Of a stretch of 38,076 nt of DNA, positions 1-38,076 are shown piece after piece. The first letter of the stretch is position 1. The number at the start of each line of letters is the position of its first letter. The translations under genes were made by a program, and so were the position numbers. The stretch comes from a virus (taxonomy: Duplodnaviria; Caudoviricetes), in IMG/VR virus record IMGVR_UViG_3300028392_000013, positions 1-38,076 of that record; one strand, 5' to 3'. Below the pieces are notes generated by a model. The model had not been told where the DNA came from. It did no database searches and saw only the letters and a program-made list of their open reading frames with translations.

Positions 1-127
1 CTTTCAGTTACGGCGATCAAAGCTACGCGATCGCAACGACGGAGCAGAAGGCGACGCTGGAGCAGCTCCCGTGGGACACCGATGTGACAATCCGCGTGAG
101 AGCAGACAACGACAGCTTGTCAGTTTA
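1..127. repeat. Terminal direct repeat (copy 1), identical to 37950-38076; most likely assembly overlap of a circular/permuted genome
   Basis: 1-127 (ctttcagttacggcg...gcttgtcagttta) matches 37950-38076 exactly, and an ORF reads in frame through the junction. Confidence 0.95.
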
Positions 128-662
128 CTCAGACTGGTCTGAACCTTTTACCTTTCACACCGAGCTGGAACCGATCGTGATCCCGCCTACAGATCCACCC
201 GTAGTGGATCCACCCGTAGTGGATCCGCCCGTTGTTGATCCGCCGATTGTGGTGCCACCCGTTCCAGATCCGCAACCAAGCCCTGAACCGACGACAGAAC
301 CAACAACAGCACCAACACCCGAACCAGAGATCAGCTCAGGCATTTCAGCAACCGAAGCACACCAACAGATCATGAATCAACTCTGGACCGCAGCACAAGC
401 AGACGACATTGAAGTGCCAGCTGCGATCGCAGACGTTCCCCTGATCGGCGATGCAGCCGTGGCGGTCATTTCAGCGATCAACTTTCTAGGCAACGTTGGA
501 TCAGACCTGACACCACAGGTCAGAGCAAAGGCTAAGAAGACCTTGATCAGTGCGGTCATTGTTACACAGGTGGCTCAGTTTTCAACTCAAACCGCATTGG
601 CAAGTGCAGCTGCAGCTGCGGGAGCACCAACATCAACACTAAGGAAAAGAGTAAAAGAATGA
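3..662 (+). CDS. C-terminal part of junction-spanning surface protein (end of FN3-like domain, Pro-rich linker, hydrophobic C-terminal region, basic tail)
   Basis: In frame with the ORF starting GTG 37310 across the repeat; VTIRVRADN..SVYSDWS is FN3-strand-like; DPPVV repeats; ends TLRKRVKE. Confidence 0.85.
   Translation, partial: FSYGDQSYAIATTEQKATLEQLPWDTDVTIRVRADNDSLSVYSDWSEPFTFHTELEPIVIPPTDPPVVDPPVVDPPVVDPPIVVPPVPDPQPSPEPTTEPTTAPTPEPEISSGISATEAHQQIMNQLWTAAQADDIEVPAAIADVPLIGDAAVAVISAINFLGNVGSDLTPQVRAKAKKTLISAVIVTQVAQFSTQTALASAAAAAGAPTSTLRKRVKE
192..251 (+). repeat. 15-bp tandem repeat (~4 copies) encoding DPPVV
   Basis: gatccacccgtagtg gatccacccgtagtg gatccgcccgttgtt gatccgccgattgtg. 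Confidence 0.9.
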
Positions 663-826
663 AATTTCTAAACGACCTGCTCGGACAAGTATGGACTTTA
701 CTAGGCATGTTCATCGCATGGCTGGTGCTTGAAGGAACAGCAAAGACGGTGGTCGGCTACGGCATAGTCGGCACGCTGATAATATGGATTTTGACTTATC
801 CAATCCGCAACCGCAAGGACGACTAA
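659..826 (+). CDS. Small two-TM membrane protein, 55 aa (holin-like or partner of the surface protein); not in ORF track
   Basis: MKFLNDLLGQVWTLLGMFIAWLVLEGTAKTVVGYGIVGTLIIWILTYPIRNRKDD; ATGA overlap with upstream stop. Confidence 0.8.
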   Translation: MKFLNDLLGQVWTLLGMFIAWLVLEGTAKTVVGYGIVGTLIIWILTYPIRNRKDD

Positions 827-969
827 TGGCTACCTGCAAAACATGCAATACCGAAGACAACATCGTCCACTCTGGAGTTGACGCTTTGCTTTTAGGCATT
901 GACGGAGCTGAAACAGGAACCATGTGCTACGCGTGTGCAAACAAAGAGAGATCCGAAAAGAATGACTAA
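826..969 (+). CDS. Small zinc-finger protein (CxxC...CxxC), 47 aa
   Basis: MATCKTC...MCYACAN; TAATG coupling upstream. Confidence 0.7.
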   Translation: MATCKTCNTEDNIVHSGVDALLLGIDGAETGTMCYACANKERSEKND

Positions 970-1423
970 ATACATTGAACCTTTTGCCGCCAAGTTACGT
1001 GGCGACGAGTTCGGCAACCTTGCACCTTACCGCAACGGCAGACCGCACCGCGGACAAGACTGGAGTCCAAAGGAAAAGTCACCGATCCCCGCAATCACAG
1101 ACGGAACCGTATTTGTAAACGCTTGGACTGACGTGCTTGGACACATTGTGATCCACTCAACAAAGGACGGGTTCTGGGTGCTTTACGCACACCTAGCTGA
1201 AGCGTCAACTTTGCAGAAGGGCGACAAGGTCAAGGCGGGCGACATCATCGGCAAAGTTGGTGGCGGAAAGAACACGCCGTCCGGGACCGCAAGTACGGGC
1301 TCGCATCTTCATCTTTCAATTGGCAAAGCAAACAAAGACCACAGCAACCCGAACATCCACCTAGCCGCATACGAAGACCTTGTTGATCCGTTGAAGCACA
1401 TACTCGCAAACAAGGAAGCCTAA
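962..1423 (+). CDS. Endolysin, M23 family peptidase
   Basis: HRGQD and HLH zinc motifs, LYAHL, VKAGDIIGKVG; start at ATG 962 overlaps the upstream stop. Confidence 0.9.
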   Translation: MTKYIEPFAAKLRGDEFGNLAPYRNGRPHRGQDWSPKEKSPIPAITDGTVFVNAWTDVLGHIVIHSTKDGFWVLYAHLAEASTLQKGDKVKAGDIIGKVGGGKNTPSGTASTGSHLHLSIGKANKDHSNPNIHLAAYEDLVDPLKHILANKEA

Positions 1424-1707
1424 TGCCAGACGGAAAAGTGAAAGCAGTGCTCCAAGTTTTAGTCGCGTTAGTTTGGCGTGGCTTTGGAATCTTTCTGTTC
1501 ATCCTAGGCGGCTCCGCTGGTGTTGGAGCAGCACTAACGGGCAACTGGTTTACGGGCGTAATTGTCGCATGGGGAACTTTGATGATCGGTGTGATTGGAG
1601 CTGTCGGCTACGCGATCGCAACAACAGGATCAGTAAGCAGAGAAGACATCAACAAGGCGTCACAGGATGCAATACAGAAGGCTAAAGAGCAGCAAGACAA
1701 GAAGTAG
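1423..1707 (+). CDS. Holin-like membrane protein
   Basis: Two hydrophobic segments and a charged C-terminus, directly after the endolysin. Confidence 0.65.
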   Translation: MPDGKVKAVLQVLVALVWRGFGIFLFILGGSAGVGAALTGNWFTGVIVAWGTLMIGVIGAVGYAIATTGSVSREDINKASQDAIQKAKEQQDKK

Positions 1708-1710
1708 CCG

Positions 1711-2835
1711 ATGACAACATATCGCTACCTGTTCGCAGACCTGCTCACAAACCAGATCAACGCAGAGCTCAACCTGACCCGCGTCAACTTTACGCAATCA
1801 CTAAACAACGCTGGAACTTTCACGGGCGAATTGTTGATCACAGATCCGAAGCTGGCAACCGCAAACATCTTGAACAGCACGATACCGGCACGCACGGCAT
1901 TATACATAGACCGCGACGGCGTGCTTGTATGGGGGGGAATCATCTGGGGAAGGGACTACAATAGTGCGACACAAAAACTAAACCTGACTGGGCGAGAGTT
2001 TGAATCCTATTTAGATAAAAGAATTGTTTACAACCCTGTAGCAACAGCAACCAGCTTCAGCTCCACCGATCAGAACACGATCGCACAAAGCCTAGTGAAC
2101 ACCGCACAAAGCCTACAGAACGGCAACATTGGAATCATTGTTCCAACAAACACAAGCGGCAAACTTGTAAGCCGCACCTACTACAACTACGAACTGAAAA
2201 GCGTTTATGCAGCTCTTCAGGATTTAGGGCAACAGGACACAGGATCCACAAGCGGCTACGGTTTCGATTTCAACATCCGTGTAGCTTACGACGGATCAGG
2301 AAACCCGACAAAGACACTACAGATCGGCTACCCGCAGATCGGCACACGCTACACAGCAACCAGCAAAGTCGTCCCCGTGTTTGAATTCCCCGCGGGCAAC
2401 ACGATCAGCTACGAATACAGCGAAGACGGATCCAACGCAGCAAACAGAATCTGGGTTGCAGGATCGGGCAGCAACGAAGGAAAGAACTTGCAGGTCGCGT
2501 CAGACACCGCAAAGCTGACAGCGGGCTGGGCGTTGATGGATCAACCAAGCAACCGCACCGACATCTACGATACGACCACGTTGCAGAACTTAGCGGCGGG
2601 ACAGCTGGCAGCGGTTTCATATCCGCCCGTCATTTTAAAGATTGTTGCACCACCATACAAGGATCCCGTATACGGCAGCTACGACATCGGCGATGACGTT
2701 CGAGTTAGGATCCTTGACGACTTCTTCCCTAACGGATTAGATCAGATCTACCGCGTGGTTTCATTGAACGTCACTCCCGGTGAAACACAAGGCGAACGAA
2801 TCACGCTGACATTGACTCTGCGAACCACGTCATAA
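1711..2835 (+). CDS. Minor tail/baseplate hub (Tal-like) protein
   Basis: LYIDRDGVLVWGGIIW and YDIGDDVRVRI..RVVSLNV patterns resemble actinophage siphovirus minor tail proteins. Confidence 0.8.
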   Translation: MTTYRYLFADLLTNQINAELNLTRVNFTQSLNNAGTFTGELLITDPKLATANILNSTIPARTALYIDRDGVLVWGGIIWGRDYNSATQKLNLTGREFESYLDKRIVYNPVATATSFSSTDQNTIAQSLVNTAQSLQNGNIGIIVPTNTSGKLVSRTYYNYELKSVYAALQDLGQQDTGSTSGYGFDFNIRVAYDGSGNPTKTLQIGYPQIGTRYTATSKVVPVFEFPAGNTISYEYSEDGSNAANRIWVAGSGSNEGKNLQVASDTAKLTAGWALMDQPSNRTDIYDTTTLQNLAAGQLAAVSYPPVILKIVAPPYKDPVYGSYDIGDDVRVRILDDFFPNGLDQIYRVVSLNVTPGETQGERITLTLTLRTTS

Positions 2836-2853
2836 CCACGGCAACGACTGCCC

Positions 2854-2882
2854 TTGTGAAAAGGTGTTTGAACTGGGATACT
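2854..2882 (+). promoter_or_regulatory. Putative sigma-A promoter TTGTGA-17-GATACT
   Basis: Intergenic with 17-nt spacing; followed by AGAAC, as is TACACT-AGAAC upstream of ssb (12864). Confidence 0.45.
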
Positions 2883-2920
2883 AGAACCCTAGGCAACACC
2901 GATCAGAAGAAGGCTAACAA

Positions 2921-3157
2921 ATGGGAATATTAGACGGGTTACAAGAACCACCTAAAGCACCAATAGGATCCTGCAAGGTAAGGCTAACCGCAGCACAGCT
3001 GGAACCGAAAGACGCCGAGATTTTACTGGCGGCAGTTGAAGGGGACAAATGGAAAATATTTGCTTTAGAAGCTGAGCTCCGTAAAAGAATGATTTTTATT
3101 AGCACGGGCACGTTGACCAAGCACCGCAGCAAGGCATGCTCATGCTCGAAGATCTAA
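2921..3157 (+). CDS. Hypothetical protein, possible zinc-binding/HTH
   Basis: 78-aa ORF with C...HR..ACSC; preceded by AGAAGAAGGCTAAC. Confidence 0.7.
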   Translation: MGILDGLQEPPKAPIGSCKVRLTAAQLEPKDAEILLAAVEGDKWKIFALEAELRKRMIFISTGTLTKHRSKACSCSKI

Positions 3158-4164
3158 CACCACCCGCTGAAGAACCAGCGGACGTCAAAGCTTTACGATC
3201 CGCTTTGAACAGAGCACAGCAACAACTGATACAAGCTAAGGATCGCACCGAGTTCCTTGTTGAAGTTACAAGGACCGCAGCAACCGACGCGATGATCGCG
3301 TTAGGTCCAGTGGCGGCAATCAAAGAACCGTCGAAGGACAAACGCAAGGGCAACGAAGTAGCTCTGTGGCATATGACTGATTGGCAAGGAGCTAAGAAGA
3401 CAACAAGCTACAACTCGCAGGTCATGAGAGATCGCGTCTTACGGTTTGCGGACAAAGCGATCGCGATCACAAACATCCAACGAGCAGACCACGCAGTAAA
3501 GAATTGTGTGATCGCTTTTGGCGGCGACATGGTTGAAGGGCTTTTCAACTTTCCAAGTCAACCGTTCGAGATCGACTCGACGATTTTTGAACAGTACGTA
3601 AACGTTAGCCGCCTGATGGTTGACGTGGTTAGGCAAGCACTGACCGCTTACGAACAAGTTGAAGTGGTAGCGGAATGGGGAAACCATGGACGCATCGGAT
3701 CCAAGCGGGACGCAGTTCCACGCAGCGACAACTTTGATCGCATGTGTTATGAATTGGCAAGACAGCTGCTCGCAGGTGAAAAGCGTTTGAAGTGGAACGA
3801 CAGCCCTGAAGATGTGCAACGGATCGAGATTGGAAATTATCGTGCGTTGCTTTTACACGGCGACGAGATCGGACGCGGCGGGTTTGCATCGCCGGGAACG
3901 ATCGTACAACACATGAACCGCTGGCGATCGGGAGCTTACCCGTGGGAGTTTCGCGACGTTTACATCGGGCACTATCACACGCACGCTGAATGGGCGATGG
4001 CAAACGGACTAGGATCCGTTTACCAGACGGGCAGCACTGAAAGCGACAACCGATACGCGGGCGTCATGTTAGCGGCAACAGCTCAACCAAGTCAGCGGCT
4101 TCACTTTGTGGATCCAGACAAGGGACGAGTTACCGCAAGCTACAAAGTGTGGCTTGACGCGTAG
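3136..4164 (+). CDS. Calcineurin-like metallophosphoesterase with N-terminal coiled coil
   Basis: Motifs TDWQ, GGDMVEG, GNHG, LHGD, GHYH. Confidence 0.85.
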   Translation: MLMLEDLTPPAEEPADVKALRSALNRAQQQLIQAKDRTEFLVEVTRTAATDAMIALGPVAAIKEPSKDKRKGNEVALWHMTDWQGAKKTTSYNSQVMRDRVLRFADKAIAITNIQRADHAVKNCVIAFGGDMVEGLFNFPSQPFEIDSTIFEQYVNVSRLMVDVVRQALTAYEQVEVVAEWGNHGRIGSKRDAVPRSDNFDRMCYELARQLLAGEKRLKWNDSPEDVQRIEIGNYRALLLHGDEIGRGGFASPGTIVQHMNRWRSGAYPWEFRDVYIGHYHTHAEWAMANGLGSVYQTGSTESDNRYAGVMLAATAQPSQRLHFVDPDKGRVTASYKVWLDA

Positions 4165-4189
4165 AAAGGCAAGCTTGATCCGTAGATCT

Positions 4190-4223
4190 GGAACCCGCTG
4201 AGCTTTGAGCTTGGCGGGTTTCC
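4190..4223 (+). terminator. Stem-loop, probable intrinsic terminator
   Basis: ggaacccgctgagct-ttg-agcttggcgggtttcc after the phosphoesterase; U-tract is weak. Confidence 0.6.
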
Positions 4224-4239
4224 GCGTGTTTACAGGGAT

Positions 4240-4360
4240 ATAACGGTTTGGTAACGACTAGACACGCAGGGCAGGATGAGCTTGCTTAGTTGGACAAAGT
4301 TGCGGCATACTGGATACACGGGCAAGCGAAGGGCGAGTCCACAAACGAAGGAAGATCCAA
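4240..4360 (+). promoter_or_regulatory. Early promoter/leader module 1
   Basis: ATAAC-n6-GTAAC (4240-4255), GACACGC (4261), TTGCTT-18-CATACT (4282-4311), GCGAAGGGC hairpin, AACGAAGGA RBS; same layout at 8336 and 10244. Confidence 0.75.
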
Positions 4361-4738
4361 ATGACAACACCAAAACTATCAACAGAAGCAATGGTCGCAC
4401 ATTACCTAGACAAGCCAACCATGCCAGACATGGTTAAGCGTTACGTCGAGCTCCGCGAAAAGTTTGCAGCAACGATCGACGAGATGTCGGGTTCACGCAT
4501 GAAGAACTTTAGCTCATACCTAGAAGGCAGCTACAACAGATCCGCAAGCGACGAGCTAGAGCTCGCAACCGCATGGATCGCAGCGAAGGCTGAGCTTGCA
4601 GCGGAAGCAACCAAACTTGCAACGCAGATGGAATTTATGATCAGCATCAAGTGTGATGTTGCCTTGAAGGAATGGCAGCAAGCGATGTCAGCATGGAACG
4701 AAACTCGTTTCGCAAACGCAGCAAAGGCAGGAAACTAA
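4361..4738 (+). CDS. Hypothetical early protein (helical)
   Basis: 125-aa ORF behind a conserved leader and RBS. Confidence 0.8.
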   Translation: MTTPKLSTEAMVAHYLDKPTMPDMVKRYVELREKFAATIDEMSGSRMKNFSSYLEGSYNRSASDELELATAWIAAKAELAAEATKLATQMEFMISIKCDVALKEWQQAMSAWNETRFANAAKAGN

Positions 4739-4998
4739 TGCGAATCATCACTGAGATCAAACACGGCGACATGACCGCAGAGATCAGATCACACGGCAAC
4801 GGCACCTACGAACTGGCATGGGACCAATACGGCATGGGCTGGTGCGATGACCCTGAATGGTTTGCTCAACTTGAAGAAGCACTCATCAGACTTGCGATCG
4901 TGATCCGTTGCGACCGTGTCGGTGGTGGAATCTTTACTTTAGATACAAATGATTTCTGCAAAGCAGCTGATCAATTCCTAACCAGCAACATCAACTAA
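4738..4998 (+). CDS. Hypothetical protein
   Basis: TAATG-coupled start MRIITEIK. Confidence 0.7.
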   Translation: MRIITEIKHGDMTAEIRSHGNGTYELAWDQYGMGWCDDPEWFAQLEEALIRLAIVIRCDRVGGGIFTLDTNDFCKAADQFLTSNIN

Positions 4999-5012
4999 CG
5001 AAGGAGCAACAA

Positions 5013-5804
5013 GTGAATACAACACTCGCAGTAAAGCAAGACCAGAACCAGTGGGACGCGACGCAGCTCGCAGCTCTCAGACAGATCGGACTAAGCGACG
5101 CACCCGCGGGCGACCTAGCTCTGTTCTTACACTACGCACAGAAGACTGGGCTAGATCCGTTTAGCCGTCAGATCTACATGATCGGCAGATGGGACTCACG
5201 CAGCGGCGGCAACCGCTACACGATCCAGAGCTCGATCGATGGCTTGCGAATCATTGCACAGCGATCAGGTGAATACGCTGGACAGACCGAACCTAAGTGG
5301 TGCGGCGACGACGGCGTGTGGAAGGACGTGTGGCTTGCACAGACGGCACCAACGGCAGCAAAGATCGGTGTTTACCGTCAAGGGTTTCAAGAACCGCTTT
5401 ACGCGGTCGCAACGATCGCAAGCTACATGCCTACTGGCAAGGACGGCAAGCCGCAGGGCTTATGGTCCAAGATGCCTGACGTTATGTTGGCGAAGGTTGC
5501 TGAAGCTTTGGCACTCCGCAAGGCGTTCCCGAATGACCTAAGCGGCATCTACGTAAGTGAGGAAATGGATCAAGCGGACGCCAAGGTGACCGCAGCTCCG
5601 ATCGCGATTGAAAAGGTTGCAGCTTTGACCGACGACCGCAGACAAGAACTGGTTACCGCGATCGCCAAGGCAAGCACCAAGGAAGAACTACGCAAGCTGT
5701 GGATCGACAACGGCGACGTGCTTGAAGTGGCTTTTACAAATAGCCTAGGCGACCAGACCACGCTGAAAGCGTTGATCATGACAGCACAAGGGGAACTCAA
5801 ATGA
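5013..5804 (+). CDS. bet: Phage single-strand annealing recombinase (Bet/RecT family)
   Basis: GLDPFSRQIY, SIDGLRIIAQRSGEYAG, WSKMPDVMLAKVAEALALRKAFP, GIYVSEEM. Confidence 0.93.
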   Translation: MNTTLAVKQDQNQWDATQLAALRQIGLSDAPAGDLALFLHYAQKTGLDPFSRQIYMIGRWDSRSGGNRYTIQSSIDGLRIIAQRSGEYAGQTEPKWCGDDGVWKDVWLAQTAPTAAKIGVYRQGFQEPLYAVATIASYMPTGKDGKPQGLWSKMPDVMLAKVAEALALRKAFPNDLSGIYVSEEMDQADAKVTAAPIAIEKVAALTDDRRQELVTAIAKASTKEELRKLWIDNGDVLEVAFTNSLGDQTTLKALIMTAQGELK

Positions 5805-5962
5805 AATTCTTAGCTCGATCATTAATCGCGTCCGTTTTGATTGGACTGGCAATTAAAGGGTTCTGGGACTTTCAAGATCAGTACCCGTGGCGAGCAGCAA
5901 CGACGGTAGCTCTTGTGATTGTTTGCCTAGCTTTGCTGGGTTTGAAGAAGGGACGCCGCTGA
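5801..5962 (+). CDS. Small membrane protein, 53 aa; not in ORF track
   Basis: MKFLARSLIASVLIGLAIKGFWDFQDQYPWRAATTVALVIVCLALLGLKKGRR; coupled at both ends. Confidence 0.7.
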   Translation: MKFLARSLIASVLIGLAIKGFWDFQDQYPWRAATTVALVIVCLALLGLKKGRR

Positions 5963-6273
5963 TGTCGTTTGCAAGAAGAACAGATCCACAGACAAGCCAT
6001 GACGCGGCAGCAAGCGTGATCAACATAAAACCAATCCAGAAGATCATCCTGCAGCTGCTGAGCTTTCCAAGAACCGATGAAGAACTTGTGAAGGCTTACA
6101 GCGAGCTCACCGCAAAGGGCGAAGCACCGTGGTCATCACCGTCGGGCTTACGAACCCGCAGACATGAGCTCACAGACATCGGCTACGTTGAAGACAGCGA
6201 TCTGCGGGTAAAGACTTACAGCGGCAGATCAGCGATCGTGTGGCGTTTGACGGAAGACGGTCGCAATGCCTAG
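5962..6273 (+). CDS. Putative winged-helix DNA-binding protein
   Basis: ARRTDPQTSHDAA N-terminus; TDEEL..SGLRTRRHEL..GYVEDS..SGRSAIVW pattern. Confidence 0.65.
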   Translation: MSFARRTDPQTSHDAAASVINIKPIQKIILQLLSFPRTDEELVKAYSELTAKGEAPWSSPSGLRTRRHELTDIGYVEDSDLRVKTYSGRSAIVWRLTEDGRNA

Positions 6274-6595
6274 CTTTCAGGAACAGCTGGAACAAGCAAG
6301 GGCTGAGATTTTGAGCTGGCATATTGACGGCGTGGGAAGCCAGACGTTTATGCGACACAAGAAGCGGTCAGCTTTGGAAGGGATCCTGTTGATTGAAAAG
6401 CTGATGACCGTAGACCATTTGCCAGATCCAGACTCGATCAGTGATGGCGACGACATGGGCACGCAGCTACAGACTGCGATCTGTAAGATTTGCAAAACTT
6501 TCATTGACCGCTATGAAGACGTCAATCGCGATCAGTGGCAAGCTTGGCGATCGCATGCAGACGCAAGCCGCTGCTTTGGACTGGTCAAACCGTGA
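6266..6595 (+). CDS. Hypothetical protein
   Basis: 109-aa coupled ORF with CxxC. Confidence 0.65.
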   Translation: MPSFQEQLEQARAEILSWHIDGVGSQTFMRHKKRSALEGILLIEKLMTVDHLPDPDSISDGDDMGTQLQTAICKICKTFIDRYEDVNRDQWQAWRSHADASRCFGLVKP

Positions 6596-6798
6596 TGCCT
6601 GTTGAAGATATTGTCGCTGTGATCAAAGTAGCAATTACCGAAGCAACGCTGGCGGAACGGGACCGCTTGATCCGTGAGCTTACAAGGCAAGGCGTGATCT
6701 GGAAAGACGACAAAGGCAACTGGCTGCATGTGCAACCACTGCCTGAAACGGCACGGCAGATCCCGTACGCTTTGAAACAGATCCGCAACTTAGATTAA
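6595..6798 (+). CDS. Hypothetical protein (ERxRLI family)
   Basis: MPVEDIVAVI...AERDRLIREL; similar to 15525-15755. Confidence 0.65.
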   Translation: MPVEDIVAVIKVAITEATLAERDRLIRELTRQGVIWKDDKGNWLHVQPLPETARQIPYALKQIRNLD

Positions 6799-6812
6799 TT
6801 GATTTGCCAGTT

Positions 6813-6841
6813 TTGACCCCTTCTTCATTGTGGGCTAAACT
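6813..6841 (+). promoter_or_regulatory. Near-consensus sigma-A promoter TTGACC-17-TAAACT
   Basis: -35 at 6813-6818, -10 at 6836-6841; predicted start ~6847-6848, at the first base of a hairpin. Confidence 0.75.
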
Positions 6842-6847
6842 GGATGG

Positions 6848-6938
6848 GCTAGTACTCCTTTGTTCTAGCAGGTCCTGACAGCTCCGCGGAACCCTTCCTA
6901 TCACACCCGCGTGCATGGTGCGACTCCATGCAGGACCA
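6848..6938 (+). ncRNA. Candidate small RNA: anti-RBS hairpin plus D-armless tRNA-like element
   Basis: GCTAG/CTAGC hairpin with loop TACTCCTTTGTT; acceptor stem GGTCCTG/CAGGACC+A; T-arm CATGG-TGCGACT-CCATG; GCGG/CCGC stem with large loop containing CCCTTCCT. Confidence 0.7.
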
Positions 6939-6949
6939 CGATCGATGAT

Positions 6950-7060
6950 CGCCTAACGGTTATCGGTAAGCGTCCCCGTGACTGCACCAAGGCAACCGCT
7001 ACGATTAGGCGTAAACGAGCTGCCGCGATCACGGGGATGCGGTAACAACAGGAGCAGCTC
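6950..7060 (+). ncRNA. Candidate pseudoknotted cis-regulatory leader RNA
   Basis: Crossing helices 6950-6956/7005-7011, 6970-6981/7029-7040 and 7017-7023/7054-7060. Confidence 0.5.
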
Positions 7061-7061
7061 C

Positions 7062-7472
7062 GTGGTTTGCCAGCAATGTGGTATCACCGATGACTCGACT
7101 GCGACCGCTAGGTATTTCTTTCGCACCAAGCTGAAGCTTTGCTCTTCATGCAGGGCGGTCCCTAGGTTTCAAGTAAAGACCGCAGCTGGCTGGTGCCGTC
7201 CTTGGAAGGGCGAAACAGATGACAACTGGAATCCGATAGACAACAACGGCAACCTTGTGATGCCCGGCATACGCAGTTGCGGATACAAGGACTGCATGCA
7301 CGAAGATCATGTGATACCTGAACCAGATACGATCGGCACTTTTAGGTGCAGACACAAACATGTGACGGCGACGATTTTGAGATCGCAAACTTTAGTTGAG
7401 ATACCGCCGTGTAGTATTTGCGGCGAACCAACGTCTATGGTTTCACGTGAAACAAATGGCGTTCGCTTATGA
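7062..7472 (+). CDS. Cys-rich zinc-binding protein
   Basis: GTG 7062 with AGGAG at 7050-7054 preferred over 6978; CQQC, CSSC, CGYKDCMHEDH, CSIC. Confidence 0.65.
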   Translation: MVCQQCGITDDSTATARYFFRTKLKLCSSCRAVPRFQVKTAAGWCRPWKGETDDNWNPIDNNGNLVMPGIRSCGYKDCMHEDHVIPEPDTIGTFRCRHKHVTATILRSQTLVEIPPCSICGEPTSMVSRETNGVRL

Positions 7473-7687
7473 TCCGTGAACGTTGCAGTTGTGGTGCTGA
7501 GCTGGAAACGGATGAAGCACATCCGATCAGGATTCTGAATGTTTGGCGGGCTAAACATAAATGCAAAATTCAAGTTGAGCAACGGGACTCGTCAATTTTG
7601 ACCGCGACAGATCTGCAACCTGTGGATGAACGGACTCCAGAATTTCATATTGGATTTAGACCAGAAGAAGAAGAAGAAGAAGGATAA
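7469..7687 (+). CDS. Hypothetical protein (CSCGA, acidic tail)
   Basis: 72-aa coupled ORF. Confidence 0.7.
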   Translation: MIRERCSCGAELETDEAHPIRILNVWRAKHKCKIQVEQRDSSILTATDLQPVDERTPEFHIGFRPEEEEEEG

Positions 7688-7691
7688 ACAA

Positions 7692-8027
7692 ATGGATGAA
7701 ACACCTGACAGCGTGATCGCTGAGCTGCAGCGTTTAGTTGGCGAAGCTCAGAAGGGCGTGCAAGCGTTATACGAAACGGAAACTAAGGTCGCACAATTGG
7801 AACAGGACTATGACACAGCTCACGCACACGCAATCTTAGGATCAACGGGCACCGCAGCTGAACGAGCTGCCCAAGCGACGCTGGCAACCAGTGCCCTGAA
7901 GTTTGAGCTGCAAATCGGCAAGGCGGAAATGAATCGGGTGAAGACTAAGCTGCGGGCGATTGAAAGTGCACAGGTGGCTACTAGCGTGATTGCAAAGCAG
8001 GTCGAACTGTTGTGGCGGCACGCTTGA
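7692..8027 (+). CDS. Coiled-coil hypothetical protein
   Basis: Start MDETPDSV after AAGGA; heptad-rich. Confidence 0.7.
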   Translation: MDETPDSVIAELQRLVGEAQKGVQALYETETKVAQLEQDYDTAHAHAILGSTGTAAERAAQATLATSALKFELQIGKAEMNRVKTKLRAIESAQVATSVIAKQVELLWRHA

Positions 8028-8347
8028 CGCGAAAAGAGTTTCAACGGTTTCTTGATCGCGATCGCAGCTGCTATCACTGCGGTAGATCTGACGACACGCT
8101 GATCCCGCAGCACAGGAAGGGAAGGGGGATGGGTGGCAGCAAGGAACGGAACAGGGCAAGCAATGTGGTGGTGCTTTGCAGCTGGGCGAACGGCATGATT
8201 GAAGCTAACGCGGACTTTGCGGCGACGGCACGGGAGCTGGGCTGGGCTTTGAGATCAGGGCAGGATCCTGAAGGCACGCCGATCCGCGACGCGACGGGGA
8301 CGTGGTGGCAGCTGAATGACCAGTTTGAACGGTTTATTACGTTTTGA
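8012..8347 (+). CDS. HNH endonuclease family protein
   Basis: RDRSCYHCG, QHRKGRGMGG, NVVVLCSWAN. Confidence 0.8.
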   Translation: MAARLTRKEFQRFLDRDRSCYHCGRSDDTLIPQHRKGRGMGGSKERNRASNVVVLCSWANGMIEANADFAATARELGWALRSGQDPEGTPIRDATGTWWQLNDQFERFITF

Positions 8348-8440
8348 TAAATATGGCGTTTTTACCCTTTTATTAGACAAAGTTCAGTAGTGTGGAAGTA
8401 CAGCGAAGGGCTGGGCACCACCTAAACGAAGGAGCTACAA
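8336..8440 (+). promoter_or_regulatory. Early promoter/leader module 2
   Basis: ATTAC-n6-ATAAA, TTAGACAAAGTT, -10 TAGTGT (8388-8393), CAGC-GAAGG-GCTG hairpin, AACGAAGGAG RBS. Confidence 0.7.
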
Positions 8441-8689
8441 ATGACAACCACCACCACCATCTACGAGATCAGCACTTACGGCTTTGCAGGTTTCTACGGC
8501 AAGCAGCTGGTCAACGGCAAAGATGGAATGACACACGCAGCGATCGTAGTCAACGAGCACAATGAGATGACAATCACACTGCACGTCAACGAAAAGGCTG
8601 CACAAGCTGGACTACGCAGACTACTTTCAAGCTTCGACAAACAAGCACTCGGAGCAAGCGGCACCACTTACCCTGCATACGCAATCTAA
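8441..8689 (+). CDS. Hypothetical early protein
   Basis: 82-aa ORF with strong RBS. Confidence 0.75.
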   Translation: MTTTTTIYEISTYGFAGFYGKQLVNGKDGMTHAAIVVNEHNEMTITLHVNEKAAQAGLRRLLSSFDKQALGASGTTYPAYAI

Positions 8690-8714
8690 GACTGATCAGG
8701 AAGGATCAATCAAA

Positions 8715-9053
8715 ATGACAACAACAGTAAACACCTACAACATGAGCAACAAGGGCAACGCAAACACACTGGCAAACGAGCTCGTGATGATCTACCACGG
8801 ACGCGACTACGTGACACCATGGATCCGCGAAACCAAATACTGGACGGGCGTCGATTTTCTGGTTGCCACTTTCAACGGCGGAGCTTGGAACGGCGTGCGA
8901 CTTTCAGTGAACGAAGAAGGCACGATCAATATCTTCTTTATGAAACACGGAGCATCCAGCGGCGACGAAACCCGAATCATCGGCAGCACTTCATACGCGG
9001 TGCTGGAAGCAACAATCAACACTTACCTAAACAAGATCCTAGGGAGCAACTGA
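8715..9053 (+). CDS. Hypothetical early protein
   Basis: 112-aa ORF with AGGAAGGA RBS. Confidence 0.75.
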   Translation: MTTTVNTYNMSNKGNANTLANELVMIYHGRDYVTPWIRETKYWTGVDFLVATFNGGAWNGVRLSVNEEGTINIFFMKHGASSGDETRIIGSTSYAVLEATINTYLNKILGSN

Positions 9054-9151
9054 TGGACAGCTCAAACCTAAACTACTCAGACGAAGAACTTGATTGCACG
9101 CAAGAACAATACGACGCGTGGATCAACAGAACAAACGAAGGAGCAAACTGA
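9053..9151 (+). CDS. Short acidic peptide (32 aa)
   Basis: MDSSNLNYSDEELDCTQEQYDAWINRTNEGAN; TGATG coupling at both ends. Confidence 0.55.
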   Translation: MDSSNLNYSDEELDCTQEQYDAWINRTNEGAN

Positions 9152-9444
9152 TGGCGGCGACACTTTGGAAGGGCGTCCTAGGGTACAAGCTGGAGATCAA
9201 ACGCGAAGACAGCGGCACCCTTACCATAGGGCTGAACGAAGAAGATGTGATTGCGATCAGCAAGAACATCATCGAGCTCCTAGGCATCGACATTGAATGC
9301 GTGCCAGACGACGTGCAGCTGTGGCTTGAAAGCAAACGTCAGTGCGGCAGCTGCGAAGGCGACGGCAAGTTCGAAGGCGTACCAACTCCTAACGGTGAAG
9401 CAGCATGCACCGACTGCAACGGCGAAGGATTGGTGGCACGATGA
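9151..9444 (+). CDS. Hypothetical protein with DnaJ-type zinc finger
   Basis: CGSCEGDG...CTDCNGEG; AACGAAGGAG RBS. Confidence 0.75.
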   Translation: MAATLWKGVLGYKLEIKREDSGTLTIGLNEEDVIAISKNIIELLGIDIECVPDDVQLWLESKRQCGSCEGDGKFEGVPTPNGEAACTDCNGEGLVAR

Positions 9445-9659
9445 CCAGCAAGATGCATGCGGAGCTTTGGCAGCAAGCCGTGACCGCAGCGGTGAACTGG
9501 CTTACACACGGCTCCGCTTTGACGCCGCAGCAACGGTCCAGCTTTTACTCTTTCATTGATCAGATCGCAGAATACGAACGACAAGCACCAAGCTCGATCA
9601 AACGGCTGGTGCTTATGGACGCCGTCGAAATTGTGGCGAAGGGCAAGACCAATGACTAA
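9441..9659 (+). CDS. Hypothetical protein
   Basis: ATGA-coupled start MTSKMHAELW. Confidence 0.65.
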   Translation: MTSKMHAELWQQAVTAAVNWLTHGSALTPQQRSSFYSFIDQIAEYERQAPSSIKRLVLMDAVEIVAKGKTND

Positions 9660-9807
9660 GGACGAACAGATTGACCAGCTGCAAACGCAGATCAACGTGA
9701 CAAGGATGATCGCAGCTCAACCGATCAACGCGGCTCTTGCAGCAACCTTTCAATTGCGGCTGGCAGATTTGGAACGCGAAATGGCGGAGTTGATCCGTCC
9801 AGAGTAG
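9652..9807 (+). CDS. Small hypothetical protein
   Basis: MTKDEQIDQLQ..., ATGACTAA overlap. Confidence 0.6.
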   Translation: MTKDEQIDQLQTQINVTRMIAAQPINAALAATFQLRLADLEREMAELIRPE

Positions 9808-10207
9808 TGCCAAGTTTCCTCGCCCGCGGATAAGGGGATCTGGTTTCAACCGAGCAAAGCGGGCGGGGATTTGGCACGTCTGGGAGCTCCAAGTTGCAAC
9901 CCGCCGCAAAGGGCAGTACTGTCGAACCCGTGGACATTGATCCGCACTCACGCCTAACCCGCGGAGCTATCGACCGTTAGAAGGCGTCGATGTGGCACGC
10001 CCGAATGGTCAGCACGGGCGATCGCTAGGACAGTAGCAGATCAGGATCACGATCATCGAAACGAGCTCCCCGATGACGCAGCACCGACGGGATCCTGAAT
10101 ATGGCGGAGCTGGGCAACTTGTAGTGGGTTGCTCCCTTATACCGACACCCGAAGACTTATACGGGCTGGATCGGGGGAAGGCTGGCTCTAAGCCTTTCCC
10201 TGCCCTT
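9807..10207 (+). ncRNA. Large structured non-coding region (candidate ncRNA or replication origin)
   Basis: Longest gene-free stretch; many nested helices closed by 9909-9916/10200-10207; strand assumed from context. Confidence 0.55.
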
Positions 10208-10243
10208 GGAGCTTACCGAGCTGAATGCGGTCAAATAGGGTTA

Positions 10244-10359
10244 ATAACGATTTGATAAACTTCGGTTAGAACACGCCGCAAAGTAGCATTTAGACCTGAA
10301 AAGTGGCATACTGGAACTACAGGGAAGCGAAGGGCAACCCTCCAAACGAAGGACACAAA
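10244..10359 (+). promoter_or_regulatory. Early promoter/leader module 3
   Basis: ATAAC-n6-ATAAA, AACACGC, TAGCAT-17-CATACT (10284-10312), GGG..GCGAAGGGC..CCC hairpin, AACGAAGGA RBS. Confidence 0.75.
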
Positions 10360-10644
10360 ATGCTACAGAAGGTAACCAACAAGGCGATCGCTGAGATCCT
10401 AGTCAACGCTGGAATTGAAAAGGCGATTTACAGCAATGCACGCAAGCAGCTGCCACAGAACGAAGGCTTCCGCTTTCAAACTTTCAAGAACGAATACCAC
10501 AACCTGCTAAGCATTTACGCAGCAACCACTTACTGGAACGACGACAAGCAGATCGAGCTTGCAACCAAAATCAGTGCAGCACTTACCGCGGCGGGCATTT
10601 CAAACGTACGCAACAACGACCGCGTCAGCATTGAACGAGCATAA
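10360..10644 (+). CDS. Hypothetical early protein
   Basis: Start MLQKVTNK at 10360 behind the conserved RBS; the GTG at 10303 lies inside the promoter. Confidence 0.75.
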   Translation: MLQKVTNKAIAEILVNAGIEKAIYSNARKQLPQNEGFRFQTFKNEYHNLLSIYAATTYWNDDKQIELATKISAALTAAGISNVRNNDRVSIERA

Positions 10645-10658
10645 GGAAGGGCAAGCAA

Positions 10659-10709
10659 ATGTCGGTGGTTCAAAATAACATCTCGAACAAAGGAGCAAAC
10701 AATGGATAG
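10659..10709 (+). CDS. 16-aa mini-ORF coupled to the exonuclease gene
   Basis: AGGAAGGG RBS then MSVVQNNISNKGANNG*; stop overlaps ATG 10702. Confidence 0.4.
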   Translation: MSVVQNNISNKGANNG

Positions 10710-11601
10710 ACAGACACTCATCGCGGCATTGATCGCAAAGGATGACTCAAGGGCACGCAGCAAGCAGACCGCGATTGGCGTGAGCTCGCTGGGCGATTGC
10801 CGCCGTAAGGTTTGGCATATGAACCGCGGCGACGAAGGCACCAACACCACCCGCCGCCTTGCCGCAATCATGGGCACCGCGATCCACGCAGCAATCGAAG
10901 CTGCCATCGAAGGCACCGACGCCCTGATTGAGCACCGCGTAGAAGTTGAAGGGTTACCACCCGCAACAATCGACTATTTCAAGGACGGCGAAGTCATTGA
11001 CTGGAAAACAATCACGATGAAGAACAGGGACTACTTTGTTACTAAGCAGAAGCGGTGGCAAATCCAGACTTACGGCTATCTGCTAAGTCAGACAGGCGTG
11101 CCAGTTCACACCGTGACCTTGGTGGGAATCCCGCGTGACGGCAGCGAAGACGACATCCTGATCCACAGCGAACGCTACGACGAAACGATTGCACTGGAAG
11201 CATTGCAATGGCTTAAGGACGTTCAAGCCGCACAAGAACCGCCGCAACCAGAACGCGACCCTGCAACGTTCTGCAAAAGCTATTGCCCGTTTTACGGCAA
11301 CCAGTGCAACGGGATCACGAAGGACCTTGAAGGGGAACCGATCACGGATCCGTCAGCGATGAACGCAGCACTTAGATACAAGGAGCTCAACGTCCAGATC
11401 AAACAGCTCGAAGGCGAAAAGGACGCAGCAAAAACTGCCCTTGAAGGCGTCAGCGGCATCACGATCGACGGCATCAAGGTGAGCTGGTCCGAGATTTCAG
11501 GACGAAGCACGCCAGATCTAGACGCAATTGAAAAGGCGTTGAACGGAGCACCAATCCCGATGAAGACTGGTAGCCCGTCCGTTCGATTAAACATTAAGTA
11601 A
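10702..11601 (+). CDS. Cas4-like PD-(D/E)XK exonuclease (likely RecE-type partner of Bet)
   Basis: IGVSSLGDCRRK, GTAIHAAIE, ID..VIDWKT, QIQTYG, FCKSYCPFYGNQC. Confidence 0.88.
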   Translation: MDRQTLIAALIAKDDSRARSKQTAIGVSSLGDCRRKVWHMNRGDEGTNTTRRLAAIMGTAIHAAIEAAIEGTDALIEHRVEVEGLPPATIDYFKDGEVIDWKTITMKNRDYFVTKQKRWQIQTYGYLLSQTGVPVHTVTLVGIPRDGSEDDILIHSERYDETIALEALQWLKDVQAAQEPPQPERDPATFCKSYCPFYGNQCNGITKDLEGEPITDPSAMNAALRYKELNVQIKQLEGEKDAAKTALEGVSGITIDGIKVSWSEISGRSTPDLDAIEKALNGAPIPMKTGSPSVRLNIK

Positions 11602-11614
11602 AGCAAAGGAAAAG

Positions 11615-11860
11615 ATGGAAGACCAAATAGCAGCTGCCGCATTTGAGCAGGACATGAAAACACCAACACTGGGATCCGAGAACCAACAGGTGCGAGCTCG
11701 CTGGAAACAAGGCTACCGAACTGGACGCCGATCCGCATGCAACGAGATCGCACAGATGATCCAGTTTGATCAGAAGCTGCAATCAGAGATCGCACAAGCA
11801 GCGGAACCGTTCCAGTTTCTAGCTCAATACATCCGAGAGTTTTCGAAGGAAAGCAAATGA
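11615..11860 (+). CDS. Hypothetical protein
   Basis: 81-aa ORF with RBS. Confidence 0.65.
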   Translation: MEDQIAAAAFEQDMKTPTLGSENQQVRARWKQGYRTGRRSACNEIAQMIQFDQKLQSEIAQAAEPFQFLAQYIREFSKESK

Positions 11861-12090
11861 CGATCAACGTGGAATGGCGGAACCGCATGCGACAGCTGGA
11901 ACTTGAACGCATTGATCCGTCATGGCGGAAACCAGTGCAACCAGAGCAGGTGATCGTGTTCACCAAGGCAGCTCCGATCAGCGAAACAATGAAGCGTTTG
12001 TATTTCAACGCGGGACGTTATGCGGCGGGCAATCGCGATGCGGTGGCAACTAAGGCACACGCAAAGCTGGCGAAGAAGGGTGAAGCATGA
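11857..12090 (+). CDS. Hypothetical protein
   Basis: 77-aa coupled ORF. Confidence 0.65.
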   Translation: MTINVEWRNRMRQLELERIDPSWRKPVQPEQVIVFTKAAPISETMKRLYFNAGRYAAGNRDAVATKAHAKLAKKGEA

Positions 12091-12218
12091 GCAAGGCACG
12101 CAACCAACGGCTGAAAAGCAAACGCAAGTTAAAGAAGGCAGCTGAGATCCTTGTGGCAAGGATGACAGATGATGAACGAGCTCGACTTGAAAAGTTGTTG
12201 AAGGAGCAGAATGCCTAA
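12087..12218 (+). CDS. Small basic protein (43 aa); not in ORF track
   Basis: MSKARNQRLKSKRKLKKAAEILVARMTDDERARLEKLLKEQNA; coupled at both ends. Confidence 0.6.
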   Translation: MSKARNQRLKSKRKLKKAAEILVARMTDDERARLEKLLKEQNA

Positions 12219-12621
12219 GCTGACATGCACGCTGGCGATCGCAGCTAAACCACAAGGCAGCAAGACACCGTTCAAAACAAAGACGGGCAAGCTTGTCGTT
12301 GTTGAATCATCACCGCAACTTAAAGTGCAGCGAGCAAAGATGAGCAAACTGATCGCAGCTCTCGCAGCGGTCGAAGGTTGGCAAACACCAAGTGCAACGA
12401 CACCGATCAGCGTGACGATCACGTGCGGCTTTGAACAACCAGCAAGCAACCAGCTGGACCATCACACCAACGTCCCCGATTTGGATAAGCTCGTGCGTTT
12501 CTGTTTAGACGCTTGCACGGACGCAGGAGTATGGCTGGATGACAAACAAGTCACAAGGATCGACGCCCGCAAAATTTATAGTTTAGAATCCAGCACAAGA
12601 ATCGAGATCACTTATGAATAG
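12211..12621 (+). CDS. rusA: RusA-like Holliday junction resolvase
   Basis: KPQGSK; PDLDKLVRFCLDACTDAGVWLDDKQV. Confidence 0.92.
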   Translation: MPKLTCTLAIAAKPQGSKTPFKTKTGKLVVVESSPQLKVQRAKMSKLIAALAAVEGWQTPSATTPISVTITCGFEQPASNQLDHHTNVPDLDKLVRFCLDACTDAGVWLDDKQVTRIDARKIYSLESSTRIEITYE

Positions 12622-12871
12622 ACCACAGGTGCAAACCATCATGCAATTTGCTCTTGATCCGTTGTGGGAAGACGCAACGTGTCAATACACGGACCCTGAA
12701 ATATTTTTTGCATTGGATTTAGGATCACAAGTCCAAGCAAAGGAAGTCTGCGACAGCTGTCCGATCAGGATGCAGTGCTTAGATTACGCGATCCAAGCCA
12801 AAATTGAATATGGTATTTTTGGCGGATTTACGCCAGAAGAACGCAACAAAATAAAAAAGACGCTACACTAG
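12614..12871 (+). CDS. whiB: WhiB family transcription factor
   Basis: W..ATC..TDPEIFF, CDSCPIRMQCLDYA, GIFGG. Confidence 0.95.
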   Translation: MNRPQVQTIMQFALDPLWEDATCQYTDPEIFFALDLGSQVQAKEVCDSCPIRMQCLDYAIQAKIEYGIFGGFTPEERNKIKKTLH

Positions 12872-12900
12872 AACTAACCTAACTGAAAGAAGGCTAACCG

Positions 12901-13263
12901 ATGGCAACCATCAAAGTAACAGGAACCGCAACCCGTATATTTTGGAACGGACGCGGAGTAGAAGTATCCGAAGAATTCAAAACAATAGGCGAAGGCGGCA
13001 ACAAGGTGATCGCAACCCGCAAATACACTGCGTGGTTTGAAGAAGCCGTGCCGTTTGAAACCAACACATATGGAATCTTTGAAGGCAACCTAAGTGCCAC
13101 CATTGAAAAGTGGACTAAAGACGAGCAACCAGTGATCGACAAACGAACAGGTGAACAAGGCGTCAGCGTGAAACTTGCGATCAACGCGGCAACCTTTACC
13201 AGCACGATCAACCAGCGACCAGAACCAACACCGCCAAGCTACAGCGACGAAACACCGTTCTAA
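12901..13263 (+). CDS. ssb: Single-stranded DNA-binding protein
   Basis: OB-fold-like beta pattern; acidic C-terminus YSDETPF. Confidence 0.75.
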   Translation: MATIKVTGTATRIFWNGRGVEVSEEFKTIGEGGNKVIATRKYTAWFEEAVPFETNTYGIFEGNLSATIEKWTKDEQPVIDKRTGEQGVSVKLAINAATFTSTINQRPEPTPPSYSDETPF

Positions 13264-13559
13264 TGACTGAGCTCCTAACCTTTACACAAGAACCAGATAG
13301 TGCAGAGCTGCTGGAAATGGAACGAGCAAAGCGTTTAGATCAGACCGTCAGGTTCTGGTTTGTGTTCTGTGCTTTGGAATACGCGGGCAACATTACGCTG
13401 TTAGATCCTGCACGCGAACAATATGAAAAGGCTCGTCACAATTGGATGGCTCTGTTTCAGAACAGCAATGAGCAAGTTTTAGATCTAAAACTGGAGCAAG
13501 CTAAGAAGGAATCATTTATGGACGGCTTTGCAGCGATCACAGTTGGCAGCACCGCGTGA
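13263..13559 (+). CDS. Hypothetical protein
   Basis: 98-aa coupled ORF. Confidence 0.65.
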   Translation: MTELLTFTQEPDSAELLEMERAKRLDQTVRFWFVFCALEYAGNITLLDPAREQYEKARHNWMALFQNSNEQVLDLKLEQAKKESFMDGFAAITVGSTA

Positions 13560-14002
13560 AGTGTTTGAAGTGGCAAGGCGAAGTTGATGAGATCCGTGGC
13601 GAACCAATAAAAGACGGTGAACCTTGGATGGTCGGGATCCGTAAATGTAAGACACCAAACTGTGTTACCCCCGCACACATCCACGGCTACCTTGAACAGC
13701 TTGCCACGATCGCAGATCAATCAAACACTTACCCTGTGGTTTATTGCCAAGCACACAAGTGCCGCAAGATCGCGAAAAGCCTAAACCTATGCGTCACACA
13801 TTATTTGCAACATCACCGAGCTCGCAGACGCGAAGGCTGGACAAAGACTAAACCGACGTTTGAACAGCTGCAAGAAGCAATGACGCCGAAGACCACTGAC
13901 GCCAATTGCAACCTTGAAGGCTGCAACAAACCAAGACACGCCCGCGGCATATGCGACAAACACTATGCACAGTGGAGCAGACAGAAGGACACATGGAGCT
14001 AG
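13556..14002 (+). CDS. Cys/His-rich zinc-binding protein
   Basis: CKTPNCVTPAH plus two C-x4-C-x9-C-x2-HY repeats. Confidence 0.7.
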   Translation: MKCLKWQGEVDEIRGEPIKDGEPWMVGIRKCKTPNCVTPAHIHGYLEQLATIADQSNTYPVVYCQAHKCRKIAKSLNLCVTHYLQHHRARRREGWTKTKPTFEQLQEAMTPKTTDANCNLEGCNKPRHARGICDKHYAQWSRQKDTWS

Positions 14003-15279
14003 AGCAGATCAAGATCGACAAGTTGATCACAGATCCAAATAACGCACGCAAGCACAGCGACAAGAACCTGAAAGCGATCGTTGGCAGCTTAAACCAGTTC
14101 GGGCAACGCAAACCGATCGTGATCGATAAAGACAACACGGTGATCGCGGGCAACGGAACTCTTGAAGCAGCGAAAAGGATCGGCTGGACTGAGCTCCAAG
14201 TTGTAAGGGTGCCAGCAAGCTGGACCGCAGACCAGATTAAAGCGTTTGCTTTGGCAGACAACAGGTCAAGCGAGCTCGCAAACTGGGACGATAGCATTTT
14301 GGCTCAACAACTCCTAGATTTAGACGAGCACGGCTGGGACATTTCAGAACTAGGTTTCAATCAACGACAGCTGCCACCGATCGGTGAACGCGAAGAAGAC
14401 GAACTGCCATTAACACCCGCAGATCCGAAAAGCAAGCTGGGCTACGTTTACCGCCTAGGCAAGCACCACGTGATCTGTGGCGACAGCACCGACGCAGCAA
14501 CATTGCAACGCGTGCTACAAGGGGAGCTGGCAGATATCGTGTTCACGGATCCGCCATACAACGTCGCATACCAAGGCGGAACTAAAGACAAGCTCACAAT
14601 CCAAAACGACCAGATGACTGAGTCACAGTTCCACAGTTTCCTGCTGGCGTCATACCAAGCGATGTTTCAGAACAGCAAAGAAGGAGCAGCGATCTACGTA
14701 TGCCACGCAGACACAAGCTCGGTGGCTTTCAGATCGTCGTTTGTTGAAGCGGGCTGGCTTTACAAGCAATGCCTGATCTGGGTAAAGGACTCGCTGGTTT
14801 TGAGTCGCCAAGATTACAACTGGATCCACGAACCAATTATTTACGGATGGAAGCCCGGTGCGGCTCACTCTTGGCTTGGACAATTCAGTGAAACAACAGT
14901 GCTCGACACAAAGCCCGCAGATTTGAAGAAGCTCAGCAAACAGGAACTGCTCGACATTTTGACTACAGCGATGCAGAAAGCAACGATCATCAGGGAACCA
15001 CGTCCACGCAGATCATCAGAACATCCAACAATGAAACCCGTAAACCTTGTGACAAGGCTGCTGAACAACAGTGCCAAGAAGGACTCCCTCGTTCTTGATC
15101 CCTTCGGCGGCAGCGGCTCCACGTTGATCGCAGCGGAACAACTCAACATGCGGGCAGCGATCTGCGAGCTTGACCCGAAGTACGTTGACGTGATCATCAA
15201 ACGCTGGGAAAACTTGACTGGCGGAACCGCAGAACTGATCCATCCAATAAACAAACAAACAAAGGAAAGCAATGACTAA
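13993..15279 (+). CDS. ParB-N domain fused to beta-class DNA methyltransferase (N6-A/N4-C)
   Basis: DPNNARKH..IAGNGTLEAA (ParB-like); FTDPPYN; HPTMKP; DPFGGSGST. Confidence 0.92.
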   Translation: MELEQIKIDKLITDPNNARKHSDKNLKAIVGSLNQFGQRKPIVIDKDNTVIAGNGTLEAAKRIGWTELQVVRVPASWTADQIKAFALADNRSSELANWDDSILAQQLLDLDEHGWDISELGFNQRQLPPIGEREEDELPLTPADPKSKLGYVYRLGKHHVICGDSTDAATLQRVLQGELADIVFTDPPYNVAYQGGTKDKLTIQNDQMTESQFHSFLLASYQAMFQNSKEGAAIYVCHADTSSVAFRSSFVEAGWLYKQCLIWVKDSLVLSRQDYNWIHEPIIYGWKPGAAHSWLGQFSETTVLDTKPADLKKLSKQELLDILTTAMQKATIIREPRPRRSSEHPTMKPVNLVTRLLNNSAKKDSLVLDPFGGSGSTLIAAEQLNMRAAICELDPKYVDVIIKRWENLTGGTAELIHPINKQTKESND

Positions 15280-15532
15280 AGAATGCAACTGCATTAACTG
15301 CAACACAGAACCACAGCAACGCTGCAAGAGCTGTAACGAAGCATGTTTGAACTGCCAAGACAAACACGATCCTGAATGGCGTGCAATCCAAGCAGGACGC
15401 TTAGAAGAACAAACAAGGATCCTGCAATTGCTGAAAACCGCAATTGAACAGGAAATGGCAAATCAGACTTTAGATCCGTTCGCCGTGATCAACAAGCTCG
15501 TCGACGACATCAAAGGAAAAACAAATGACTAG
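15272..15532 (+). CDS. Cys-rich hypothetical protein
   Basis: CNCINC..CKSC..CLNC. Confidence 0.65.
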   Translation: MTKECNCINCNTEPQQRCKSCNEACLNCQDKHDPEWRAIQAGRLEEQTRILQLLKTAIEQEMANQTLDPFAVINKLVDDIKGKTND

Positions 15533-15755
15533 ATATCAAGACACCACCGAAGACGCTGCAGCTGAATACTACGAAATACAAAGAATCAAAACTGCCGCCG
15601 CAAAGGAAGAACGCGAAAGACTAATTGAAATGTTGAAAGAGCAGAAGGTTATCCGCAACTGTTCGGCAACAGGAAAACTTGTTTTTATCAACTGCGACAC
15701 CATGGAAGTCTTATACCTTAAGGACGCATTAGTAGAAGGGCAAACAGATAAATGA
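15525..15755 (+). CDS. Hypothetical protein (ERxRLI family)
   Basis: AAAKEERERLIEML. Confidence 0.65.
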   Translation: MTRYQDTTEDAAAEYYEIQRIKTAAAKEERERLIEMLKEQKVIRNCSATGKLVFINCDTMEVLYLKDALVEGQTDK

Positions 15756-16309
15756 AGTTAGCAATTGCTGATCCGCCATATTTAGGCAGAGCAGTTAGAT
15801 GGTATGGGAAAAATGGATGTGGCGATGGTTATGGAGTCAATCAGGCAGACAATCATCCTGAAGCTTACTTGTGGGACTTACCAGAAACACATCAAAACCT
15901 AGTGATTGATCTTGAAAAGAATTTTGATGGCTGGGCAATAGCGATGACCGTGCATTCATTATCGACCTACTTGAAAGTTGTAGAAACCGACTCACGAAAT
16001 GGAATTAGAATAGGCGTCTGGCATAAACCAACTGCTTATCCAAGTGGCAGCAGGATCGGTAATCACTGGGAACCCGTGCTATTCAAAATACCTAAAGAAC
16101 GCAAAGGAAGAAGCACTGGTAAACCAGTTAAAGATATTTTTACAGCCGCACCATTAAAAAATAACTTTGTGGGATCTAAACCGCCTGAATGGACCGCGTG
16201 GGTATTAGACATGTTAGGTCATCAAGCAGGAGATGAAATTGTCGATTTATTCACAGGATCAAATGCAGTAACAAACGCAATAAATAACATTAAAAAGGAA
16301 ATAAAATGA
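15752..16309 (+). CDS. Compact DNA methyltransferase
   Basis: ADPPY near the N-terminus; FVGSKP and DLFTGS at the C-terminus; AT-rich. Confidence 0.8.
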   Translation: MKLAIADPPYLGRAVRWYGKNGCGDGYGVNQADNHPEAYLWDLPETHQNLVIDLEKNFDGWAIAMTVHSLSTYLKVVETDSRNGIRIGVWHKPTAYPSGSRIGNHWEPVLFKIPKERKGRSTGKPVKDIFTAAPLKNNFVGSKPPEWTAWVLDMLGHQAGDEIVDLFTGSNAVTNAINNIKKEIK

Positions 16310-16593
16310 AACTTAGACCACTAAACGACAACCTGATCATTGAACCAATCCAAGTTGAAGCAACAACAGCAAGCGGACTGGTTCTGCCAGACGCCGCAGT
16401 AGACAAACCAGAACACGCAACCGTGATTGCAACCGGTGACGGCAGCTTAACGTTTGACGGAACCCGCGTGCCGATCGGCGTGGACGTTGGCGAGATGATC
16501 TTGTTCAACAAGCACGCTGGCATGGAGCTGAAGGCGGGCGACGGTAAATACTTGTTGATTGCAGCTCGCGACATTTTGGCGGTCATAGAATGA
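16306..16593 (+). CDS. groES: Co-chaperonin GroES
   Basis: LRPLNDNLII, TTASGLVLPD, VIATGDG, VGEMILFNKHAG, DILAVIE. Confidence 0.95.
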   Translation: MKLRPLNDNLIIEPIQVEATTASGLVLPDAAVDKPEHATVIATGDGSLTFDGTRVPIGVDVGEMILFNKHAGMELKAGDGKYLLIAARDILAVIE

Positions 16594-16814
16594 CGATCGT
16601 CATACACAAGGGGAAAGCACGTTGTGTCCGTTGCGGATTGTTTCTAAGTTTCAGTTGGTGGAAGTCCAAGTCAAAGCAACGCCGTGAGTTCACAGCGATC
16701 CATGACTCGATTGTAAAACTTCGCATGGAAAACAATGCAGGTAAAAACGTAACACTAAATGATTGCGGCAGGGTTGTCGGATTAAAGCAACCAGCAAAGA
16801 AGAAGATTAAGTGA
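16590..16814 (+). CDS. Hypothetical basic protein
   Basis: Fills the gap with 4-nt overlaps at both ends. Confidence 0.5.
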   Translation: MTIVIHKGKARCVRCGLFLSFSWWKSKSKQRREFTAIHDSIVKLRMENNAGKNVTLNDCGRVVGLKQPAKKKIK

Positions 16815-17059
16815 ACGACGAACAGATCGAATGGCTTGCAGCTCAACTGGTCGACGCAGAACACCGCAACGATAGACACGCAGATCTGAATGAATGGGAC
16901 GACGTGGACTACACGGACGGACTTAAAACCGCTTACGGAATCGCACTAGCAAAGCTGGCACCCGAAGCTCACAAGGCGACGATCGACGCGATCAAAGAAT
17001 ACCGCGACAACAAATGGGAAAACTATGTCCCCCTAGACGAAAGACCAAGCAATGACTGA
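16811..17059 (+). CDS. Hypothetical protein
   Basis: 82-aa coupled ORF. Confidence 0.65.
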   Translation: MNDEQIEWLAAQLVDAEHRNDRHADLNEWDDVDYTDGLKTAYGIALAKLAPEAHKATIDAIKEYRDNKWENYVPLDERPSND

Positions 17060-17480
17060 AACAAAACTTTACTGGGTAGCAACCACGGGCGAATACGGAA
17101 GCAACAAGTGCATCCACGTCGACCTAACAAAATGGACCGAAGACCAGTGGGATCAGTTCCATGAATGGATACCAGAGCAGGAACGCTACGCATTCATTAA
17201 CCGCTGGGCTCAAACAAACAATGAAGCAGACTGGGCAGATCCGTACAAGCTACTTGAAGCAGCGATCGCATACCTAAAAGAAGAAGCAGCAAACATCACA
17301 GAACCAGATGAAGAACCAGCAACCACTGGCATGAACATCGCTGTGCAGCTGCTCGAAGCTTGGATGGAAAGCGTCAAGGATCAACAACCGCAACCACTGC
17401 AACCGTTTTACTATGATCCGCAAGACGACGAATGCGACGTCCTAACCTTTGAAGACATTACAGAACGGGAAGCAGAATGA
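17052..17480 (+). CDS. Acidic hypothetical protein
   Basis: 142-aa coupled ORF. Confidence 0.7.
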   Translation: MTETKLYWVATTGEYGSNKCIHVDLTKWTEDQWDQFHEWIPEQERYAFINRWAQTNNEADWADPYKLLEAAIAYLKEEAANITEPDEEPATTGMNIAVQLLEAWMESVKDQQPQPLQPFYYDPQDDECDVLTFEDITEREAE

Positions 17481-17755
17481 CAACATACGTAGTGACTTGC
17501 ACGAACACATACAGGATCGAAGCAACCAGTGAAGAAGACGCGGTCACGATTGCACACGCACTGGACAACAACGAAAACTACGACGACGAGCTGGGCAACG
17601 GCAAGAACATCGACAGCGACACCAGCGTTGAAGAAGACGATGAAGAACCAGTGTGTGACATTTGCGAAGGCGACGGCTGGTGCTACAGACAAACAGATGT
17701 CGACACGGAAAAACGTGTGCCATGCGAATGCGGGCTAGGCGACCCGAATGACTGA
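17477..17755 (+). CDS. Acidic protein with zinc finger
   Basis: CDICEGDGW...PCEC. Confidence 0.7.
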   Translation: MTTYVVTCTNTYRIEATSEEDAVTIAHALDNNENYDDELGNGKNIDSDTSVEEDDEEPVCDICEGDGWCYRQTDVDTEKRVPCECGLGDPND

Positions 17756-17900
17756 CCGACAGATCATCGCAACCCTGATCGCAACAACCGCGATCATGAT
17801 CGGTTTACTGGTCTGGGCTTTCACGCAACCGAAAGACTGCTGGCAGCAATACCAAACAGAACAGCAAGCAATCCAACACTGCGAAGGACACAATGACTGA
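17748..17900 (+). CDS. Small membrane-anchored protein (50 aa); not in ORF track
   Basis: MTDRQIIATLIATTAIMIGLLVWAFTQPKDCWQQYQTEQQAIQHCEGHND. Confidence 0.65.
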   Translation: MTDRQIIATLIATTAIMIGLLVWAFTQPKDCWQQYQTEQQAIQHCEGHND

Positions 17901-18768
17901 TTTACCAATTCAAATAGGTAAAAACACCGTGTATCTTGGCGACAGCTTAGAGATCATGAAAACAATGCCAGATAAAAGCGTTGACCTTATCGTCACATCA
18001 CCGCCATATTGGAAGGGCTTTGAATACGAAGCATATTTCAACAGCTACGCACAATACCTAGATTGGACAGCTCAATGGATGCTTGAATGCAAACGTCTAC
18101 TCAAAGAAGATGGAACATTTTATCTGAACGTGATCAACGACAGCGAAATCACAATTAGAGCTTTTGAAATTATGGAAATAGCAACTCGCAAACAAATGTG
18201 GAAACTACACGAAACAATTATCTGGTATCGATACAACCAGCAACCCGCCAACACGACCCGTCAACTAACAAACCAATGCGAATACATTTTCATGTTGCGA
18301 CACAGCTCCGCAAACATAAAACTAAACAAAGAAGCCGCCTACGAAAACAGTCCCCTAATGTTCAAAACAAAGAATGTTGGAAATGTGTGGGAATTACCAT
18401 TCAATGCGGGCAAGGAAATTAATAACTTTGGCAAGAAGGAAACAGCATCAAAATGGGGACATGGCGGATTTCCAATCAAACTACCCGAAACATGCATACT
18501 CCTAAGCACAAACGAAAATGATGTGGTCTTTGATCCGTTTGCAGGTAGCGGAACAACAGGAGCAGCAAGCGAAAAACTAAACCGCAACTGCATCATGATC
18601 GAAAAGGAACCAAAATACATGGACATCATCTACGACAGATTAAATAAAACAACCGCAACAAAGTCAAACAACCGCGACACAAATAAAAGAATTACAATAA
18701 ACCTATGCGAAACCGTAAAACAACCAAACCAGAAGTACTCGAACGCGAACAAGAAGTCGTCAAACTAA
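17893..18768 (+). CDS. Beta-class DNA methyltransferase (SPPY; probably N4-cytosine)
   Basis: VTSPPY, HGGFP, DPFAGSGTT. Confidence 0.92.
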   Translation: MTDLPIQIGKNTVYLGDSLEIMKTMPDKSVDLIVTSPPYWKGFEYEAYFNSYAQYLDWTAQWMLECKRLLKEDGTFYLNVINDSEITIRAFEIMEIATRKQMWKLHETIIWYRYNQQPANTTRQLTNQCEYIFMLRHSSANIKLNKEAAYENSPLMFKTKNVGNVWELPFNAGKEINNFGKKETASKWGHGGFPIKLPETCILLSTNENDVVFDPFAGSGTTGAASEKLNRNCIMIEKEPKYMDIIYDRLNKTTATKSNNRDTNKRITINLCETVKQPNQKYSNANKKSSN

Positions 18769-19154
18769 GACGCGGCGGACTCACATGGGACATGATCGCA
18801 GACCGCACAGGATACGCATCAGCAAGTGCAGCACACGCCGCATACCAGAGAGCAGCACGCAGAGTAGTCCAAGAAGACATTGAAGCGATCCGCAGAGTTG
18901 AAGCCGAACGACTAGACCTAGCACAAAGTGCAATCTGGGGAGCAGTACTCAGCGGCAACCTAACCGCAGTGACAACGTTGATCCGTATACAAGAACGCAG
19001 AGCAAAACTCCTAGGACTAGATCAACCGATCAGACAACAGATAGAAGTGACCAACTATGACGGCGACACAATCGATCGCGAAGTCGCAAGGCTCGCAGAA
19101 TTCCTTAATAGCAGCACGCCGTATCCGTTGGAGCCACCAACTAGCCAGAGCTGA
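18705..19154 (+). CDS. terS: Terminase small subunit
   Basis: N-terminal HTH (LRRGGLTWDMIADRTGY) and ERRAKLLGLD; directly upstream of terL. Confidence 0.8.
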   Translation: MRNRKTTKPEVLEREQEVVKLRRGGLTWDMIADRTGYASASAAHAAYQRAARRVVQEDIEAIRRVEAERLDLAQSAIWGAVLSGNLTAVTTLIRIQERRAKLLGLDQPIRQQIEVTNYDGDTIDREVARLAEFLNSSTPYPLEPPTSQS

Positions 19155-20403
19155 ACAAGTACCGACAGACAACGACGGCTGGAACACTTGGCTGATCCTT
19201 GCCGGTCGCGGCTACGGGAAGACAAGGGCAGCTGCTGAATGGATTGCATGGAACGCAACCCGCAACGCAAACACCCGCTGGGCGATCGTAGCTCCAACTT
19301 TCAGCGACGCCCGCGACACTTGTGCAGAAGGCGTATCGGGCGTGGTCAACATCCTGCGGGAATACGGAACGCTGAAGGATTGGAACCGAAGCCTAGGTGA
19401 GATTGTGCTCACCAACGGATCAAGGATCAAGCTCTTCAGTGCCGAAGAACCAGATCGACTCCGCGGACCGCAACACCACGGCGGCTGGTTTGATGAGCTT
19501 GCCAGTTTCAAATACCCTGACACTTTTGATCAGTACAAGTTAGGGCTCCGCCTAGGCGAACACCCGCAGACGATCATCACCACCACCCCGCGACCGATCA
19601 AACAGATCCGTGAGCTCGTGAAAAGGGAAGACGTCCATGTGGTCCGCGGCAGCACGTTCGACAACGCCGCAAACCTTTCAGCGAACGCCCTAGACGAGCT
19701 GAGAGCCCGCTACGAAGGCACAAGGCTGGGAAGGCAAGAACTATACGGCGAGATCATCGATGACGTTGACGGAGCTCTTTGGAGCCGCGACATGATCGAA
19801 GCAACAAGGGTAACCGAAGAACCACCACTGGCAAGGATCGTCGTCGCGATCGATCCAGCTGTCACAAGCGGAAGCGAATCAGACGAAACAGGAATCATCG
19901 TCGCAGGGATCAGCAACGACGGACACTACTACGTCCTAGAAGATTGCACTTTGAAGGCAAGTCCAGATCAGTGGGCACGCACCGCAGCTGACGCTTTCAC
20001 ACACTGGAACGCAGACCGCGTGATCGGCGAAACCAACAACGGCGGCGACATGATCGAACTCTTGCTCAGACAAGTGAACCCGCAGATCCCCTACAAGAAG
20101 GTCACGGCAACAAGGGGAAAGCTAGTCAGAGCAGAACCAGTAGCAGCCTTATACGAACAAGGCAGAGCACACCACGTCGGCATGCACACCAAGCTCGAAG
20201 AACAGATGTGCAACTGGACACAAGGATCAGGGGACAGCCCCGATCGCATGGACGCAATGGTCTGGGCACTACACGAACTCATGGGCAACCAATCGGCTAT
20301 CATAGGGTTAGCAGCATTAGCTCAGTTCTGTCCCGCTTGCCGAATGCCCGCACCGAAAAGTGCAACGAGCTGCCCGTCTTGTAATCAACCGCTAGGAGTT
20401 TGA
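19057..20403 (+). CDS. terL: Terminase large subunit
   Basis: AGRGYGKT Walker A, LRGPQ..WFDE Walker B, IDPA and SPDRMDA nuclease motifs; start uncertain. Confidence 0.95.
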   Translation: MTATQSIAKSQGSQNSLIAARRIRWSHQLARAEQVPTDNDGWNTWLILAGRGYGKTRAAAEWIAWNATRNANTRWAIVAPTFSDARDTCAEGVSGVVNILREYGTLKDWNRSLGEIVLTNGSRIKLFSAEEPDRLRGPQHHGGWFDELASFKYPDTFDQYKLGLRLGEHPQTIITTTPRPIKQIRELVKREDVHVVRGSTFDNAANLSANALDELRARYEGTRLGRQELYGEIIDDVDGALWSRDMIEATRVTEEPPLARIVVAIDPAVTSGSESDETGIIVAGISNDGHYYVLEDCTLKASPDQWARTAADAFTHWNADRVIGETNNGGDMIELLLRQVNPQIPYKKVTATRGKLVRAEPVAALYEQGRAHHVGMHTKLEEQMCNWTQGSGDSPDRMDAMVWALHELMGNQSAIIGLAALAQFCPACRMPAPKSATSCPSCNQPLGV

Positions 20404-20406
20404 TCA

Positions 20407-21198
20407 GTGGCATACGTCAATCTACCGCCAAGCCTTTACGCGTTCTTCGACTCGATCAATAGCAGACTGCTCAAACTTGAAACCGCTAACAGGTTCACCG
20501 CACCCGTCATCCCCGTTTTAGGATCCGCACCAACAATCACAGGACTAGCAACGGGCGATCCAACAAACCCTAGAGCTGGCGACATTTGGCTGAACAGCAC
20601 AAGCAACACCCCGAAGTATGTGGACGCAACAGGATCCGTGACAACACTGGGCGGCGGTGGCGGAACAGGAGTCAACGCAGGAGTACGACCGATCCCAAAC
20701 GGGATGTACTCATTAGTGGGATACGACACAGTTGGAAGTGCCGTCAACTCACTGAACAGCGGCGTCGTGACAGCTCAACCTTTCATCCTTGCGACAGCGG
20801 CAACAGCTACAAGGCTTAGAGTTCAAGTCGATACAGGAGCAGCAAGCAGCGTGGCAAGGCTCGCAATTTATAGCAACAACGCAACCAGCGATCAACCAGA
20901 CGCCCTGCTGCTAAACGCGGGCACCATTTCAGCTGCAACAAGCGGAATTAAAACAATCACGATTAGTCAACCACTGACCGCTGGACTTTGGTGGCTTGCG
21001 ATCAGACATGACTCGGGACCAAATACAGCAACATACATCGCCGCAGCTAACGACGCATGGTCATCACTGATCGGACCAGCAAGTCTGGCGTTTGCAGAAT
21101 ACGCTGGATACTCAATGTCAGGAACAGGATCACTGCCCGCAAACTTCGTGCAGAACGGCGGAGCAAGCTACATACCTACGATATGGATCGGCTTCTAA
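20407..21198 (+). CDS. Minor tail / receptor-binding-like virion protein
   Basis: N-terminal coiled segment, DPTNPRAGDIWLNST motif, Gly linker, Ala/Thr/Ser-rich beta domain. Confidence 0.6.
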   Translation: MAYVNLPPSLYAFFDSINSRLLKLETANRFTAPVIPVLGSAPTITGLATGDPTNPRAGDIWLNSTSNTPKYVDATGSVTTLGGGGGTGVNAGVRPIPNGMYSLVGYDTVGSAVNSLNSGVVTAQPFILATAATATRLRVQVDTGAASSVARLAIYSNNATSDQPDALLLNAGTISAATSGIKTITISQPLTAGLWWLAIRHDSGPNTATYIAAANDAWSSLIGPASLAFAEYAGYSMSGTGSLPANFVQNGGASYIPTIWIGF

Positions 21199-21380
21199 TG
21201 CAAGTAACAATTTATGGTGTAGGCGGATACAACCCCGAACTACCAAACGACAACATCATCGAACAATACGAAGTTGAAGAACCGCAGCTCACCGAAAAGG
21301 AGCAAGCACGTCAATCGGCGATTGCAAAGCTTCACGCATTAGGACTCACCACCGACGAGATAAAGGCACTGGTAGGCTAA
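21198..21380 (+). CDS. Small protein accompanying the tail-fibre-like gene
   Basis: MQVTIYGVGG...ARQSAIAKLHALGLTTDEIKAL; TAATG coupling. Confidence 0.65.
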   Translation: MQVTIYGVGGYNPELPNDNIIEQYEVEEPQLTEKEQARQSAIAKLHALGLTTDEIKALVG

Positions 21381-21384
21381 CCGC

Positions 21385-23238
21385 ATGGGAATCTTTGATA
21401 AAGCAATCGAACGTCTAGCGACACAGATCAGCAAGGCAACACCGCAACCAATCGTCACACCGATCACCGACGATCAGATCCGCAACGCAATGCAGCAATA
21501 CGGCGTATCGGTTGGCTTGCCACGCGATCCACGTTTAGCGGGCATACCTTTCAGCCCCGGCTTACCGATCGTCCCGTCATCGATCAACCCGCTAGGACCA
21601 GACGGCAGACCGCAGCCACGCCGCTACGAATACGCGTCCGCACAGAACATCAACATCACACCAACAAAGCTCGTCCCTTTTGGAACGCTTAGAGCAGCTG
21701 CAGAACAGATCGACATCCTACGCCGATGCATTGAAGTGTTGAAAGCCAAGATCATCGGCATGGAATGGGACATCGTCCTAGGCGAAGACGCCGTCGAAAA
21801 GATTATGGCGGAAACGGGCGAACGCAGCTACACGAAAGCAATGCAGATCGCAAAGGACAAGTACGGCACCGAGATAGATCGGCTCAAACAGTTCTGGGAA
21901 ATGCCTGATGTCAGCAACGGGCTAGTTTTCGGCGACTGGCTAAACATGGCACTTGAAGACATCCTAGTTTTAGACGCCTTAGCGATCTACCCGCAACGCA
22001 GCATCAAAGGCGAACTCAAAGGCTTACAGATCATCGACGGATCCACAATCAAACCACTGATCGATGACCGCGGCATGCGACCAACACCACCGAACCCTGC
22101 GTTCCAACAGATCCTGTATGGCTTTCCAAGATCCGAGTTTGCGGCAGCTGACGACAGCGAACAAGCAGACGGCGAATTCAGCTCAGACGAGCTCGCATAC
22201 CTAGTCCGCAACAGACGCAGCAACAGCATCTACGGCTACTCACCAACAGAACGAGCACTACCGATCGCGGACATTTACCTGAGAAGGCAGCAATGGATCC
22301 GTGCCGAATACACCGACGGCGTGATCCCCGAACTCCTTTTGAAAAGCGACGGCACTTTCACACCTGACCAGATCCGTGCATACGAAAACATTTTGAACGA
22401 CTACCTAAGCGGACAGACCGAACAACGCAAGCGAGCAACGATCCTGACACAAGGGCTAGAACCAGTGCAGCTTGAAGGCTACGGCGAAAAGTTCAAGGAC
22501 ACCTTAGACGAATACCTGATCACCGCGATCACTGGACACTTTGGTGTGCAGCCAAGCGAGATCGGCATGACAGCTAAGCAAGGGCTAGGCAACAGCGGCG
22601 TGCAGCACGGGCAAGCAAGCAGTGCTGAACAGATCGCAACGATCCCGCTGGCAAACTGGCTGAGCAAAATGTTAAGCCAGTTGAGCTACAGCTGGCTCGG
22701 AGCACCAAGGGCTTTAGAGTTCAAGATCATGCCATCATCCCGAACCGACTTTGAAGCGGTCGCAAGGGCAAACGACATCAAACTGAAGAACGGCACCCTG
22801 ACCCGCAACGAAGCACGCAGCAAAGAAGGTCTGCCACTTTTGAATTCACCCGTCGCAGATCAACCAACAATCTACACAAGCAGCGACGTCCTGATCATCA
22901 CCGAAGAAGGCGTGGAAAGCATAAGCGGTGTTGATCCGTCAGCGGAACTACCAGCCATACCAGAGCAGCCAGCACAGGTCGAAGCTAAGCCAGAAGAAGC
23001 CGCAGCTCCGATCGCAGCCGCAGAAGACAACACACCGACAGAAGAACCAAGCGACCAGCCAGACAACAAGGCGGCACGCAACGAGCTCTACAAGTTTATG
23101 AGATGGATCCGCAAGAACCCGACTAACACGTTTGCCTTTGAGCACGTGCCAGCAACATACGCGGAAACACTAAACAAGTTCATCAGCGTCGAAGACTTTG
23201 AAGGAGCACGCTGGTACGCGGAACGCTACCTAGCATGA
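21385..23238 (+). CDS. Portal protein
   Basis: 617 aa after terminase; IIDGSTIKP, IYGYSPTE, LTRNEARSKEGLP. Confidence 0.92.
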   Translation: MGIFDKAIERLATQISKATPQPIVTPITDDQIRNAMQQYGVSVGLPRDPRLAGIPFSPGLPIVPSSINPLGPDGRPQPRRYEYASAQNINITPTKLVPFGTLRAAAEQIDILRRCIEVLKAKIIGMEWDIVLGEDAVEKIMAETGERSYTKAMQIAKDKYGTEIDRLKQFWEMPDVSNGLVFGDWLNMALEDILVLDALAIYPQRSIKGELKGLQIIDGSTIKPLIDDRGMRPTPPNPAFQQILYGFPRSEFAAADDSEQADGEFSSDELAYLVRNRRSNSIYGYSPTERALPIADIYLRRQQWIRAEYTDGVIPELLLKSDGTFTPDQIRAYENILNDYLSGQTEQRKRATILTQGLEPVQLEGYGEKFKDTLDEYLITAITGHFGVQPSEIGMTAKQGLGNSGVQHGQASSAEQIATIPLANWLSKMLSQLSYSWLGAPRALEFKIMPSSRTDFEAVARANDIKLKNGTLTRNEARSKEGLPLLNSPVADQPTIYTSSDVLIITEEGVESISGVDPSAELPAIPEQPAQVEAKPEEAAAPIAAAEDNTPTEEPSDQPDNKAARNELYKFMRWIRKNPTNTFAFEHVPATYAETLNKFISVEDFEGARWYAERYLA

Positions 23239-24890
23239 GCTGGCAGAAGAAGTTTGACGGCACCGCTGAACGATTAGCGGCAAGGCACGCAGACAAAATC
23301 AACAACGCAATGAGCAAAGGCATCAACGTCGCCGCGATCGTAAGAGCATGGCTGGAAACGCAACCAAGCCCGAAGACCACGCGAGAGCAAGCAGCGGTAT
23401 GGGTTCACCACAATGTGATCCCGAACACCGAACCACTTGAAGCAGCTTTGAAAGACATCTATGTTGAAGGCTACGCGTTAGGGCAAGCGTTCGCAGCGAC
23501 CGCCTATGCCAGAGCAAAGCTGTCGATCAAGAAGGCGGCACCAACGGGCGACGACTTGCGGGCAGCGTTCGAAACTGACTGGGACAACTGGCAAGCAGGA
23601 TCCGAAGCTCAAGCACTCAAGACAGAGAAGCCCGGTGCCTTACAGGATTTATTTGACCGAGCAGCGATCAGTGAAAAGACTAAGATCTGGAAGAACAGCA
23701 TGGATCGTCTAGGCGTGGTCATGGCAGACACGGCACGGGCAGGGCTGGGAGTTTCAACAACACAACAAGCGATTATTGAAGCACAGATCGGCTGGGGATT
23801 TGACGAAGCGTTAAAGGATCCGTACAAGGCGATGCGGATCGCACGCACCGAGATCAACCGAGCTCAAAGCTTAGCGACCATGGACACATACCGAGAGTAC
23901 GGATTGGAAAAGGTTGAATGGTTGGCAAGCGAAGGCGAATGCGACATCTGCTCAGGGAACATGGATCTAGGACCGCAACCGATCGACTTTGAATGGGACA
24001 GCATAGAAGGCGGAACAACGGAACCACCCGCACACCCGAACTGCTTGTGCACTTTGATGCCAGCGTTAGACAACGAACCAACAACGGACGAAGCTCAGGT
24101 TGAAGGGGAAACCGATCAGGGCGATCAGGTTGAGCTGCCAGCTGATGTTGAAGCGGCGGACCTTTCAGCGGTGGCGGTTGATTTGCCTGAAGCGGAGCAG
24201 CCAAGCACCGACGGCACGATCACGAATCATGAAGCCGAACCAGTTGCGGAAGTTTCAACAACCACCGCAACAAACATAGACAACTACAAACCAGCGGAAT
24301 ACAAAGAGCTGGCAGCTCTCGTGCCAGATCGTCTTAATGACAACGTAAAACTGCAGGACGCAATTGCTGAATACACGGGCAATAGCTACGTGCAAATGAA
24401 TGAATACCTGCGAGAAGGCAGAAACATTAGCGACAAAATGAAAGAGCACGTCGACAATCTACAAACCGCACTAGAATCACAAACCATTCCATCAGATATG
24501 CAATTTCAACGCGGACAATACAGTTTCAATAATTTTACAGTAAATACTAATCAACAAGGAGAGCTGCAATTTGAAAAATACGAGTACGATGCAAATTTCA
24601 ATAGACAATATGAAACGATGAGCATTGACTCGATAGTTGGACAAACATGGGAATCGGAAGGTTTCCTGTCAACAACAACAGCTACCGACTGGCAAGGCAA
24701 TGCAGCAACAAATAGGTTTCAAAACTACGATATACAAATTCACGTTTTAGCTCCAGCTGGCACACAAGGTATGGTTGTTAATAGCTATGAATCAGAATTC
24801 TTAATGCCACATGGCACCACGTTTGAGATTGTGAAAACTGAAGCAATAGGAATACAAGCACACGTGTGGATGAAAGTGATTAATCAATAA
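23235..24890 (+). CDS. MuF-like minor head protein with C-terminal ADP-ribosyltransferase (VIP2/C3-like R-S-E) domain
   Basis: RIARTEINRA, CDIC, PPAHPNCLC (MuF); YT..SY..MNEYLR, QRG, FLSTT, ESEFLMP (ART). Confidence 0.88.
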   Translation: MSWQKKFDGTAERLAARHADKINNAMSKGINVAAIVRAWLETQPSPKTTREQAAVWVHHNVIPNTEPLEAALKDIYVEGYALGQAFAATAYARAKLSIKKAAPTGDDLRAAFETDWDNWQAGSEAQALKTEKPGALQDLFDRAAISEKTKIWKNSMDRLGVVMADTARAGLGVSTTQQAIIEAQIGWGFDEALKDPYKAMRIARTEINRAQSLATMDTYREYGLEKVEWLASEGECDICSGNMDLGPQPIDFEWDSIEGGTTEPPAHPNCLCTLMPALDNEPTTDEAQVEGETDQGDQVELPADVEAADLSAVAVDLPEAEQPSTDGTITNHEAEPVAEVSTTTATNIDNYKPAEYKELAALVPDRLNDNVKLQDAIAEYTGNSYVQMNEYLREGRNISDKMKEHVDNLQTALESQTIPSDMQFQRGQYSFNNFTVNTNQQGELQFEKYEYDANFNRQYETMSIDSIVGQTWESEGFLSTTTATDWQGNAATNRFQNYDIQIHVLAPAGTQGMVVNSYESEFLMPHGTTFEIVKTEAIGIQAHVWMKVINQ

Positions 24891-25315
24891 TGGACAGATT
24901 TAGCGATGACGCTTTCAAACCCGTCACGACAACAAGGAAAGTGCAACCAAATAAAACTAAACACCTGAGAGCTCACGCCCGCCTAGAAATCCTGCCGAAC
25001 GCAACCGATCCGTTGATCAGCGACAACAGCAAATACGTGGCAGCACCATGGGCAACAGTTCCAACACCAAAAATAGATCCGTCCAGCTGGGACAACGCGA
25101 CAATCGAAACCGTCAACTTGAAAGAGCTCACAGCAACCGCAGCATTTATGAACAGGATCAAGATCAGCAAACAGATCGACGCAGACGAACAGAAGGGCAA
25201 CGCAACGATCGTGGAGCTCGCAGGTCGCAAGATCATCATCGACGGGCACGAACGCTTAATGGCATTATGGCTGTTAGGCTTAGACGAAGCACCCGTCTGG
25301 ATTGTAAAGGAATAA
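24890..25315 (+). CDS. ParB/Srx-fold-like protein
   Basis: IIIDGHERLMALWLLG..APVW. Confidence 0.65.
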   Translation: MDRFSDDAFKPVTTTRKVQPNKTKHLRAHARLEILPNATDPLISDNSKYVAAPWATVPTPKIDPSSWDNATIETVNLKELTATAAFMNRIKISKQIDADEQKGNATIVELAGRKIIIDGHERLMALWLLGLDEAPVWIVKE

Positions 25316-25319
25316 CAGA

Positions 25320-25601
25320 ATGGCTTTAGTTCACACCAACTCGACCGTTGGAACCACGATCACAAGGATCCTAAAAGTTCCTACAGGTTTGAAAAGCGTT
25401 GCGGTCCAAGTTCAAAACTTAGATGTTGCCGCCGTGTTTGTTGGCGACGCAACCGTCACCACTTCAGGTGCAAACCGCGGACACTCTATCGCAGCTAACG
25501 GAACGTTTCAGTTTTGGCTGAACTCAGGTGATGAAGTGTTCGCAATTAGTGCGTTAGGCACCACCGCTGGAGCAGTAGTCGTAACCTATTCAGGTATCTA
25601 A
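25320..25601 (+). CDS. Small beta-rich putative virion (head decoration) protein
   Basis: 93 aa, Gly/Thr/Val-rich, within the head module. Confidence 0.55.
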   Translation: MALVHTNSTVGTTITRILKVPTGLKSVAVQVQNLDVAAVFVGDATVTTSGANRGHSIAANGTFQFWLNSGDEVFAISALGTTAGAVVVTYSGI

Positions 25602-25607
25602 ACAAAC

Positions 25608-27236
25608 ATGAGCTACTCACCGCCCGCAACAGTTAGAGCAAACGCAGCTCGCGGTTTAGAACTCAGATCCAAATACAATCGCGGCGGCACCGCTGTAGGT
25701 GTAGCTCGCGGCAGAGATTTATCAAACGGCACCAGCGTATCGTTAGACACGATCCAACGAATGAACTCCTACTTCGCTAGGCACGAAGTGGACAAACAAA
25801 GCGAAGGCTGGGGAACAGACTCAGCTGGATACATCGCATGGTTGTTATGGGGGGGAGATGCAGGATGGTCATGGGCTAAGGGTATTCTTAGAGATGAAAA
25901 CAAGAAGGATAAAGCAGCAATGGAAAATTATGCAAACGGCTACGCAGCGATCATTAAAAGTGAGAAGCAAGCTGACGGCACGCTAAAGGTTTACGGCAAA
26001 GCAACAGATGACGCCTTAGACATCGACAGCCAGATCTGCGACGAAGGCTGGTTGAAGAAGGCAATGCCTGACTGGTTTACCACGGGCGGCAACATCCGCG
26101 AACAGCACAGCAACATAGCTGCTGGCGTTGCAACCGACTACGAAAGCAAGGCAGACGGACACTACATCACCGCCCTTGTTGTTGATCCCGTATCGGTTAG
26201 GAAAGTTGAAACAGGTGTGCTAAAAGGTTTCAGCATTGGTATTAGGGGACCTAGAGTAGTAAGAGATGAAAAGGCTGCGAACGGCAGGATCATCGACGGA
26301 CAGATCGTAGAAGTTTCACTCGTCGACAGACCAGCAAACCCGAACGCAAAACTGATGCTCGCGAAAGCGGCGGAAAGCGGTGAACTGATGGCAGTAAACC
26401 AGACAGCGAGTCCAGCTGACGTGGCACGCATGATCACGAAAAGCGAAGAACCAGAAGCAACGACTGAAGAAGTTGTTGAAACCCCTGCAGTTGAAGAAGC
26501 AGCTCCAGCGGTCGAAGAAGTTGTTGAAGACGAAGTGAAGAAGGAAGACGACACAGAAGCGATCGCGGCTGTTGATCCTGAAACCGAACAAACCGTAAAG
26601 GCGATCCTTGCAGACCTAATCAAGTTTGACCAAGGCAAATACGATGCAGCGATCAACGCGATCAGCGACCTGATCATTGTTGAAGCAAACGAGCAGAAGG
26701 CAGGATCCAACGAGATCGACTCAATCAGTGAACTGCTTGAAGCCGTCAAACACTTATACCACTGGTATGCGGGCGAAGCAGCTGAAGGCGAAGTCGCAGA
26801 CGCAAACCCTGAGATCATAGAAGAAGCAGAGATCGAAGCGGTTGAACCGTGCGAGAGCTGCGGACAGATGATCTGCCTTTGCAGCAAGGCAGCAACTCCA
26901 GACTTAGGTGCCGATCAAATTGACGGCATCATCGAAAAGGCGATTGCGTCAGCACGCGAATCAGTGACAGCTGAGCTAGAGCTTCTGAAAGCGGCAACCA
27001 CTGCCGCGGAGCAGAAGACAGCTGAGCTACAGACAGAGCTAGAGATCGCATTATCGAAAGCAGCTGCGGGTGGACCTAAGCGTGCCGCAGCAACAATCCC
27101 CGTAAAGCAGGTAAACGAAATGCTTTTGAAAGCAGCCGAATACCGCAACAAGGCAAACACCACGCTAGACAAGATGCTCCAAAAGGGCTACCTTGAGATT
27201 GCTGGTGACCTTGAACAAGAAGCTCGCAAGGGCTAG
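25608..27236 (+). CDS. Prohead protease/scaffold fusion with extra N-terminal domain
   Basis: NIREQH, LKGFSIG, EVSLVDRPANP; acidic coiled-coil C-terminal half. Confidence 0.88.
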   Translation: MSYSPPATVRANAARGLELRSKYNRGGTAVGVARGRDLSNGTSVSLDTIQRMNSYFARHEVDKQSEGWGTDSAGYIAWLLWGGDAGWSWAKGILRDENKKDKAAMENYANGYAAIIKSEKQADGTLKVYGKATDDALDIDSQICDEGWLKKAMPDWFTTGGNIREQHSNIAAGVATDYESKADGHYITALVVDPVSVRKVETGVLKGFSIGIRGPRVVRDEKAANGRIIDGQIVEVSLVDRPANPNAKLMLAKAAESGELMAVNQTASPADVARMITKSEEPEATTEEVVETPAVEEAAPAVEEVVEDEVKKEDDTEAIAAVDPETEQTVKAILADLIKFDQGKYDAAINAISDLIIVEANEQKAGSNEIDSISELLEAVKHLYHWYAGEAAEGEVADANPEIIEEAEIEAVEPCESCGQMICLCSKAATPDLGADQIDGIIEKAIASARESVTAELELLKAATTAAEQKTAELQTELEIALSKAAAGGPKRAAATIPVKQVNEMLLKAAEYRNKANTTLDKMLQKGYLEIAGDLEQEARKG

Positions 27237-27247
27237 AAGGAGTCCAC

Positions 27248-28894
27248 ATGGACGCCATGAAAGCAGCCGACCTCTTCGCTGACGCAGAGTCACCGAAGAT
27301 GGCAGCACAGCGACACGATGAATATCTTGAGTCGCTAAACAAGTCATTAAGCTCAGGAGCAACAGCTCCTAACCAAGCACCGACAGTAGATCCAACAGCA
27401 CAGTTGGAAATGCTTGCGATCAACAAGTCACTTGCTCCAGAAGCAGTGGCAGCTTTGAACACCGCACTAGCCGCACAGCGATCCGCTTCAGCTGACATCA
27501 TCAAGGACATCACCCTGAGCTCACCGCTGTCTACCAGCTTTGCTCAGTACGACCTTGAAGCTCCAGCTAAGCTCTTAACTCCTAGACCCACACCACTTAG
27601 GAACAAACTCGTACGTAAAAAAGGAATCGGTACATCACATCGAGTCAAGCGTATAACTGGTTTCACTGGTACAGGTACTGGTGGTCAGGGACAAGTTTGG
27701 CCGGGCGTCACCGAATCAACAACCACCACTTTTGGATCCATCGCGTTCCAGCGTGGACCTAAGATCAGCTACACCGCTGACGACCTTAACGTTCCTTATT
27801 TCAGCTACTCATTGTCTGATGCAGTTTCATGGGACGCTAACTATTCAGCGTTAGGTTTTCAAGACCTACGTCAGCTAAGCACCACGTCAACTCTTTACGC
27901 AGCAATGCTTATGGAAGAACGTATGTTGTTGATGAGCCGCGGAACCGCGTCTGGTTTGTCTGGTGCACTTGCTGCACCGACGATCACACTGACACAGCAA
28001 GCAGCTGCAACAGGTGCAACAGGTCTAGCAAACGGAACATATTATGTCCGTGTTACAGCTGACGCTGGAGCTTTTGGTGAATCAGTTTCTTCTACTGAAG
28101 GATCGATCACAATCAGCTCAACACAATCACTAACAATTACAGTGACCGCACCAGCAAGCACCGTCGGTGTTCTTGGCTACAACGTCTATATTGGATCATC
28201 AACAGGTGCAGCGAACACCAAGTATCAGGGACGTTTCACATCCCTAGCAGGTATCGTAAACTCAGCTGGTCCAACAACCAATGACAACCTTGTCTACTCA
28301 ACCACCTCTGCCAGAGTTCCATCAGCTGCGACTGACACATCAGCATACGCAACTGGATACGATGGTGTCCTATCGCAGATTTTTGCGAACGGAACCGTGA
28401 ACAGAATTAACTCACAGTTCTCAACAGCGAATCCCGGCGTCGAGTTCCAAACAGTTTTCGGAACTCTATGGGACAGCGTCAAGGGTGACCCTGACGAGAT
28501 CTGGTTGAACGGATCAGACCGCAAGCAGCTGTCAGACTCGATCAAGAATGGATCAACAGCAAACTACCGTTTGAACTTGAACCAGACTGAAGCGGGTGAC
28601 TATGTTGGTGGTGCAGTTATCGGTGCGTTGAACAACGAGATCACAGGTAAGCTCGTCAACCTTTCAGTGCACCCTTGGCTACCACAGGGCGTGGCTCCAG
28701 TGCTGTCTTACACCTTGCCGATCCCAGACACTCAGGTGTCTGACGTTTGGTCAGTTGTGAACGTGCAGGATTACCAAGGAGTTCAATGGCCGGTGACACA
28801 GTTCGCTTACGAGAACTCTGTGTACTGGCGTGGAACCCTTGTAGCTTACGCACCTGCATGGAACGCTGTTGTATCAGGTATCAAGTCTGCTTAA
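27248..28894 (+). CDS. Major capsid protein with inserted Ig/FN3-like domain
   Basis: Follows protease, strong RBS, biased codon use, followed by a terminator; TPLRNKL, VHPWLPQG. Confidence 0.88.
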   Translation: MDAMKAADLFADAESPKMAAQRHDEYLESLNKSLSSGATAPNQAPTVDPTAQLEMLAINKSLAPEAVAALNTALAAQRSASADIIKDITLSSPLSTSFAQYDLEAPAKLLTPRPTPLRNKLVRKKGIGTSHRVKRITGFTGTGTGGQGQVWPGVTESTTTTFGSIAFQRGPKISYTADDLNVPYFSYSLSDAVSWDANYSALGFQDLRQLSTTSTLYAAMLMEERMLLMSRGTASGLSGALAAPTITLTQQAAATGATGLANGTYYVRVTADAGAFGESVSSTEGSITISSTQSLTITVTAPASTVGVLGYNVYIGSSTGAANTKYQGRFTSLAGIVNSAGPTTNDNLVYSTTSARVPSAATDTSAYATGYDGVLSQIFANGTVNRINSQFSTANPGVEFQTVFGTLWDSVKGDPDEIWLNGSDRKQLSDSIKNGSTANYRLNLNQTEAGDYVGGAVIGALNNEITGKLVNLSVHPWLPQGVAPVLSYTLPIPDTQVSDVWSVVNVQDYQGVQWPVTQFAYENSVYWRGTLVAYAPAWNAVVSGIKSA

Positions 28895-28917
28895 TTTTTA
28901 GGCGGCTAAACTAGTAG

Positions 28918-28959
28918 GGAGCCGATCTGCTTAAACGGCGGATCGGCTCCTTTACTTTT
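28918..28959 (+). terminator. Intrinsic terminator after the capsid gene
   Basis: ggagccgatctgc-ttaaacg-gcggatcggctcc followed by tttactttt. Confidence 0.85.
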
Positions 28960-28973
28960 AGAAGGAGCAACCG

Positions 28974-29225
28974 ATGGCTAGATTGTTAGTCCCGAACGAC
29001 GGCATGCGTGGCGTCGACATTGAAACACCACGCGGCACGATCAAGATCAACGCAGACAAAGCTGGTGCAGTTGAGATCACAGATCAAAGAACGCTGGCAG
29101 CTTTGAAGGCGGAAGGTTTCACCACGGGAGCAACAGCGGCAGGGTTCGGGCAATGCTATCCTTGCGATTGCGGACACCCGTCAGTTTTTAGGGTTTGCGG
29201 AAAGTGCGGTAAAGACAATGGCTAA
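28974..29225 (+). CDS. Small zinc-ribbon protein
   Basis: CDCGH..CGKCG; AAGGAG RBS. Confidence 0.75.
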   Translation: MARLLVPNDGMRGVDIETPRGTIKINADKAGAVEITDQRTLAALKAEGFTTGATAAGFGQCYPCDCGHPSVFRVCGKCGKDNG

Positions 29226-30111
29226 TGCGATCACACCGATCACCCGCCAATTTAGTCAGCCTTATCTTACGTTGCAGGAGTTCAAGAACGCACCGACGGC
29301 ACTGGACTACGGCAACCTTGTAGTTGGCGGCAACCAAGCAGCTCAGGACGCGGAGCTCACAAACGCGATCACAAGGGCAAGCAGCTACATCGACCAGTTC
29401 TGCAACCAGATCCTAGGAGCAACCGCAGACACCGAGCAGCAACGCGTCAGGATCCGTCCAGACGGCACTATACGCTTTCACCCGAAGTACAACCCGATCG
29501 TAGCGTTGACGGCTTTCAGCTACGGCTACACGCCTTTAGACCTGACCACCGTGGCAGATCCGTCGGTCGCTTGGATTGAAGAACAAGAAGTGATCTTGCC
29601 TTACGCACAGATCGCATTGAACCAGAGCAGCCAAGGACCGCTAGGGTTCGGCTACCCGTCATCAAGCAGGGCTGAAACTTTCATCCGCTACAGCTACATC
29701 AACGGCTGGGCAAACACCACCACCGCAGCAAGTGCAACCGCAGGAGCAACCAGCCTGACGCTAAGCGACGGGCTAGGAATCACCGCGGGCAGTAGCCTAC
29801 GCATTTACGACGGAGCAAGCAGTGAGCTCGTCACAGTTGCCAGCTCCTACACTTTCGGATCAACAACGGTGCCATTGACCGCAGCGATCGCATACGCACA
29901 CGCCGCGGGGATTAGCGTAAGCAACTTGCCAGCTGCGATTAAAGAAGCAGCGATTCTGATGACCAGTGCCTACTTGAAGATCCGCGGCGACGCATCCATG
30001 GTCATGGACATCACCAACACACCAACAAACCAGATCACAGGAAGCTCAGGAGTAGGCACCGACATCGCACACGTGCAACAGATCCTAAAACCGTTTGTAA
30101 GGATCCGATGA
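29218..30111 (+). CDS. Head-to-tail adaptor with inserted beta domain
   Basis: YLTLQEFK, ITRASSYIDQFC, LPAAIKEAAI, ILKPFVRIR. Confidence 0.75.
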   Translation: MANAITPITRQFSQPYLTLQEFKNAPTALDYGNLVVGGNQAAQDAELTNAITRASSYIDQFCNQILGATADTEQQRVRIRPDGTIRFHPKYNPIVALTAFSYGYTPLDLTTVADPSVAWIEEQEVILPYAQIALNQSSQGPLGFGYPSSSRAETFIRYSYINGWANTTTAASATAGATSLTLSDGLGITAGSSLRIYDGASSELVTVASSYTFGSTTVPLTAAIAYAHAAGISVSNLPAAIKEAAILMTSAYLKIRGDASMVMDITNTPTNQITGSSGVGTDIAHVQQILKPFVRIR

Positions 30112-30602
30112 GCCGCAACCAAGTCCGAACCAAAGTGGCGACATGGATCGCAGACGCAGCGATCACAAACCTTAACCAAGTCTTTACGTCACACCCGAAA
30201 CGAATCAACTTTGAACAGAACGCTACCGCGGGACAAGCAACCCGTGCAGCTGGGCTGGTTTTCATTGCGGGCGAAACCGAAGAACGCATCGCGGTCGGCG
30301 GAGCTTACAGCGGATGGAAACGCGTCGACTACGATGTGCAGTTTCAGGTTTACACACACAGCATGCAGAACTATGCTCAAGACGCTATGGATGATTTTGA
30401 TGCGATCATAGATGCCATTAAAGATCGTGTGCGTAGTGGCGGGCATAGACTAGGGGAGTCAGATGGAACCATTATCTGGCAGGTCGGCGAAGGCACAAGA
30501 CAGATCAGTGTCATCTACGGCGAACCAAAAACTAACGACGGCGGAGCAACAGAGATCTGGGCAGCTGTCGAATTTGAAGTAACACAAATGATCCAAGCGT
30601 AA
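30108..30602 (+). CDS. Tail terminator / neck protein
   Basis: Position and size between adaptor and tail tube. Confidence 0.6.
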   Translation: MSRNQVRTKVATWIADAAITNLNQVFTSHPKRINFEQNATAGQATRAAGLVFIAGETEERIAVGGAYSGWKRVDYDVQFQVYTHSMQNYAQDAMDDFDAIIDAIKDRVRSGGHRLGESDGTIIWQVGEGTRQISVIYGEPKTNDGGATEIWAAVEFEVTQMIQA

Positions 30603-30611
30603 GGAATAACG

Positions 30612-30824
30612 ATGGCAACCTACAAGAACATAACTGCGGCAGCGGTGACCTTTCCAACTTTGAAGGACGCAGACGGCAACGTGCTAGTTGTTGAAGCGGG
30701 TGCAACTTTCGATGGACCAGATGGACTAACCAACGCTGAAGTTGAATTGACCAGCAAGGCGACGGCTAAAAGCACGCCCGCAACTTTAGATCTAACCGAC
30801 ACCACCGACACCACTAAGGAATAG
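30612..30824 (+). CDS. Small hypothetical virion-module protein
   Basis: 70 aa with RBS, before the tail tube gene. Confidence 0.65.
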   Translation: MATYKNITAAAVTFPTLKDADGNVLVVEAGATFDGPDGLTNAEVELTSKATAKSTPATLDLTDTTDTTKE

Positions 30825-30826
30825 AA

Positions 30827-31807
30827 ATGACAGCACAAAACTCCGTCAGAAGTTATATCGGCATTGCCAAGGAAGCAACAAAGGGCACCGCGGTAGCACC
30901 GACGGCATACATCCCTGTTGCAGTGAGCAAGCTCAAGGTTGAAGACATCATTGATCCGTTATACGACGAAGGGCTACGCGGATCCCCGATCAAAACTTAT
31001 GACCTGATCCAAGGCAGAACCAGATCTACCTTTGAGTTTGGTGGTCCAGTGTTCGCTGACACGATCGGCTGGAGCATTGCGGGACTACTTGGAAAAGTTA
31101 CAACCGTCACAGCAACACCGAACGTGCACACAATCAAGCTGAAGAACTTGACGACCACAGCTGCAGATGTGCAACCGACCGCGTTCACTTTGACCGACTT
31201 TTATGCGGCAAACGTTAGAGCATACCCCGGCTGTCAGATCAGCGATTTCACTCTAAACTTTTCAGCTGATGGACTTTTAGATTACGACGCGAAGGCGACG
31301 GGTTTCATAAGTGCAACCGCGTCAGTTCCAACTCCAACTTTTACAACCGTCCTAGCAACACCTGCATGGCAGACAGCTCTAACCGTTGGTGGATCCACGA
31401 TCACAAACAGCGTTGAAGGTTCGATCACCATGAGCAGACCAGTGACACCAATCTACGGCTTGGCTAACGTAAAGGATCCGTTTGCCATCTTCCTAGGAGC
31501 TTTAGAAGTGAAAGGAAACCTACGCTTTGTCATGGAAGCAGACACAGAGCTCACCCGTTACCTAACCAACACGCAACCAACGATCACACTGACATGGAAC
31601 AACGGTGGAACAGGTGCAGGTTTGACTGAGCTCAAGGCAACAATCACCGAAGGTGCATACACGATGGCATCCATCGATCGCGGAAAAGATTTCGTTGAGA
31701 TTGTTGTAGACATTACAGGTCTAGGAAACACCACAGACGCAGACACAGGATACTCAGCAATCCAGTGGAGCTTGAAGAACTCAGTAGCAGCAAGCGTCTA
31801 CCAGTAG
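30827..31807 (+). CDS. Major tail (tube) protein
   Basis: SYIGIAKEATKGTAVAPT N-terminus; beta-rich; upstream of chaperone and tape measure. Confidence 0.85.
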   Translation: MTAQNSVRSYIGIAKEATKGTAVAPTAYIPVAVSKLKVEDIIDPLYDEGLRGSPIKTYDLIQGRTRSTFEFGGPVFADTIGWSIAGLLGKVTTVTATPNVHTIKLKNLTTTAADVQPTAFTLTDFYAANVRAYPGCQISDFTLNFSADGLLDYDAKATGFISATASVPTPTFTTVLATPAWQTALTVGGSTITNSVEGSITMSRPVTPIYGLANVKDPFAIFLGALEVKGNLRFVMEADTELTRYLTNTQPTITLTWNNGGTGAGLTELKATITEGAYTMASIDRGKDFVEIVVDITGLGNTTDADTGYSAIQWSLKNSVAASVYQ

Positions 31808-31812
31808 CAGAA

Positions 31813-31888
31813 GTGGCGGTCGCGGCTTCGGTTAGCCTATCCCCCGCGACCGTCCACCCTTAAACAAAATAGGCAGAAGAAGGCTAAC
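31813..31888 (+). promoter_or_regulatory. Hairpin whose loop can pair with the downstream translation start (pseudoknot)
   Basis: Stem 31817-31825/31844-31852; loop GTTAGCCT (31831-31838) complementary to AGGCTAAC (31881-31888). Confidence 0.6.
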
Positions 31889-31889
31889 G

Positions 31890-32243
31890 ATGAGCAACAA
31901 GATCACACTCCCTAGCGGAGAAAACGTAACACTAAAAGACGCATCAACTTTGAAGCAGAAGGATCGCGAAAAGATCTATCCGCTTATGCAAGGCGACAAC
32001 GTCAGCGTTGCAACCACGGCATCACTTACAAGCACCCTGCTCTCAATAATTATTGTCAGCTGGTCATTTGAATTGTTGATCCCAAGCGTGCAACCAGACA
32101 CCCTAGGCGAACTTGACATCGCAGACTACGACGCTTTAGCAGAGCACGCAGAACCAGCATTGATGGCTTTGTTCCCTAGCCTTGCCAAAACGATCGCAAA
32201 CGAGCAAGACCCAAAAGCGACTACCGCAAGCTCCAACGATTAA
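31890..32243 (+). CDS. Tail assembly chaperone (gpG-like)
   Basis: Follows tail tube; ends DPK at the slippery site. Confidence 0.85.
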   Translation: MSNKITLPSGENVTLKDASTLKQKDREKIYPLMQGDNVSVATTASLTSTLLSIIIVSWSFELLIPSVQPDTLGELDIADYDALAEHAEPALMALFPSLAKTIANEQDPKATTASSND

Positions 32244-32437
32244 AGTGGCTGCTCAAAGGGAATGAACGTGACGACTCACTGGAATACCCTGATCGAGAAT
32301 GGCGGTACTTTGTGCTTGCGGATCGGTTCGGCTGGACACCAACACAGGTCGACAACGAACCTGCACCGCTGATGGATTGGATGATCGCGATCGCGGGCGT
32401 TGCTAAAGAAGTCGAGATTGAAGAATTGAAGAAGTAA
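31890..32437 (+). CDS. Tail assembly chaperone gpGT-like, via -1 frameshift at C CCA AAA (32210-32216)
   Basis: The -1 frame is open 32216-32437: SDYRKLQRLKW...ADRFGWTPTQVD...LKK*. Confidence 0.85.
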
Positions 32438-32892
32438 TGAGCAACAGCGTAAAGGTCAACAACGTTGCAAGCGTGATCCGCATGCTGACACTTGACGCAG
32501 ACAAGATTGAAAAGGCGGCGGTCTACGCTTTGAGTCAAGTTGCTTTCACAGTGGAACGCGAAGCTAAGCTCAACGCAAGTGGACCACCACGTAAACGTGA
32601 AGCAAGCGGCAAGACAACACCGCCGCGACATGTTGGCTGGGCAGGTGAAGGACCGAACGTGATCAGCGGATCACTTCGCAGATCCATACACACCGAAGTC
32701 AAACGCCAAGGGTTCGGCGATTACGTGGCAACAGTTTCACCGACAATGATTTATGCTCGATCGGTTGAACTAGGAAACCCTAGGTGGAAGTCGGGGGTAA
32801 AATATCCTTATCTGATACCCGCAGCAAACAGTGTGCGTCCAAGGATGAACCAGATTTTTATGACAGCATACAAACGGAAACGGCAGCAATAG
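32437..32892 (+). CDS. HK97 gp10-like neck/tail-completion protein
   Basis: SGSLRRSI, YARSVELG, YPYLIPA. Confidence 0.8.
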   Translation: MSNSVKVNNVASVIRMLTLDADKIEKAAVYALSQVAFTVEREAKLNASGPPRKREASGKTTPPRHVGWAGEGPNVISGSLRRSIHTEVKRQGFGDYVATVSPTMIYARSVELGNPRWKSGVKYPYLIPAANSVRPRMNQIFMTAYKRKRQQ

Positions 32893-34998
32893 ATGGCGAA
32901 CCTAGACAAACTGGTGGTTGAGCTACAGCTTGAAACCGCTGGCATGAAGGCACAGCTCGAAGCAGCTGAAGGTCAGATCCGTAAACTTTCCACCAACGTA
33001 GCTGCAGCGGCGGCACCTGTAGACAAACTTAAAGGATCGTTTCAAAAATTAGGTGCCACATTAGGTGCCACGTTTGCAGCGGCAGTAACCATCAACTTTT
33101 TGAAAAACTCTGCCAAGGCAGCATCGGAAGACGCTAAAAGCCAAGTCGTTCTTGAAGGTGCGATGAGAAGGGTAGCTCACGCATCCGCCGATCAAGTTAG
33201 CGTGGTCGATCAGCAACTAAGCAAACTTTCAATGTTGGTCAACGTAGCCGACGACGACCTTAGACCCGCCCTTGCAACGTTGATCAGATCCACTGGCGAT
33301 ACAGACAAGTCCATGCGAATGTTAAACTTAGCGTTAAACATTTCAGCGGACACAGGTAAAGACGTGACATCAGTGAGCTTAATCCTGTCGCGAGCTTTGA
33401 CGGGAAACCTTACAGCGTTAAATAAGTTGTTGCCGGGAATAAAAAATTCTAAAGACTGGTTAAACAAACTTGAAACTTCATTCGATGGTTCTGCAAAAGC
33501 GGCAGCAAAAAAAGATCCAATAAAAAACTTGCAGATAACGTTCAATGAGATGCAGGAAACAATTGGTAGAGTTTTGATCCCTTACTTAACCAAGTTTGCG
33601 GAATGGTTTGTTTCAATACAACCGCTAGTAGCTCAACTGCTCCCTATTGTTTTAGGGCTTGTCGCGGGCTTTGTCACTTGGAAAGTTGCAACCACGGCGT
33701 TAACAATTGCCATGACTTTATATGAAGGCGTTGTAGCTTTGAGCACAATCGCGACTGAAGGATTTACAGTTGCATTAGCAAGTACAGGTATCGGTGCGAT
33801 CGCAATTGCGGTCGGTTTACTTGTTGCTGGCTTGGTCGCTTTGAACGGACAGATGGATGTGGCAAGCACAGATCGCACAATTACCTCAAACGCATACGAC
33901 GAATCAGTAGCCGCCAAGATTGCAGCGGGTGCAAAAGCGGCAGGTGAAAAGGCACGTAAAGCTTTTATGGCGGCATACGAAAAGGAGCATGGAGCTCAAC
34001 TACATATCATCTTGAACGGCGTTGATTATGGTGTTACAAATGATGAAGCTCAACGACAAGGTGAGATCGCTGCTGGAAAAGCTTACAGAATAGAAGAAGC
34101 AAGACTGACCGCTAAATATTCTTTGACTAAACCACCACCAACATCAACATCAACAGAAGATACCAAGCTAAAAGAGTATTTGAAGTCGACACAAGGTCAA
34201 ATAACTAAACTGCTTAAAGAATATAACGACAAAGTTAAATCGTTAACCAAGGATTATCAAGACGCACTGACAAATAGGATCCAAGATTTCAAGAAAACGT
34301 TTTCATCAGCTGTCCAATTTAGTCTTGGCGACATGTTTATGGCGGGAGCACAATCGGGCACCGCACTGGTCGACGGGCTAAAGTCAAAGCTCGAAGGAAT
34401 CAAAAATTTCAGTAGCAACATTGCCAAACTTACGGCGGCAGGATTTACGTCAGACTTTACGCAACAAGTCGTAGAAGCAGGTCCGATCCTTGGCAGTGAA
34501 ATGTCGAAAGCGATCCTAAGCTCTTCACCTGAAGTGCAAGCACAGTTAAAGCAGCTGTTCGCTGACACACAAGACGCAACAGCTCACGGCGTGGACTTTA
34601 TCGGAAACTCGATCGTCAGCGAATTCAAGGCGGCAGCGGATACCTTGTCGGCGGCGTTGACCAAACTGGCGACAGCCTTGAATGCCAGCCTTGAAAAGAT
34701 TGGCAGCAAACTAAACACAAAGCTGCTGGGCAGCACAAGCAAACAACTGAAAGACGCAAGCACCGACATCGGCAACACCCGCAACATGCTCAACGGTAGC
34801 TACGCAAACACAGTACCAACAACAGGATCCAACACGGTGAACGGTTTGAACCAAGCAGCGTTAACCAACACAGGAGTTAACTCCACGTTCCAGATCAACA
34901 CCACCGCCTTATCCAACGCAAGCCCTGAACTAATCACACAGACAATCGTAAACGGGATCAAGTTCGGTCTGCCTACATTGGCAGGAAACACCGAATGA
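32893..34998 (+). CDS. Tape measure protein
   Basis: 701 aa, Ala/Leu-rich helical with central hydrophobic segments. Confidence 0.9.
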   Translation: MANLDKLVVELQLETAGMKAQLEAAEGQIRKLSTNVAAAAAPVDKLKGSFQKLGATLGATFAAAVTINFLKNSAKAASEDAKSQVVLEGAMRRVAHASADQVSVVDQQLSKLSMLVNVADDDLRPALATLIRSTGDTDKSMRMLNLALNISADTGKDVTSVSLILSRALTGNLTALNKLLPGIKNSKDWLNKLETSFDGSAKAAAKKDPIKNLQITFNEMQETIGRVLIPYLTKFAEWFVSIQPLVAQLLPIVLGLVAGFVTWKVATTALTIAMTLYEGVVALSTIATEGFTVALASTGIGAIAIAVGLLVAGLVALNGQMDVASTDRTITSNAYDESVAAKIAAGAKAAGEKARKAFMAAYEKEHGAQLHIILNGVDYGVTNDEAQRQGEIAAGKAYRIEEARLTAKYSLTKPPPTSTSTEDTKLKEYLKSTQGQITKLLKEYNDKVKSLTKDYQDALTNRIQDFKKTFSSAVQFSLGDMFMAGAQSGTALVDGLKSKLEGIKNFSSNIAKLTAAGFTSDFTQQVVEAGPILGSEMSKAILSSSPEVQAQLKQLFADTQDATAHGVDFIGNSIVSEFKAAADTLSAALTKLATALNASLEKIGSKLNTKLLGSTSKQLKDASTDIGNTRNMLNGSYANTVPTTGSNTVNGLNQAALTNTGVNSTFQINTTALSNASPELITQTIVNGIKFGLPTLAGNTE

Positions 34999-35014
34999 TT
35001 GAAAAGGAGCAGCC

Positions 35015-35875
35015 GTGCCTTTAGCAAATTATAGCTTTCAGTTTGGAACAAGCAGCCCGTTCATTTTTGGAGCAGGGACACCGTTTCAGATCATCAACGA
35101 AGAAGGGCTCGCAAGTTTGCCGCCGATGCGTGTGCAGGACGACGATCGCGGATACAACGACGGCATGTATTCAGGTCGCGACTTTTACAGCGGACGCATG
35201 ATTAGCTTGACGATCCACACGTTCGCGGGCAACGGACTAAGTGCAGCTCAAAACTTTGAACTATTAAAAGCCGCGTTGATCCCGCAGCAACAAGGCACCA
35301 CACCGCTGCTCTTTCAACTGAGCAACACAGACACCACCAAGACCATACAAGCCCGCGTGCGGTCACGAACAACACCAATCGACCCTGAATACACTTTTGG
35401 CTTTATTAGGTCGCAGATCAACCTGTTCTGTCCTGATCCGCGGTATTTTGATACGACGGTGCAAAGCCTAAGTTTGAACCCGCAACCTTTCAGCGGACGC
35501 AGCTACAGCCGAACCTACTCATTGAGCTACGGTGCAGGAAGCTACACAAACACGGGCACGATCACAAACAGCGGACGAGTCACCACTTACCCGTCGATCA
35601 CAATCACGGGACCAGCAACGCTGCCATCGATCACAAACGTGACAACCAATCAAACCGTATCGATTAACTACACGTTGGTAACGGGCGATACAATGGTAGT
35701 GGATTTAGACGCAAAACAGATCACGCTTAACGGATCCGCAGCTCGCAACTTGCTGGCAAACGGATCGCAATGGTTCGGTTGTGGACTTGGAAACACTACG
35801 ATCAGTTTCAACGCAACAGGAACAACGCTAGGCGTGAGCACCATCACCGCGACCTATCAATCCGCATACATCTAG
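35015..35875 (+). CDS. Distal tail (Dit)-like protein
   Basis: After tape measure; FCPDPRYF, TNSGRVTTYPSITITGP. Confidence 0.8.
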   Translation: MPLANYSFQFGTSSPFIFGAGTPFQIINEEGLASLPPMRVQDDDRGYNDGMYSGRDFYSGRMISLTIHTFAGNGLSAAQNFELLKAALIPQQQGTTPLLFQLSNTDTTKTIQARVRSRTTPIDPEYTFGFIRSQINLFCPDPRYFDTTVQSLSLNPQPFSGRSYSRTYSLSYGAGSYTNTGTITNSGRVTTYPSITITGPATLPSITNVTTNQTVSINYTLVTGDTMVVDLDAKQITLNGSAARNLLANGSQWFGCGLGNTTISFNATGTTLGVSTITATYQSAYI

Positions 35876-35882
35876 GAGCATC

Positions 35883-37085
35883 ATGGCATTACAAACACCA
35901 CCAAGCTGGCTGCAAGCTGGAACCTACACGGCAGAACAAGACCGCTTGATCCAGCAAGCCATTTATACGACTAGCGGATTTGTTGGTGCGGGTGCACTTG
36001 CAATCACAGCTCAAGCAAGCCCGAACATGACGGTGAACGTTGCAGCAGGTTACGGTGCGATTGTTGGAAACGGATCGCCGAACCTTGGTGCTTACGTTTG
36101 CTACAACAACGCGGTCACGATTGTAAACATTGCAACCGCCGATCCGTCATTGGCTCGCATTGATCGTATTGTTATGACCGTCAACGACGCAGCATACAGC
36201 GGATCAACAAACAACGTGGTCTTTACCGCGATCGCAGGAACTCCTGCCGCGTCACCGACAGCTCCAGCTACACCATCAAACTCGATCAGCTTAGCTACGA
36301 TCGCGGTAGCAGCGGCAACAACCACGATCACGTCCGCAAACATTACTGACACAAGGACAGCTGCAACAAGCACACTGATCAACGCGTTAGCTTTGCCAAT
36401 TACAGGTGGAACGATGACGGGCAACGTGACACTTGTCGCAGGATCAACAACGGTCGCACCTTTGAAGTTGACCAGCGGAACATTGCTGACATCAGGCACG
36501 ATCGGTGGAGCAGTTGAATACGACGGCGTTGCCGCATACCTAAACCCGAACTCATCCGCAACGACAACCACGCTAGGTGGACGCGGACTAATCCCCGCAA
36601 AATACGTCTACGCACTCTCAGCATCGCGATCATTAACCGCAGGAATCACTACTGTCCAATCGATGTTCAATGTCGGTATACCTTTGGCAGCATCAACAAC
36701 TTACGAAATTGAGATAAGCGGATCGTTAACCGTTACGACGTCATCAGCAACATCAAACGCAATAGGTGTGACACTTGGCTACAGCGGTACAGTTTCCACT
36801 GTTGACGCATTAGCTGTAGGTGGAGCTAACAACGCGTCAGCAATATCTATTATTTTTACTGGTAGCCCTTCGTCAGCAAACATTTATACGTCAGCAGCAG
36901 CACAATCCTTAACCTTGCCATTTGTGGTTAAAGGAATTCTAAGGACAAGCACAGCTGGAACTTTGACACCTCAAGCTATAACAAGTGCAGCAAACGCGAC
37001 GGCATTTGCTGTAAGCCGAAACACGTTTGTAAAAGTCACGCCGATCGGTGCACTCGCAACACAAGCAATCGGAGCATGGGCGTAA
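35883..37085 (+). CDS. Minor tail / tail fibre protein
   Basis: PNMTVNVAAG, ADPSLARIDRIV, ITSANITDTR, LPITGGTMTG; Ala/Thr/Ser-rich. Confidence 0.8.
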   Translation: MALQTPPSWLQAGTYTAEQDRLIQQAIYTTSGFVGAGALAITAQASPNMTVNVAAGYGAIVGNGSPNLGAYVCYNNAVTIVNIATADPSLARIDRIVMTVNDAAYSGSTNNVVFTAIAGTPAASPTAPATPSNSISLATIAVAAATTTITSANITDTRTAATSTLINALALPITGGTMTGNVTLVAGSTTVAPLKLTSGTLLTSGTIGGAVEYDGVAAYLNPNSSATTTTLGGRGLIPAKYVYALSASRSLTAGITTVQSMFNVGIPLAASTTYEIEISGSLTVTTSSATSNAIGVTLGYSGTVSTVDALAVGGANNASAISIIFTGSPSSANIYTSAAAQSLTLPFVVKGILRTSTAGTLTPQAITSAANATAFAVSRNTFVKVTPIGALATQAIGAWA

Positions 37086-37306
37086 TGACTGACGAGATTA
37101 AACCGCCAAGCAACCAAGCCCTGCTGCTCCGCCTTGTTGAAGACATTGCAGACATTAAAGCACAGCTCCGAATTGTTGCAGATCACGAAGACAGAATCAG
37201 ATCACTGGAAAAGGCACGCTACCAATCGGCATGGTTGATCAGCGTTCTATCGGCAGGGCTTTCAAGCACGCTAGTTTATTTCATTGCCAAAACAATAAAC
37301 GGATAA
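37085..37306 (+). CDS. Small coiled-coil protein with C-terminal TM (lysis-associated)
   Basis: DHEDRIRSLEK followed by a hydrophobic helix. Confidence 0.7.
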   Translation: MTDEIKPPSNQALLLRLVEDIADIKAQLRIVADHEDRIRSLEKARYQSAWLISVLSAGLSSTLVYFIAKTING

Positions 37307-37309
37307 AAC

Positions 37310-38076
37310 GTGTTAGCCGCCATAGCTGCAGCTTTGACTTTAGCCTTTTCACCGCTGCTCATTTCGATACCACCCGAAGCAGGTTTGAAGGTTGAAGTTT
37401 ACACTTACAACGAAGGCACGCTACCCGATCGGCAACCTTACACTTTATGTGAAACAGGATGGACAACCGCAGCGGATATGAACTTCGACGTTGGCGGCGA
37501 CGTTGTGGCAAATTGTGCTGGCGACTTTGTGTTGATCCATTACAGCGGGTGGATCACATCACCAACAGACAAGCTAGTGACTTTCAGCTCACAAGCAGAC
37601 GACGGCTTCTACCTGACAATTGGTGGACAACCAGTGATCGACAACTGGACGCTAAAAGGGTGCAGCGGCGGCAGCGGAATATATCCAATGATCGCAGGTT
37701 TGAGCTACCAGCTCGACGCATGGTTTTATGAATACGGCGGCGGAGCTTGCAACCGTTTATGGTGGGACGCAAATGGCTACGACGAGATCGTACCGCCGTC
37801 AGCTTTCACAAGGGCACCGACAGAACCGATCATTGAACAACCAAGCCTAAACTCGCCAAGGATCCTAAACTGGGTTCTTACGGGCAAGCAGCTGGAGCTG
37901 GCGTGGGAAGACTTACCGACGAAGACACCGATCGAACGCTGGGCGGTTTCTTTCAGTTACGGCGATCAAAGCTACGCGATCGCAACGACGGAGCAGAAGG
38001 CGACGCTGGAGCAGCTCCCGTGGGACACCGATGTGACAATCCGCGTGAGAGCAGACAACGACAGCTTGTCAGTTTA
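37310..38076 (+). CDS. N-terminal part of a ~433-aa surface protein: signal peptide, PA14 domain, FN3-like domain (continues to 662)
   Basis: My translation from GTG 37310: MLAAIAAALTLAFSPLL...GLKVEVY...HYSGWITSP...FSSQADDGFYLTIGGQPVIDNW...WFYEYGGGACNRLWW...IVPPSAF; no stop before the window end. Confidence 0.85.
   Translation, partial: MLAAIAAALTLAFSPLLISIPPEAGLKVEVYTYNEGTLPDRQPYTLCETGWTTAADMNFDVGGDVVANCAGDFVLIHYSGWITSPTDKLVTFSSQADDGFYLTIGGQPVIDNWTLKGCSGGSGIYPMIAGLSYQLDAWFYEYGGGACNRLWWDANGYDEIVPPSAFTRAPTEPIIEQPSLNSPRILNWVLTGKQLELAWEDLPTKTPIERWAVSFSYGDQSYAIATTEQKATLEQLPWDTDVTIRVRADNDSLSV
37950..38076. repeat. Terminal direct repeat (copy 2)
   Basis: Identical to 1-127. Confidence 0.95.

Follow-up and report, generated by a model that had tools for sequence, protein, structure and literature searches.

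Positions 6813–6938 of the phage genome analyzed here hold a structured RNA element that is real and probably functional, and sequence comparison points to antisense control of early translation as its role. The window, that is, the whole stretch of DNA under analysis, is a complete phage record of 38,076 bases with direct terminal repeats, encoding WhiB, RecT, a Cas4-like exonuclease, RusA, two methyltransferases, terminase, portal, and tail proteins. The original prediction was of a promoter-driven small RNA on a tRNA-like scaffold, with two loops antisense to the leaders of the phage's own early genes; every sequence motif that it named was found in place. Moreover, a conserved structured RNA with loops complementary to its own early ribosome-binding sites (RBSs) is supported, as far as sequence can tell, by base pairs kept in a sister contig (L002) and by the loops of 9–10 lineages. 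We take the presence of WhiB to indicate a host in Actinomycetota. No cultured phage matched the DNA of the locus, and the relatives of the exonuclease are below 40% identity. The window also encodes a GroES co-chaperonin (16306–16593), for which close relatives were not found in genome contigs and which gave no host assignment, and an ADP-ribosyltransferase domain fused to a minor head protein (MuF-like; 23235–24890).

Structure and relatives of the RNA element

The element and its immediate surroundings comprise the following features.

6813..6841, + strand: predicted sigma-A-type promoter, TTGACC-17-TAAACT (9 of 12 matches)
6848..6869, + strand: hairpin P1 with loop 1 (CTCCTTTGTT), which complements the early tag AACRAAGGA(G); an A-U pair is changed to G-C in L002 (double change)
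6871..6938, + strand: tRNA-like body without a D arm, from the fold and comparison with L002; no ARAGORN or Rfam match
6941..7046, + strand: a pair of additional stems separating the RNA from the next gene, from the folds of the window and L002
7062..7472, + strand: Cys/His-rich zinc-finger-like gene, the marker of this slot by gene order across loci

As proposed, a hairpin (6848–6869) is followed by a tRNA-like fold (6871–6938), and a single nucleotide separates P1 from the acceptor-like stem in both the window and L002. The body consists of a 7-bp acceptor-like stem (6871–6877/6931–6937), an unpaired linker, a 5-bp central stem with a 17-nt loop (loop 2; 6890–6906, CCCTTCCT), a T arm with a 5-bp stem and a 7-nt loop, and a discriminator A. 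It contains a 12-bp acceptor/T stack, and neither an encoded CCA nor a G3-U70 pair is present. ARAGORN reported no tRNA gene at the element, and Rfam gave no match at E values up to 1 across the window and up to 10 within 6780–7070. The promoter motif lies at 6813–6841 as claimed, but the match alone is not above chance (5 sites in the window versus 8.6 expected), and the same holds for the fold of 6846–6945 alone (z = −1.71; 16 of 200 shuffles as good). The element stands above chance because of the comparative evidence, namely the pairs kept in L002 and the genome-wide rank of loop 1 given below. In L002 the element recurs within an unchanged gene order, with all 22 base pairs kept and one double change in each of four helices; in this comparison of only two sequences, 31 of 500 shuffles reached that result, and slid controls gave no double changes. 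We regard the structure as real, with modest statistics from L002. The stems at 6941–7046 also retain their structure in L002 despite an altered sequence, as judged from the two folds taken as wholes.

To collect the family loci, searches with RecT and the exonuclease were combined with a profile of the downstream Cys/His-rich gene, whose frame in the window matched no Pfam or PHROG family, and 17 distinct upstream regions remained after two weak self-hits were excluded. A structured RNA occupies the slot in 15 of the 17, behind a sigma-A-like box and before the zinc-finger gene, and every one of the 15 members folds stably, includes a large pyrimidine-rich loop, and has a TANNNT box (chosen by eye) about 5–8 nt 5′ of the RNA. 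Five are tRNA-shaped (the window, L002, G011, G013, and L171), and because the other ten display the loop on a long plain hairpin, the tRNA shape is not needed. Hairpin-only relatives often finish in a terminator-like U run; in G001, G007, and G008, a second hairpin sequesters the downstream RBS. The window's layout of a hairpin and then a tRNA-like domain recurs in G002. Loci G014 and G015 have the marker gene without such an RNA, and G016 has neither. When a covariance model built from the window and L002 was searched against 55 sources (827,712 bases), the next best hits were G013, G011, and G002 (rough E values of 0.003, 0.01, and 0.055, respectively), each of them in the slot, and L171 was recovered with the filters off. 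An exact-pattern scan of viral contigs for the tRNA-like body gave no matches. Three other scans gave no further convincing homologue: a 14-mer scan gave 102 loci, none a homologue by the T-arm/acceptor descriptor; a loop-plus-T-arm pattern gave 16 loci (the known homologue, eight ordinary tRNA-Gly, and seven unconvincing); and the last pattern scan gave two, the known homologue and a chance match of 9.3 bits.

Early ribosome-binding sites and their matching loops

The 11-nt segment CTCCTTTGTTC of loop 1 (6855–6865) is an exact complement of GAACAAAGGAG at 10685–10695, the exonuclease RBS, as originally predicted. The recurring RBS motif, hereafter the tag AACRAAGGA, occurs at all the claimed sites (4344, 4997, 8425, 9134, 10345, and 10686) and at 1159, 2473, and 15258 as well. 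The motifs ascribed to loop 2 as targets of CCCTTCCTATCA (6892–6903) are likewise present: AGGAAGGG at 10644 and also at 8114, TGATCAGGAAGG at 8693, and GAAGGG at 4328, 8405, and 10329, which are 3 of its 26 copies on the plus strand. The leaders and starts concerned are as follows.

4306..4363, + strand: early leader 1, read from the sequence as a CATACT box, a 5′ hairpin with a GAAGG loop, the tag AACGAAGGA, and ATG 4361
4997..5015, + strand: tag AACGAAGGAG upstream of RecT
8388..8443, + strand: early leader 2, read from the sequence as a TAGTGT box, a GAAGG hairpin, the tag AACGAAGGAG, and ATG 8441
8693..8717, + strand: loop-2 type site TGATCAGGAAGG upstream of ATG 8715
9134..9153, + strand: tag AACGAAGGAG upstream of ATG 9151
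10307..10362, + strand: early leader 3, read from the sequence as a CATACT box, a GAAGG hairpin, the tag AACGAAGGA, and ATG 10360
10685..10704, + strand: tag GAACAAAGGAG upstream of the Cas4-like exonuclease, complementary to loop 1 over 11 nt
15258..15274, + strand: seventh tagged start, AACAAAGGA, with ATG 15272, not within the defined early block

Loop 1 (CTCCTTTGTT) complements AACRAAGGA at 6 of the 24 early starts versus 1 of the 50 others, and the two commonest early 7-mers of the window both pair with the RNA (7 and 5 of 24 early starts, as compared with 1 and 0 of 50 others). Starts were taken from a simple gene caller, by which several late starts were mis-called. When the whole genome was scanned blind for segments that complement the 24 early start regions, loop 1 ranked first among 400 peaks; the 16S tail also pairs better with early starts in the window, and the excess of loop 1 over it is marginal (p = 0.052). 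A gene on the opposite strand using the loop as its RBS was rejected, with no start yielding more than 22 codons in any of the 15 family members.

Three further observations concern these early regions. The AGGAAGGG site (10644–10709) precedes a 16-codon frame, possibly a leader peptide, that begins at ATG 10659 and overlaps the exonuclease start. A (GA)CAAAGT(T) motif, a possible operator, is repeated 5′ of the three early −10 boxes (4293–4302, 8376–8384, and 10280–10286) and is found in L002, too. Upstream of early leader 3, about 450 bases (9808–10255) are stem- and GC-rich without a convincing gene, possibly an origin or another RNA.

Over its early RBSs, every lineage repeats a sequence of its own, to which its own loop is complementary. 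The loop of G001 (CCCTATTTCTC) complements four starts over 10–11 nt and that of G003 (TGTTTCCCCT) four starts over 10–12 nt, and the loops of G004/L203/G005 (TCTCCCTT), G011 (TTCCATTTCC), and G013/L171 (CCCCATTTCC) complement several of their own early starts; the matches of the L002 loop are weak (6–8 nt). When cognate and shuffled pairings were compared for ten lineages with one member each, the cognate score was reached in 5 of 200,000 permutations when match length was scored and in 22 of 200,000 when energy was, and a late-gene control gave 77,195 of 200,000 (one column, from a genome with no late genes, being mean-filled). Over 36 choices of representatives from nine lineages (G001, G008, and G007 merged), p was at most 0.00024 by length and 0.009 by energy, and without the window's lineage it was at most 0.0014 over 18 choices. 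For these tests, lineages were assigned by eye, RecT–WhiB homology set the limits of the early regions, and starts came from the simple caller; an earlier energy matrix, which took in all genes, had mainly reflected G+C content. Co-change was also seen between the sisters G001 and G008, where A in the loop becomes G and T in the tag becomes C at all three orthologous genes tagged in both; among the other orthologues, one tag is lost and two genes are tagged in G008 only. Genome-wide, the T form of the tag occurs 4 times in G001 versus 0 in G008, and the loosely defined C form 6 versus 7. Collectively, the co-change of loops with leader motifs that the original prediction implied was borne out across 9–10 lineages by the permutation tests.

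Blind genome scans of the 15 phages placed the RNA first in 5 (including the window), at ranks 2–6 in 4, and at ranks 11–45 in 6; a first scan with 8-mers over all genes had been noisy and did not single out the RNA. In 5 of the 15 phages the RNA pairs with the commonest early 7-mer, and in 9 with one of the top three. In ten of the blind scans, other CU-rich stretches outscored the RNA, as might be expected if the loop were a by-product, either an inverted copy of a leader repeat or a pyrimidine-rich loop pairing by chance with strong, purine-rich early RBSs, and the structure acted only as a terminator or processing signal. Tags persisting without a loop in several cluster K phages (see below) and in G014, where GGAAGGC recurs at 7 of 22 early starts and no such RNA turned up in a record that is 92% complete, point the same way. 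Nevertheless, loop and tag differ from lineage to lineage and still fit each other, the match does not extend beyond the loops, and the single-base change in G001/G008 is a joint one; we hold a by-product to be very improbable.

As a separate observation, early promoters of G013/L171 repeat GAAC-N4-GT(T/G)C (L359:4325–4385, 8908–8968, and 9422–9482; L171 early leaders), which we take to resemble a Gram-positive LexA box; host SOS control of these early genes is possible.

Proposed action of the RNA and rival readings

Antiparallel order of the two loops and their targets had been proposed to permit two-point binding, and this part of the prediction received mixed support. In the window, 20 of 74 starts score in the antiparallel order versus 19 in the reversed one, the latter scoring as often because both loops share a CCTT core. 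G011 supports the antiparallel order (14 versus 5 of 61 starts, with no reversed match in its four promoter leaders), whereas L002 (3 versus 7 of 13) and G012 (1 versus 5 of 57) do not. The three highest two-site scores among the 74 window starts belong to the three promoter leaders, each of which has a 5′ hairpin exposing GAAGG, and the third is tied with the exonuclease start. Since loop 1 lies 5′ of the acceptor stem, we infer that RNase P processing as in C4, by cleavage at 6871, would part loop 1 from loop 2.

Given their complementarity, pairing of the loops with the early tags is quite likely at the molecular level, and it is moderately probable that the RNA is an antisense repressor of early-gene translation acting as a lytic timer. 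As a timer, a small RNA would be transcribed from about position 6848, with the tRNA-like body providing its stability and end formation. Its unpaired loops would likely pair in trans with the lineage-specific tag that overlaps the early RBSs, the pairing presumably beginning at the open loop without a chaperone. As the RNA accumulated during infection, translation of the tagged early genes would be blocked, the effect being repression and not activation, and early functions that are toxic or spent, namely RecT, the exonuclease, and the first genes of the three early operons, would come under a delayed negative feedback. The predicted promoter is sigma-A-like and by itself gives no sign of late timing.

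The same pairing could instead serve immunity or a carrier state, as with C4 or CI: the RNA would be on in resting infection and would silence the early genes of the resident phage and of any related newcomer bearing that tag. Like immunity specificities (the C4 a′ loop, in the available text of PMC5320573), loop and tag diverge quickly from one lineage to another, the host-type promoter would be active without phage factors, and, in agreement with the original description of a phage with no recognizable repressor, no repressor family was matched among the 62 window proteins in family searches including Pfam and PHROG. However, those searches matched no integrase family in the window either, tyrosine integrase is absent from all five near-complete genomes of the phage group, a search of 80 genome loci turned up no close relative in prophage form (RecT identity at most 64%), and the downstream operon carries an HNH nuclease gene, not an immunity cassette. 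The lytic timer is favored over immunity, which we regard as unlikely.

The position of the RNA at the 5′ end of the zinc-finger/HNH operon is compatible with a sensor leader, in which early mRNAs would bind the loops, alter the fold or processing of the 214-nt leader, and switch that operon without being repressed themselves. In an alternative modeled fold of the full leader, part of the tRNA-like body may pair with the downstream RBS, to which loop 1 is also predicted to pair through one bulge (−10.1 kcal); the second hairpins of G001, G007, and G008 described above, and cis pairing of a loop with an RBS elsewhere in these phages (the tail chaperone hairpin), would fit as well. On the other hand, the loops of the relatives pair only weakly with the downstream RBS (no better than −7.2 kcal where listed, while in most of them the best early starts reach −10 to −17), and the tags overlap Shine-Dalgarno sites, which would be unnecessary for a pure sensor. 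We consider such sensing improbable and retain repression of the tagged early genes as the preferred reading.

The tail chaperone hairpin is a long hairpin after the tail tube gene (31813–31888 in the window), present in all 11 genomes compared (the window, G001, G002, G003, G005, G007, G008, G011, G012, G014, and G016). Its loop complements the RBS of the next gene (GTTAGCCT to AGGCTAAC in the window), and by eye both differ together between phages, which suggests a cis pseudoknot limiting translation of a likely tail assembly chaperone. Apparent relocated copies of the antisense RNA in G014 and G016 proved to be this cis hairpin.

Scaffold origin and comparison with known RNAs

The tRNA-like body has an acceptor stem and a T arm, with an unpaired analogue of the D loop replacing the D stem. 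An 84-nt tag-less tmRNA domain was found in G003 (RF00023, 54.6 bits, above the Rfam cut-off; L109:8962–9045, − strand), and one of about 84 nt with G3-U70 lies directly behind the antisense hairpin in G002 (L108:12980–13063, + strand); RF00023 matched L109 only and gave no match in the window, L246, L252, or L108. By eye, the linker after the acceptor strand changes step by step from two host tmRNAs by way of G003, G002, G013, G011, and L002 to the window. At position 3-70, where G3-U70 is the alanine identity pair, U3-A70 is found in the window and L002, G3-C in G011, G013, and L171, and G3-U70 in the G002 and G003 domains. On balance, we think that the body derives from a tmRNA domain that was taken over and now acts as a stable carrier and a signal for processing, one that has likely lost its alanine identity and carries the second antisense loop. 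An ordinary tRNA was rejected for want of a D arm, for a central loop of 17 nt versus the 7-nt anticodon loop, and for the negative ARAGORN result; a degenerate tRNA-Gly(UCC), proposed from CTTCC in loop 2, was ruled out by the 17-nt loop and the missing D arm.

Mycobacteriophage DS6A has a tag-less tmRNA consisting of the tRNA-like domain only, described as a likely tmRNA inhibitor in the available text of PMC4131195 and PMC11915505. The window body resembles it in having an acceptor stem, a T arm, no D stem, and a linker like the tmRNA D-loop analogue, and differs in having an anti-RBS loop and no RF00023 match, G3-U70, or encoded CCA. Inhibition of tmRNA by a similar molecule, reported in those papers, together with the domains in G003 and G002, would accord with a tRNA/tmRNA decoy for SmpB, RNase P, or anticodon nuclease, and CTCCTTT, common to loop 1 and the 16S tail of two Microbacteriaceae genomes, with a generic anti-Shine-Dalgarno RNA acting on host mRNAs. 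Against a decoy, 10 of the 15 members have no tRNA shape around the loop, and G3-U70 is absent from all five that do. Against host mRNAs, three stand-in Microbacteriaceae genomes of 1.9–3.3 Mb have the full tag ahead of a start codon only 12, 11, and 7 times (reversed-pattern controls, 3, 2, and 4; the true host may differ), versus 7 of 74 phage starts, and the lineage-matched co-change with phage tags would be left unexplained. A few host mRNAs could be targets, as the original prediction cautioned, but because the loops co-change with phage tags, phage mRNAs appear to be the selected ones; action on the host in either form is, in our estimate, quite unlikely.

A partly similar arrangement occurs in cluster K mycobacteriophages. 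Their start-associated sequences (SAS) are repeated extended RBSs before non-structural genes, whose role is called unknown in the available text of PMC3203893 and PMC11373665, and one reversed SAS copy is reported in four K1 phages (available text of PMC3203893). In Adephagia (JF704105), we found that the reversed SAS makes up the 10-nt loop of a long hairpin, which follows a TAGACT box at genes 92/93 (L372:30660–30715, ~58,660–58,715), in a region that matches 193 phage records; late transcription begins between genes 92 and 93 (available text of PMC11373665). Among 13 cluster K phages, 4 have a perfectly complementary loop, 2 a degenerate one, and 7 none, and the tag is unchanged in all five tested, that is, without co-change with the loop, so that such tags can persist without one. 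Repeated extended RBSs and a complementary hairpin loop (in 4 of 13, there behind a TAGACT box) are shared with our system, whereas the SAS are invariant where tested and occur in temperate phages with a protein repressor; we claim no homology with the window RNA. The Adephagia late-leader hairpin is a candidate anti-SAS RNA, a lead for timing and no confirmation of it.

A broader proposal, to which we give less than even confidence, is a protein-free actinophage regulon, in which a private tag marks the early RBSs, one mirror RNA turns the whole set off as early expression gives way to late, and the module is portable on a tmRNA domain or plain hairpins; the reversed SAS of cluster K1, at the start of the late transcript, would be the same device and would explain the role of SAS. 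If so, tag-less tmRNA domains in phages would gain a role as scaffolds, and the SAS, their role still called unknown in 2024 (available text of PMC11373665), would have a candidate RNA partner at the late start. The single-base pair of G001/G008 would offer a ready orthogonality test for a compact actinobacterial translation switch. No such motif appears in the available main text of PMC2864571 and PMC10690425 (10,006 candidate viral RNAs), and no description of the RNA or of an anti-SAS RNA was found in the literature searched, subscription papers being mostly beyond reach.

Among host RNAs, the mycobacterial B11/6C sRNA also has two pyrimidine-rich loops and purine-rich RBS partners and requires no Hfq, an example of chaperone-free RBS blocking by pyrimidine loops in actinobacteria (available text of PMC10470900). 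It differs in being a host RNA with C runs and broad targets, while the window loop is a mixed C/U complement of a lineage-specific phage tag; the window element gave no Rfam match to 6C/B11.

Kinship with the C4 RNA of P1/P7 or the CI RNA of P4, which the original prediction had invoked, was not supported: the element has no Rfam match (for the C4 model RF01695, at E values up to 1 in the window and up to 10 in 6780–7070), and its body resembles the tRNA-like domain of tmRNA. Like C4, it is a small phage RNA with tRNA-like features, exposed RBS-covering loops, fast-changing specificity, and GGT opening the acceptor-like stem (C4 according to the available text of PMC5320573). This GGT, corresponding to GG(T/A) at the C4 processing site, is found at 6871 and in L002, with GGG in G011, G013, and L171, and joint change of loop and target was found in the permutations and in the single base of G001/G008. 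In C4, both antisense loops lie inside one three-stem RNA, which is set free by cleavage at the foot of the closing stem; here the loop 1 hairpin ends outside the acceptor-like stem. P4 CI is likewise a small phage RNA with tRNA-like features, but it works through transcription termination (available text of PMC4825925). Unlike both, the window RNA would target 6–7 starts in three other operons and not its own immunity operon, its loop 1 lies outside the tRNA-like body, its scaffold is exchangeable with a plain hairpin, and it belongs to an actinobacterial phage in which no integrase family was matched. If the broader proposal is true, one small RNA and a short re-codable tag control a whole gene class without a repressor protein, whereas C4 and CI act on one operon.

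Follow-up and report, generated by a model that had tools for sequence, protein, structure and literature searches.

A conserved element with a predicted pseudoknotted fold excludes replication-initiator genes in related tailed phages: a candidate primer-RNA origin

Many phage genomes have no recognisable replication gene. How does such a phage begin to copy its DNA? The question is raised by the window, as we call the whole stretch of DNA analysed here, which is a complete phage record of 38,076 bp with direct terminal repeats. Its annotated genes all lie on the + strand and include terminase, portal, tail, RecT, a Cas4-like exonuclease, RusA, methyltransferases, and phage-borne GroES (16306-16593, +) and WhiB (12614-12871, +) genes; the WhiB gene suggests an actinobacterial host. 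Another gene (23235-24890, +) encodes a fusion of a MuF-like minor head protein with an ADP-ribosyltransferase domain (PF03496, E 2.7e-18). A sequence-only reading had seen no evident replication initiator, and indeed neither the 56 ORFs of the window nor a looser scan of 29 yielded an initiator, primase, helicase, polymerase or integrase. The same reading had pointed to a gene-free region at 9807-10207 and proposed that it was an undescribed large structured RNA or an origin/primer RNA. Is this region conserved, does it fold, and could it do the work of an initiator?

Conservation and fold of the element

The nhmmer homologs and their alignments define a conserved span of about 9900-10225, whatever genes flank it. 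The borders given earlier are thus not those of the element. Its gene-free character stands: the sole ORF on the + strand of the gap has 60 codons (10073-10255), the homolog alignments are rich in indels, and two copies in a second group of phages have stops in all six frames. Loci of the first group, retrieved via exonuclease, RecT and terminase matches, hold 19 distinct full-length copies (the window's included) and one partial copy, in phages of about 38 kb. A first DNA pattern search gave 17 matches, 3 of them known homologs and 14 rejected as homologs by the profile. A pattern of three conserved motifs then gave 37 viral loci, namely 4 known ones and 33 in new records, which form the second group (19 distinct after an identity filter). 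These score weakly with the first-group profile (E 9e-8 to 0.04) and at best E 0.007 with the model; the order of motifs and helices is the same as in the first group. Thirty-two of the 33 records are tailed phages of about 15 kb, six of them at least 90% complete and with a single copy each, while the remaining record, the WhiB-bearing G110 of 23 kb, represents a third lineage.

The element is found once per genome and is co-oriented with the genes. It lies directly before the exonuclease gene in 8 of 12 genomes and heads the early region in the other 4, and the downstream genes vary between exonuclease region, RecT region and HNH-terminase. Two similar promoter-like leaders were also noticed in the window, at about 8310-8470 and 10240-10360 (+; nhmmer E 2e-5), each preceded by a TTTGATAA motif, and TTTGATAA also follows the element in several homologs. 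Could the element regulate the early operon downstream of it in cis, as a riboswitch or antiterminator leader? It precedes early genes in most genomes, and its two direct repeats, R1 and R2, could be alternative pairings. Against this, the downstream genes differ among genomes, a promoter-like leader repeated elsewhere in the window separates the element from the next gene, and the exclusion with initiator genes described below would go unexplained. We regard a leader function as very improbable.

Is the element a member of a known family? Rfam gave zero matches at gathering score over the window, and only two chance-level matches up to E 10 over 9700-10400. Searched to E 1, seven homolog loci gave no gathering-level match save a separate tmRNA-like piece in one of them. 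This piece is an 84-nt stretch (L234:1112-1195, +, record G050) above the tmRNA gathering threshold (54.6 bits); it has both tmRNA ends with the middle missing, as a lone tRNA-like domain, and lies on the opposite strand about 200 nt beyond the element. ARAGORN found no tRNA or tmRNA in the window. A blastn search of cultured phages and plasmids returned one 30-nt chance match, one homolog searched against 72,556 plasmids returned zero matches, and two GTDB pattern searches returned 0 matches each. A description of the element was thus not found in Rfam, cultured phages, plasmids, GTDB patterns or the openly accessible literature; subscription papers and the supplement of Weinberg 2017 lie outside this scope and may bear on novelty. 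On the comparative evidence, the gene-free stretch is a real, conserved and uncatalogued structured element of about 325 nt, at about 9900-10225 (+), and the earlier proposal of an uncatalogued large structured RNA holds up.

The fold was assessed at several levels. The predicted structure of 9800-10215 is better than that of 100 dinucleotide shuffles (z -3.14 on the + strand, -2.81 on the - strand), as the sequence-only reading had led one to expect, while the conserved core alone reaches only about -1.5 (12 shuffles). To rank the helices, the columns of 18 sequences were scanned without bias after removal of one near-duplicate, and a 92-pair first-group model was built on 16 sequences, with L068, L077 and L147 left out. 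In the revised first-group model 85.1% of cells are paired, compared with 65.2% in shuffles and 35-43% when the model is slid, and 69 pairs change on both sides against 54.0 in shuffles. As this model was drawn from its own sequences, the second group is the fairer test. The fold transferred to 16 second-group copies gives 96.3% paired cells against 88.6% in shuffles, and 27 two-sided pairs against 10.1 expected, with 0 of 500 shuffles as high. A multi-pseudoknot fold thus covaries strongly in both groups.

Which contacts make up this fold? In the main pseudoknot, 10064-69 is predicted to pair with 10106-11 (96.7% paired, 5 of 6 pairs changing on both sides). A pseudoknot from this loop had been claimed before, with 9882-89 as partner; the loop was right, and the partner was not, since the covarying strand is 10106-11 and 9882-89 lies in unconserved sequence. 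A kissing contact would join 9957-59 in the P3 loop to 10007-09 in the P6 loop; its central pairs covary, and the kiss duplex is more stable with cognate than with non-cognate partners (-5.67 vs -3.59; 0/20000 permutations). Most homologs have an extra 5' pseudoknot, which the window copy does not have in that form, its first ~45 nt deviating from the 5' pseudoknot domain of most homologs. The near-invariant loop of P4, which may be T-loop-like, is closed by a pair that swaps between C-G and G-C, and the hairpin is retained in the second group. P7 is 58% paired in the first-group alignment, where its register is poor, and 98.7% in the second group.

The complementary stretches listed in the sequence-only reading are all present in the sequence, and several of its nested helices agree with the covariation of 16 homologs: 9999-10003/10015-19, 10041-51/10088-98, 10052-58/10071-77, 10112-34 and 10172-10202, with that at 9970-90 in a slightly different register. 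Its closing helix 9909-16/10200-07, and likewise 9917-23/10029-35, do not behave as conserved helices: 56.1% of their cells are paired against 54.6% in shuffles, and 113 of 500 shuffles do at least as well. The hairpin at 9807-77, counted there as part of the structure, is shared among the 19 copies only with the nearest relative; upstream of the element the other homologs have unrelated hairpins or none. Coordinates are collected in Table 1.

Table 1. Features of the element and its neighbourhood in the window
Feature	Position	Strand	Basis
Accessory upstream hairpin, outside conserved core	9807..9877	+	Fold; common only to L065
Conserved structured element, predicted RNA of ~325 nt	9900..10225	+	nhmmer homologs, covariation
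P3 hairpin, loop 9957-59 predicted to kiss P6 loop	9947..9966	+	96.9% paired, 5/6 pairs change on both sides
P4 hairpin, near-invariant 7-nt loop 9976-82	9970..9990	+	Invariant columns
P6 hairpin, loop 10007-09 predicted to pair with 9957-59	9998..10020	+	Stem 96.3% paired
P7 hairpin, length variable	10024..10037	+	By eye in each homolog
P8/P8a long stem, loop = 5' strand (10064-69) of main pseudoknot	10041..10098	+	18/18 pairs change on both sides
P9 junction: 3' pseudoknot strand 10106-11 and hairpin 10112-34	10100..10139	+	Covariation, both groups
Repeat R1, G-richer copy	10162..10169	+	R1/R2 likeness within homologs
P10 terminal hairpin between R1 and R2	10172..10202	+	88.5% paired; 98.5% in second group
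Repeat R2, 3' end of conservation, putative hybrid-formation site	10217..10224	+	Spacing, mismatch polarity
Cas4-like exonuclease gene, marks slot (element here, initiator in G033)	10702..11601	+	

Does the element act as RNA? Among the modelled pairs (1075 cells) G-U occurs in 121 cells and A-C in 23, an excess which fixes the + strand for the element. G-T pairs may be compatible also with a structure of single-stranded DNA. The element could then be an origin that works as folded single-stranded DNA, either a single-strand origin or a site of primosome assembly, which transcription or recombination would expose. Covariation is blind to RNA versus DNA, and in the available text of their paper Weinberg et al. 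raise single-stranded DNA for plasmid-replication motifs (PMC5737381). The 38-kb phages also encode RecT, exonuclease and RusA, from which a recombination route might be drawn, while a complete second-group phage (G109) has no recombination gene match. The G-U/G-T cells, three pseudoknot-type contacts and the co-orientation with transcription are more typical of RNA and speak against a DNA structure, so we judge this reading quite unlikely.

Mutual exclusion with initiator genes

If the element had a part in replication, its distribution might be related to that of initiator genes. ORFs of 17 near-complete genomes were clustered, and one 272-aa protein, identified as a replication initiation protein (phrog_2447, E 1.6e-27), was found in 4 of the 5 genomes without the element and in 0 of the 12 with it. 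The fifth element-free genome, G033, has a different initiator (phrog_270, E 1.8e-32), whose gene directly precedes the exonuclease gene, just where 8 of 12 genomes have the element. The 88+32 representative early ORFs of element-bearing genomes gave no match to an initiator, primase, helicase or polymerase. Six-frame searches were then made on 48 of 88 records (G000-G087), the other 40 being distant RecT-only matches, chance pattern matches and short terminase-bearing fragments. The element occurs in 15 of these 48 related records and an initiator (phrog_270 or phrog_2447) in another 15; 0 have both and 18 have neither, all of the last being at most 65% complete. The 17 records that are at least 90% complete divide into 11 with the element only and 6 with an initiator only; none has both or neither. 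One weak model match (G086, E 0.137, opposite strand) was confirmed by neither of two profiles and was counted as absent.

Was the exchange a single event? On a terminase tree of 26 rows there are 4 label switches, at least 3 of them forced by well-supported branches; a tree that unites the initiator-bearing rows in one clade is rejected (p-AU 0.002). In G032 the initiator match (G032:C1:1438-1827, +) holds 3 stops and is possibly a decaying gene; with G032 set aside, 3 switches remain on the tree as read.

The same swap is seen in smaller phages. A group of tailed phages of about 15 kb, without recognisable replication, recombination or integration gene, shares the element in 32 records. One of them, G109, is complete with 14,726 bp and terminal repeats, and carries the element directly before its HNH and terminase genes. 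No replication, recombination or integrase match was found among its 21 ORFs of at least 70 aa, which cover packaging, capsid, tail, HNH, phosphoesterase, transglycosylase and unknowns. The closest cultured capsid relatives of G109 are 15-kb Arthrobacter and Curtobacterium phages of low similarity; the mini phages share with cultured phages about 38-42% over 27-29% of the capsid protein, which makes them distant. The cultured Maggie, Kels and Penoan are gene-dense. Neither of two profiles finds the element in them, nor does a structural descriptor, which finds 16 of 19 first-group copies and gives 0 matches in 21 loci of initiator-bearing records. All three have instead a lambda-O-like initiator (E 5e-104, 1e-78 and 9e-18), whose gene in Maggie and Kels is separated from HNH by no more than one gene. 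These genes (L276:14116-14784, L277:13437-14213 and L278:553-1284) are annotated simply as helix-turn-helix or hypothetical. The family phrog_1032 occurs in 3/3 cultured, 0/33 second-group and 0/12 first-group records; it misses G024 and G033 and is therefore not a universal initiator detector. The second group adds one switch to the 3-4 of the first. In related phages the element and protein initiators are mutually exclusive, and this holds without exception for three initiator families and for two virion modules that are unrelated to each other.

Might the exclusion come merely from linked modules? The element could be a stand-alone large phage RNA or ribozyme, GOLLD/ROOL-like and unrelated to replication, with R1 and R2 as processing sites. 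Its complex fold with invariant junction bases would suit such an RNA, its position shifts within the early region (4 of 12 genomes), and by eye there is a faint likeness to motifs of group II intron D5/D6, RNase P and cobalamin riboswitches. Yet the exclusion holds over those three families and both virion modules, no guide for R1/R2 was found inside the RNA, and the element-bearing phages would be left without a known way to initiate replication. This reading is unlikely.

The single families fare no better, in agreement with the earlier remark that no signatures of RNase P, tmRNA or group I/II introns were recognised. Group II introns are marked by a domain 5 helix with an AGC triad and a bulged branch A in domain 6; here no Rfam match and no D5-type helix among the top covarying helices was found, the D6-like position varies between G, A and T, and the AGC-loop to R1 pairing is just 45.8%. 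RNase P RNA, with its P4 pseudoknot and universal conserved regions, gave no Rfam match, and no 5'-to-3' P4-like helix is among the top covarying helices. A cobalamin riboswitch has a four-way junction and a B12 box ahead of the regulated gene; Rfam gave no match to E 10, and the downstream genes vary. For tmRNA, with tRNA-like domain and tag frame, neither Rfam nor ARAGORN gave a match at the element.

A possible primer-RNA origin

Then what starts replication in these phages? The element is present in phages without an initiator gene, and their relatives have one instead, which makes it likely to be a primer RNA that starts replication. The origin/primer reading made from the sequence thus gains apparently strong comparative support from the initiator exclusion. 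An origin-related role of any kind is highly probable in our judgement, and we hold it moderately probable that the element starts phage DNA replication as a ColE1-like pre-primer RNA forming an R-loop. The direct basis of this model is the conservation, the fold by covariation, the single copy, the co-orientation and the initiator exclusion. Host RNA polymerase would transcribe the element, the transcript would fold into the predicted pseudoknotted RNA, and this RNA would pair again with template DNA into a persistent R-loop, which host RNase H and DNA polymerase I would convert into a primer. Most speculatively, the G-richer R1 in the RNA might pair with the template strand at the downstream R2 via rG-dT wobbles, in a contact like that of the rG stretch with the dC stretch in ColE1 RNA II, and hairpin P10 would bring R1 and R2 together.

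What suggests such a contact is the 8-nt direct repeat that flanks the last hairpin. R2 begins 55 nt after R1 in the window, and the spacing is 52-64 nt in 18/18 homologs and 52-61 nt in 13 second-group rows. R1 and R2 match better within a homolog (5.94/10) than between homologs (4.29/10; 0/20000 permutations). Counted over related sequences in registers picked for best identity, their mismatches run from G in R1 to A in R2 13 times and in reverse once, with C>T 2 times (against the model) and T>C once. Thirteen second-group rows add 18 G>A and none reversed (counted by eye, in close relatives that are not independent). This is the polarity that an rG-dT wobble would tolerate. No cognate partner for R1/R2 was found inside the RNA or in 300-nt flanks (one nominal p 0.047 among 8 tests), which would leave template DNA at R2 as the remaining obvious partner of R1. 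The P6 loop was tried as an EBS-like guide for R1/R2 and was not significant (p 0.13 and 0.23), and third repeat copies, as iterons would have, are absent.

Some observations count against the primer reading. A scan of sigma-70 type found no sigma-70 promoter or intrinsic terminator in 9500-10500. Switches are few, only 3-4 and one in the second group, and a primer would not obviously require so elaborate a fold. An antisense RNA I counterpart was not found either by the sigma-70-type scan, some homologs having unrelated hairpins upstream. A small phage initiator may also have gone unrecognised among the many ORFs without family.

Alternatively, the element might be an origin whose RNA is not itself the primer but serves as a scaffold, bringing in either a host factor (initiator or loader, such as DnaA, PriA or a helicase loader) or a phage protein that has escaped recognition. 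The same exclusion pattern fits, and invariant loops and junction bases suit protein binding. Before 2 of the 19 copies (L023, L025) there are DnaA-like boxes, three or four 9-mers in both orientations 40-90 nt upstream, which hints at host-initiator involvement there; such clusters are absent in the other 17, so DnaA boxes are not a general feature. A zinc/HNH-like protein (6978-7472, +), with CxxC..CxxC and a degenerate HNH_3-like C-terminal motif, is encoded in 12/12 element-bearing 38-kb phages and 0/5 other genomes. It has no Pfam or PHROG match, its structure model has no PDB match, and its Atlas neighbours are HNH_3-like, below 0.9. As an obligate partner it was rejected: three further contigs have it together with an initiator and no element, and it is unmatched among the mini-phage ORFs. 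A scaffold is, on the whole, an improbable explanation. Other genes of element-bearing relatives are an RNA ligase and polynucleotide kinase pair and a queuine tRNA-ribosyltransferase-like gene (L215:18054-19930, -, record G057; L199:5130-6014, -, record G046).

Returning to the primer model, the element is a concrete, clonable 325-bp candidate that would explain replication-gene-free genomes in two phage groups. If it works, it would bring a new DNA-opening RNA fold and a protein-free origin for actinobacterial vectors. In its boldest form, the model says that RNA-primed replicons have a third class, which evolved independently and belongs to tailed phages of Actinobacteria. It would be a mobile multi-pseudoknot RNA of 300-325 nt that replaces, and is replaced by, lambda-O-like initiator genes, that alone lets a replication-gene-free 14.7-kb phage hijack the host replisome, and whose folded core delivers one repeat onto the template at the other. 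This full statement might equally well prove right or wrong.

Comparison with known systems

How does the element compare with the replicons and RNAs already described? The ARRPOF, GEBRO and PAGEV motifs, whose models are presumably included in Rfam, belong to other hosts, and there was no Rfam match on the window or 7 homolog loci; they are set apart on these grounds. They are alike in being covarying motifs of 223-349 nt tied to replication, and ARRPOF further in sitting in a region that replicates without rep, by the available text of PMC5737381. GOLLD and ROOL, in the same text, are also large pseudoknotted RNAs borne by phages (PMC5737381), while the element is shorter, has no Rfam match and no tRNA gene in the window, and is exclusive with initiators. 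The R-loop origins oriF and oriG of phage T4 share transcript-primed initiation in a tailed phage; as far as the accessible text describes them, they consist of promoter and unwinding element and use T4's own replisome, whereas our phages combine a conserved RNA fold with the lack of any recognised replication enzyme of their own (PMC4412123). The system of PMC12753305, from what is available of it, is protein-based and not relevant to the element.

RNA-initiated replicons have been reported for two plasmid families, ColE1 and MRB (PMC3035462), and these are the sole bacterial RNA-primer replicons named in the available text of PMC6380287. The MRB (marine RNA-based) replicons of Vibrionaceae are likewise Rep-less with an origin transcript of 250-500 nt; in MRB only the RNA I region is reported to be conserved and the action of RNA II to be uncharacterised, while for the element it is the long RNA fold that is conserved (PMC3035462). 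MRB replicons are plasmids and the element belongs to phages, and no plasmid match to it, such as to the conserved MRB RNA I region of about 110 bp, was found. In ColE1, the hybrid made by RNA II persists, is trimmed by RNase H and is extended by Pol I, and pairing between an rG stretch in RNA II and a dC stretch in the template is required, according to the accessible parts of PMC5043065 and PMC4412123. ColE1/pMB1 RNA II and the element are alike in the absence of an encoded Rep initiator, in a long structured origin RNA (PMC5043065, PMC4412123), and in an RNA segment whose match lies further downstream on the template, for which R1/R2 would be the counterpart here. They differ in that the element gives no sequence or model match to RNA I or RNA II (Rfam; 72,556 plasmids), has its own conserved multi-pseudoknot fold of ~325 nt, occurs in tailed phages with actinobacterial markers, and has no antisense RNA I found with it. 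We therefore propose that the element, while not a member of the ColE1 family, may follow the logic of ColE1 RNA II with an unrelated fold.
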